A stretch of DNA of 56,211 nt, filler included, from Platydemus manokwari (Eukaryota), in assembly GCA_037951405.1 (NCBI GenBank). It is 4 parts of 4 records of this genome, joined end to end, with 100 filler letters (N's around TTAATTAATTAA, not from the genome) between each part and the next. Parts side by side here need not be neighbours in the genome. Positions count along the whole stretch, not along the records: positions 33,537 to 56,211 come from JBBMOY011222542.1; 3 more parts are not named here. The stretch is one strand, 5' to 3'. The notes beneath the pieces are model-generated. The model saw nothing but the letters and a program-made list of their open reading frames with translations. It made no database searches and had not been told where the DNA came from. The position numbers and the translations under genes were made by a program. Of the stretch, positions 1 through 56,211 are shown piece by piece (positions within the stretch are counted from its first letter, which is position 1; each line of letters starts with the position of its first letter).

Positions 1-3000
1 TATCATCATCATTTTGTCATAATAATATTTTGCTTTTATAATATTAATGAAATATTGGCATGGAATTCCTATTGTTAGTTTTTATCCAAATTTTATTATG
101 TAAAGGACAGCACGATTCAATCGCCAAGATAAATTGGTAATCATAAAATTAATTCACACATAATCAAAATCCCCAATTGTTATGATCATGTATCTATAAT
201 AAAAAATATTCATTCCTTAGAAATAACTGATCAGGTAGAAATGAACCCTAATAAAAATGCTTAGCAACTTAAAATGTTATAGTAATTTCTCTCTGCCTCC
301 ATAAATTCCAATGCAATAAACATACATGCACTGTATTAAATAATAATTCGAGGAAAATATCTGCGACTTAGTTATCACTGCATATATAAGTCTATAAAAG
401 CTTATCGTTTATGTGTATAGAAGTAGTTTTGCAAAATATAATTTTTATTAAGTGTATACAAGTAGTAATTTATAAATGTATTGTTATCGTTGTATTATCG
501 TAGTAATTTATAATAATATACATGTATTTATCAAGGAATGTAGTTTTGATATTGAATCGGCAAGTGTCATTGGGTTTCACATCATTTCTGTAAGTATTAT
601 CATCGTCAAAATCATTGCATCACCTTTTTGGCAAGGCATAGTTGAGGTAGTTAAGAAGTTAAAAATAATATAAATCATTATAGCAATATCTAGAGCCATA
701 CATCCCGTCTTCATTCGTGGATTGGAGTTTATCGAGGCTAGGAACATCAAAATATAGGGTTTAGTGATTACCTGTGAGTTATAAGGACTGAGAGAACTTA
801 TTAGACTCATATATTTTGCCGAAGCGAGTAAAAATTCATATTTTAAAATTGAGATAAAAGAAGCCGTTGACCCCCAAAATCATCATATAAATATGACCTT
901 TAAATATTTACTTTACTCAGTTAAGAAGCCACTAATATCCAGTTTTAGAAACCACTCCAGAAATCTATTTGATAATAAAAGAAAAACTATTTTGCCAGCC
1001 ATCTACTGTCGAGATCACCAGTATATCCAATTCTAATACCGAAATCTTTAATTGACATTTGCCTATTTATCGAGAAAAAACTAATATTAAAGTAAGTCTG
1101 TATTGGTACAAAAACAATATAGATATTTGGTTGTTTTATTCCGCCCATTATTTTTTTATCAAGCTGAGCTTAGTCTTGCCTTGATTGTGTCCAAAATTTT
1201 TAAAAGAATCATAAATTGTTAACTTGTCCTGGAAATCGTACTATCTGTTCGCAAACGCCTTCGTAATCATTTTAGTTATTTGTGACTTTTATATTTGATT
1301 TAATAATAGATTTTTAAAAAAAATTGGTTTTCTTGGAGTAATAATCAGTGACGCATCACATATATAGTAATTATATCATCTCATCATTGTCAATCACCTT
1401 TTATTTGATGAAGTGTATAGCAATAATATCAAGGATAAAAGGCAGATCGAGTTAAAGGAATATGAAGTTTTATTCTGCTTTTGTCGCTCCCGTAGTTATC
1501 ACATTGCAGGTAGAGTGTCAAGATGAAGAAACAACAATTTGGGACTAATAGACCAGGATTATGTAACTGACAGAAGCTAATATAGATAAGAGTAGTGAAA
1601 ATAAAATAAATTGTGCGAGCAAATATAAAATTATGAATCTGGCTAATAGAACAATCGATAATCCAGACATATAATAACAATTCATGTACTTATTTGTCAT
1701 GCTGCTATTGATTGATAAATTGGAATTTTGAGTGAAGTTTTGATCTTACATGAATATCAATACGAGAAATTTAATAACAAAAGCTCTCTCTATATTATAT
1801 TAAAATGAAGATTAAGATACTATTGTAATGATCACTACGATTTGTAGAGTGTTTTCAAATTAGTTCTGTTAATTTTTAGAAAAATGAGCTGAGCTCATAA
1901 TAGGTAATAGTAATGTTTAAAAATGTAATTAATAGTGCAATGAAATAGTTACTAAAAATAGATTTGGTTTCATCTTTCTGTTCTTGAAATGTTCCTTGAT
2001 GACTTTGAGTGCAAATAAGTATGTTCTTGTGCATCTCACCTCCTTAAGTGGGATTCCAACTGTGTAATAATTTTAACTGATGACAATAATTATAAAATTA
2101 AAATTTTTTAAGAAATATAATGATTACATATTGTCATATATTGGTTATGTATTATTATATATAATGATAATATTTATATATAATGAATGCCATATAATGA
2201 TGTATTACTGCTATCATGTATTACTCTTGAAATTACTCTTTAATCGTATTATTAAAGTTTATAAAAATCATTTTCAGGAATAAAAGACTTATGGCAGAAA
2301 AGCCGCTTAGTTCGGAATAATAATTTTGAAGTTTTTCTAAACCTAGATGATAAACTCAGTATAAAAATAATGAAAAGATATATTTTTTGATATTATGAAT
2401 AAAAAGGAAACTATTTTCGAAATGCTGGACACATATCTTACGATATCTAAAAATACCATCGAGATACCAGACTATTTGAAAACGCGGCTTGTAATGGTAA
2501 TTTCAAACACAGATTGACAGGAAAAGCTCTAAAGGAAGTGACATTCTTAATTGATTAATTATTCGAGTTATGAATAATATAAACAATCGCTAATGTTCAA
2601 GTCGGATTGTAAAAATCTTATTAAACTTTATAAATTAATGATAGAGATTATCAGACATATAATCAAAGACGCACGAGACAACATTATGGTTATAGCTCAT
2701 ATCTATAGATAAAATATTGAAAATGAAAAGAAACTTGAAAAATTCAAATATTTTTGATATCACAATATCATTATCAGATTTTTTCAGATATTAATAAATA
2801 GATATTGCTTTACCCCTCACAATATAAATCCTCTTCAAATATAATGAGGAGAAATGTAACATGTTCTCAATCCTTCTCAAACACAAATATTTATATTTGT
2901 AATTCGGATGAATTCAGTTATTAAATTCCAACAGCGCAAAATCGTTTCAATTTAATGTCAAGTTTGATAGAACTAAATTAATAATTTATTCTGATCGCTC

Positions 3001-4093
3001 TTAATGAAGATTCCCTTTGCAAATTTTGCCATATATTATGTTTATTGAAAACCAAAATAAGCAACAATTGTTTCGAAATATTTATTTCAATTCGGATTCA
3101 ATTTGTTCATAAAGAATTCTTGACTTGAAGGGATCGCAAATGCTGTCAAAGCTTTTCATATGAAATTAAGGTCGTAATTATTTAAAATTACTACTGGTAC
3201 TGCCAAGATCAAGAGCCTTTGAAACATATTACTACTATATTTCTATTAAACTATTTTTATCAAAGGGCTAATGTTGATAATACTGGTTTGGTACAATTTT
3301 GAAAATGGGCTCGAAATTGGCACGAAGTATTTATTTTTATGAGGTTGACAACCAACTGATATTCATAGAAACATATTTAATGGAACCAAACCTATAATAA
3401 ATCATAAGGCTTAATAAATAATGGATTATTAGTTGATCAATAGTATATATAGACTCTATAGTTATATACTATAACATATAGCTTATAAACTCAACTCAAG
3501 TAACTACAATCTTTGAAAATATACGTTTTATGTTGCAATTAATAATTGGTTAATTAAAAAACCATTAAGTTACAATTTTTTTTAATTTTCAATATTTTAT
3601 GTATTTTTATTATTTAAAATTCTAACAAAAGTGTAGTGTCGATTAATGATACAAACTCTTAATCGATTAGTGTGCTTCATATAACTGGAATGTTGTCGGA
3701 TCTATCTCATAATTTTGTTGTTCAGTAAAATAGTTTTGAATGATATGAATTTACAATGTAAATGAGGAAAATGCAGCGTATATTATGTAAAGATAGTTTT
3801 CTTTATTATTGATTAAAAACAATTTCCCCAATAATAATTTTTTAAATTATTAGCTTATTATATATAGCCTTTTTATCTCTTTAAATTTTTCATCTAAAAA
3901 TTTTAATATTATTAGTTTAAAATCCTTAACGTCTTAATTGTTTTAATCTATCAATGTAAAACAATATATTTCAAAATTGTTTATTTATCGTTTTCTATTA
4001 AATTGTATTTATGTAGATTATTCAATTAATTGTACATTATTTTTAATTATTATTTTTGAAAAAAACATTATAATTTATTTAATTCTATATTAA

Positions 4094-4417
<324 letters not shown>

Positions 4418-4565
4418 TGTTTGTTAATTATCATTATTTATTGCGTAATTGTTTATCATTGTTGTAATTGACATAATAATATATGTTCTCAATATAAATG
4501 TTTTTGTTATTAATAATAATTACCATTGCTTTTAACTATGTTCCGCTTGATATTTTCAGTATTTG

Positions 4566-4571
4566 AATAAA
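4566..4571 (+). promoter_or_regulatory. Candidate poly(A) signal of the H4 gene
   Basis: AATAAA about 150 nt after the H4 stop, and no histone stem-loop seen in between. AATAAA is common by chance at this AT content. Confidence 0.35.
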
Positions 4572-7500
4572 AATGCTTGGTGTATTTTTAACATAGCCGG
4601 GAAAGTACTTTTTAATGAGGTTTTTTATTTTTTACTTTTAAAGCTGATTATTTATTTGTTTCGTGATTTTTATTTAATATTAGTTTATTAATTATAATAA
4701 TTACCATAATCATTAATATATCCAATGATATCATGGCATCTTTCTCATTTCTCATTGGTTGCTTTGGATTGTTTGTAATCACTTGATAGCAATCGAGTTT
4801 CGATTCAATCAACCTTTCCACATCATTTGTGTAGAAGATTAATCGATAATGCGTTGGTAGAAAATTTGCAATTTAATGTGTGTTTATAAGAATAATTAGT
4901 TAACCAATCAAAACGCTTGAAAACAATTTTGAAATTAGTCATTTCTATGTTTGTTTAAATATAATAAACACGATTATTTCGGTATTCAGTTTTGCGAAAA
5001 CTATTTAAGTATTTATCATCGATTGTTATTATGTTGGATAATGAGTGAACATTTTTACCAGTTCTATCTTGGATGTGATATTGATTTTATTTTGAATATT
5101 CCACATCGGGTGTTTTATATCGATTTTGGGGTTCACAGAAAATATTAATGGAAATAATTAGAAACGATTAATGAAATAATATAAAATAAAATTTGACGGC
5201 TAAAATGGGAAAAATATCGAATAAAATAATTTTAATAGCAGTAGAGGGGCAGTCTTTGAATCATCTTTCGGTCCATTTGTATGCAGAGGCATACATGGAA
5301 AAAGTCTGTCATGCAGTCAAATAAATCTCCCTACTAGCCACTTAGAGTCTGTGACACCTGGCAAAGTATACTTGGGTAATCATTCTGATCTGTGGTTGGA
5401 CTTGCTGCTGACCTCGGGCTATTTTTAATGAAACTTGGTTGTCGGAACTCATAAAATTAATTTTTGTCCAAAATCTGGCCTACCAAATAATTGTTGACAA
5501 CTGAAGAATCGAAGGTTGCAAACTATATTTTCGTTAACGTTTACTGATCAGTACAATACAAGAGCGTCTACAAACATCTCAAAAATTACAAACGAAAACT
5601 TGGTTTTGTAGTAGCATTGTGAAATAATCCAATTCAATTAATTATGGACATGGACATCTGAGATAACGGAAAAGTACCCGTTTGGACTGAAAATGATCGT
5701 GAAAATTTAATTTTATGCTGGAAAATTATTTCACGAAAATGCAGGAAGTAGTGATTATGTTGTCATGGAGCGTAATTCTACAGGAAATTTGTCCTGGATT
5801 TTTTAATTTTATAAATTTATATCGGCTGAGATTTTATTGAAGTAATTTGATTGTAACCTTGACAACTGTGTTCTGTAATTTGATTGGAAGAAGATATGTC
5901 GGTATAAAAGCTAGATGTGCATTAACTAGCAGTTGACATACACATCAAAGTGACTGAGTGCAGCAGTCACGATGATTTGATAATGTGCGAAGCACTAATA
6001 AATCACCCAAGATATTAATGTCGAAACGATTGATTATTTTTATTGTCATTATTGTTGGGTTCACCTTTGAATTGTTTCGATTGCAACATTTACGCCCAAT
6101 AAGTGAGTCGATAGTTGTATAAATTATCACATGTTTGTTGCCTGCATAGAAAGAACACCATCACTATGTAAAATAATTGTATAACAGACGATTTACATTA
6201 TACTTGCAAATAACCGACCAACTTGCCTTTCACTAATTCTATTAATCCAGTACCTATGGCAACGGTCCTTGGGTATTTTTCGAATATCAATAACCAAAAT
6301 TAAAAATTCTAAACTATCGCCAACATCCTATTTATAACCACAATCTATCCTTGTAAGCGATCACGAATAAATAACCCTTTAATATCTCTTGAATAAGCGT
6401 TTCTCATCAAAATCACCAGAAATAGCTAAATACAATACCGAATTGGCCTACTATTTATATTATATACTAATGGCAAATTCAGGGTTATTTGGTAAATTAT
6501 TGTTGTTATTCCCTGAAGTTGTGAATAATTAATAGAGTTTTTCTTAATTATTTTAATGATTCTTGTCACTATTTAGGACCACGACGTCCGTAACCTGAAA
6601 TGTTAGTTTTTATAATTAATATTTGTGTTGGATTAATTGGGTTCATATCTGATCATATATTTGTCGTTAAATCTTGCTAAACACGGAAAATGTAATCGAA
6701 AACAGACCGAGCTTATTTTATATTTGATAAAACATTATTTTCAATTATCTAGTTAATCGCAGTGTAAATCAAAATTATTATTCGAATCATTCAATAGATG
6801 ACTTAGAGAATCTCAAATGCTTTGACTGGATATTCTTGATTGGTTTTGTAGAGCGGTAATACAGTTCACTGTTATGCCGGGTTTATGTTTCTCACATTTA
6901 ATGATTTTCTTCAATGAATTCATGGAATTTCCAAGAACTTGGTGTCAGCAATATTTATCGGTGTTCTGAGAAATCTTTTCAATTGATTTTAACAATTTGA
7001 CTATCCATGTGTTGTGAAAAGAACTTTTTCTTGGGCGAAAAATGTATCAAATGTATAATTTTATTTTGTAGAGAAAAACTGATCATTAGATGTGAATGTA
7101 AAATCTCACAATAAAATATTTTCTGTCATAAAATATCCTATTTCTCAAGAAAATATAATTAAATTATAAATATAAATAATATATAACTTAGCCAATTCAT
7201 GATTTATTATCAAATATAAATTATGAATATATTAATGAACTGGATAATCAATAAAAAACAGCTTTGAAATAAAAATTATTCCATATAAAAATAATTTAGA
7301 AAATTAGAAAAAATAAGAAAAAATAGCAACTGAGAATATATTTAAGTTAAATAAAATAACAGCATTTAAGAAAACATGGAAAAATCAGACATAAAATCCA
7401 GCATAGAAAACAAATGAAATTATAATAATTTATTGAAATAATTTATAATAATAACGATTATTTCATATAAAACAGAAATAAATAAATAACAAAATAAATA

Positions 7501-10500
7501 AAAAACAATAACACATAACGTCACATAAATAGGCCGACATCGGACAGTACCTTTATCTAAATTTAGAAATCACTATAACCCAATTAAAAAGAGGTACTAT
7601 TAGAAGATATTTATTTGTTCGATATCAAAATCATTACTATTTAAGCTATTCAAGTTCGTGTATTCTCAGTTGTTAACCTGTTACGTCCGGGCCTTATTGA
7701 TTTTATTGTTTTGTTAAGGTTAATCCTATTTGATACCACTATTGTCTTAATCAGTTTCTACGAGCTCTTGATTAAGGCAACAGGTGTAATCTACCTTATC
7801 TTGTTGTTCCTTCACCTCGCACAACCTTATTGTGTAAAGACAATGGATGTGGCAATTGTGATATATAGTGATATATAACTATGCTAATACCAACGATAAT
7901 GAATAATGATTTTATGACCTCTATATGATTAGGAACTAAATCTTGCTGCTACAGATATTTATTAATGATTGACACCAAAACAAAGCTGATTAAAAATAAT
8001 AAAATAAAAATGACAAATAGATTTTAAAATTACACTTCCGGTAAAACACTGGGCATATAGGGAATCCTATTATTCTGTATTGATTGATCTTATATCAATG
8101 CTGATTGAATTACAAAACGATGTATCTTCTCCAGTATATGACAATTGATGTGGTGTTTAAAGCTAATGCCAGTGAATTTATGATTTCGTCGATAAAATTT
8201 ATTATTGGTGAGAGAAATTCTCTCTGAATAAATTTATTACACAGAGAGCAATATTCTCTCGATTAAATATAATCGAGTGATTATTTTATCCAGTTACAGA
8301 ATTTATGTGCGCGATTACATATTAGGTATTGTTATTTTATAAATTACTATGTTATATTTTAGGGAATTTCAATTGACTTGTCCTAGACGGGTTTTACTAA
8401 TATTATTATTTTACATATTTATAAATAATAATAATAATAATTATAAATATTAATAAATTGTACCATTTTACAATAATTAATTTCACTCAGATAATCCAGG
8501 AGTTGTTAAGATATGAGCAATACACACTGTTTAAATAAAAATCCATACAATAAAAATTAATACCCATCTCAGATGTATTGTTATGCATTGTTATCAAATT
8601 TATACAGTGTTGCACATTGTTTTTTCAAGGTGAAGTAATTGTTGGGTCAAAATCCCGGCAAACCTATAGTTTTAAAATTGTTTTATTTTGGGGTTGTTGG
8701 TTTTTTTATATTTTATTTCTGTTTGTATTTTGGATTTTGATTGTGCCATATCAGAGTCTTATCAGTCTCGTGGAGTTCTCAAAACCCCAGATATCAACTA
8801 AACCTATTAATTTCTTATGATCTTTCTTCGCCTTGATCGTATCAATCCTCGTATGAAGACGGGATGAACGGCTCAATGTTATTGCTTTTGATTTTAACAG
8901 TCTCCTATTTTTATTGTTATTAAGAGCCTCTTTACACCCTTCCAAAAAAGTGATGAGTTGACAATGAAATTATTTTATTAAACTAATGAAATGAACCTTA
9001 TGACACTTGTCAAATCTAAAATTCAACTCGGTTACGTTTGCTAAAACTTATATTGCTAACAAATTACAACTAAAATAATTACTACAGGTATGTTTAAATA
9101 TAACAATACCTTTATACACTGAAACGGCAAGATTTTTAGCACAATTATGGACAAAAGCTCCGGTTAACAATGCTCCCAAGAGGAGTAGAACCGTTTATAC
9201 AAGTCTTTGGGCTTAACCCTATAAATAGGAAGAATATACGACGTTGATGTTGTAAATTGTCGATGATTTTACAGGAATTATCTTACTCGATCCTTGGACT
9301 TCTTCTCGAACAAATTGAATATCAATTATCAAAATTGATCCTCCAGATAAATCTGGGCATGTACTGGCAACAGGGAAATTGACTTCGGCAACGAATACTT
9401 CGAATGTTGATTACGACTAACAGGCGAGTGTGTTGTAACAGGCAGTTCGGAGGACTACTTATTTCACAGTCCCATTTATACGGGATTTTATTGATGGCGA
9501 ATTTCGATTTAAATGCGGGGTCTTTTCATTTCAATCCTCTTTTAAATGCGGGTTGTCATCGCTTTGTATGGGTGGATATTAATGTTCTTTATTATTTAAA
9601 AAAGGGAATTTATTTTATTCAGAGTTTATTTCTTGTTGCCAGCAGAATTTCATTTATTCAAAAATAAGGGCAATTTATTTTTATGCGGATGATTCTAATA
9701 TCTGGGTATTTTTTATAAGGTTAATTTTTAGGTGTTGGGTGAAATATTTTTGGGTTATTATTATTTTTAGGGTTAATTATATAAACGGTTCCAATTTATG
9801 ATTTTTCAATTTTATTTACAAAATCATTGTATTGAAAATTATTGAAAATTCTATTTCATTTTTAAGAATTCAATTCATATTTTGTTAACCTTTTGTCCAG
9901 AATGAATAAAAAATGAAAAATATAATTACCAATAAAACTCGTTACTCTTATACACTTAAAACAATTAAAATTTCATGCAAATCAAATGTTCCAAAAACCC
10001 AACAAAATTATCTGCCATAGTCAGTGGAACAAGTCATTTAATCCAGAAGTTCAGTAAAACATCGTCAATGATAAAATCACAAATAAATATTTATTCGTGT
10101 ATTTCATGTTTACCTGAGCTAAGCTCTTTCTTGAATTGGTTTTACTCACCTGTGAACCTTATTAAATAATAAATCTTTTATTCCAAATGAATATTTTATT
10201 TACTGTGCCCGATAATTGGCGATAGCTAATTCACTGAGCCATAATACATGAGGGGTTATTTATTATTATTATTTTATGGATGTTTCTTTTACAGGGGAAA
10301 TTTTCAAAGGATTTTTAAATTGTATTATTTTAATAGATATTTTAAAGGGGTAATACAATCTCATTTAGGATCGAATTCATATTGTATTCAATTTATATCA
10401 GCCACAGAACCTCAAGAATTTATACACAAAACACCTAATATTATTTCATTCAATTTCACATAAAAATATTCGATATAATTTCATGCAGAACACTTTCATT

Positions 10501-10849
10501 CATCAATACATGTTTTAGTCCCAAATTGGAACAAAAGTTGAAAAGAAAAAAGTCAATAGAATAGTACTTGGGTTTGTTAATAAATTTTGTACAATTGCTA
10601 TTGATGAGAAGGTAGGAACAATACAACTCGACAGAACTTAGGATTCAATTATAAAATTTTCTAGCGTTGCTCATCTTAAGCGATTGAGAAGAAAGAACAA
10701 CAAATATTATGGATAATTACTTCCCATGGATCATTAATACTCCGTAGAACTGATAAGACGCTGATGGTGTTAATAACTGTCAATAATAAATATAATTATT
10801 ATAATAAGATCATTAAAATGTTGGGTAATCGCAAATAATTAATAAAACT

Positions 10850-11175
10850 CTCAATCAAACTTGGCTTTCAACTAGCAGTTGTCCACCTTCACATCGATTT
10901 TTATAATTTGTATCATTTTGATTCGATATTTGTTTTTCTATGTTTTACATGTTTTATGTTTTTACATGAGTGAGACTGGTCAATCACTATGTGCATGTTG
11001 TTATGGAGCTATGCCCCTTTTATCAATTGCACATTACCATCTAACGTCACTATTATTGGCTGATTGCTATGCCTGTATAGTTATGTAGGCATGCAAATAT
11101 TTAAAGTGCCAAAACAAGGGGAACAAGATGCAAATCCGTTTTTATTTTTGCAGAATTTCATCTCACTAAACAAAA
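10850..11175 (+). repeat. Dispersed repeat family A, copy 1
   Basis: Shares 'cagttgtccaccttcacatcgat' and 'tttaaagtgccaaaacaagg...tgcaaatccgttttt...tgcagaatttcatctcact' with 46510-46857. Confidence 0.75.
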
Positions 11176-13905
11176 ATAACCCCCAAAAATAACATATAAT
11201 ATGATGAACACCATATATTAGTAATAACTGGTGTATTTAATGAATAACTTTGCATTGTGATACGAGATTACTTTAAAATGCGCAATTAAAATTTGTGGGT
11301 GTGGAGTATTTTATTATCTGTGTTATGTTTCTGTAATAGCCTCTATTTTTTACAATTTTAATTTGTAAATCTTTAGAAAAAAGAAACAAAAGGTAATTAA
11401 AAGTTACTAAAAATAGAAATTTCAAAATATTCCAAATTAATAATAATTATTATAAATCGATAATAATAATAAATAAATTCGAGTTAACTAAAAATAGGAC
11501 TATGTATGTTAGGCCAACAACAGAAAATTAGACCTACAAATTGTCACGCAACTAATTTTAGCTATCAGAAATTCATTGGGTGGCAGTATAATTTAGCAGC
11601 AGAATTCATTTGTGGATTCATACGAAATTGACCATAGCTTCAAGCAATTTGATTGAAGTGAAAATTAAAATTTAATCTAACATATCAAAATCATTTCAAT
11701 TAATGAGGAAATGAAGATCACTAGAAGATCTACCACCAAGTAAATTTAAAAACGCAACCAAACTAAATAAGCCAGCATTAAGACATGTATCGATTTAGTA
11801 TCATTCAGTAATATTAGTAATCGTTTCTCCACCTTTTCTCCACATGTGGTATCAATTTTATCTAAACTCCACCTATTAGCAGAAAGTTTTTCTCTGGCAA
11901 GGTTAAACAAACCGGCTTCGCTAGTCCCGTGTTATTTGCCTAACTGAACGGGTTGCGATTAATCACATTAATTATCAACAAATCTAATGTATATATCTGC
12001 ATAACCTCAATTAAGTTTTATATTGTTATTTGATTTATCATGTTCTATTAATATACACCTTTAAATATTATTCACGAACCGGCTATGGTACCAACAGATT
12101 TAGAGAGAGATTACATAAAGTTCACCCCAACACAAATATCAAGCACACCTCTATGAAATTTATTCAAATAATTTGAGATTAGAGGGAAAAGTCATTGATG
12201 CTAACGAGATTATAATATTATTAACAAGCGAATGTGCTGTGGTGTTTGAAAGTCTTGCGCCTAAGATATGGTTGTACCTTGAATTGGTAATGTGAGAAAA
12301 CCGAAAAAAACTAATATAATAATAGAATCTTGATACACTAGTAGCAATAAGGTAACAAAAAACTGTAAACTAATATAACCAAAGATAGCTTTTGTTTCTA
12401 AGGTCAATTCTGATACAGAGAATATGGGAAAGGTCACACTTTATTAACCAGTAAATTCCGAACGTCAATCATAATTCAATTACTCTCCTAGTATAATAAT
12501 CAAAAAGGAAATTGTTCTTTTGAATTATTGACGATAATTGTTGTAAGTAGTAAATGAAATTAAAATTTCTCTCCTCTGTTAAACAAATGAACGACTAGTA
12601 ATGGTTATGTGGGTTAATGACTAATCCACGACTATTTATAAACTCCTAAAATGAATTCTATCGATAAGGTAATGAAGACGTATAGATCTTGATAAATGCT
12701 GATTATTCGCTAAGCACTCAGCCCTGTGTGGGCTTTAGCGAATTTGCCTGAATGAAGCATGGTATTTGTAGTAAAAATAAAATAGACATAAAGAGGGCAC
12801 ATTTTTCTAACAAAAGTTGTAACAAAAATAAAATCCGTGTAAAAAGCGGAACCAGTCGTTAGTAGTCGGTTATGTTATTACAACCAAGCCCATTGCAGGA
12901 AAATGTTAAGAAAACATCAGTTTAAATATAAGCAGCAGTACTGATTATATGTTACTAATTCCCAATTATTCCCAAAATTAACCCAAATTATCGATCTGCA
13001 TTTGAAGAGTGCAAATGGTTTTCTTTCAAATGCTAAAATTCTCAATTTTAAATATCATTTCATTAGCGGATTGATGATATTTATAATGGGTTGGAACCTA
13101 GTTTTGTACTGGTTTGAATATGATTACAATAATTCATTATTATTCCCTACATTTTCGGGACTAACCAATTATTAAAACAACAAATAATGTATTTTCATAG
13201 ATCTGTTAAATCTGGTTTTATTACAAACTTGATGAGCTCTAATTACTGATCTGACCTCTTTCTCTTATGAACTAGGTAAACATGATGTTTAACAAAATAC
13301 TTCAATCACGAATTGATTATAACAGATATAGAAGAATGTCCTTCTGCCCGTATAACAGCACCGCGTAACAAATTACGGCTGATATAGTTTACAAACACAA
13401 CTACACAATACATTACCTTCACATCTTACAACCGACATTCGTTGTCAGAAATATACTTTAAGAAATGTCCTAATTCTTATCTATTTTTTGGTCTGGATCA
13501 AATGGCGCGATCTTTTATTTTTCTTCTGTATTTATATTATTTAGACCAACTGAGAAAGGATTTATACAACACATACTGTATAAGACGGTGAGAAATTTAT
13601 TTTATCAAATCTGTTGTATGTTTCATCTACTACAAATACAGTAATGAACATTTATAATTATAAATTATGGACTTTTATTTAATGTTGAAGTCAGACACCG
13701 TCGGGAGATAAATTTTTTATACTTTCATATGGTTATTGTGAGAATTATAAAATTTAAGTTTGAAAAATTTTATAAATAAATTAATAATTATAGTCAAATA
13801 TAATTTTTTAAAATAGTAATGGCTTACAGTAATAATAATGACAAAGACAATTATTACAACAATGGAAATAACAAGAATAATAAAAATGATAATAATTACA
13901 ACATC

Positions 13906-13906
<1 letters not shown>

Positions 13907-13940
<34 letters not shown>
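13907..13940. repeat. (AAT)n microsatellite
   Basis: Run of about 11 AAT units, preceded by degenerate AAT/AAC/GAT triplets. Confidence 0.9.
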
Positions 13941-13941
<1 letters not shown>

Positions 13942-14911
13942 TATTTAGTTTATATTTGCCAATTTATTTCTATATTTATAAATGAATGGCAGCTGTGAAT
14001 TTTTAAACTGAATCTGTCAGATATACTCTAGGAAACACAGAATGAAATTCACCCACCATCAGTGTGCTAATAATTTATTTCATCTCATTTGTTGTAATGG
14101 ACTGCTATCGATTAAGTTGATATGTTGATATGTATTATTATCGATTCGGGTTTTGTAAAATGGATTAGTAGAGTACTATTAACATTTACGTCGTCAACAT
14201 ATCGATTACAAATATATTTATGAGATGTCAATTGTCATTGCTCTCTGTGTAGAAATTATTCAACATATCAATACTCAATAATAAAAATTTTTCATCGATA
14301 AAGACCATTTATTCTATCACTTGTCGTATTTAGCAAGTCTTATATATTCACAATGGTCAAGATGTCAGTGTTTCGGATTGAGCAGACCTCAAAGTTATTA
14401 ATTTTGATATTTTTGATTGATATTTTATACTTTTGAAAATGTTCTTCAAGCTTTGAAACCTTTGTGGTACAAGAAATAATACTGATTCCCAATATAATTA
14501 ATTCTAATAGTTTTGTCCTCATTATTCTTTAACGATATTGACTCTATAGGGTTTTTCTCGTCAGTCAAAACTCTTTCTAGAGTCTTGTTCTTTCGACATA
14601 AATTGGTTAAGAAAATAAACCATAAAAGTGAAGGAAAGTTTCAAGAAAAAATTAATTCAAAAGATTTACTTCGTTTTTAAATTCGTATTAAGAAGCCTAA
14701 ATAAGTATTTGAGTAATAAATAATTGCAACATTTCCTAGTGGATTTGATCGGTTTGGTGTGGATAAAAATGGAATCAGAAAAACTTATTATGATGTTCAT
14801 GTGATAATAAAGGAATAAGCAAAAAATGAAGAAATATATATTAGGCTGAGTCAAAAGTTATTCATGTTTTTTAGTTGTTTAAAGTTTTTGTTTTACCAAA
14901 TCATTTAAACA

Positions 14912-15011
14912 NNNNNNNNNNNNNNNNNNNNNNNNNNNNNNNNNNNNNNNNNNNNTTAATTAATTAANNNNNNNNNNNNNNNNNNNNNNNNNNNNNNNNN
15001 NNNNNNNNNNN
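14912..15011. other. Assembly gap with artificial linker
   Basis: 44 N + TTAATTAATTAA (stops in all six frames) + 44 N, exactly 100 bp. Confidence 0.98.
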
Positions 15012-17339
15012 ATCGTATCATATTAGTTAGTTAGTGGCTTATCTCTTATGAGAATTTATATTGGTTTAATACATACTTTATCGGTAAACATTATAAAACT
15101 AAATATTATTAAAATTTTATTTGATTGACATTTATTCGTTATAAAAGTCCTTGTGTTTTATTCAAATATCAATTATAGTACTATCACATAGAATACATCA
15201 TTGTTATGGAAACCAATTGCAGTAATATTAAAACAAATTTTAGTCAAATTAAAAATCAAAACTAGTTAATTAGTCGACACAAATTATTAAATACAAGCTT
15301 TGCAAATTTAAATCTTATATATTTCATTAATTTTTAAAATAATTTTAATGAATTTTGATTTATAATTCTATTAAATTATTAATAAGAATATTTATTGTTT
15401 GATTGTCAATCAATTTTATTAACATGCTTCAGTGATTTTTGAAAAGTAATAGCATTTGACATCTGTCATTTGAAATTATTGTAATTATTGATTGAAAATA
15501 AATTGACACAATCAAATATTTTTCTGTAAACATTGATTTCACACGTTCTCACCATTTGTACGTATCGTTAATTTTATAAACATTTCACGAATATGATTAT
15601 TGGCAGCGAATGTAATATGTCAACTTATAAAAAAAGCAAAACATGAAATAGGAGTTTTACTTAGACTTAAAATTTGATTTTATTTATTTTCAATTATAAT
15701 CTCATGTTCTCCTATTAAATTGTTCTAGCTACATAATTAAAATTTTCTAAAGTCTATTTCGTGTCATCGTATAACGATTTTAAAGCTGGGTAACAAAAGT
15801 CGATAGATCGATGGTGGATATTGTACACAATTGAACATTATTAATTTAAAATTGTATTATATATTATAAATCTCAAATACATCTTATCAATGAATTTTCT
15901 ACATCAATAAAACCAGTTGTTCAAAATCAGATTAAACATCAATAAATAATGTGAAGTTATGGACTGGTTATACTTACTGTTAGGAAGGTACTCCGAGTAT
16001 CAGCTTACAATAACGAATTGAGCTGAAAGATAAGGGGAACTGGGAGGGCATAGTCCATCGCAGAGATTGGCCAGAGAAGGCCGGCCGGAGCAAGAAGACA
16101 GAGAAAATCAAGGCGAAGCCGACAATCTCCAATGAAGTAATAATTAGGCCACCTAGGTGGTGGGAACTTCACAAATGAGTGAGAGTTGATAAGGAGTTCG
16201 AAAACGGTTATGTGTAAATAATTTTAACCTTTATGATTTATTTTGAAACTTATGTGATTTATCCTTGTCTCAATTCTTTATCATAAGCCCATTTATTTCC
16301 CCAGACCTTCCTTGATGATTAATATATACTCGCATCATCAATGTATATGTGATTATTAATTACATTTTTTAAAAAAAAGTTAAATTAAAGCTAAATTAAA
16401 ATAGGACAACATAAAATGATAAAAAGAGCACCTAAATAATAAAAAATAAAATAATAATAATTTATAAAAATTGAAATTGTTTAAGTAGGCTAATTTAATA
16501 TAGAAATTCTAAAATTTACTATAATTTCTAAAAATGAACGGAATTTCTAAAATAAAATAATTTAATTTTCGGAAAAATAAAGAAAAAATTAAATTCGGAG
16601 TGGAAAAATAAAAATATTTTAAATTTTTAAATAAGAATTTTCACTTTTATAATATTATAAATAGACTGCGAAAATTACAATTTTTCGCTCACAAAAATAT
16701 AAATAGTTAAAGCTTGAAATTTTAAAGAAAAATCTTACTGCAGTATTTGTGTCAAGACGACGAATAAATAAGTTGAGAAAACTACACCGAAAAAACTTAT
16801 AAAACCATTGGCAATATTGGGTGTAGACCAAGGAGTTAATAGCAAAGTGCGAAGGATCAAGAAATTTGCTTCATATAATATTTTAAAATCTATATTATTA
16901 AAACCATACTTATTTTTATATGTCGATTCGTCAATTTCTAATCAACCACTGCTGATCTTAAATTGCTTTAGTTAAAATAACGTTGGTGATTTAATTAATA
17001 GTTTTCTGATCCGATTATTGATTTAAAATCAATTTATAATTGTAATTCACTGAACTATTTGTAACTTCATTGTTTCAATAGCGGATTGTATTATTTGACT
17101 TTTGATTTGGTATTTACGCAATGATTTGATGCACAATTTAAATAAACTAATAGTTGAGATGGTTAATTTGATTTTATATCATATTTGCATTGATCGAACT
17201 CACTGGTTGGTTAGACCTTTTAATCCCAAAACCCAATATTACTGCTAATAAATATATTATCTACTACGTATTTAATATGATATAAATATAGTAAAATACT
17301 TCATCCAGAATATCATTATTAGTAAAACTTTTAAAAAAT

Positions 17340-17600
17340 GTTTAAAATTGATAAAAATGCAGACTCGATGGATTGGTAAGTTGCTTCAAATAGTTTTCTT
17401 TTTTTTGTATCCATCAAAGGAATACATCAGTCACGTCTTGTGCATAAATCAAGAATAACTATTAAAAATTAAACATTCAATAGATTTTCAAGGCATTCCA
17501 ATCAATTATGCACTATCAGTATTATTCTTGCTAAATATTTTTAATTTTAAAAATTTCTTAATTTTTTTTATTTTCGTTGGATAATTTAATTTTGTATATT
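17340..17600 (-). pseudogene. Polinton-type integrase (rve) N-terminal fragment
   Basis: Minus-strand translation KKFLKLKIFSKNNTDSA*LIGMP, then (frameshift) LIVILDLCTRRD*CIPLMDTK. This resembles the Polinton integrase pattern KK..RKV.V..KD.IWSADL..MP / ILTVID..TRYAW.IPLKxK. Confidence 0.55.
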
Positions 17601-17659
17601 CAATTTTATTTTCATCAGAATCTTCGTAAATGTCTTTAATTGCTAAATCTTTTAATTGA

Positions 17660-17940
17660 CCTTAACAATCTTGCTTTTCATAATGCTCTTAATTAAAAAT
17701 CTTTCTAATATTTCTCAAAAGTAAAATTGGGAACCTTATTCATTTTCAAATTGACAACATGTTTATCCTGTAAATATTTCGAAATATAATCAACATCATG
17801 TTGTATAGCTATTTCATTAATTTTATTTACTTGAATATTTTCTCTTTAAGAATTTTTGGATTATCTAATATTCCCGTTTCGTTATAATTATTAACAATGC
17901 TATCATTATTTGTACATGTTTTTTGAAGATTAATAAAAGC
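17660..17940 (-). pseudogene. Parvovirus-like phospholipase A2 (PLA2X) domain fragment
   Basis: Minus-strand translation VNKINEIAIQHDVDYISKYLQDKH...PNFTFEK, then (frameshift) LERFLIKSIMKSK. Contains the HDxxY motif and flanks typical of adintovirus PLA2X. Confidence 0.6.
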
Positions 17941-18389
17941 CTATTATTTGTGATGGCTTGTTCAATCAATCATCGCCTTCAAAATAAAAAATCATTAATT
18001 TTGTGCTTTTTTTTCTTTTATTTATACTTTTCGTACATTCAATAGTACTATTTGCACTCATTTCATTATTTGTGATTTATTGTTGTAGTTCACCGCCCTC
18101 AAAATTGTAACACTAGGATTTTTATATCATGGTGATTTGATAATATTTTCTAGAACCGTTTATCAAGATCGAATATAAAATTTTATACTATGGTCTTAAA
18201 AACGTATTATCAAATGACAAACATTTAAAGAACAATATCATTCTGATAATCAGTATTGTAGAAATTTATGAAAACTTCCAAGAAGAATGGAATATATCAA
18301 AATGATTTCATTTTATAAACATTGATTCTAAATTTAAAGAAATTATGAATTCTTCTGATTTAAAGAAAAGAAAGAAACAAAATTATGTT

Positions 18390-19023
18390 CGATAAAGAAA
18401 TAATAGCTGGTTATATTAATTGTAATTCTATTTATTTTAAAGTTGGTTTGAATTACTTAAAAAGACCATAAGTGTTAATTCAAACTTCAATATTTTGTTT
18501 AAATTATATAAAATGAATGTACATATGTACAAATGAAGGTACACATTATTTCGAAAAATATATTTCAAAATTAATGAACAACAGTTTATTTGGTTAAACT
18601 ATGGAAAATAATTGAAAACGAGAAAATATGAAATTAGTTAAAGATGAAGTAATAATTACAAAATTCTCTTATAAATTATGCGCTATACATTATCATAAAG
18701 AACAAGTAAAATTAAATAAACCAATTTAATTAGGATTTCTAATTTAGACTTCAACAACTTTTTAATATATGAATTTCATTAAAATCTTCTTAAACCTAAA
18801 TATAATGAAAATGTTGAAGTATTATTTAGGAATACAGAGTTATATATTAAATTTCAAAATAGATGATAAGCATTTCAAAAAGGAATTTGATTTTTCGGAG
18901 TATGTAAACATGTTGCTCTGCTAGGCATTGAGCCCAATTATTTATATAATACAATAAATAAAAATATTAGGACAGTTTAAAGATGAACTAAATAAATAGA
19001 TCTTAAAAGAATTGAGTGATATA
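18390..19023 (+). pseudogene. Protein-primed family B DNA polymerase (Polinton/adintovirus PolB), part upstream of the insertion
   Basis: KLMNNSLFG*TMEN (18568-18609), KLNKPI*LGF, YEFH*NLLKPKYNENVEVLFRNTE (decayed YxDTDS region), FDFSEY, KILGQFKDELN; many stops and frameshifts. Confidence 0.85.
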
Positions 19024-19024
19024 G

Positions 19025-19106
19025 TAAAAACACAACTTGCTTCCATCAATATTTTTTTTTAAATCACACGCGTCTTTTAATGTTGAAACAAATCTCATTT
19101 TTAAAG
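19025..19106 (-). repeat. 3' LTR of the Gypsy element
   Basis: Imperfect direct repeat of 21216-21305 ('aaaacacaa.ttgcttccatcaatatttt...aaatcacac.cgt...aaacaaatc.cattt'). Confidence 0.75.
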
Positions 19107-21200
19107 AGCATTGTTTTTGGAGCACCATACCTATAGATCCATTTATCGATGAAGGAATTGGAAATACTTGTTCTGTCTTATCGAATAAATGGCACCAAGC
19201 TTACTAACTTACTGAATCTATCTACTATAATCAACAAATATTTGGTTTTAGTCATAATTCCCCAAAGTGCGCAACATCAACAACAATCTGTTCCAGAAGA
19301 CCAAACTCTTTACTGGGAATCATAATCTCATAATCCGTCCAGCGTATACCTTCCGTTTAGCACAGATATCACAATTTCGCACTTCATGTTCAATGCTTCG
19401 TGACATATTTTGCCCGAGGTACATTTTTTAATGTAATCGACCATTTTCTTATTATTAATAGGACACAACTTTTCACGAAGGTATCTCTTAAGTTTCTGTG
19501 AATAAATATCTGGTACAACAATTCGATTTTTCCATTATCATTATACACTACCATATCTTCACACAATTTGTATTTCTCTAAACTGTTAAAATTTTTACTT
19601 TTCTTGACTGCTGAATTGACTTCTGCTTCTGTTTTCCCTAACCATTTTTGAATAGAACCAATGACAGTATCTTCTTGTTGAATATTTCTTAATTCGTCAT
19701 TATTTGCAATTGAATGCTCGACAACATTAATAAACGGACTTTTTAGTTTACCTTCATTAGCATCTTGGTGCTGAGTTAAGCATTGTGAAAAAACTGCTTC
19801 GCCTATCTTTAAGATTCCATCTGCATTTCTGTGATCTGATCCTTTCCAATATTGAAGTACAAAATTGAATCCAGATAAGTTTGTAAACCATGTTTGAAAC
19901 TGATGGCTTATCGGTTTGTTAGTTTTCTTCATGTATGTCAAGAGTTAGTGATCGGTGCGAGTCACAAATTTCCTTCCCAACAAATAATGTTTAAAATGCA
20001 TACTAAACTCGTGGATTCCCAAAAGCTCTTTCCTCGTGACGCAATAACCTTTTTCATAACTATTAAGAGTTCTAGAACCACAGGCTACTACTCTCTCTAA
20101 TCCATTTTCATCCAGCTAGCATAGAACGTCTTCAATCGCTCCAAAGCTAGCATCTGTGTCTCAAATCATTTTTTTATTTGGATCCGGAAAGGCCATAATC
20201 GGAGCTGTGTATAATTGTGCCTTAAGGTTTCCAAAGCTTTCCTCACACTCTACTCCACTCCAATTTCTTGTCACTTCTAGTCATCATCGCATATAACGGA
20301 GCTGTAATTAATGTGTAGTCCTTGATAAATTTTCTGTAATAATTGCATAATCATAGAAACGACCTCAACTGAGTGATGCAACCAGGTTTAAATGCTTCCT
20401 TAATCTTCTTTACTTTGTCGTCATTAATTTATATACATTCTGCAATGACAATTTGACCCAAATTCAATTTCCTAGTACCAAAAGTGCGTTTCTCGGGATC
20501 GATTTTCAAACCTGATGATTTAATTAACCTGAATATCTTTTCGAGTTTCTCATTGTTTTCCTTTACTGTTCTTCCATACACTAAAATATCGTCTAGATAA
20601 ACAAGAATGACTTTGTTAATCAAGTCCTTGAATATAATATTCATTAGATACTGAAACGTTGCTGGCTCGGCACATAATCATAAAGATTGCCTGTTAAAAC
20701 AGAACTGCAAAGTTCTAGTGCTGAACGCCAGTTTTCATTTTAGAATCTTCCTCAAAGTTGGCCGGACAGTGTACTTGGCCTAAACCTATCGTGGAGAAAA
20801 CTGTTGCTCCATACATTGAGTCCAATAACGTTTGGATATCAGGTACCGGAAAAGAAAAATTCTCAGTCTGTTCGCTTAATTCTTTGAAGTCTAACCACAT
20901 CCTGATCAATCTATCTTTCTTAGAAACCTCTACCAAAGGAGAGTTCCAAAGGTTCTTGCATGGCGTTATGACATTACTTTTGAGAAGATTTTCTATCAAT
21001 TCTTGAATTTTGGTTTCTAAATTTATTGGATACCTGCTGGGATTTTGAGCAATAGGTTTCCATTTTGTACGGATCTCGTTCTTCTCCATATCTTTTGAAT
21101 CATTTGTCGGCATCTTGGATTGATGAATCGAAGAATTTCGGTTTCGGAATTAATAACTTTTGCCTCTCTTCTCGTTTAGCTCTAGTCAGAGCGTTAATTT

Positions 21201-21214
21201 CGGCGTGGTCACCA
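21201..21214 (-). other. Primer-binding site (PBS) of the Gypsy element
   Basis: Minus strand reads ...TTTTCA-c-TGGTGACCACGCCG, i.e. TGG one base inside the CA end of the 5' LTR. Confidence 0.65.
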
Positions 21215-21215
21215 G

Positions 21216-21305
21216 TGAAAACACAAGTTGCTTCCATCAATATTTTATTTGTATTTAAAAATCACACTCGTTTTTTAAATATTAAAACAAATCCCATTTC
21301 TAACA
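21216..21305 (-). repeat. 5' LTR of the Gypsy element (TG...CA, 90 bp)
   Basis: Minus strand starts TGTTAG and ends TTTTCA, is followed by the PBS, and is duplicated at 19025-19106. Confidence 0.75.
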
Positions 21306-21308
21306 AAC

Positions 21309-21590
21309 TGATATAAAATGAAAACGTTATTTTTATAATCTAAAAGACAGAAATTCAGCTATGAAGAACAAAGGAATTCAGAAAGAATTAATTAAAACAT
21401 GAATATGAACTTATTTAAAGAATGACTTTTTAATAATCAAGATAACCGTCAAGAAGTTATAAGAATTGGATCTGACAATCATGATATATAGGTATCAAAA
21501 ACAGATAAAGGAGCTCTAAGAAATTTCGATCTAAAAAAATTATTTTTGAGGACGAATTGTTACAAAACTTTTGGCTTCGTTCATACTTCT
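21309..21590 (+). pseudogene. PolB C-terminal part, resuming after the Gypsy insertion
   Basis: KRYFY...KNKGIQK...FKE*LFN...IRIGSDNHDI*VSKTDKGALRNFDLK...KTFGF matches the Polinton PolB C-terminal pattern (KxKG...CLF...IRS..H.I....K.AL...D.KR). Confidence 0.8.
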
Positions 21591-21624
21591 TCACTTAAAC
21601 GTATATTAATATCCACTTCCAATG

Positions 21625-21820
21625 TTATCACTGATTTAAATAATTCAACCTTAATTTTTGGAAAATTAATAAATTATTATCAATTTTGCTTCTTTTTTTT
21701 AATGTTTTCCTCCCGCGTTAATAATCTGAAATTTATCCAATTATTACGATTGTATTTAACTTCTTCATTATTAAAATCAAATGAAGGCAATGCAGGTATA
21801 TGGTCTAAATGAAATGTAAA
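21625..21820 (-). pseudogene. HNH endonuclease fragment of the large-DNA-virus/Polinton type
   Basis: Minus-strand translation FHLDHIPALPSFDFNNEEVKYNRNNWINFRLLTREENIKK, similar to H(I/L)DHIxPxSxFD...N(L/F)xxL...EN..K. Confidence 0.55.
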
Positions 21821-23479
21821 CTAAATTTTCCACCGATATATTGAATTTCATATATAAAAATGGATTATGTTTGGGTTATTGTTGGATTTTTAAGATTGAA
21901 TTCAACTTTCACTGGGTACACTGCACTGTTTACATAGCATGCATTTAGGGGATTTGAGTTTGAAAACTTTTCTTTCTTTGTAGAATTTGAAATTCATTTT
22001 GGTTATGGTTTTAGTAGTTTTTGATGTTAAATGGAATGATGGAGAAATTATAAATAACGACGTTATATTTAGAAGATAGTTTTGAGATAATCTTCTATTC
22101 TGTAATTGTTAATTAAATAATGATGTTGGTATAAGTTTTAAAATGAAAGTTATGAAATTATTAATTATCCGAAGTTAGTTAACTTTTATTTAATTTACGA
22201 CTCAAGGATTTTCAATTTTAAAATTGTTTAATTAAATTAAGAATAAATCAATTAAGGAAATTTTCAGCGATAATTAATTATTAAATTTGAACTGAAGTAA
22301 TTTATTCTATAATTAATGTTTGTGATTATTTTGAGAGTTTAGTGGTTTAGAATGTGGAGGGAAAATCGGTGATAACATTTTGATTATCAACGAAAATATG
22401 GGCTATGAATAACTTTAAGGTGATAAATATTTTTATGAAGTTGAATTTAACTGTTTAATATTTATTTAACGGTGATAAGCGATGATATTTTTTAAGTAAT
22501 TATTAAAACAGAATTGATTTGGTGGATTACTGATTTTAATATGGTGTTAATTACAATTGGACGGGTAATAATAATTTTATTATGCATTCAATTTGTTGAC
22601 CTTTATAAATGGCTAAAAGTAGAAGTCAGTATAGGCAATGCAGATAGAGTGGACGTTTTTAGAGAGTATACTAATGAGAATGGTAAAGGTAGATGTCATA
22701 ATATTAAATTTACAGAAATCGAAATAAGCAATTCTGAAAATGTCGAAGTCGTGCAGGAAGAAATGGAAATACAATAAATGAAATATGCTAAAGGCCTTGA
22801 AGCCATTAATCAAAACAATCCAATCGACCAATCAGAAGCTTTGATTCTAAACACACAATTGAACAAGTTGTATTAGAAGTAGTAAGCGCTTAGGGCTAGT
22901 TTAATCTGATATCCAGTCCTATATGGGCATCAGCTCATTGAACAATATTGATGAAAATGACAAATTGCTATTGACATTTCTGTAAATCAAAACAAAATAA
23001 TAACATTTTCAATTTCTATTATCGTTGATATTCTATTATAACCGATATAGTTTTCATTATTATCACTGTTGTTAATATTCCATTGTCGGCTAAAGTTAAG
23101 AAATAAATAAAATTTTAAAATTGTTGTGTGCATTGCGAAAACCTATATAGATTATTTATTTAAATTGTTTAATAACTTTTTGAATTTTTTATTTTAGTGC
23201 TTCAGTAAAATTTTAGTTATTTAGAATCAAATAATGCATACAGAGGATTTTTAAAATCTCCTAAAAAGCAATTGTTTGAAAAATGGGTCAAAGTAGGTCG
23301 AAATGCAATTAATTGAAAATTAGCGAGGACCCCTTCTTTTAACATTAGAAAAATCAGAATGATATCTAAGATTTTTAGAGTTATTTTATAAAAAAAAGTG
23401 ACTTTGAACTTATAGGGAAGTGCCAGGAACAAGGTACTTGTGTTTTCTTTCAAAATAAGTATATTAATATCTACTTAAT

Positions 23480-23940
23480 AGATTGGATGCATAGATCTCA
23501 AACCTGTCGATGTTGTAATGAAATGAAGATTTGATTCAAATCAAATAAATCTTACAACTGAAAATGCCACAAATATATAAGTTTTGAAATTCAAATAGAG
23601 GTTCAACAATTCAGGCTTGTCACTTTTCGACATTCTGAATAAAGTATTTTTGGTGAACCGAGCTCAAACAAAATAATTATATTTACAAAATCATATCCAT
23701 TAGTGAACTAACAATCAACAAATATTGACAATTTTTATTAGAATAATACCAACAATTTAAAATTATTTATTGAGATACAACAAAATTTGTAGATTCCTCT
23801 TAATTGAAGAAATATATTAGCATATAAATATAATTCCAGGCCTAAATATCATCATAGAAATTGACGAGAAATGTTTTGAAAGTGCAAAATATAGTAACGG
23901 GCATCGAATACATGGTTTTTGATTGTTCGAGTTGATTTTT
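23480..23940 (+). mobile_element. Merlin (ISXO2/IS1595-like) transposase remnant
   Basis: From 23833: IPGLNIIIEIDEKCFESAKYSNGHRIHGF*LFE, versus the Merlin consensus IGGxxxIVEIDESKFGKRKYNRGHRxxGxWVFG. Upstream are decayed CxxC...M and NSGLSLFDIL segments. Confidence 0.65.
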
Positions 23941-24304
23941 GGTTTTTAATCTAAAATTGAATTTTATGTAAAAATTTCATTAAAAGATGATTACAAATAA
24001 ATTTTAATATCAAATAATCCACAAAAAGCCATAAATTTAAAATGGGGTCAAAAGATCCTTTTTCTTAATCTAAGCCCCATTGTCAATTATTTTAGTTATA
24101 ATAATAATTATTAATAATGTTGATTTTATTATTAAGTTTATAGGCCTAATCTCTTGATTATAGGTCCAGTTATGTGTTACTTCGTATATAGGATAATTTT
24201 TATTATTTTCGATATTATTATATATTTATTGTTATCGATATTATTATTTTCCTATTATTAATTAATTAACATTATTATTGCTTTATGATAGTTATTATTG
24301 ATAT

Positions 24305-24404
24305 NNNNNNNNNNNNNNNNNNNNNNNNNNNNNNNNNNNNNNNNNNNNTTAATTAATTAANNNNNNNNNNNNNNNNNNNNNNNNNNNNNNNNNNNNNNNN
24401 NNNN
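24305..24404. other. Assembly gap with artificial linker
   Basis: N44-TTAATTAATTAA-N44, flanked by degenerate (ATT)n/(GAT)n sequence. Confidence 0.98.
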
Positions 24405-24810
24405 AGTCAATTGATAATATTATTATTATTGAAATTAATAATATTATTATAAATATTATTGATATTATTATTATTGATATTATGATTCATGCTACTTTTC
24501 AACAACGGTGAAATACATAGTTGATTCCCAAATAATGATATATGGTAATATTATCCTTATCATTATCAGTTTTATTTATTTATTATTCATTAGTATTACA
24601 CTCTCAGTTTCAATTTATTATTCTGCTTTAATTATTATATTTTTGGCCAGACGTGTTGAAATATTCCACTGAATCTGATAATAATTATTTTTAAAGTCAA
24701 ATTTATCTTAATTGCATTTCTTGAGCTTTTATTGCAATTTCAACAGCGTGATATTTTTCTATTATTTGTTTGGTTTAATTTTAAAAAAATAATAAATTCC
24801 ATTGATGCAG

Positions 24811-25110
24811 GGTTTTTTCGTGGCTCTCTTTTATTGTTTTCTCAATCGTGAAGTACGATTTGTTATCAAAGCGAAATATCGCAGTTTCCGAGGATATTTA
24901 CCTAATGCAAGTCGAACAAGGCAAACACTTGATGATTCAATAGGACCCACCCGCAGAGGTAATTCAGCTTTTAAGTCGTTTGATAAACCAGAAGACGACA
25001 ATAACGTTTTCAAATGCCGATCATACCGGTTGCCCAAATCAAAGAATGGTAACACATCCGAACTGACAATCACTAATAAAGAATCAATAATTGAAAATCA
25101 AGTGGTTTAA
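24811..25110 (+). CDS. Terminal coding exon of a class B (secretin/CRF/calcitonin/PDF family) GPCR: TM7 plus C-tail
   Basis: Acceptor tgcag|GGT at the conserved phase-0 Q|GFFVA intron position. GFFVALFYCFLNREV is the class B TM7 signature. AATAAA at 25261. Upstream exons not found. Confidence 0.88.
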   Translation, partial: GFFVALFYCFLNREVRFVIKAKYRSFRGYLPNASRTRQTLDDSIGPTRRGNSAFKSFDKPEDDNNVFKCRSYRLPKSKNGNTSELTITNKESIIENQVV

Positions 25111-25529
25111 ATACACCACATATATGGTATCAATCTACTTCTCAGTCTCAATGTTTATTTACATGTCTGGTTTCAAAGTGAAAGAGTTGAATTTTGTTGC
25201 TGTGTTGTGAATTCATAATTTTCTATTATTGTATTTATGCTGTCATTCGTCCATCATTTAAATAAACCTTATAATATTTTTAAAGTATCTATGGACTTGT
25301 TTTTAGATTATATTTTATCATTATAAACAACATAAATACCCAGGAAAACCTTTTTATTTATTACATTTCGAAAAATAAATAAATTTATTGATAAATAAGA
25401 TCCCTTCTGATCGTTTAAATAATTATTGTTTCTCTAATTTTAAAACGCTCTGATCTTCAAAATAAAAACAAGCATTGACACAAAAACAACTGATCGAAAT
25501 TAAACTAAATATAAATGTGAGATACTTAA

Positions 25530-26120
25530 AATGAATTAAATTTATAATCTAAATTTAATTCTAATTTTATATAAAATCATATTTGTATAAAATTAAACGT
25601 CTTTGTTTAAATATTTGTATTTAAATAGATTTTTGGTATCTTGACTTCTTAGTTTGTTTTTAATGTGTGATTTTTAAAATAGTAGCAGCTTACAACGCGA
25701 CCACGTATCTGGATTCGATTCTAAAAAGATTAATAACTAAAAATTTTAGCAAAGGAGGAAAAACCTGAGATTATATTGAAAGCATATTAAGATAATACAA
25801 GAAAGATATTAAGAAGTTGTAGAAGAGATTAAAAGCGTATATAAAAGAAGATATAATGAAAATATTAAAGAAGATATTAAAAGTTTGAAAATTCAGGGTT
25901 TTCGTGTAATGAAATATCTAGAATATCCAATACAGAGACAATTAATGGAATCAAAGATTTTAAAGAAAGGGGATGCGAGATATTTTAAATGAATTAAATT
26001 TTTAATTCAAATTTAATTATAATTTTATAAAAAATTAAATTTATTTCTTTAATATATTTTTGGTGTTCTAACTTTTCAGTTCGTTTTTTATGTGTGGTTT
26101 TTAAAATAGTAGCGGCTAAC
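25530..26120 (+). repeat. Dispersed repeat family B: two local direct copies (~25530-25870 and ~25950-26120)
   Basis: Both share 'aaatgaattaaattt..aaatttaatt' and 'atgtgtg.tttttaaaatagtagc.gct.acaa'. A partial inverted copy lies at ~26720-26860. Confidence 0.7.
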
Positions 26121-28259
26121 AATAAATATAATGTAAATATAAAAAACCATTGGGTTCCAATCTTACATGCATAGGCACAGGCTTACAAGCACTGATTGCT
26201 ACGAACTAAAACCTTTGAAAGGAGACAATTGTTAAATTAATTTTTAAATGTTGGAAAATTAAAGAAGCAGATATATAAATCAAGCACACATCTACATAGG
26301 TTTATTTATTTATATAAATGTATTAAATTGTCACTGTCAACAGATTTGGTCGTAATAGTATCGAGCGAATAAGCTAAGATATTAGCCGTTTTAATTTTTT
26401 CGATTTGCATTTTTGGAAGATTTTATTTTTAAGAAATCGTCATTTACTGTTTTAAAACTGTTATCTCATATTTTATCTAATCATTTATTCATTATAAATC
26501 CCTTTACAAATTTACATTGAAATTCGTAAGCTATTTCCTTTGAAACCTTCATATTTAATACAATAATTATGAAGATCTGGTATTCTCAATAAATAGTCCA
26601 ATGATGGTTTTGTTGTTTTAAATGATTAGTAAATTATTTAATCCCTCGTGTTTCATAATTCAATTTCGGTGCGTAAGATGTTAGTATTTTAAAGAAACAC
26701 ATTAAAAACGAATGACATAAATTTTTTTAAAGACAATTATTTAAACAAATTAATATAAATTTATACGAAATCAAATTTCATACAAAATAAATCTTTAAAA
26801 TTTCAAATCAATTTAAAATTCTCACATCCCCCTTTTATTAAAATCTTTAATATTCCAACAATTATTATTGTTCATTTTCATTTTATTATTATTATTATTG
26901 TTATTCTTATTATTATTACCATAGCAACAATTATTATTACCTTTATCGGTTTTATTTTATCATTTCATCCTGCATGTCTGGTGATAATCAATATCCCTTA
27001 TCAATGTTTTTTTCTTTCCGATAAAAACAATATCGTCTAGACTATCGATTTATATTCCCTCTCTATATGAAAATGAAAATCAAGGTTTTATTAAAGGACA
27101 GCATTTTATCTTCAATCATATCATTTTTCAATGATAATCGGAATTGCAAAAATTCTAAAATTATTATCTCCAATACCAGTTTTCATGTATCTGTTAGATT
27201 TTCAGTGGGAAGTCTTGAAAAATAAATCCCAATAAGATCTTTCATGTATAACAGCTGGAGGGAATAAAATACTTCCAAACGATTTATTTGAAGAACGAAA
27301 TCTCATTAATCCTTATTTCAATCGTCAGTTCATTGAACGACAATCACTTGCAATTTATTGCAATCCGTTTTTATTTATCAAAAGCTCTTGAAACTTCAAT
27401 ACAATAATAAACATGGTGGAGTGTTTGAGATAATATAATTAAATATAGTTAATCCTCTTCATTTGAAAAATGGGACTTATTATTTCTCTAATAAATACTT
27501 TATCATGATGTGGACATTAATCTCGATCAATAATCCCAACTGTTCTGACTCGCCAGCGATGGCAAATTAAATTGATATGAAATGAAATACGTCAACATAT
27601 TCCTGATCTCCATTCCTTCTTAACACAGTTAATTGTTCTGATAAATATATGCATTCCAAATATTTAATTGCTGATCAATACACCTCAATAGGATTGGGTT
27701 TATCAAATCAAATCGGTAAAGAATCGATTGGTATTTAAAAAATTCGGAACAAACCAGTATCTTTCATTACGGATTTGAGATTTAATTCTTAAAGAGCTTT
27801 TCAAAATCACCTCTATTGTTCATTGTGGTGTAGATGATATATGGAACAAAGGAATATTCCACGAATCAAATTGGTTAACATAGAAACTCAATTAAAGATA
27901 AAAGTCTGCAAATACTTCCTTTGTTGGAAATATTGAAAATGATGTTTGTTGATTTATTCATTAACCGATATTGAGTTTTAAAACAAATAATCTATTGTAA
28001 AATTATTTATTGAATAAGATTTATTGATTTATTATCGATTTTGATTTGATTTTCCGAAGGAGCTGATAAAATATTTACTTCATTATCTAGTCAATTGAGA
28101 ATCTAAAATCGACGGAACGGTTGGAGATAAAAGATTCGTAAACAATATCCATCATTTTGATTATCAAGGCATTATTATTCATCAATACAAACAAAACATA
28201 TTTAATTTAATGATTTTGATGAATTGTTGGTAGTAAGTAGTGTGTGAGAATTTTTATAT

Positions 28260-28520
28260 GATTTAAATTAATTTAATTAATTTTATATAAAATTATATTT
28301 ATTTGTTTATATAATTGAGTTTCATGTCTTTTCAGTACATTTTCAATGCATATATAAAATAGTAACGGTTTACATGGCAACCAAGCACCTGGATTTGATT
28401 CTATGAAGATCAACGACTGAAAATTATGGAAAAGAAGGAGAAGATGTTGGGAACATAAAGATGATACAATTAGGATATAAAGGAGATATAGAGACGATAT
28501 AAAGGAGTTAGAAGATAAAT
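28260..28520 (+). repeat. Dispersed repeat family B, additional copy
   Basis: 'aaaatagtaacggtttacatggcaaccaagcacctggatttgattcta' matches 25676-25725. Confidence 0.65.
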
Positions 28521-29339
28521 CTGTAGTGTATTAGATAGAAAGTCGAGTAGGAAAATTATTTTTATAAATCGTCAATAAATTATTCCATCTATTATTGATA
28601 ATTTTTAAGAAAGTCAACAAAATCCGTCTGTTCGTCAACAATAATAGTTGTAAAGAATATTTTATTAATTAATTATCACAGACATTTCCATGACACAAGT
28701 ATCGTTTTGAAGTTATAAATTATCGATAAATTAATTCATTTCGAACATGTGTACATCGTACTGAAATTTATTGGGATAAAACATGATATTTTATAATCGA
28801 ATTTGAGAACTTCCTTTCTGGTCGAGTGATTTTCAGATATTGGGTTGCGATTAAGGAAATGTGATATGTTGGGATAATTCCCATCGAGAACAATGTCATG
28901 TCATTTGAGATAATTTATTAATAATTACGCCATAAACATTTTTACAATTATTTAATAACCTTTGATGAGCAAATCAAAACAGAACCGATGTCAGTTATCA
29001 TGGTAACGGATGAAAGTTAAAGTATCCGATATAAATGCCGAATCAAAGAAAAATTGCAAATATGCACGTTAACATTAGTAGCCAAGATTTTATCAATGTC
29101 TAGCGCAGTTTATGAGTGTATAGAACTCATTAATATAGGTACTGATGAGAATAATAAGAAAAAATAATTCTAATCACGTTGACTTCCTGATAGGAATTTT
29201 ATTTAACTCGACAAAGTCATCTGGTGGCTCGAGTACGATTTTAATTTTACTGTTCTCTCTGTAGCATGTAAAGTAAATTTCAATTGCTGATCATTGGTAA
29301 AATATTTAAAAGGGAACATTTACCTTTGCATTCAACAAC

Positions 29340-29560
29340 TCACACAGGTACTGACCAATCCCAATAGGAACACTAAAGATCAAATCACGATGTGATACAA
29401 ATATGACAGAAAAATTACACACATATCTCGAGTAATAATATCGATGTAAAGATGGCCAACTGCCAGTTGTAAGCTAGGGTTTTGGATATGTTTTTTAGTA
29501 GTACGAGTATTAGTTTGATTGTATCTATGCTATTTTGTGAATCGCACTGATTAGTTTTCG
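29340..29560 (-). repeat. Dispersed repeat family A, inverted copy
   Basis: Reverse complement matches 46440-46660 ('gatacaatcaaacta...cgtactact...aactgg.agttggccatctttacatc...gagatatgtgtgtaatttt'). Confidence 0.8.
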
Positions 29561-29569
29561 GTTTTTGAA

Positions 29570-29730
29570 GTAAGTCTGAAGAAGAACCTAATATTTACAA
29601 CTTTATACATCTTTTCTATATGCTCCTCTTTCTCTTTTTATTCTTTCTAGTCATAAACAGTCTCAGAATCGAATCCAAAACGTGGTTGCCATGTGAGCCT
29701 CTACAGTTTAATAAATCACGCGTTGAAATT
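29570..29730 (-). repeat. Dispersed repeat family B, inverted copy
   Basis: Reverse complement 'gctcacatggcaaccacgttttggattcgattct' matches the 25690 and 28370 copies. Confidence 0.65.
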
Positions 29731-31959
29731 AAATTATATTCATCGAAATCGTAAAATTTTCATTTATCAACTAATCGATATCTCTTGGCTGAAGTCATCA
29801 AACCGGCAGAACAGTCTAGAAAACTAAGTGGGTCAAAAATGCTTCCTATTAAAAATTAAAAGAGGAAAAAATTATCAAGTCAATTAGAGAAGCTAGATCG
29901 AAATGAAGATGTTCACTGACCAGTTATAGAAATAATTAAAAGAGGATTAATATCGGATATCGTCCAATGAATTGGGTTTGGTTTTTGGAAATCAAATATT
30001 CTCAACAAACACTGGATTTCATAATTTTATAATGAGCATATTAACGAGTATTATGAACTTAAATCAGATTCATTTCATTAGCAAATCTGTTTGGCAGAGC
30101 TATTGCGCGAATTTAAATTTTTTATTCCTGACTTGAATGAGAAACAAATGTTTTCTATCTCATTATATCGATGACTCAGTTTTTACCAATGTTTCTACTG
30201 CGTATGGAATTGCTTTTAACTGCAATTTTACAACGTCAAGACCCAGCAAATACGATTTCAATCAATAATGTGTTACTGTGAATTAATTTTAAAAATCATG
30301 AAATAAAGGGTGACATTAAAATCATCACTGGGATAAATGAAATTTTTTATGATGTCTATAATAATAAATTCATTGTTTTCAAAATTAGGTTCACTCACAC
30401 ACAGGCACACGCACACACATATAGTTAGAGATATTGTGACATAAAACCGAAAATAGTTATTACCATAATTGATAAACATTATCCGTTATCGAAATGACCT
30501 TGGGTACGATTGCACCAATAGGAGTGAATTAATCGAAATCCAATCATATCTATCGATACATTACGTATTGGAATTATAAATAATTCAATTACTAAGCTCT
30601 CTTAACTTTATATGCTAAAAGTACTTGAAGTTATGTCAAAACAAATTAATTTTCCGTTTTCAATTAAAAATCCATCACGTGTTTATCAAATCAATATCAA
30701 TTAATTAGGATGAAAAATTTGAAAATTATATGTAAGGATTGGTTGTCGTAAATTTTAAAAAATACTGGTTAATCCATTGTTTACTATGTTTTTTGTAAAT
30801 TTTATGAAAATAATGAATTTATTTTACAAGTCTCTTTAGCTATTTTAGAATATCCATCAGAATATTTACTATAATAACTAGATTAGATCTTATATATTTA
30901 TTTTTATTATATGGTATGGAATGTTTTCTTCCAACAAGATCCTTTTTTCATCGAATAAATTGCTTCAAACATATTATAAATGGAACTGCTCTGTATTTGT
31001 ATCTCATTACAATCGAAAGCTCAAATAAATTGATCGTTAATAATCGAGATTCCAGTGCCATTTGAAAGCATAAATTTATCAAGTCAATTAGATCATCGCG
31101 CTGAGACTATTTGATTGCTTTATCTACTGCTCGACGTGTATAATAAACTTCATCAATTGAAGTCTGATGTAAATAATTCTCTCGTCGAATTATCTTTTCA
31201 AAGGGGAATCGTCTAAATACTCTGTAGATTGTTGTCATATTTAACTCGATAGGATTTTAAAATTACACTCACGATAATTACTGATGATATTCAACGAATA
31301 TTATTTCCATATCATAAAATAGATTATTACAAGTTTAAGAAATTATTTAAACAAATAATAGGGAATATTTGTAAAATATTAATATCGATAATCTTCATTG
31401 TATACCATAAAATGATGAAATCAATAATCGGGAATTATTATTAGAACTCATTTATTGGTCATGATATCAATATAGTTGCAATCCGGGATTATATATACGA
31501 TAGAGATTTTATATATTGCGAATCAAATAAAAAAAACCTGAAAGAAACATTCAAAAAGTAGGGCGCAATGAGCACGGAAGAGCAAAAAAACATCTTAATA
31601 CTTAAGAAAGAATAGATCAATGACATAGATAAAATTATATTGCTTCGATTGATAAATGCTTATTATTAGATATAAACAAGAAATAACACATGTTTATACA
31701 AGCCGAAACTTGCATTAGTTTTACAAGTTATGTCCGATATTGGTTTGAATTGAAAATGCCAGAAAGTATTTGGTCTTATTAAACCACAAGTTAAATACAG
31801 CCCCGCTTCGTTTATCAACTTAATTCAGTTCCATCTTAATCAATATGGTATCTTATTGTCATTGTGCCGAAGAAATAACCTGATTATGATTGGTCTATTA
31901 ATTGTTCGATCATAAAGCTTAAATTAAACCATTACACCTATAATAAAATTCTTAAAAAA

Positions 31960-32240
31960 GTCAATTTATTTTATACCTCTGTTCAATGATCTTGTTTCAT
32001 TTACCTTAAACAAAGCTCATTGTACTGTTTTCTAGCAAACTGGGGAATGTTTCGCAGCGAAATTGGAAAATTAATTCTGATAATGACAAACAAATATTTC
32101 ATAACGCTGACAAAAAATGACAATTATTTCACAGCTGACCAAAAGCATTTCCCAGATATAATTAACGGTTCTTGGCGTATTTATTGATAAAAAATTGATC
32201 TTTCAGAAATAAACAACGAAAATTACTCGGAAAGCAACCC
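31960..32240 (+). mobile_element. Highly decayed non-LTR (LINE) reverse transcriptase fragment
   Basis: From 32165: TVLGVFIDKKLIFQK*TTKITRKA resembles the LINE RT C-terminal motif LGV.IDxKLxF..HI..I.RKA; LFNDL lies upstream. Confidence 0.45.
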
Positions 32241-33048
32241 AATAATTTTCTGGCGTTTCAACGATTGATATGATTTGTTCATGGAAACATTTTGATGTTG
32301 TTTCAGAATTATTTATAAAGCACGTATGATAGATATAAAAGAATGTATTTGCATTTGAGTTATAAAATTCTTGCTGGTTATATTATTATTATCATTATTA
32401 TTAACACTATTATTATTATTATAATAAATGCTACTATTATTAGTAACAAAATTCTAATTATTAATAGTAACATTTTCGCAGTTATTGTTTGTGAGGATTA
32501 TAAAATCAATAAATATTTAAACAAATAGAAACAAACAAATGTTCGTCAAGTCAGATAAGGAAGTCATGCATTCGAATCCAAGAATAAGTAAATTATTAAA
32601 TATCAAAAGTTTAGTTTCTGTCCGATATCGATTATTAGAAGTACTACAAAGATTTTATTTATCCATTATTATTAATAATTTTATTATTATTAACTGATGT
32701 ATAACAAGATATTATTAATCAATAACTATTATCTAAAATCAAAATTAACTGATATCAATACCAAATCAATAAATTATCGATTTATTTCTAGTAAATTATA
32801 TTTGTATCATTTTTTAAATGTGACCAGTGAATTAGATAATAAAAATAAACTTGACAATCCAAATGTTGTGCTGATATTTAACTGATAATTGACACCTACA
32901 GCATGTGTCAGCTCTTTACAAAACTGATACTATAAATGATAAATATTTATTTAGATACAGTTATGAGGAATTGAATCATGTCTGATACATGTTAGTAAAA
33001 TAATTAATTTGTTGACACTTTGATGGCTTAGAATTAATAAAATATGTC

Positions 33049-33049
<1 letters not shown>

Positions 33050-33096
<47 letters not shown>

Positions 33097-33310
33097 TGTT
33101 ATGCTATTATCATTGTTAATTTAATAATAATAATTATTATTATTGCTATTATTATCATAATCATTATTATTATTGTTAATATTATCATTATTCTTATTAT
33201 TAAAATTATTATTATTAATAGTTCTATTATTAATATTATTATTTTTATCGCTATTATTATTACTGTTATCATTATCTTATTATTATTACGACAATAATTA
33301 ATCAATAATA
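33050..33310. repeat. (ATT)n microsatellite and degenerate triplet low-complexity tract
   Basis: Pure ATT run of ~14 units, then interrupted ATT/ATC/AAT triplets. Explains the Ile-rich spurious ORF 33099-33305. Confidence 0.9.
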
Positions 33311-33436
33311 ATGCTTTATTTATTCAACCACAGAGATAAATAAAATATAATTATATTATGATTTATTGTTATCTTTATTAAATCTCATTTAAAGAACTCA
33401 TATATAAATATCGTGAATTACCAGATTCTATTATAA

Positions 33437-33536
33437 NNNNNNNNNNNNNNNNNNNNNNNNNNNNNNNNNNNNNNNNNNNNTTAATTAATTAANNNNNNNN
33501 NNNNNNNNNNNNNNNNNNNNNNNNNNNNNNNNNNNN
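33437..33536. other. Assembly gap with artificial linker
   Basis: N44-TTAATTAATTAA-N44. Confidence 0.98.
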
Positions 33537-33685
33537 TTTAGCTTGAATTTCAGTCAATTCATGTGGCACTTCTCGACAGCGCCGATTGATCTTGCCAAGA
33601 GCGTGAAGGTGTCATACAACGGATGTCTGAGGAATATCGAGTTCAGCTGACAATCTGCGAGTACTTTTTGATGGATTGCTCTGGT
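33537..33685 (-). mobile_element. Mariner transposase fragment (second HTH plus VPHEL linker), cut by the gap
   Basis: Minus-strand translation NPSKSTRRLSAELDIPQTSVV*HLHALGKINRRCREVPHELTEIQAK, with a WVPHEL-type motif. Confidence 0.8.
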
Positions 33686-33779
33686 AAAAGACTGGTAAAA
33701 ATCCATGGAACTCAACTTCTTTTATAGACCCATTGGATGTGTCTGCTTGATGTCACGGATCTTCGTTTTCAATTCGCTA

Positions 33780-34025
33780 AATTTGTTTGTGAATCGATCT
33801 ACTCGAGATTTTCCTTACATCTCTTGTGCCATTGACCGATATTTGAGCTTGCTGCCATTTGTAGGTATATACCTGTCAATTCTTAGCTTCTAAATATAGA
33901 TTAACATTGCAATGAATCTGGTTGATTAATGGCACATGCGTTTATCGGGTTTTTGTGTATTGACCCTTTTTAGGGTTTTCCTGGGTTCTTGTGACCCTTT
34001 GGTTGATTTGTAATACACCCAACAA
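33780..34025. repeat. Dispersed repeat family C, copy 1
   Basis: 'atatttgagcttgctgccatttgtaggtat...attcttagcttctaaatat.gattaa...ggcacatg...cctttttagggtt...tgatttgtaat' is shared with 54050-54290. Confidence 0.8.
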
Positions 34026-35161
34026 ATCGACATAAAGATATAAATTTAATAATATTATCGCCACAAATGAAAACGTTTGATAAATATTTGGATCAACATT
34101 CATCATTGATGAAGAAATTAAAATCTAGAATTCCGAATTCATTACACTAATATGAACCTAATCAATGTTTACCATCCATGTTTGTTGGAACTACATTAAT
34201 CGAACCCTTGAGATATAAAACCAATAACCGTTATAATGATCAGCATCACACCAAACATATTATAATATGATCTAATAGTATTCTCAACTATTACACATCG
34301 AAAATTCCTATTCTATGTTCAACAATCAATTCAACCATGTTTACCATCAACAAATATTTATTATCCATTGTCAAAACATGTGAAACTGGATCGAGTGGAA
34401 TAAATGATTGTCGAGTTATAAATTATGAAATATCACTTAAACTTTCTATGAAAATATTATTTTTAATTTTTAGAATATATAAATTCATATAATACAATAT
34501 AAGCTAAGTTAATGAAAAAATTCTTTTTAAAAGAAGATAACTATGCAAGTATTTATGAATAAAGGTTTCCAAATTAATAAAATTTAAAATAGAAATCTTC
34601 TAATCATAAATAACAGTTATAACTACCAAAATAATTTTAAAAATTTACAAGGATATTTATTTTCATCTCTTCTCGGTTATAATAAACAATCAATTATCAA
34701 TATTAGTTTATCACTTCATTATATGAGATTGTTTGAATGGACTACTTATATATATATAATATCATGATTAGCTAGTAAATTTAATTTCATGGAAGTTAAC
34801 ATCCTCATGTCGGAATTAACTTTGTTGATAAATGGTAACTTATTTATTGACAAAATTAAATTTTATTCTAATTTAAAACTAAATCATTAACAAAATTCAA
34901 TTACAGAGTATATGAAGATAAAATAAAGGAAGTACTCAATGTAAAGTTGGAATATTTTAATTATTAAATCGAAAATGTTGTAAAATTTTAAATATAAATA
35001 AAAAGAAGTGTTTGTGTTGTAATGATCACAGAAAATGTATTCGAAATTTTTATATTTTTCAAAATCAAATGATTAAGTTGACAGAAATAAAATAAATATT
35101 TTTCAATTTAAATAATTTTTAACTTGTGACCTAATGTAAAATCATTGTTTTTTTGTTTCAG

Positions 35162-38035
35162 GTTAATCATTTAGAACATTCCAGGTTCAATGATTTGAGA
35201 CTAAATAAAGAACAAAATCAATTAGATGAATTCGATAATTGGTTTGACAAATGCAGTGAACAAGCGAAAATTGATATCAAGAAGGATATACAAATCCTTG
35301 AACAAATATTACAATCGATTATTCATTATGAAAATGATCGATCAAACATCAAACAAACATTGTCCACAGTTGGCGAATTGACTGAAAAAATATCTTACAA
35401 CGATCTTGGAGATAGTGACAATCGATATATTCGAAATCGATATGGATATATTCAACGAAATAAAAGCAAATCGATAAACAAAGACGGAATATGTTTTGAA
35501 CAACTTTATCACTTAAAAATTATTTTTCTCAGTGAAGAATTTGTTGATTCATTTATTCTCAATGACGAAATAAGAGGATTGAAAAGAGATCTCTGTAATC
35601 TGAAAAGTAAGATTGTTCATATTTTATTGGATCATAAACCATTGATAAATAACACGAAGATAATAATTGGTATAAAAAGCGATTTTACTATGGCAGTAAA
35701 CAAAATAGTGGATTTCTCTCGAAAATATTACGAAATGATTATCTTTTCACATATGAGAGAGATAATAAAGTCAATTGATGAAATTGATTTCTCATTATTA
35801 AGCGATAGATACTATTTTGCACGTGTTTTTTGCATCATTGGTGAAATGTTTCGTGAATGGTTTGACGAGAAAGAACGAAATACTGAGCTGATTTTGGTAA
35901 AAAACTTCAAATATTTTGTCGAAATGAGAAACAAATTGATTCATCACCACGAGAAAATTAGATCTGGATTCGAAAATAAATACCGATCAATCAATCAAAT
36001 GATAATCAATATTGTTAAACATTTGAATAAAGTCATTGATGAAATCCATTTAAGTTGTGATAATCAATGTCATATCAATTTTTCGTATGGCGAAGTTGAT
36101 AAATTTCATAAGGTCGTCAATGAACTGATGAATACATTATTCGAGAGAAATATAGATGCACAAACACGACATGAATTAAATATATTGATAAATAGAGCAA
36201 AAAATCGGTTTAAGAAAATGACAAATAAAACAGATATAAAATCATTTGAAAATCGATTATTAGAACTCGATAAAAAATATCAAAATTATTTGAAGAATTT
36301 GAATACAGACATTGGATACTGTTATCCCACAGAGTTAAATATAAATAATATGAAATCTATTAATGAATTTGGTCAAACACAAATAGCGAGAATAGAAGTA
36401 ATCAATAAAGAAAAAGAATTTGAACGAAAACTTAAATCAAGGAAAGAAGATTTTGAATTTCTTTTGAATATTATCAAATCTAATGTTACAAAAAAATTAA
36501 GACGTAAACAAGGATATATTGTACAATACATAATAGCTGTATTTTCTCAATCTTTAAGGGACATGGAAAATCTGAATATCTGTAACAATGCAAAGGTATT
36601 TAATTCGTCTGAATGTGTAGAAGAAAATCGTACAAAATTTTATTATTTGCTTAAATTTACTTTATCTCCATTGGTTACAGAAAGTAAAAAAATTATAAAA
36701 ATGTTTAGAAATCGCGGTTTAGTGCATAATTTATGGTGTTTTGAGACAGAAAATTTAGATTATAGCATTAACCGTTTTCATAGTTTATATATCCAATTTG
36801 AAGCCATTTATGATGCATTAAACAAAGACAATTTGAAAATAACGGCACAATTCTATTGTGAGATTGCATCGATTTACACAAATATTAACTTGTGCAATGA
36901 AGCCATCGAATTATTTGAGAAAGCACTAAAGCGATTTGATGATTATCCTAATGAAGTTGTACAAATAAATCCCTTGGATTTAGAGAAAGAATATAAAACT
37001 CTATTTCATCTTTCTCCTATTGTTAGTCAAACTAATATATATTTAATTTTTTGTTACTTATCATCTGGGAAATTCGCAAAGGCTTATGATGTTGCCTCTT
37101 CATTGTATAAAAATATAAATCTTGATAATCTTAACTGTGTCAGTAATCAAATATTAGATGACATTTGTGTAATTTTCACAGTATTACTTAGATTCGATAG
37201 AAACGAAGAACGATTTAAACAATTAAATGATAAAATCGAAAAATTGTCATCATCAAACAATTTTGCAAAGTATTTTCTAGCTCAATTATGTTCGAATAGA
37301 GGTGATAAAGCACGAGCTCTAGAGTTATACAAAGAACTAATTAATGGAAATTGTGAAAAATCAATACGATTTGATGCATTGGTAAATTATGTTGAAACAC
37401 AATTATTGAAACACAATGATATGATTCCATGGTCTGACATCAATAAATATTTAGATGAAATAGAAATGCTTTTGAAAGAAAATATTTATGAATTTAAAAT
37501 GAAATTTGCTGGCAAGTTTATGTCAGTGGAAATGATCCCAATAATTTTTAGAACGCTTTGTATCACGAAAAATTTTACAATTTCCATCAATAACTCCCAA
37601 GAAATTGAAAATATTGAAGATCTGTCAAGTCAATTTAAAAAATTTCTCAAAATACATGACAAGTTTGAAAATGATACCGATGTTCTTTTTGTGCCATTTA
37701 TGTTTTATAATTTGCATTTGGGCGTTCATATGAAACGGATATGTTTGGATTTGAAGAGACAAAATATATGGGATGTACAATATTATTACGATTTGATCAC
37801 AGATATTGGTGTGAGATTTCCAGAAAAAATATCAAATTTGAAAACCCAATCATCATCTGTTTTACGCAATTATTTTATTGATGCATTCAATTTTGTGTTG
37901 GCTGATGAAAGGTTGAGTAAAAATATGAAAATAGAACAATTTCAAGAAATGCTGACTTTATTTGAAAATTTCGACTCGGAAATAGCAAATTTTTTGCTCT
38001 CTTGTATAAAATTTAGTATAAGATCACGACAATGA
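35162..38035 (+). CDS. Large exon of an uncharacterised protein with two HEPN-like (R-x4-6-H) domains and C-terminal TPR repeats
   Basis: 2.87-kb stop-free frame in AT-rich DNA. The ORF-track TTG start lies inside a polypyrimidine acceptor (ttttttgtttcag|GTT, phase 0). DUF86/HepT-like motifs YFARVFCIIGEM...EMRNKLIH; second motif MFRNRGLVH. TPR-like AQFYCEIASIYTNINLCNEAIELFEKALK and AKYFLAQLCSNRGDKARALELYKEL. Confidence 0.8.
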   Translation, partial: VNHLEHSRFNDLRLNKEQNQLDEFDNWFDKCSEQAKIDIKKDIQILEQILQSIIHYENDRSNIKQTLSTVGELTEKISYNDLGDSDNRYIRNRYGYIQRNKSKSINKDGICFEQLYHLKIIFLSEEFVDSFILNDEIRGLKRDLCNLKSKIVHILLDHKPLINNTKIIIGIKSDFTMAVNKIVDFSRKYYEMIIFSHMREIIKSIDEIDFSLLSDRYYFARVFCIIGEMFREWFDEKERNTELILVKNFKYFVEMRNKLIHHHEKIRSGFENKYRSINQMIINIVKHLNKVIDEIHLSCDNQCHINFSYGEVDKFHKVVNELMNTLFERNIDAQTRHELNILINRAKNRFKKMTNKTDIKSFENRLLELDKKYQNYLKNLNTDIGYCYPTELNINNMKSINEFGQTQIARIEVINKEKEFERKLKSRKEDFEFLLNIIKSNVTKKLRRKQGYIVQYIIAVFSQSLRDMENLNICNNAKVFNSSECVEENRTKFYYLLKFTLSPLVTESKKIIKMFRNRGLVHNLWCFETENLDYSINRFHSLYIQFEAIYDALNKDNLKITAQFYCEIASIYTNINLCNEAIELFEKALKRFDDYPNEVVQINPLDLEKEYKTLFHLSPIVSQTNIYLIFCYLSSGKFAKAYDVASSLYKNINLDNLNCVSNQILDDICVIFTVLLRFDRNEERFKQLNDKIEKLSSSNNFAKYFLAQLCSNRGDKARALELYKELINGNCEKSIRFDALVNYVETQLLKHNDMIPWSDINKYLDEIEMLLKENIYEFKMKFAGKFMSVEMIPIIFRTLCITKNFTISINNSQEIENIEDLSSQFKKFLKIHDKFENDTDVLFVPFMFYNLHLGVHMKRICLDLKRQNIWDVQYYYDLITDIGVRFPEKISNLKTQSSSVLRNYFIDAFNFVLADERLSKNMKIEQFQEMLTLFENFDSEIANFLLSCIKFSIRSRQ

Positions 38036-39068
38036 TATTATTGAAAGTGGTGAACAGATATCCCCTGGTTGGGAATTTCATTATTTCTGCAATGCAACAT
38101 TATATTTCATATTAAATTTTGAAAATGGCAATCTTTTGATATAATTTTGTGATTATTTGTTACGCTATTTGTTTGAAAATATATTTCATATATAAACTTA
38201 TTAATAAGATGTCATTAACATTTAAAATATTTATGTATGTGTTATTCAAACACAAATCTGATAAATAAGTTTAATTTGAATGGTTATTATTGTCATTAAC
38301 ATTAGTATTATGACGATTATGGGATTTATTATAAACATAAATAGTGAACAAACATAAATAAAATTCAATAAATGAATGGTTTGTCGCTTTTTTAAATAAA
38401 GATCTTCTACTTTCTGCATATTTGTAAACTATTTCTTATTCTTTTGACTTTTAGGGATGCAGCTGCTTACTATTAATTAATGATTTTTATCGGTTGGTGT
38501 TAATCTTAACATATTTTCAAATGTTTGTGAAATAGAGTCAACAGTAAATTCAATAAAAGCATTGGCTCAAGTTAATAAAAGGGGTCTTTTGACATACTTT
38601 CGTAATGATGAATTTTTGCACAAAGGTAATTTTATAACTTAATTTTATGTATAACTGCGATGTTTGATTTATTTGTATAATTCAGTTAATATCTTACTTT
38701 TAGGATGGCTTGTAGAGACAAAAAAATAGTTTCTAAACCAAGTCCTTATTCTAATCATGGCACCTTTACATGATGTTTTTATTTTGCAAATTTTAATTTA
38801 TTTTATTATAAATTAACTTTGGAAACTCATGACATGTATAATAATCTAATATTACCTGTTTTATCAAATAATTGTATTGAGTACCGAAGTACCTCAAAAA
38901 ATTAAAGTGTCTCAACTTGCTTCAAATATTAAAAAATGGTTCTTGCTAATTTTCAATAAATTGCAATTTAACTTATTTAATCCGTTTTTCAAATAATCAA
39001 ATTTTAGGCGATTTTGGAGCTCTATTTAATATTTCATTTCAAATAACTAAATTCTTCTTAAGCATTGA

Positions 39069-40342
39069 TTGGGTTGGTGCATAAATTCGTGCGGTTTCAT
39101 TTGTTGCAAAGAAAACACATCAACTTCTTGTTTTAACTGATTTGAGTTATAGACATTCAGCTGAATTATCTATTTAAATCATTTTAGACTAACTTTTATT
39201 TTCATTACCATAATTAAACTGGAGTGTCAGGTAGATAAAAATGAGAATTTCCGGCATCTACTCCTTTTCTATTTCGATCAATATTTAAACGCTGCAGAAG
39301 CCACCAGAATAATTTGTTGCTTTAATGGAGAAAAACCAGTCAGTGAACGAACAGTACACTAATAGAAACTTTGATTTAAACAATGCACCTTGGTCAGGCC
39401 GACCTATTTACTTTGATGAAGATTCTTTAAACCAATTAATTCATGATGACCAGCGTCAATCGACACGAGCGCTTGGACAGGCCATGGATTGTGATCACAC
39501 CACTATTTCTCGACATCTCAAGAAAATGGGAAAAGTTCAAAAAGTTTGGATTTCAAAGAAAAACACAAAAACCAATGTGTTTCTATTTCTGCATCTTTAC
39601 TCATTCGCCATCAGTCTGCTGTGTAGCAACATCAATATTTCCTTTCCAGGATAGTAACAATTGATGAGAAATGGTGCCTGTACGTAAATTTGAAACATAA
39701 AAAAGCTTGGGTAAATCCTCAAAAGCAATCACAACCACGTGCGAAACCCGAAGTTCACCATCGCAAAATCTTGATGTGCGTTTGGTGGAACTAATTTGAT
39801 GTTATTCATTAATAAATCTAGCCCAGAAACCAAACAATCAATGCCGAACTTTATTGTGAACTGCTCAAGCGAGTAAACACTGCAATCAAATCGAAGAGGA
39901 CCAATAAGAAGCAGATACAGTATAACAATGCTCGGCCTCATGTCGCCACAGTGGGCTATTGAAGATCTTGGCTGGTAAGTTCTTCCTCATTCTCCGTATT
40001 CGCACCACTTAGCTCCAACAGATTTTCATCTTTTCCACTCCATGTCGAACCATCTTTTTGGTCTCACATCTGAAAACGAAGAAGTAATAACAAAGTGAAT
40101 TGAAGAGTTTTCGAGCAAAAATCATAAAGCTTCAAACGTGGAATAGACAAACTGCCAGAACGTGGAAGGAAGTGATCGATTGTGGCGGAGAATATCTCAT
40201 CGATTGAAACTGAGATATTTGCTTTTTCTAATGATTTCATAAATTCATTTTGTTATCTGGAATTTATTGCATGGTTTTGGTTGTTGATCAGTATGCATTT
40301 TTCATAATTGTAAAAAACCGTACAAACTTATGCACCATCCAA
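39069..40342 (+). mobile_element. Near full-length (~1.27 kb) decayed mariner, probably mellifera subfamily
   Basis: TIRs ttgggttggtgcataaattcgtgcggttt (39069-39097) and aaaccgtacaaacttatgcaccatccaa (40315-40342). Transposase motifs FRHLLLFYF, SGRP, RIVTIDEKW, NARPHVA and HSPYSHHLAPTDFHLF; multiple frameshifts and stops. Confidence 0.92.
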
Positions 40343-40860
40343 ATACTTAAATAAAAAATTCAAAATGTTTATAAAGAATATAAATAAACTATATAGATTT
40401 TAGCAATACACTGAGCAAATTAAAAAATTTGTTTTAGAACCCATTTCCTTAACCTTAGCCAAAACATTAGTCCCCATGTCTGAATCGACTACGTAATCAA
40501 CCATCGGCTTTGTATAGAATTCAATATGAAATTCAAAACATTTAATTACAACATTTATAATATGAATATCAATATTTCGGCTTCGTGCTTTCTTTAAAAG
40601 ATCATCTGAATCGATATTATACAGATTTATAGAATTAAAATTGTGCATAAATTTGTTTAACCGAGATAAAAAATATTTTTAAATCAATGATTATTAAATC
40701 ATTCAAACTATTTTGAAGGGTTTATAAGTTGAATTGAATAGCGAACCTTTGATCTGTAATAAGCGTAAATCATTAACCACAACACATATTATGTATAAAC
40801 AGCAAATAAATCTTAACTTGTTAAAAATAAAGTTGGCAAAAATAAATTAAGTCTTTAAGT

Positions 40861-41853
40861 TTATTTCAATCTAAAATTAACCATCTTTGCGATCTCAAGC
40901 TCATCTTTCAGATCGACCAGAAGACCTTGGAACGCATTACTAGTTGTGATCCAACTAATATAAAATTCAATCTTTTTACATGCTGGCTTTAAATTATCTG
41001 TGGAATTTTTCAACAAAACTCGCATATCTGAGAGAGCGGCAGCAATGAATTTTCGATCTGTTTTTTCAGCATTCAAAAAATAGAACAAATCATCAACAAT
41101 CAACAATAAAAATTCATTATTAAGAGGAATTTTTGCATTGGAGGCATTAAAAACAAATGATCCGATCACATCTTCCATTGAATTAAATGTAGCTGGTGAA
41201 TTGAGAAAGAGATTTGGGCATATTTCTTGTAGAATATCTGTAATTTCATCAGTAAAATTGTGATGGTCACCATTGTAACGCCTCGTTATGTAAGAGTACG
41301 ATAATATGCAGCTCATCACGATATATCTGATAGATTTATTAGGTGATTTTGAAATTAATTTATCAATCGAAATAATATTCTTTAATAATCGCGGCACCTT
41401 ACCATTAATATTAGAATCAACTTCTTCAACCATATTAAATATCCACCAAGGCTTCCAACATTTAATAAATTTCTTTACTTCTTCTGAATCTATAAATTTA
41501 TAAAATTCTTCTTTTTCTTTATCCGTCAATCTTTCCCAAATATCATCTGTATCATCTAGTGTTAGGTCATATAATCTTTCTTCTAATGATTCAACAGGTG
41601 AAGTTTTTGAAGGGTATTCCTCTGAATTTGCTTGTGATGATAATATATCCTCCATTTTCTCTTTCATTTCTTTAGAAACACGAACTCCTTCTAGTTCTTT
41701 CATACAACACTCTCGATAAAAATCTTCCGAACATTTTATATGTTTTTCAGATTTGTAACAGGGTAATGAACAATAATCTAAGTTACACCTTGGACATTTA
41801 TATTTACCCGGGTTTTTAGTACATATATTACAGAGATTTAAATTTTCATCCAT
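40861..41853 (-). CDS. ZNHIT2: Zinc finger HIT domain-containing protein 2 (single exon)
   Basis: N-terminal zf-HIT CNIC...YKCPRCNLDYCSLPCYKSEKHIKCSEDFY, followed by the ZNHIT2-type motifs IWERLT.KE.EEF, WKPWW and KKIEFYISW. Confidence 0.85.
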   Translation of the reverse strand: MDENLNLCNICTKNPGKYKCPRCNLDYCSLPCYKSEKHIKCSEDFYRECCMKELEGVRVSKEMKEKMEDILSSQANSEEYPSKTSPVESLEERLYDLTLDDTDDIWERLTDKEKEEFYKFIDSEEVKKFIKCWKPWWIFNMVEEVDSNINGKVPRLLKNIISIDKLISKSPNKSIRYIVMSCILSYSYITRRYNGDHHNFTDEITDILQEICPNLFLNSPATFNSMEDVIGSFVFNASNAKIPLNNEFLLLIVDDLFYFLNAEKTDRKFIAAALSDMRVLLKNSTDNLKPACKKIEFYISWITTSNAFQGLLVDLKDELEIAKMVNFRLK

Positions 41854-42663
41854 GATTTATTATATTTAAACAAACACTCTTCATTAATTTAAGAATTTAT
41901 CAAAGGTATTTAAATAGAATATAATACTCTTGGTTTATGATGTTGTAATTAAAATTTGTTGTTATCCAGAATGATTTTCATTTAAGTGGTTTTCCATCAC
42001 ATTATTTTCTTTTGACACGTGACTAAACTCTCACTTTTATCATGATTTCATAACATTCATAAAATTGGATAGTAATTAATTTCTATTAAATCTAATAGAC
42101 GCAAGATGTTGTAATAAATGTTATAATTATTAAAATGTAGAAGATTAGAAATTTAGGTGAAATAAATAAAAAATGAATTGAAGGCTGGTTTAAAGATTTT
42201 AGAAATACGATTAATGCTATTATAAAAATTAAGCCTTTTCATCTATAAATACGCTGATATTACTAAAAAGTATCCACAAAAAATATTAATTATGTTTGTT
42301 AGATTGCAATATTCTGTGATTTTGTCTGACAGTGACTAAATAAAGTTTGATCATCGTTTTGCAAATCATATGTATATTTTTAAATTACATTAATTATTTA
42401 AATAAAAATTACAAATGATGAATTTATGCAAGAAATTCGTGATTGCTATCATCAAAAAATAATGTCACTCAAAAACTTGTAGAACTGGGAGAAAATCTAA
42501 ATTTATCTTTGTATCGACGACTAAACAGATAGATTTTGTCAATAATTCCAATCGTAAACTTTTTTTCAGAAGCTTAAAATTGGCTTTCGAAAAATTATAT
42601 TGTTTTAATTTTTTTGGACGTTTACAGAATTTTATAAAGTTTTGAGAAAATTTTTTGTTTTAA

Positions 42664-45485
42664 CTAATAATTAAATCGGCAATTTCCCAATCGTTTTTTG
42701 AACAATTTTCTCGTGGATTTTCTTTTAAACTTCTTACCAAGCGAGATAGTTTTGCCAGAATGATGTTTCGAATTTTTCATCGATCGATCTTTGCATGAAA
42801 TCAAATTCTCAATAATTGCAGCGCAATTATTTATTTCATTGATGTTTTGTTGATTTGCAAAATTGCAGCTCTGATTTTCATCATAACTTCCTTTGTCCAT
42901 ATCAGTAGTTTCGATTTCCTCTTCTGACGGTTGGCTGCCTTCTTTTTCTTCTTCATCAGGATTTTCATCATCTTGTTCATCTGGATTCTCGTCACCACTT
43001 TCATCGGCATTATCAATACCACTTTCATCAGCTTCTTTTATTTCTTCATTTGTTTCTTCTTCTACCTCTGCTGAGTTGGGCTCTGAGACCGAAACGTGAT
43101 ATTTTACGCATGACTTTGCAAAATCACTGTCTGCGTCATCATGTATATTTGTTTTGGTATCACCGATGGTGGTATCTGCATTACCAACGTTAATATTATC
43201 TTTTGAGGTTAATTTATCAGTAATACATTGATTTTGCTGATTACTTTCCGGTTTATTATCACTATCAGCTACAACTTCTTCATAGTCTTTAACCAACGCA
43301 CTAATGTTGTATAATGATTCCGTAAATTCACATTCTTCCATTCCTTCACCAATGAACCAGTGAACAAAAGATCTCTTTGAATAGAGCAGATAAAACTTAT
43401 GAGTGAGTCTTTGCCACGCTTGTCCAATTGCTGATGTATTAGCAAGCATTGTGACATTTTTCGTTGTCTGACATATTTCACTTGCAGGAATTGTTGTGGG
43501 TGGACAGATATTTATTCCTACTTTGAATCCCGTCGGACACCAGTCAACAAATTCTATATTTTTATCTCTTTTGATTTCATTCAAAGCAATGTAAACATGG
43601 TATGGACTAACATCACCACGATAAAATAAACTGCAAGACATAAACCGACCAAATGAATGATCAATTTTCATCATTTGATTTTCTTTTTCAAATACTGCTC
43701 TTGTCAAATCACAAACAGATAATTCTTCATGTTCTGCTTTCGATGCCGATAAAACAGGAGCAAAATTAGCTAATGGAAAATGTATTCTTGGATAAGGTAC
43801 TAAATTAGTTTGCAAAACTGATATATCACAGTTCATTACACTTTCAAACCGAACTGACGCAGTGATTGAGCTGGTTAACTGACCTATAAGTCGATTTATT
43901 GTATTGTATGAAGCTTGAGATATAGATAAATATTTGGAACAGATATCATATAGAGCTTCATTATCGAGCAAAAGTCCAACATCGATGTCTTCCATACAAA
44001 AGTGTTCACTTAAAAGACAGTTATATGGTTCTACCATAGCTGTTGATAAAGTTGGAGAGGGATATATGGGCATTTCAATTTTTACCAATTTTGGATAATC
44101 GACTAAACTATCAAATATCGCTGATGTTAAACCTGATCCTGTCCCACCACCAAGGGATCTAAAAATAAAAATTGCCTGAGTATTGGCACCATTTTCTAAG
44201 AGCTTTCTAATTTCATGACTAATAACTCCAAGAAGTAGTTTTCCAACTGTGAAAAATCCTCTAGCAAAATTGCTGGCAGCATCTTCAGGTCCTGAAATCA
44301 GTCTGTCGGGATGAAAGAAATTTCTGTAATTTCCAGTTCTGACTTCATCTAAAAATATTATGTATTTTATTTATTTTTATATTTGAAAATATATAGTTAT
44401 ATAAGTAAAATATAAATAAGTAAAATATAAAGTAAAAGAATTATAAATATAAATATAAATTATAATAACGTGAAATTTTGATGATTTTGGTTACCAGAAG
44501 AATAAAATATATTTTATAGGTGTTAGATTTTGCGCAAAGTTTTTAACTGTAAAATTAAATATTCTAATAACTAAGTTATCAGTAAGATTTCATAATAAAT
44601 TTGTATCGTGAAAAATATTAATCAAGAACAAAGAGTTTCACAGAAACAACATTGAATAAAAGGTGTCCGACTAATTTCAATTGAAGGACATCAATATGTT
44701 TATATGGAACCAAAATTGAAATCACAAAAACCTAGTATACAACCGTGAGTGAATCATGAAATCTAAGATTTGAAATCCTATTTGCTACTGCCGAGAAGAA
44801 TTTTGAAACAAGTTTTATGGTAGAGTGCATTCTGTGATTATCATTGGTTAAACCATCAACCAATTATAAATATTTATATTTTAATGATTGTAGTCGATTA
44901 TAAGCTATAAGTAACCAGTTCAATATTCTAGTTTTATTAAAAACAAACTACGTTTGGTATCATATTTATATGCCAGTTTCAAGATGTGTCTATTGATAAG
45001 ATTGATCTCACTTGTGATGTCAAGGTTAGTAATGAAAGAATGAATGATTATAACCAATCAAAATACGACATGATCAATGATACAATGAGAATTGATTATT
45101 AATTAATTAATTATTCGTTAACAATCCATTATAATTAACATGATAATAAAAAAAATAATGCAAATTCCCATTTACATCGATAGGATATATACATAGGATA
45201 AAAATATTCAAATTACCTATTACTGTTGCCTCTAGATCAATGAAAAGATTTCTCGGAACAAATTTACCAGAATGAGAATACGAAAAGAAAGTGTCTAGGC
45301 ATTCTATATGGAGGCTTGGTTCTTTCAGGTCACCGCTTTCGTTTATACCATGTTCAGTGGCAAGCAATTCCCAAATAGAATTTCCCATTTGAACTCCAGC
45401 TTGACCGATATGCAAGGAAATGATTTCCTTCTACAATTTAATTAATATTTTTCAATAATAATGAAGCGATTATCAAACATACCAT
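42664..45485 (-). CDS. TUBA: Highly divergent alpha-tubulin with ~200-aa C-terminal extension; 3 exons (45485-45483, 45430-45217, 44348-42664), 633 aa
   Basis: ATG|gtatgt intron directly after the start codon and a phase-1 intron at TVI-G|AT, both typical animal alpha-tubulin positions with GT-AG ends and an in-frame join. Motifs [57 protein letters not shown]. Confidence 0.92.
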
Positions 45486-46439
45486 GATCTAAATTACTTT
45501 GTGGATTGGTGAATATCGATAAATATTTAAATTTAAATATATTGATATCGATTTTATTAAATTTATCGATTAATTTCAATATTATTTTTACTAAAAGGAA
45601 TATTTTCTTTAACGGCCAAGGTTATTTAGCTTTAAATTCATAATTTGAATTATTTTTAAAATGATTATTATTGTAAGATGATTAATATTAGTATTTGATA
45701 TGTGATAAATAAGGCGGTAATAACAAAGTTCGACTGTATAAAATGTTTTGAATGGCCGATACAACGATAATCTTCTTTAGATATTGATGGTGCTATTAAT
45801 ATTTTTATAATAAAATAGTAAATCAAGTAATTAAATTAAATGAATTAAAAATCGGTAGTAAAATTTTTCAAATCCTTCTGACATCGAAGTACATCTGCAC
45901 TGCATAAAAAATCATCTTATGCATACTATGAATAAAATACTATTTAAAAAAAACTGTTGATATATTATCGACACTGTTTAGAGCAATAGCCCTTATGAAT
46001 GTGGATGCATATGATCATTTGTATTTGATCTTGAAAATATCGTATTTGTTACAGGATACAGGAGTACAGTTTCAATACTACTGTTGATTTATTATTTGTG
46101 ATTGACTGGTATTTATGTAAATGGGTATTGATAGTATTAAACAAAGATATACATATTTAGAAGGTTATCATGAATGTGAATCAAGAGTTAGATGAGAATC
46201 AGATTAAAGCGAAATATAATAATCTAATAGGGCTAGTGTCAGATTTAGTTAGAAACGGACATGTTTATTATTAATGCTATTGATATTAACGAAGCCTGAT
46301 CTACTATATATATTAGGAGATGTAAAACAAATACAAAATAATCCATATACTTCTTCAAAAGTGTTGGGATCTACTTCTGAGCAACTGAATAATCACTGAC
46401 TCCAAAAACCAAAGACTATATAATATTTCCAATCTGCAT

Positions 46440-46857
46440 ACTAATCATTACGACTCACAGAATAACATGGATACAATCAAACTACTATTCGTACTACTCA
46501 AAAACAAAACCAAAATCTGGCTTCTAACTGGTAGTTGGCCATCTTTACATCAATATTTATACTAGAGATATGTGTGTAATTTTTGTGTTATGTTTGTATA
46601 ACGTTTCTTTACTTTTCCAAATTTCTATTGGAATTATTAGTTTTTGTACGAGTGAGATTGATCAATCCTTATGTGTGTATTGTTGTGTGGCTATTTCTCT
46701 TTTTCTAATTGTCGTTTATCATCCAACTCTGATGTGATGGGTTGGTTGCTATGTCCTTATGTTTGTGTAGGTATACAAATGTTTAAAGTGCTAAAACAAG
46801 GAATCCAAGGTGCAAATTCGTTTTTCTTTTGCAGAATTTCATCTCACTCAAAAAAAG
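46440..46857 (+). repeat. Dispersed repeat family A, longest copy
   Basis: The 5' part matches 29340-29560 (inverted); the 3' part matches 10850-11175. Confidence 0.8.
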
Positions 46858-48647
46858 GATAAAAATATTGATTGATTTTGAGATTGGAATTTTATGGAAA
46901 AATTGTTATAATATATATAATACAATGATAGTATGTTGTTGTGTCCTTTTGGGCTGACTTTTATTTCCGGCACGACACGCCACCAAATAATTATTTATTT
47001 TATTTACATTAGTCTCAATGCATTATCAAATCGAAGAGTGGTTGACAGTAGTTAAACTACCTTTGAGAACTGATCTACATTAAGAACACAAATTTTAAAA
47101 TTAACAAAACTATATTTGATTCAACTGAAGAGTGTTAAACAAAATGACCGAAAAAGCACTTTGGAACCCTAAAAATTTCTTTTAAGTTTAACACAGGTAT
47201 ACATGCACCGTTCTATATACACTAACACATCAACCAATATAAAACGAATTAAATTCCAAATATTTATGTCAATTATACAGCCATAGAGCAATGAAATACT
47301 CAGTAGATTTATCAAATAAATCTAGAAACTTAAAGATTCAATGAAAACCCCTAAACAACGATGTTGCCAACCTCATGCTTTCTAAAATTGTGACAAGCTT
47401 TAAATTTGTGTTACTTGGGAGCCAATTATAAGCCTTTATTATCATCAATGTTAGTGTGTTTTGCTATTTTATCGATTATTCTGACAGATTACCATTAAAA
47501 AACCTCATGGACCTTGTCTCTTCGTAACACCTATAATGCCAAGTATTATATTTTTGTTGTAACATAACCCAACACGTGAGTTCTAATATTTTAAAATGAA
47601 TAAATTCCATCACGATTTCACAGGTATATTTCACACAAGTAGAAACACTAATTACAATCAGATTTTAGTATAATCAGATTACAATCACAATGTCAGAACA
47701 CTTATTTGTTGAGTTTTATTTATAAAAGTGAATGAGAATAAATTAGAGAAAACTTTAGCGAACGTTTGATATTCACTTGGTATTAATAAACCCAAAAGAT
47801 GTCACGGAACATCTGAATACGTTTGCGTCATTCTTTATTATAAGTTTCCTTAACACTGTTATATAGGCTCATTTATAGGCTTCAATTGCAGTTAACTGAC
47901 TAGTTTCGTCTGTCTTTTTCAGAATGACCGTCGCATTTATGCTGTTTTTAATGAGCAATCCATAAGTGATAAATTTAACTTTATCTTTGTCATTTTAAAA
48001 TTATTTCTCGTGTAATTTTAAAAACTGGAGCTTATAATTTATAAATCGTGTCGGAGATTTCATAACATATGGTCAAATGATAGCAAAATAGCGAAAAATA
48101 AAGAAATTCAACGCTTTTTAATATACAAATTATAATATAAGAGTAAAATTATTTTGTTGTATTTAGGTTCCTGATTAGTGAATTTATTAATAGGCTTGAT
48201 GTAAAAATGTAGAAATCAGTGAAAATTAGGGATTAAGGGGTTGAAATTTTTAAAAGGTGAAATAGAAAAAAATTTGGAAATAAAAGTAGGGATAAGGTGA
48301 TTTATAATTTTTATATTATATTCTGATAATTTTATATTTTATTATAATTTTTATTTTAAAAGTTAAAAAATCATTATTTGTGATAACAAATTTAGATATT
48401 GATGTATTTGAGTAGATTCACTTATGCTCGAAAATAAAATATTATTTTAAAATATTTGATATTTTAAAATGATTAAGATATTAAAACAATTTTTAATCAT
48501 TTATTTATATTTTAAAGAATTACAGATTAATAAATCATAATTTCTTCTAATAATCGTAAATATAAAAATAACACCATTTAATCAAAATATGATCACAATT
48601 AAATGAATTTAAGAATCATTAATAAATTAATATTGATTTAGCCATTT

Positions 48648-51062
48648 TTATGTCTTTAATACATCTTTTCGTTTCTTTGCCATCTTTTTAATCATTGCCT
48701 TTTTTTCATTTTCAATACCAGTTTTCCTCAAATTTCCAATAGCTCCTGCAGCTGCCAGTTGTAATTCAGTATTTTCTGATCCAATCATGTTTATAAGCAG
48801 ATGTGAAACACCAGCTTGGTTCATTTCACGACTATTATTTGGATCTTGACTCAATTTGTACAATGCCCTAGCAGCAGAAGCATGGACTAATACTTCACTT
48901 GAACGGAGAAAGTTCACCAATGGAGTTATGACATTGGCTCTTCCAAATTGTTCCCTGTTATCTCTATAATCACAGCAAACGGCTATAGCTTCTGACAATG
49001 ACTGCCTCAACTTATCATTGTCCGTTTTCACTAATCTTGATAACAATCTTACAACTCCGAGATCACTTAATATGGCTACATTATCACTCTCTTTTCCCAG
49101 TTCAGCTATTAGTGCACAGGCTGCTGAAAGAATATCTTCATTTGTTGATTCCAGTTGCTTAACTGTCAATTCCAAACTGCCGACCAATGTTTTAATGAGA
49201 CTTCCAGAATGTTCCGTATGAGTACAGCATGATTTAAGAGCCTCTAAAGCAGCCGCTACAACAAACGCTTTAGAATGCTTTGTTATTGCAAATAAAATAG
49301 GTACACCGTCTAATTTATTTATTTCTGCCATACATTCTGGGTTCTTAGCACATTCTTTCAAAACGCCAATCGTATTAAACAATAAATTTTCTTCGTCCAT
49401 TTGTAAAAGTGAGATTAATTTTTTCGTAGAATTGTTAGCATTAATCAGTTTTCTCCCTTCTTCTAATTTAGATATTTCATAAAGAGCACCGGTGACATTT
49501 ATCATTATCTTTTCTGCCTTTTCCAATTTATTAAGAGTGTGGGAAGCCGATATTTGAGGCCGTAAGTAAATTTGAAACGACTTAGGTAATGTATCCAATA
49601 TTTTCAATAATAAATTCGTACCATTTTTCGTGTTGACTTCAACTGCATTAATTGGACAGAGACAACATTTCCATATCGCTCCAGTGATAGCATAAAGAAG
49701 TTTCTGATCGCCTTCCGGATCGAGATGAACTATCAGTACTTCAATACCACCAAGATTTCTCACTAAAGTTCGAGTTTCAGAATCGACTGCGCATTTGAAA
49801 ATTGTTAATCCACTTTGGGTGCGTAACCATAAATTGGGGCTATTCAAGTGTTTTATCAAAATTGGCATCATTCCTTCAGTTCTTATAGAAATCCGATAAT
49901 AGAGTTCAGATGCACATTGTTGTAATGTTCCAATAACTGGTATAAGAATATTTTGGTTATCTTTTCTCAAAAGTTTTGCTAGTAGAGGTATTACTCCTGC
50001 TCTTCGCATACACACTCGATTTCTTTTTGATTTACTTACTTTCCACAAAGCTGTAGCGGCGTTCTGAGTAACGGAGACTTGCATGGAATCCCTTTGAGCA
50101 GTACTAGGACAGTTTGTTTGTGTTGAAGAATTTGATGATTTATCTATATCCAGTAAGTAAACTAAATGACCTATTCCGTCAAATCTTCGAATGTTTGAGC
50201 GAGCTCTTTTGAATACAGCTAATTTTGCTAATGTATCAGCTGCTAAACACTGGAGGTCAGCATTGTGATGTTTTAAATTTTCTACGAGTGGCTGTATACC
50301 ACCTAGAAAGGTAACATTTCTGCAATAAAATATGATGTTAGCAAGCTCTCTTATAATTTTCAAAGATCCTATTCGACATCTCATATCATTTGCTGTTAAA
50401 AGATTCAATAATAATGCTATTCCATCACTGTCTTCCATTGCTCTCATACATTCCGGTGACTTGAGCTTGTTATTATTCATATAACAGAGACATAAGAGTG
50501 TTGCATGGACATTTCCTATCCTTATGTATCGCAATAATTTTGTCAACTGCCAGTATATAGGGCTTATTTGTACATCTGATTTTTGATAAATAATCGACTC
50601 TAGGAAATCTAAATGTTTTGCCTCTTCATCTTCAGACTCTGAACTACTATCAACATCATCATATGTTTGTTGACTATTGGTCTGTTTATATAAACGTTTA
50701 TGAAAATTCTTCATTCTTGTCACAACATCACTATAGTAGCCAACATCATATTTTGCTTTGACTCGTTTCATTATTTTCTCATAAGATTTAAACGTATTTT
50801 CTCGACATTCCAAACTGGAATTAGGAACGGTTTTCGAATAGAGATATGTATTGTATTTCGAATATTTCGATTTGGCACTGGTATTCAATTGTTTCGTGTT
50901 ATCAGGTTTCATGGCATTATTTTGGTTAGTTGTTTGGGCATTGAATTGGATGTAATTTCTACTCAATTTATCCTCAATATATTCATCAATTCTATTAAAC
51001 ATCTGTTGTCTTTTTTCATCTTCATCATCATCAACAATGACATTTGATTGATAGGTTGGCAT
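48648..51062 (-). CDS. ODAD2: Armadillo-repeat protein, ARMC4/ODAD2 (outer dynein arm docking; gudu)-like, single exon
   Basis: 804-aa ORF. An acidic linker (DSSSESEDEE) precedes YWQLTKLLRYIRIGN.HATL, LIPVIGTLQQCASE.YYRISIRTEGM, TGAIWKC and RALYKLSQDPNN, all ARMC4-characteristic, within tandem ARM repeats. Confidence 0.85.
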   Translation of the reverse strand: MPTYQSNVIVDDDEDEKRQQMFNRIDEYIEDKLSRNYIQFNAQTTNQNNAMKPDNTKQLNTSAKSKYSKYNTYLYSKTVPNSSLECRENTFKSYEKIMKRVKAKYDVGYYSDVVTRMKNFHKRLYKQTNSQQTYDDVDSSSESEDEEAKHLDFLESIIYQKSDVQISPIYWQLTKLLRYIRIGNVHATLLCLCYMNNNKLKSPECMRAMEDSDGIALLLNLLTANDMRCRIGSLKIIRELANIIFYCRNVTFLGGIQPLVENLKHHNADLQCLAADTLAKLAVFKRARSNIRRFDGIGHLVYLLDIDKSSNSSTQTNCPSTAQRDSMQVSVTQNAATALWKVSKSKRNRVCMRRAGVIPLLAKLLRKDNQNILIPVIGTLQQCASELYYRISIRTEGMMPILIKHLNSPNLWLRTQSGLTIFKCAVDSETRTLVRNLGGIEVLIVHLDPEGDQKLLYAITGAIWKCCLCPINAVEVNTKNGTNLLLKILDTLPKSFQIYLRPQISASHTLNKLEKAEKIMINVTGALYEISKLEEGRKLINANNSTKKLISLLQMDEENLLFNTIGVLKECAKNPECMAEINKLDGVPILFAITKHSKAFVVAAALEALKSCCTHTEHSGSLIKTLVGSLELTVKQLESTNEDILSAACALIAELGKESDNVAILSDLGVVRLLSRLVKTDNDKLRQSLSEAIAVCCDYRDNREQFGRANVITPLVNFLRSSEVLVHASAARALYKLSQDPNNSREMNQAGVSHLLINMIGSENTELQLAAAGAIGNLRKTGIENEKKAMIKKMAKKRKDVLKT

Positions 51063-54049
51063 GGTTTATTTTTGAATAAATTAATTATTAAAATATATTG
51101 ATTGAAAGAAATTGAAATTATTTTACTTCATTAGGGCCATTAATTTTTTACTTTTTGGAGTCATTGCTTTTATTTCTTTATTGCTTATTATTTGATTTGA
51201 TCGAAATCTATCAGTCTCTTTTAACAATTTGACTATCAAATTATTATTAATATGGTAATGATTGATGCTGAAATATATATAGTATGATGAAAATTGTGAT
51301 ACCGTATGGATACCAACCGTCTGATTAATACCCAACTCAATTTACTATAAAATATTTATTATAATTAACAATTAAGCCTATTCCTACTGTATACAACGCA
51401 ATAAAAAGAGTTATAAATTACTACTTTTATACGACTATGATTTTAGAAATACTTTTATACACGAAAACGTTGGAAAACTTTTCAATTTGCAAATTTGTGG
51501 AAACAGATTGTGGATCAACAATACCCTTAGTGACCATTGGGTAAGTGCCATTTTCAAGAGTTTTTCCGAGCTCGGCTCGATAAATAGGGAGAATATGCGT
51601 TATAAATATGGTAATATGTATTTTACTCGAAATTATCTTCCGTTATTCTGGTGTTTCCTCAAGGAATTATAATATTTCTTTTCTCTTCCTATATTACTAT
51701 AGAGCATATAATTTAAGGAGAATTTGGAGAATTTGGCTTGGCTTCGACAAATTGAACAATCGATCTTCTATGTCAGCAATCAACGCACGATGTAGTGGTT
51801 TCCAATAATAATGGGGCAAACGGCATATGATGGTCACTGCCTTATATAGGGTTGCTGGGTCACAGCGAATAATGGACTTGAAAGGAAAATGCGGGCTTCG
51901 TTTCCGCTTTATTATGATTGGATTATTTCTACTGACATTTGCCGTGTGGGCTTAATTGAAATTCTTTATTTTAAAATAAGGGCTTTTATTTAATATTTTT
52001 GATTTTTGTGTGAAAATAAGTTTTAATTAAACTAATTTTACTTATTAATGTTATTAACATATTGTCACATGTAAAACTATTTAGATTTTAGTAGATCTGA
52101 TAGCAGTTGAGAAAAAAATTCAACATAATTAATGTACCAAAACTCTATGAAAACATATTAATGATAGCACACAAAACTAGCATTAGCATACGTACAAAAT
52201 TATGCGTTATATATAATCCAAGATATCCATATTGATCAAGGTTGATTGCAGCAGTAATTGAGGCCAATATTAATACCAATGCCTTTTATCGATAAAGCTA
52301 TAATAGAGGAACATTAAAAGAACATTTAACATCTCAGAGAACTTCTAATTTCGCAATTTGAATTGGCATTGTTGCTAGCATTATTATTGTGATTGCGTTG
52401 CAGATTCAATAAACAGTAAAAGTTGATTTGAATTTTCTTCATTTGAAATAATTATGAGAAGAGAGTAGTCAATGAAACTCATTCGTTATGTTAATCACAG
52501 TAGTTGACACTTGAGTTCAATTAATTGATAAAGGGACGTGAATGGGTTAAATTCTTTACGATTTTAATGCAGGTAATTATTTTAAATAATAGAAGACGTC
52601 AACAGAGTTGTTGCAGAAACTTAGCTTAAAGTAATAAATCTAAGTCTGACAGGTTAAAATTGCTGACTGATGAAATTGCAGAGAACCTTGAATATGGCAG
52701 AGAATTCCGTCTCTAAACTTAAGTAAAAATAAGAGCCAGTTTCATAGATGAATAAATTTAAAATAAACTTTATTAATTAGATCAAGTTTGATACTACTCA
52801 AATCTAACGAATTTCATATTTCCTGACGGGCTGTATTTCTAAATTTTAGTTGGTAATAAGAGAAAAGCAGAATCTTTCGAATTATTAGAATTTATTTATT
52901 AGCTTACTCTTTATGTAACTCATAAATCGCAACGGAATGCATTCCTGATATCTGCTATGTTAGTGGTTTCTACCTCGTTTAAATTTTGAGATTCCTTAGA
53001 AGCATTCGTTTCGAAAATTTTTGTTATTTCTATATACATAAAGCAAATTAAACATTTAAAAAAAGTAGAATCTTTTCCAGAGAGCTTGTTTTATTGCTCA
53101 ACTTAATCAGGCATATGAATAATAATAAAAATCGCTGCATATATATAATTCAAAAATTACTTCGCATTAAATTGTAAATAATTTACTAAAATTTAAAATA
53201 TTTTTTATTCATTTTAAAATGATTATTAAATTATTAATATTATTAATTTATTATTAAATTTGTTCCTTTAAATTTTCCTCGCAAGTTACAAGTTAATAAC
53301 TTCGTCCCGAACCTTTATTGCACTAAAAGTTCAGCACGACTCCATACAGATACTAACGTCAAATATGTACTATGATTCCGAAGCCGTCGTTCTTCGATGT
53401 ATCAATCCAAGACGCTGATAAATCGTTCCGATGAACCATGGATTTTGTTACATTTAATCAAATGGAATTATCATTTGAGTTTGACATGTTGAGAGATGAC
53501 ACCAAACAACTGTGGCAAGAATTCAGTTTCAATGAAGCTGTTCCAAATGGTTTTTGGAAACTTTCACATGCCAAAATAGTTTAAGACAAGGTTCAAAATT
53601 TGTCAGCAATACGATATAAACCAGATGAGAAGAGAACTAATGAACTTCTGGTAAAGAAATTAGTAACGGAGGTGTCTGAAAAGAAGAACACTCTTGAACA
53701 AATTTTAGGGTCTGAATAGCAAGAAATTGAAAGAGTCTTTTACTCTCGATCCTGCAATGTCCAACGATAGGAGAAGAAAGTTGGCTGTCAATTTAGAGAA
53801 GTTATATAAAGAAGACATATGTCCAGTCAGTATTTCAAATTAACCCAAGAAAAACCTTTCAAAAAGAGACTTCGTTCAAAAAGCCAAGCCCAGTTGTGCA
53901 AGAAAGAGATTTTGGAATAACATCGTGCACCAGTTAATCACATGGAATCTCCAAACAATACGGGACTAACAAAAGCTAAATTTTACAACGATTGTAGAGG
54001 AAAATCCACTTCACTATTTAAAACCAAGAGCTCGCTTTTGCTGTGGTGA

Positions 54050-54290
54050 GCTAATTTGTTCATGGATCGGTCTGCTTCGAATTTTCCGTGTATCTCTTAT
54101 GCAATTGGAAGATATTTGAGCTTGCTGCCATTTGTAGGTATGTGCCTTTCGATTCTTAGCTTCTAAATATGGATTAATATCGGAACGACGGCACATGTAC
54201 TTATCGGATCTATGTCTGTCGATCCTTTTTAGGGTTATTTCTTTGGTACGTCTAATCCTTTTGACTGATTTGTAATCAACCAACATTTCT
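54050..54290. repeat. Dispersed repeat family C, copy 2
   Basis: Same-orientation homolog of 33780-34025. Overlaps the 90-aa minus-strand ORF 54014-54286. Confidence 0.8.
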
Positions 54291-55636
54291 ATTGAAAGTA
54301 TGACTGAAACCTTATTTCAAGAAACGGTTTTCGAATTTGTGTTTTTTACATAGTAACTTTGCGTGTACGTTACTCCGGATATTTTCGTGCCGCCAATGAC
54401 TTCCAAAAGTTATATTCAATAACATAACTATCTTTGTGTTGATTTTATGTGTCTTCTAGTAATACGGTATCGAAAAGCTCTCTCTCATTTACTATTGAAT
54501 TGCCTTATTTTTTAATTTAATTGGATTTGTTTATGTTTATTCAGTCTTATTAAATTATATATTTTTATATCATATCTATTCACGTTTATTAAACTTTTAT
54601 ATTTGATTTTATGACCTTGTTCATTTATAACAATAGATACTTTTAATTATTATAAACCATATCGTTAATTTTGGAAACAAGTTAGATCAGAACTAGGAAA
54701 ATAATTAGATGAAATATTTTCAAATCAAATTTTACTTTCATCTACACCAAAACTGTTCTGTTAAAGAAAACAATATTTAACGTGATTCATTTTAAACACT
54801 TTCATAATGTAAGCAGTTACTACTATTTTATAAAACACACATCAAAAACCAACTGAAAAGACACGACATTACATTAAGTATTTACGATTAAATACGATTA
54901 TTTAAACAAATTAAATTCTATACAAAATTAAATCATAAAAAATGTAATTCAATTTTAATATTCTTACACATAATATGTCAAAAGCATATCTGACTGTTTC
55001 GAATTTAACATTTATTTGTTTTATTTAATGAACTGCTGTGGGTTTATTTTACATATTAATTGATTAACAATTGTAAAATAAACGAAACATTAAAAAAATA
55101 TAAATGTATACCATTTGTTTTAATAAATAAGTGTTTAGATTTCTTATCTTCAAGAAATAACGACAAAGGCAAGAATCCAAATAGTAATGTTTTGAGTACC
55201 TGTAATTATTTGATAACAAATATTCACATGATAAGCTTGTATATAACATTTTAAAAACTCAAACAAATTTCATAAATAAACCATAAACAAGCATTAAAAC
55301 AAAGAAAATATTTATTTTCATTAAAATATAAAATCTATTCACACATTTATATTTCAAATGATTTACACATGTTAAAATGTTTTGACCTTTCACAGAAAAA
55401 ATGTCCTCAGTCATCATCGATAATAATAATAATAATAACAACATTAAAACAAAAAATAAAATATACTATCAATACAACAAAGTGAAATATAGATTACCAC
55501 AATCCAAATAGCAGAAAATTCAAGTAGCGTCTACGATAAAATAATTTGTAAAACCCAGTAAAAAATAATTTTCATTGGTTTGCTTCAAGATAATATGAAA
55601 GAAAAATTGTATGTATTGAATCATGAATGCTCACAT

Positions 55637-56211
55637 TCAGTATCTGGATTCGAGTGGAGTATAAACAGGATTGACAAATCCTATTCCACTAACTGTTCCA
55701 ACTGGAGGACGACTGTTTGGATATCTTAACCAATCTGGTTGATATCGACCAAATATGCTTGATAAAAATGACCGAATTCTATAATTAGAGAGAAGATTTT
55801 GCCGATAAAGATATAACAAGAATCCAATAATAAGTATTGGGATGAAAATTAATATCATAACAACAATGCTATTATGGGAATCATGACTATATTTATGAAA
55901 GTCTTTATGTTGTTCACTGATCGGATGGCATGGAACCATTTGACAATTCTGAATTTATAAATATAATATCATGAAATCGATAATATCATATCATATCATA
56001 TCATATCATATCTTATCATATATAATGTAATATAATTTATAATGATTAAAATTAATCTCAAATAATAAAATACCTCCAATATATATTTATTTCCTTTGAA
56101 AATATAGCAACTATATGGATGGAACACAGTATTATTGTTGAATTCTGAACATCTTTGTAGAGAATAAGATATATAACCTTCATTATTAAATGGGAATGAT
56201 GAGAAAAGTTG
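55637..56211 (-). CDS. 3' end of a type I membrane protein (Cys-rich, possibly kringle-like ectodomain end; TM; FxNPxY tail); exons >=56211-56074 and 55948-55637
   Basis: Donor GAG|gtattt and acceptor ttcag|AAT join in phase 0 to give QRCSEFNNNTVFHPYSCYIFKGNKYILE|NCQMVPC. Hydrophobic TM IVVMILIFIPILIIGFLLYLY; tail GFVNPVY. Confidence 0.75.
55983..56020. repeat. (ATATC)n pentanucleotide microsatellite, intronic
   Basis: About 7 tandem ATATC units, one of them imperfect. Confidence 0.85.

Follow-up and report, generated by a model that had tools for sequence, protein, structure and literature searches.

The DNA of Platydemus manokwari carries, at positions 35162 to 38035 of the window (the whole stretch of 56,211 nucleotides analysed here), an open frame that is best explained as an intact nuclear animal gene of bacterial descent from an undescribed protein family. 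Taken as a whole, with the fixed domain architecture and the proposed mechanism included, this explanation stands at about even chances. The architecture itself is fixed across the family and consists of an N-terminal domain, a first HEPN-like domain, a helical linker, a second HEPN-like domain and an array of TPRs. Residues are numbered here from 35162, where the frame begins when it is counted from a splice acceptor. Counted from a TTG codon, as in the original prediction, it begins at 35153 and residue numbers are 3 higher; either way it ends at 38035 on the plus strand. This offset aside, the frame and its motifs all lie where they had been predicted. The features are as follows.

35149..35161, plus strand: splice-acceptor-like polypyrimidine tract ending in CAG, which abuts the first codon of the frame (sequence reading)
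35162..38035, plus strand: open frame of 957 codons with TGA stop; 33 relatives in an exhaustive phmmer search
35243..35641, plus strand: N-terminal domain, residues 28-160, the best conserved part of the family (alignments)
35654..36061, plus strand: HEPN-like domain 1, about residues 165-300, a helical bundle with an IIGE helix and RNKLIH
35834..35845, plus strand: IIGE helix, residues 225-228, upstream of RNKLIH
35927..35944, plus strand: R-x4-H motif 1, RNKLIH (R256 to H261, residues 256-261), followed by HH (alignment conservation)
36377..36835, plus strand: HEPN-like domain 2, residues 406-558, a four-helix bundle with an IGQ-type helix and RNRGLVH
36707..36727, plus strand: R-x5-H motif 2, RNRGLVH (R516 to H522, residues 516-522; alignment conservation)
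36845..38032, plus strand: TPR-like helical repeat region, residues 562-957, with repeats recognisable at residues 562-594 and 705-730

A frame of this length in DNA of 27% GC, where about 8% of random codons are stops (arithmetic from composition), is far beyond chance. In translation, its first ATG comes only at about residue 190, which implies a 5' exon carrying the start codon. A donor scan of 33537-35161 gave one trivial candidate and no credible pairing of an ATG with a donor.

The gene is embedded in eukaryotic DNA. Downstream of it lie a tubulin gene with an intron and genes for Arm-repeat and zf-HIT proteins, a mariner fragment adjoins it, and high-copy repeats of the host flank it on both sides. 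Contigs of a separate read assembly bridge both ends of the frame (34905-35264 and 37768-38292) at a depth of 8-17, like that of the unique flanks, although the run possibly derives from the same sample as the assembly and is not an independent one. The GC content of the gene, 27.3%, equals that of the upstream flank, so that the gene probably did not arrive very recently, unless it came from a donor just as rich in AT. No other bacterial ORFs surround the gene, and a repeat search for element ends around it returned nothing meaningful.

The 33 relatives were found at E<1e-3 and share 23-50% identity. A word-indexed protein search with the whole protein gave no match and retrieved none of them. 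GTDB species genomes and IMG/VR, scanned for the most conserved peptide patterns of the family, yielded no relatives, and a metagenome scan found only two further loci. The bacterial relatives adjoin resolvase, PIN and Fic genes, and in some members OTU or CE-clan (RickCE) deubiquitinase domains precede the module (P0012 and P0038/P0040). Other copies reside in insect DNA, one of them on a chromosome of Chrysoperla carnea. The best full-length match lies on an AT-rich contig of putative symbiont type (L003, 28.7% GC), while the closest relatives, L006 and L007, look broken. In the tree, the animal copies branch from within the bacterial ones; the branch of the Platydemus copy is long (2.05) and its composition atypical. 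We infer that a bacterial gene was horizontally acquired by the animal, the direction of transfer being read from the distribution of the copies. The bacterial origin and patchy occurrence in animals that had been anticipated are supported by relatives in bacteria, by the copies in insect DNA and by the nesting of the animal copies. No Pfam, NCBIfam or PADLOC model covers the family; NCBIfam and PADLOC models run on the protein and its relatives found nothing relevant, and the only name given to any member is the generic 'TPR repeat protein'.

Two readings would deny that this is a working animal gene. That symbiont or contaminant DNA was wrongly joined to animal sequence would be in keeping with the bacterial genes among the relatives and with the symbiont-type contig that holds the best full-length match. 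This is very improbable given the host-like depth of the bridging contigs, the host repeats on either side, the intron-containing tubulin gene and its neighbours, the splice acceptor at the start of the frame and the absence of other bacterial ORFs nearby. Contamination and misassembly were rejected. The copy could also be a non-functional relic of a transfer, untranscribed or untranslated, which is open only because it is young. The late first ATG and the failure to find a 5' exon fit such a relic, as do the long branch, the site between high-copy repeats and beside a mariner fragment, the broken look of the closest relatives and a search of sequencing runs that found no RNA run holding the locus. 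Against it stand the 957-codon frame in AT-rich DNA, the canonical acceptor exactly at its start and the match of GC to the flanks. Furthermore, the protein keeps the family residue in 29 of the 37 columns whose conservation in other members reaches 80% or more, and most of the 8 changes are conservative. A relic is therefore unlikely, and the reading as an intact nuclear gene is preferred.

The N-terminal domain bears the signature YIRNxYGY...GIxFExLYHLK, in which R91, N92, Y94, G95 and G109 are invariant or nearly so in the family alignments. It is modelled with a pLDDT of 84-97 over residues 21-120, dropping to 72 at residues 121-130. The domain has no Pfam match, and a feature search of the ESM Atlas with residues 28-165 gave no named lead. 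A third, degenerate HEPN unit had been proposed here (QTLSTVGEL, residues 67-75). The region is indeed strongly conserved, but it has no conserved histidine, contains short strands in the model and matches nothing, and the proposal found no support.

The assignment of the two following domains to HEPN draws on motif conservation, on weak family matches and on models. In domain 1, all of 24 aligned sequences, whose mean column identity is 21%, have R256, and H261 is conserved in at least 90% of them. The family consensus is R-x-x-L-I-H-x-H, the arginine being followed by N, D, S, T or G, and the Platydemus copy reads RNKLIHHH. In the domain 2 alignment, the histidine corresponding to H522 is present in 20 of 20 sequences and the arginine corresponding to R516 in 19 of 20, within a consensus R-N-x-G-L-A-H-[DN]-I-F, where N mostly follows R. 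G227, Y217, G95 and G109 are also invariant in the 24-sequence alignment, and E228, E232, R91, N92 and H522 are at least 90% conserved. According to a motif table of all members, the R/H pairs of both domains are kept in all three animal copies examined, including the lacewing P0016 and the copy at L008. Plain R-x4-6-H motifs are no more frequent in the protein than expected by chance (2 observed, 3.2 expected from shuffles), while there are 2 RN-type motifs against 0.6 expected; the signal beyond chance thus comes from the conservation of R and H across the family and not from the motif count. Chance motifs in a low-complexity helical protein were ruled out as a source, since nothing in this real family is better conserved than the motif positions.

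Both domains share the layout of DUF86, in which a helix with small and acidic residues is followed, after about 28 residues, by R-[NDS]-x3-4-H. When the domains were aligned to one another with hhalign, the G-E/G-Q helix, the R and the H came into register (P 0.0016, at a probability of only 16%). The two HEPN-like domains of the original prediction are thus recovered, each with a family-conserved R-x4-6-H and an upstream G-E or G-Q helix, and the R and H of both pairs vary little or not at all among relatives.

Curated models are less generous. None of the HEPN models reaches its threshold in any family member, and the Platydemus protein has no HEPN match in Pfam at all. When domain 1 of 22 members was compared with 24,736 models, the three commonest Pfam families were all of the HEPN clan and all below threshold: HepT-like (4 members), HEPN_Cthe2314 (3 members) and AbiU2 (2 members). 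Over all scans of the family, the best E-values for these models were 1.5e-4, 5.2e-4 and 3e-3 respectively, the matches being in relatives and not in the Platydemus protein. For domain 2, HepT-like was found below threshold in 2 members. Profiles of either domain found no solved HEPN protein among PDB sequences, and searches with the whole protein and three profiles found only TPR or designed helical proteins. A word-indexed protein search with a profile of each domain found no stand-alone HEPN proteins, and a feature search of the ESM Atlas with residues 150-330 gave no named lead. The nearest language-model neighbours are the HEPN_LA2681+TPR and DUF4145 clusters, at weak scores of 0.82-0.84.

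The AlphaFold models are confident: that of residues 1-600 has a pLDDT of 80.6 and a pTM of 0.76, and a separate model of domain 1 has a pLDDT of 85.6. Foldseek found no match to the PDB at E<=0.001 for either model. In structure comparison, the best natural matches of domain 2 are 5yep_B (Z 10.4, rmsd 3.2 over 117 aligned residues), 7ae2_A (Z 10.3) and 1ylm_B (Z 10.0), followed by 3jrt_A (Z 9.2) and 6nlt_A (Z 8.3), all of these scores, like every Z given here, lying below about 13, where matches between helical bundles are common. The matches at Z 8.3-10.4 span HepT/DUF86, integron HEPN and the C-terminal domain of kanamycin nucleotidyltransferase, and in its model domain 2 is shaped like a HEPN toxin of the HepT type. 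Domain 1 matches HepT/DUF86 at Z 6.8-7.1, in the same common range, and CheA-P1 better, at Z 8.6-9.3; by modelled shape it is a generic up-down helical bundle and not specifically HEPN-like. The prediction of a HEPN fold is supported by shape for domain 2, whose best natural matches are HepT/DUF86 (Z 10.0-10.4), and for domain 1 by the weak HEPN-clan matches in Pfam.

HepT/DUF86 (PF01934; PDB 5yep, 7ae2, 6m6u and 1ylm), the HEPN toxins of MntA-HepT (MNT-HEPN) toxin-antitoxin systems, is one of the closest known groups. Like the new family, it has a helical bundle in which a small/acidic 'IGE'-type helix precedes RNxxxH, and it is the commonest weak Pfam family for both domains. However, its gathering score of 23.5 bits is not reached by the best member (P0003, 19.5 bits), and the Platydemus protein does not match it. 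HepT is a homodimer of about 135 residues with the motif RX4HXY, whereas the new family places two domains, with R-x4-H-x-H in the first and R-x5-H in the second, in one chain of 1,000-1,300 residues that also has the N-terminal domain and the TPR array. The called neighbours at three bacterial loci (L001, L005 and L013) contain no Pfam nucleotidyltransferase family, and thus no MNT partner, although a few small neighbours are without a Pfam match and a divergent partner is possible; for the animal locus a partner gene of this kind is not at issue. The membership of DUF86/HepT that had been proposed was not upheld on these three grounds of threshold, motif and partner. As no curated HEPN model scores above threshold, the family counts as new and HEPN-like, and as distinct from DUF86.

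HEPN-TPR fusions are known from bacterial conflict proteins (Anantharaman et al. 2013, PMC3710099). The LA2681-like HEPN-TPR group (PF18733) resembles the new family in joining HEPN to TPR in bacterial conflict or mobile contexts, and is among its nearest named clusters by language-model features. It differs in that the feature scores are only 0.83-0.84, that there is no Pfam match at E up to 1 (the Platydemus protein) or 0.1 (the aligned N-terminal parts of 24 members), and that proteins of the new family contain a second HEPN-like domain and an N-terminal domain of their own. In animals, HEPN-TPR fusions include DZIP3/hRUL138 and C6orf70 (PMC3710099). RNase L, which combines ankyrin repeats with KEN, is the classic example of an immune HEPN RNase gated by a ligand. 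These proteins likewise join a repeat sensor to a HEPN-type RNase domain, but they give no Pfam match at E up to 1; here the HEPN-like domains come first and the repeats last, and the nearest relatives are bacterial and not pan-animal. The earlier statement that the protein resembles no animal HEPN protein calls for a caveat in view of these described fusions, which the protein does not match in Pfam at that cut-off.

The TPR array is real, as had been predicted. Pfam TPR matches in the Platydemus copy are all below threshold (18.8 against 27.9 bits), but a comparison of the family profile with consensus TPR proteins gives E 8e-37, and relatives exceed the Pfam thresholds at homologous positions (for example, P0008 with TPR_2 at 62.7 bits). 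The phmmer alignment with P0008 reaches residue 924; the region is shorter in the Platydemus copy than in bacterial relatives.

Both domains could be unrelated up-down helical bundles with a convergent likeness to HepT, in which R and H serve another chemistry or an interface. HEPN thresholds are nowhere reached, domain 1 is nearer in shape to CheA P1, whose own function needs a histidine, and de novo four-helix bundles equal the HepT scores for domain 2. Yet convergence would leave it odd that the leading weak families of domain 1, out of so many models, all come from one clan, that five different HEPN-superfamily structures are among the top natural matches of domain 2, and that the order of helix, spacing and R/H fits DUF86 in both domains; this reading is improbable. 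At least one true HEPN domain is quite likely, and that both are true HEPN is somewhat probable. Lack of activity is inferred for Swt1 and a number of other HEPN families. The domains may likewise be HEPN-derived without being nucleases, the R/H pairs serving RNA or nucleotide binding or structure and the TPRs acting as a scaffold or sensor. Inactive HEPN families have been described (PMC3710099), the candidate RNase activity draws on sequence and models, and domain 2 of the Platydemus copy is degraded, with FSQ replacing the IGQ-type helix (the G being lost) and a low-confidence insert at residues 476-500. Inactive families usually lose R or H, however, whereas almost all members of this family, at 20-30% identity, retain both pairs, all animal copies included, which makes a non-nuclease rather unlikely. 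That the protein is a catalytically active RNase in its animal falls a little short of an even chance.

Cas13, the effector of type VI CRISPR systems, has two HEPN domains in a single polypeptide that form one RNase site. The likeness to the new family is one of architecture only, with two motif-bearing domains per chain; no match in sequence or fold was found, a CRISPR context is absent and a guide-RNA-binding lobe is not evident. As a model for the mechanism, it suggests that the two HEPN-like domains may pack as an intramolecular pseudo-dimer with one composite RNase site, such as Cas13 forms in cis and HepT dimers form in trans. The TPR array would bind a protein or peptide ligand and gate the nuclease. 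In bacteria, the module would act as a conflict protein, in defence or as a toxin on mobile elements, and when fused to deubiquitinases it would be a host-directed effector. The animal copy may have been recruited as a regulated RNase, for which immunity or genetic conflict is the most plausible setting.

Modular, mosaic deubiquitinase toxins, one of them with TPRs, are described from the 'intracellular mobilome' of Rickettsia, Wolbachia, Cardinium and others, together with their transfer to arthropod genomes (Gillespie et al. 2018, PMC6133264). They share OTU/RickCE deubiquitinase domains with the relatives P0012 and P0038/P0040, but the Platydemus protein has no such domain. The words 'RNase' and 'HEPN' do not occur in that paper, so the module of N-terminal domain, two HEPN-like domains and TPRs is not described there. 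A bolder reading, doubtful when all of its parts are taken jointly, is that a bacterial conflict or effector module has been domesticated more than once in insects, and perhaps in other arthropods, to serve as a new class of effector in innate immunity or genetic conflict. Such an effector would be a dual-HEPN RNase in one chain, like Cas13, with a composite site that becomes active once the TPRs bind a protein of a pathogen or symbiont, and the N-terminal domain with its RN-YG signature would be a new regulatory or RNA-binding module.

In many bacterial defence and toxin systems, and in vertebrate immunity with RNase L, the killing part is a HEPN RNase. If the proposal is true, the architecture would be new, a dual-HEPN enzyme made of protein only, in one chain with a repeat sensor. 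Its conserved residues are direct targets for mutagenesis. Defining the family would improve the annotation of several bacterial and insect genomes. Its presence in bacterial mobile islands, in effector fusions and on insect chromosomes would be one more instance in which machinery of defence or toxins has passed from bacteria into animals.

The gene lies in an AT-rich piece (33537-56211, about 29% GC), where an open frame of 957 codons runs from 35162 to a TGA at 38033-38035. Directly before the frame, cattgtttttttgtttcag|G forms a canonical polypyrimidine-CAG splice acceptor. The first ATG comes only at about residue 190; thus, the start codon must sit on an upstream exon, and a scan of the 1.6 kb of upstream DNA in the piece found no credible start-codon exon. 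The motifs on which the original prediction was built are all present, namely IIGE (aa 225-228, 35834-35845), RNKLIH (aa 256-261, 35927-35944) and RNRGLVH (aa 516-522, 36707-36727). Two R-x4-6-H motifs are unsurprising on their own, since shuffled sequences yield 3.2; for RN-type motifs, shuffles of the protein give an expectation of 0.6.

Pfam finds only TPR matches in the window protein, all under threshold, and there is no match in NCBIfam, PADLOC, PDB sequences or a word-indexed protein search. An exhaustive phmmer search recovered 33 relatives (16 at E<1e-10), mostly of 1,100-1,400 residues and 23-50% identical, and the sole name attached to them in any source is 'TPR repeat protein'. Judged by sequence comparison, the window protein belongs to a real, unnamed family. 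In a 24-sequence alignment with a mean column identity of 21%, G95, G109, Y217, G227 and R256 are invariant, while R91, N92, Y94, R216, E228, E232, H261 and H522, among others, are nearly so. The family consensus for the N-terminal domain is YIRNKYGYIQ. Domain 1 has IIGEL and, some 28 residues on, R-[NDS]-x-L-I-H-x-H; domain 2 has IGQ and then R-N-x-G-L-A-H, with R516 kept in 19/20 aligned sequences and H522 in 20/20. As the motif table of members and the alignments demonstrate, the residues singled out originally are the most strongly conserved of the family.

Whether domains 1 and 2 are HEPN domains was approached through structure and profiles. An AlphaFold2 prediction that drew on the family alignment modelled aa 1-600 with confidence (pLDDT 80.6, pTM 0.76), and domain 1 alone reached a pLDDT of 85.6. 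In a structural search independent of Foldseek, the best natural proteins for domain 2 (aa 406-558), ranked by Z, were HepT of Shewanella (5yep_B, Z 10.4, rmsd 3.2, 117 residues), a HEPN toxin (7ae2_A, Z 10.3), the DUF86 protein YutE (1ylm_B, Z 10.0), an integron-cassette HEPN (3jrt_A, Z 9.2) and the C-terminal domain of ANT(4') (6nlt_A, Z 8.3), interleaved with de novo four-helix bundles at similar Z. The HEPN structures listed in PMC3710099 include 1ylm and 3jrt, as well as the aminoglycoside nucleotidyltransferase C-terminal domain family, the latter through other PDB entries. Domain 1 is modelled as a helical bundle with CheA P1 domains as its top matches (Z 8.6-9.3) and HepT proteins below them (Z 6.8-7.1); its modelled shape alone is not discriminating. 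Member-by-member Pfam scans of domain 1 have as their top three families HepT-like (4 members), HEPN_Cthe2314 (3) and HEPN_AbiU2 (2), which are all of the HEPN clan, with every match under threshold; in domain 2, HepT-like recurs in two members, again below threshold. An hhalign comparison of domain 1 with domain 2 brings the helix, the R and the H of one onto those of the other (P 0.0016, probability 16%). Language-model neighbours of the whole protein are the HEPN_LA2681+TPR and DUF4145 clusters, with scores (0.82-0.84) that serve as leads only. Searches with the profiles of domains 1 and 2 turned up no HEPN protein, either among PDB sequences or, in the word-indexed search, among stand-alone proteins.

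The predicted tandem HEPN arrangement stands in part: the R/H motifs are conserved and domain 2 is HepT-like in shape, but no member reaches a curated HEPN threshold and the shape of domain 1 is nearer to CheA P1. From sequence and models together, we take this to be a new HEPN-like family, in which a HEPN identity is probable for domain 2 and likely for domain 1. It is quite probable that the window protein has at least one true HEPN domain, and somewhat favoured that both are. The narrower assignment to DUF86/HepT was rejected, since its curated threshold is not reached, the RX4HXY motif is absent, and the called neighbours at three bacterial loci (L001, L005 and L013) include no MNT partner.

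Conservation in the family is highest in the N-terminal domain (aa 28-160). Its model contains short strands and lies mostly at pLDDT 84-97, falling to 72 at aa 121-130. This domain had been proposed as a third, degenerate HEPN unit. It is indeed a conserved domain, but its RN-YG signature has no conserved histidine; for this reason, and given its strands and the lack of a match in Pfam or the atlas, the proposal was not accepted. The TPR region, in contrast, was borne out: with the family profile, consensus TPR proteins score E 8e-37, and in relatives the positions that correspond to aa 562 onward exceed the Pfam TPR thresholds. The array of the window copy is shorter than in the bacterial relatives, and more degenerate.

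Several relatives are found in bacterial settings. One (P0007) lies on a proteobacterial contig, whose PurL reaches no more than 62-64% identity to Betaproteobacteria, and adjoins a Tn3 transposase, a resolvase, Fic/RhuM and a PIN toxin. P0008 is downstream of a MazE/PIN pair and a resolvase, and P0019 has Fic, HipA-coupled and ISL3 genes as neighbours. On two bacterial contigs that are unrelated to each other (L001, 6454-9711; L013, 261-1592), the family gene sits immediately downstream of a serine resolvase and a PIN toxin that is accompanied by a small antitoxin; L001 additionally has a Tn3 transposase and Fic/RhuM. The arrangement on these two contigs suggests that Tn3-type elements carry the gene as cargo.

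Other relatives are fused to further domains. P0012 carries an OTU domain, while P0038/P0040, on contig L003 (28.7% GC), has a RickCE CE-clan deubiquitinase ahead of the module and sits beside a second giant CE-clan protein. RickCE/Ulp1-type CE-clan protease domains occur in each of the adjacent giant ORFs of L003 (279-5513 and 6070-11676; 1,744 and 1,868 residues), accompanied in the first by a GTPase/AAA region and in the second by the N-domain/HEPN/HEPN/TPR module. Because both giant ORFs lack introns and encode effector-type domains, we take L003 to be bacterial, with no housekeeping gene to confirm it; the two proteins have the look of a pair of modular effectors from an intracellular bacterium. 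Gillespie et al. (PMC6133264) described mosaic toxins of the OTU/CE-clan type in intracellular bacteria, and the transfer of such toxins to arthropod genomes; the present module is absent from that account.

Relatives also occur in animal DNA. P0016, with predicted introns, is on a 100.7-Mb chromosome of the Chrysoperla carnea assembly (GCA_905475395.1; PMC10116181), and the intact P0042 (1,329 residues) adjoins a BTB + HTH_psq gene of arthropod-type architecture. A 609-residue member lies on a 14-kb metagenome contig (L095), which is probably eukaryotic, being gene-poor; downstream of it are two 189-residue ORFs (6299-6868 and 8917-9486) with weak DUF4441 matches. Two copies from metagenome assemblies are interrupted. 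The closest relative of the window copy (L006, 323-1019, 48% identity) has a frame shift near the equivalent of aa 220, and that of L007 (5001-8574) is called as three ORFs, yet a single tblastn alignment runs through it. These could be pseudogenes, assembly errors or products of a different genetic code. The 5 kb upstream of the L007 relative has no called genes.

A maximum-likelihood tree places the window, lacewing, L008-group and RickCE-fused proteins in one clade (support 90/93) with no branching order resolved inside it, and P0008, P0019 and P0007 outside. The bacterial origin that had been suggested, together with a patchy animal distribution, agrees with this grouping and with the presence of relatives on both bacterial contigs and arthropod DNA.

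Downstream of the gene are the following features:

39325-39654, plus strand, ORF of 109 residues that encodes a helix-turn-helix of the transposase type (Pfam HTH_38, E 5.7e-5, below threshold)
40861-41853, minus strand, zf-HIT protein of 330 residues (E 3e-12)
42664-44088 and 45107-45415, minus strand, tubulin gene in two parts, with an intron of 1 kb or more between them (Tubulin_C, E 2e-37; Tubulin GTPase, E 7e-13)
48648-51062, minus strand, single-exon Armadillo-repeat protein of 804 residues (Arm, E 3e-31)

The first is probably a transposon fragment, its sequence resembling the N-terminus of a mariner-type transposase; the zf-HIT and Armadillo-repeat genes are ordinary eukaryotic neighbours. 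The C-terminus of the tubulin product is unusual, being extended by about 200 acidic, low-complexity residues that end in a basic tail. Three stretches, which between them lie on both sides of the gene (33600-33990, 38525-38720 and 38919-39312), reach summed contig depths between about 5,000 and 32,000, where their surroundings have about 10-30, in the one public run that contains the locus; they are host-genome repeats of high copy number. Logan contigs from a public read set run across the start (34905-35264) and the end (37768-38292) of the frame at a depth of 8-17, like that of unique flanks; the run is possibly the window's own source sample and counts as a second assembly, not an independent sample. 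Together with the eukaryotic flanks and a GC content (27.3%) equal to that of the upstream flank, the bridging contigs and repeats make contamination very unlikely. Within the gene, summed depth is 57-117 over the N-terminal third (35176-35963) against about 15-30 elsewhere; depth is not copy number, and further near-identical (at least 95%) partial copies of this segment may exist in the genome.

The window copy keeps 29 of 37 family-conserved columns, and the other eight are mostly conservative changes. These columns, the long frame and the splice acceptor count for its function, whereas the missing start codon, the failure of a sequencing-run search to turn up any RNA run with the locus, a long branch (2.05 in the tree), and a degraded IGQ helix and an insert in domain 2 count against it.

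A HEPN active site requires two R-x4-6-H motifs, which come either from the two chains of a dimer (in trans, as in HepT) or from a single chain (in cis, as in Cas13). The domain architecture and the conserved R/H pairs are established for the window protein. By analogy with HepT and Cas13, domains 1 and 2 would form one intramolecular RNA-cleaving site, and the TPR array may be a ligand-binding regulator of this putative nuclease. That the protein is an active RNase in this animal is judged slightly less likely than not.

Single-chain dual-HEPN nucleases are known already in Cas13. HEPN-TPR fusions are likewise known in LA2681, DZIP3 and C6orf70 (PMC3710099). The present family differs in joining both features and in adding an N-terminal domain of its own. 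What is new is this combination of dual HEPN-like domains and TPRs, with no family model, common to bacterial mobile elements and effectors and to insect chromosomes. The bacterial contexts, mobile islands with toxin-antitoxin and Fic genes on the one hand and fusions to host-directed deubiquitinases on the other, suggest that the family acts in conflict or as an effector; on that view, animals would have co-opted their copies as conflict or immune effectors.

Follow-up and report, generated by a model that had tools for sequence, protein, structure and literature searches.

The locus described here raises the question of whether a flatworm alpha-tubulin that lacks the residue triggering GTP hydrolysis can be a working isotype, and what kind of microtubule it would then build. 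In the microtubule, glutamate 254 (E254) of alpha-tubulin reaches down to where the next beta-tubulin binds its exchangeable GTP and activates hydrolysis, and dynamic instability relies on this residue. The gene lies in a 56,211-nucleotide stretch of DNA from Platydemus manokwari (the window, i.e., the whole stretch that was analyzed), and a first-pass annotation had put it forward as a candidate isotype that locks the lattice in its GTP state.

Reading and translation of the sequence gave a three-exon alpha-tubulin gene of 633 codons on the minus strand (45485..42664; Table 1). The unbroken frame, the canonical introns (both GT..AG) and the intact GGGTGSG signature that had been claimed for it were all reproduced. 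Exon 2 cannot run further upstream because of an in-frame TAG at 45433-45431, and its splice to exon 1 yields MKEIISLHIGQ, which fits the N-termini of the orthologs (MREV/MKEVISIHVGQ). The join across intron 2 (ATA G/AT GAA GTC) reads I-D-E-V, to be compared with the canonical VIDEVRTG. Canonical alpha-tubulin shares both intron sites, one following codon 1 and the other at codon 76; the former corresponds to the intron that vertebrate alpha-tubulin genes have behind Met1.

Table 1. Features of the alpha-tubulin gene, with positions counted along the window.
Feature	Position	Strand	Description and basis
Exon 1	45483..45485	-	Start codon ATG alone, then donor GTATGT; inferred from sequence
Intron 1	45431..45482	-	52 nt, GT..AG, phase 0 after codon 1
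Exon 2	45217..45430	-	Residues 2-72 and first base of next codon; translation
Exon 2 contents	45217..45430	-	GQAGVQ nucleotide loop, shortened H1-S2 loop, DLE (D69/E71)
Intron 2	44349..45216	-	868 nt, GT..AG, phase 1, between VI and DEVRTG
Exon 3	42664..44348	-	Remaining tubulin body, long C-terminal tail, stop codon; frame open over 560 codons
GGGTGSG tubulin signature (T4 loop)	44131..44151	-	Sequence and translation
Asp251 codon GAT, kept	43825..43827	-	Sequence and HMMER alignment
Val codon GTT at position 254, replacing catalytic Glu	43816..43818	-	Sequence, translation, alignment
C-terminal extension, ~197 residues after DYEEVVADSD	42667..43257	-	Translation and ortholog alignment; unconserved in orthologs

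The alpha-tubulin fold of the encoded protein is not in question, given an identity of about 55% to solved alpha-tubulins. With exons 2 and 3 used as separate queries in the homology searches, the Pfam family Tubulin (PF00091) was matched by both (E values of 2.3e-14 and 7.9e-28, respectively) and Tubulin_C (PF03953) by exon 3 (3.4e-37); exon 3 aligned with solved alpha-tubulins in HMMER at an E value of 2e-137, and the top PDB matches were all alpha chains. In a gene tree for which a beta-tubulin served as outgroup, the protein falls inside the alpha-tubulins. The contacts to the non-exchangeable GTP (N-site) are kept at G10, Q11, D69, E71, D98, S140, G143-146, E183, N206, Y224 and N228, the sole departure being at position 101, where the window protein has S in place of N and 12 of the 18 members of the flatworm clade described below keep N. 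G143-G146 (GGGTGSG) is invariant across this clade, and the loops of the nucleotide pocket are 90% identical to those of canonical alpha-tubulin and 94% conserved inside the clade. The alpha-specific S9-S10 insert (residues 359-372) has its full length and aligns without gaps (PPTTIPASEICQTT against PPTVVPGGDLAKVQ), and the M-loop is 65-71% identical to the canonical one, with H283 kept in the window protein and in the clade consensus. Overall identity to canonical alpha-tubulin is about 53-56%. As judged from its sequence, the window protein counts by both descent and fold as an alpha-tubulin, but a catalytically non-canonical one.

The departure at position 254 had been reported from a gap-free alignment with D251 kept, and this alignment was confirmed by HMMER, in which exon 3 pairs without gaps with residues 243-264 of the solved TUBA1D/TUBA1A chains, Val standing against E254 and Asp against D251. 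Rereading of the sequence likewise confirmed the GTT codon. Of the GTPase-activating pair of T7/H8, D251 is there and E254 has become Val, a replacement that takes two base changes from GAA or GAG. Val at this position is no accident: in the first list of homologs, glutamate was found in all canonical alpha-tubulin copies (163/163), and 14 copies had V, all in the flatworm clade. As to the proposed check of the codon in reads, a contig from the only public run that contains this DNA spans the gene with 0 differences, but the run is probably the source sample, and its contig is therefore non-independent support. No RNA run of the window's species was found among the public runs, the sole run with this DNA not being recorded as RNA.

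The loss of E254 is shared by a family of flatworm orthologs. Both V254 and D251 were found in 18/18 clade members; the sister group has I, V or A at position 254, with T in one Schistocephalus paralog. The residue is V, I, A or T in each of the 23 representatives of the clade and in additional members, and residues 252-255 are free of acidic residues in every clade member. The orthologs come from trematodes, cestodes, one monogenean and non-neodermatan relatives, position 254 being non-acidic in every one, and V254 was recorded in the genera Fasciola, Fasciolopsis, Echinostoma, Calicophoron, Clonorchis, Opisthorchis, Paragonimus, Protopolystoma, Echinococcus, Taenia, Hydatigera, Hymenolepis and Schistocephalus. 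The 23 rows form a clade with an SH-aLRT support of 100, in which a neodermatan subclade (99) mirrors the species tree. According to this gene tree, the window's species is placed outside the parasitic Neodermata; the paralog family is older than the divergence of the main classes of flatworms. When the alignment of the clade was used as the query, a second search for homologs returned the same set, mostly fused canonical alpha-tubulin models, with no added taxa, and a third with a trematode ortholog as the query added two Schistocephalus members. No Schistosoma ortholog was seen, even with the trematode query, among the 8000 scored candidates sharing most words; this absence, which is suggestive only, would mean that not every flatworm requires the gene for its sperm.

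Selection was assessed from the coding sequences. In every comparison with the window gene, pN was 0.21-0.30 with saturated synonymous sites, and this saturation, which holds against every available relative, precludes a numerical dN/dS for the window gene itself; the closest ortholog pair with DNA, the sole measurable one, had a dN/dS of 0.09. By these values, the flatworm family is under strong purifying selection. The first-pass annotation had named conservation of the loss in orthologs and a dN/dS below 1 as checks, and the evidence came out on its side in both respects, with V in 18/18 across flatworm classes, a low ratio for one ortholog pair and pN far below saturated pS. Orthologs are expressed: intron-free full-length coding contigs of them were present in three public runs, one contig ending in adapter. 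The view that the gene is a pseudogene or a duplicate under neutral drift, or that its codon was wrongly sequenced or assembled, could draw on the single public run, probably the source sample, and on the lack of RNA for the window's species among the public runs. This explanation is effectively refuted by a frame that runs through 633 codons without a break at a G+C content of about 30%, the occurrence of this residue in over 18 orthologs sequenced by independent projects, the two base changes required, the measured constraint, and the existence of orthologous transcripts and of a testis marker (see below).

What the missing glutamate would mean for catalysis can be read from human tubulin, in which E254A blocks hydrolysis, E254Q and E254N are hydrolysis-deficient, and E254Q microtubules were demonstrated to be stable (PMC7018511, PMC11893814). 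Because these A, Q and N mutants do not hydrolyze GTP, the flatworm isotype is likeliest unable to activate the GTPase. An ordinary dynamic isotype, whose hydrolysis is still activated via D251, a water network or another residue and for which E254V is of little consequence, would agree with the invariant D251 of the clade and with the many divergent alpha-like tubulins without E254 in our survey, some of which may have other solutions. It is nevertheless quite improbable, since the three human mutants lose hydrolysis despite an intact D251 (PMC7018511, PMC11893814) and no clade member has an acidic residue at positions 252-255 that might stand in.

The face that alpha-tubulin turns to the next beta-tubulin, to which T7, H8 and H10 contribute the alpha side of the inter-dimer contact, is remodeled as well. 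Identity to canonical alpha-tubulin drops to 38% in T7, 56% in H8 and 33% in H10, and the same elements are conserved at 65-82% inside the clade. With T7, H8 and H10 so heavily altered, canonical longitudinal contacts are not to be assumed, and the remodeled face leaves room for a polymer of non-canonical type or for a function away from the lattice. Three acidic residues are gone from helix H12, and the C-terminal tail is very short in the parasites and long and unconserved in the window protein, and motor and MAP binding must therefore differ. The trematode and cestode orthologs stop a few residues past DYEE, with non-acidic tails that lack the canonical poly-Glu and an EEY-type end. The extension of the window protein is of mixed acidic and basic composition, with an acidic low-complexity stretch first and a basic end (KKFKRKSTRKLFKKRLGNCRFNY) last; it ends in Y by chance and is not of the short acidic terminal-Tyr type that undergoes tyrosination and glutamylation.

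A role outside the ordinary lattice, which the first-pass annotation had also mentioned, is one alternative. The isotype might be a protofilament cap or terminator, form a non-polymerizing dimer with beta-tubulin, or belong to a non-microtubule polymer; the altered minus-end face of alpha could stop further subunit addition, and the polymer could, e.g., contribute to the core at the center of the 9+'1' axoneme. The combination of low canonical identity (33-56%) and high clade conservation in T7/H8/H10 suggests that the surface for the partner is conserved yet of another kind, and the loss of the H12 acidic residues and of the canonical acidic tail also speaks for a role outside the lattice. 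We nevertheless regard this role as unlikely, as the M-loop is 65-71% identical to the canonical one and keeps H283, the S9-S10 alpha insert has its full length, and the overall identity of 53-56% is typical of divergent isotypes that polymerize.

The tissue in which the isotype might act is indicated by the liver fluke. The Fasciola hepatica ortholog of the window gene is D915_006002 (THD23391.1; UniProt A0A4E0RB94), a marker of the testis cluster with an AUC of 0.916 and a log2FC of 1.52 that was detected in 98.9% of the testis-cluster spots versus 54.2% of the other spots (PMC11484910, Supplementary Data 2). The suggested check of testis expression thus gave a positive answer for this ortholog. 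Its testis enrichment is non-exclusive, with 54% of the non-testis spots also positive. Several canonical-type tubulins are likewise testis markers in F. hepatica. The published testis-specific "tubulin alpha" of this species, D915_001685, corresponds to A0A4E0S3J4 and was ruled out as the ortholog. Digenean sperm, as portrayed in PMC4230190 and others, contain two 9+'1' axonemes and parallel bundles of cortical microtubules. Since the liver-fluke ortholog is a testis marker, use in flatworm sperm arrays is likely.

We consider it fairly probable that the gene represents a functional, divergent flatworm isotype that is predicted to be deficient in GTPase activation and is used in stable sperm microtubules. 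Such an isotype would pair with beta-tubulin and, once in a protofilament, would leave the GTP of the neighboring beta-tubulin unhydrolyzed, thereby holding the lattice in a stable, expanded GTP state without stabilizing proteins; its sites of use would be long-lived sperm arrays, namely the cortical bundles of microtubules, the 9+'1' axonemes or both. We infer dimerization, entry into the lattice, a failure to activate the GTPase and, for the window's species, where the isotype acts, and the blocked hydrolysis and the GTP-locked stable microtubules are extrapolated from the human E254 mutants. The "GTP islands" envisaged by the first-pass annotation presuppose sparse incorporation, and whole microtubules made of the isotype may be equally compatible. 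A more far-reaching proposal, which we put forward tentatively and with more doubt than confidence, is that flatworms make whole classes of sperm microtubules (cortical singlet bundles and/or 9+'1' axonemes) from a hydrolysis-incompetent alpha-tubulin; these would have a permanently GTP-bound, expanded lattice that is stable by composition and not through MAPs or modifications, and the T7/H8/H10 face would have coevolved with a dedicated beta-tubulin.

The proposed isotype can be compared with several known systems. Canonical alpha-tubulin (TUBA1A/1B; PDB 7rro, 3j8x) shares with it the fold and domain pair, the gap-free T7/H8 region, the N-site GTP pocket, GGGTGSG, D251 and the S9-S10 insert. 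The window protein differs in Val254, in the remodeled T7, H8, H10 and H12, in an H1-S2 (K40) loop that is three residues shorter, in K for R2 of the MREC start, and in an unconserved extension of about 197 residues instead of the acidic tail. Lys254 of beta-tubulin is non-catalytic, and the GTP on alpha-tubulin is consequently never hydrolyzed. The K at the equivalent position of beta-tubulin T7/H8 (survey row P0169) resembles the flatworm Val in this respect, and the isotype would turn the inter-dimer interface into a likeness of the intra-dimer one; unlike beta-tubulin, the window protein carries alpha-specific motifs and nests within the alpha-tubulins.

The engineered human mutants E254A/Q/N/D (Roostalu 2020, PMC7018511; LaFrance 2022, PMC8764682; Estevez-Gallego 2025, PMC11893814) have lost the same catalytic carboxylate with D251 intact, and their GTP-bound stable microtubules exemplify the behavior predicted for the flatworm isotype. 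They are single-site laboratory changes in a canonical protein, whereas the flatworm change is natural, ancient and hydrophobic (Val), and numerous further substitutions in this interface are conserved along with it. Of the published parallels, the nearest is the coccidian alpha3-tubulin of Toxoplasma, Hammondia, Neospora, Besnoitia and Cystoisospora, a bioinformatically described natural isotype that also lacks a canonical GTPase-activating residue, has a very long C-terminal tail and was proposed to stabilize polymers (PMC10056924). It shows T in place of D251, either H or Q at position 254 with a Glu displaced to 253, and an insertion in the MREI start, whereas the flatworm family has kept D251 and has no acidic residue nearby; from the taxonomy and the differing residues, the flatworm family is expected to be independent of the apicomplexan alpha3 lineage. 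The database entries "Tubulin alpha chain" of parasitic flatworms, including D915_006002, are orthologs with V254 that are 59-65% identical, have short tails (about 440 residues) and are annotated by homology only; they are absent from the five published alpha isotypes of F. hepatica (PMC3820024). No mention of the missing E254 of D915_006002 and the flatworm orthologs was found in the published literature.

Our survey suggests that the loss of E254 is recurrent and largely unremarked in divergent alpha-tubulins. To our knowledge, hydrolysis-dead microtubules have so far been studied only via engineered human mutants or GTP analogues. If the proposed reading is true, a phylum-wide alpha-tubulin family that lacks E254 under purifying selection would be a natural experiment on GTP-lattice microtubules, which could reveal what use the cell makes of a GTP lattice, which partners read it and how the interface coevolves; the testis enrichment points to the tissue in which to search. 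The family would also be a ready-made tool, optimized by evolution, for structural studies of the GTP lattice. Since it occurs in the major parasites Fasciola, Clonorchis, Opisthorchis, Paragonimus, Echinococcus and Taenia and is far from host tubulin, it would be relevant to the reproductive biology of these parasites.

The T7/H8 stretch of the window protein aligns without gaps to TUBA1D/TUBA1A (HMMER), and this alignment and the codons bear out the claim of the first-pass annotation that Glu254 is replaced by valine while Asp251 is kept. The valine codon differs from GAA/GAG by two bases. In the first hit list, position 254 was E in all 163 canonical alpha-tubulin copies and V in 14 sequences, all of them relatives of the window gene. 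A contig from the sole public run holding the DNA covers the whole gene with 0 differences, but since this run is probably the source sample, it confirms the assembly and is not independent evidence. No RNA run holding the window gene was found among public runs. A pseudogene or a sequence error at codon 254 is effectively excluded.

Features of the divergent alpha-tubulin gene, in positions of the window
Feature	Position	Strand	Remark
Exon 1	45485-45483	minus	lone ATG, then GTATGT; inferred
Intron 1	between exons 1 and 2	minus	52 nt
Exon 2	45430-45217	minus	coding
Intron 2	between exons 2 and 3	minus	868 nt, GT..AG
Exon 3	44348-42664	minus	coding
GGGTGSG signature	44151-44131	minus	intact
Asp251, kept	43827-43825	minus	codon GAT
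Val254, replacing Glu254	43818-43816	minus	codon GTT

The model of three exons reproduces the 633 codons and the intact GGGTGSG reported before. An in-frame TAG lies immediately 5' of exon 2, and the probable first exon is a lone ATG; the proposed splice yields MKEIISLHIGQ, in agreement with the starts of the relatives, MREV/MKEVISIHVGQ. Both introns, one following codon 1 and one separating VI from DEVRTG, sit where vertebrate alpha-tubulin genes have theirs, which speaks for an old duplication and against a retrocopy. In similarity searches with each exon as a separate query, exon 3 matched solved alpha-tubulin chains at an E value of 2e-137 (HMMER), and both the tubulin GTPase and the tubulin C-terminal domain were detected (Pfam). 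Judged by sequence, the protein is an alpha-tubulin by descent and fold that fails two canonical hallmarks, i.e., the catalytic residue E254 and the acidic tail.

The tubulin gene is preceded, about 3.2 kb upstream on the same strand, by a single ORF of 804 codons (48648-51062, minus), an ortholog of the axonemal gene ODAD2/ARMC4, which encodes a subunit of the outer dynein arm docking complex (E value of 5.5e-133 to PDB 7rro_H7, with Arm repeats detected by Pfam). It is followed on this strand, some 0.8 kb past its stop codon, by an ORF of 330 codons (40861-41853, minus) whose N terminus carries a HIT zinc finger (PF04438, 3e-12). A short ORF (39325-39654, plus) with a helix-turn-helix match that does not reach the Pfam cut-off (HTH_38, 5.7e-5) resembles the N terminus of a mariner/Tc1-type transposase and is probably what is left of a transposon, and a long uninterrupted frame of 960 codons (35153-38035, plus) in DNA of 25-27% G+C matches only TPR, weakly and never reaching the cut-off. 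Another contig of the public run that covers the tubulin gene agrees with it only in two short conserved segments (43325-43347 and 43775-43797), separated by 427 bases that are diverged but of the same length; it is a divergent paralog of tubulin from another place in the same genome.

All of the closest proteins either come from flatworms or group with them: trematodes (Fasciola hepatica, F. gigantica, Fasciolopsis, Echinostoma, Calicophoron, Clonorchis, Opisthorchis, and Paragonimus; 63-65% identity), the monogenean Protopolystoma (64%), cestodes (Echinococcus, Taenia, Hydatigera, Hymenolepis, Rodentolepis, and Schistocephalus; 57-60%), and UniParc and Logan sequences (59-81%). All 17 sequences of an alignment have Val254, as do 18/18 clade members of the site table, and positions 252-255 are free of acidic residues throughout the clade. 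In these same flatworms, the canonical alpha-tubulins and the other divergent ones retain E254. In a maximum-likelihood tree (quick search, 55 rows, beta-tubulin as the outgroup), the window gene falls into a clade of 23 rows (SH-aLRT of 100), none with E254, which comprises the V254 group, its sister group (I, V, or A at this position), and a single A254 sequence. The window protein is sister to the sequence P0051 (98; 81% identity), outside a Neodermata subclade (99) whose split into cestodes versus monogenean and trematodes agrees with the species tree, so that the family is older than the divergence of these classes. The loss of E254 is, on this evidence, a family trait and not an accident.

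The Schistocephalus solidus paralog P0317 (A0A0X3PUU5), a clade member, has Thr254 and an altered signature, SGGTGAG. The gene model P0095 from the same species (638 aa) joins a canonical alpha-tubulin to the beginning of a second, highly divergent sequence that resembles tubulin (SIFLHIGGAGVQVGSQFW...); gene prediction has probably run two neighbouring genes together. Three distinct E254-less paralogs in run SRR33002330 (contigs L003, L004, and L005; P0069 and P0067 with V254, P0125 with I254 and one residue deleted after 255) show that the family has expanded in some species. A trematode-ortholog query matched other trematodes at 86-89% identity and no Schistosoma protein among its matches, which may reflect a loss in schistosomes. 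Schistosome sperm are atypical.

Purifying selection on the family is strong: by Nei-Gojobori calculation, dN/dS is 0.09 (dS of 1.3) for the closest pair with DNA, and all window comparisons gave a pN of 0.21-0.30 at a saturated pS of >0.75, which precludes an exact ratio for the window gene. Relatives in public runs occur as full-length coding contigs of 1.5-2.1 kb without introns, one ending in a library adapter, and resemble spliced transcripts. In F. hepatica, the ortholog THD23391.1 (A0A4E0RB94, gene D915_006002) is a testis-cluster marker in the adult fluke spatial transcriptome (AUC of 0.916, log2FC of 1.52, detected in 98.9% of testis versus 54.2% of other spots; PMC11484910, Supplementary Data 2). 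It is not among the five described F. hepatica alpha isotypes, which share 72-95% identity and all carry GGGTGSG (PMC3820024). Conserved loss in orthologs, a dN/dS below 1 (for the closest pair), and testis enrichment (for the fluke ortholog), of the kind proposed as checks in the first-pass annotation, were found.

The face meeting the beta-tubulin of the next dimer is formed by T7, H8, and H10, with 38%, 56%, and 33% identity to canonical, respectively, and 65-82% conservation within the clade. The loops holding the GTP of alpha-tubulin itself are 90% identical to canonical (94% conserved within the clade), and the M-loop, with H283 kept, 65-71% (65%). H12 has lost three acidic residues, and the H1-S2 loop is shorter by three. 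Parasite orthologs end shortly past DYEE; the window protein carries a nonconserved extension of about 197 residues, acidic then basic, whose frame is very unlikely to have stayed open without constraint in DNA of about 30% G+C. The remodelled inter-dimer face suggests a role outside the lattice or in a non-canonical polymer, a reading that we regard as rather unlikely.

Of the 150 top-ranking 50%-identity representatives nearest the query, 147 were aligned (P0121-P0268), and 45 of these lack E254 (Asp in 15, non-acidic residues in about 30, of which 1-2 are beta-like). The replacements are Q, D, V, I, A, H, G, L, S, Y, and K, and D251 is also absent in several, which indicates that the loss of E254, and of the catalytic pair, recurs among divergent alpha-tubulins. 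Coccidian alpha3-tubulins resemble the window protein in lacking D251/E254 and in their long tails (2023 review, PMC10056924), but given their apicomplexan lineage and different substitutions, both are treated as parallel inventions. No mention of the missing glutamate of the flatworm family was found in open-access papers and preprints.

In microtubules, E254 of an alpha-tubulin supplies the last part of the active site that hydrolyses the GTP of the beta-tubulin beneath it. In human tubulin with D251 intact, hydrolysis is blocked by E254A and deficient in E254Q and E254N, and microtubules formed with E254Q are stable (PMC7018511, PMC11893814). Hydrolysis retained by another route is decidedly improbable, since these three substitutions fail despite D251, and the window isotype should work like the engineered mutants. 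The earlier lattice-locking interpretation is partly supported: its testable predictions at the sequence level all hold, while its biochemistry is what we infer. In sperm of digeneans, two 9+'1' axonemes are accompanied by cortical microtubules that run parallel in bundles (PMC4230190 and others). Overall, the window gene probably encodes a GTP-binding, normally folding alpha isotype that is unable to activate hydrolysis. If it dimerises and enters the lattice in P. manokwari, that lattice would remain GTP-bound and stable, and, as the fluke ortholog is enriched in testis, long-lived microtubule arrays of sperm are the place where it may be used.
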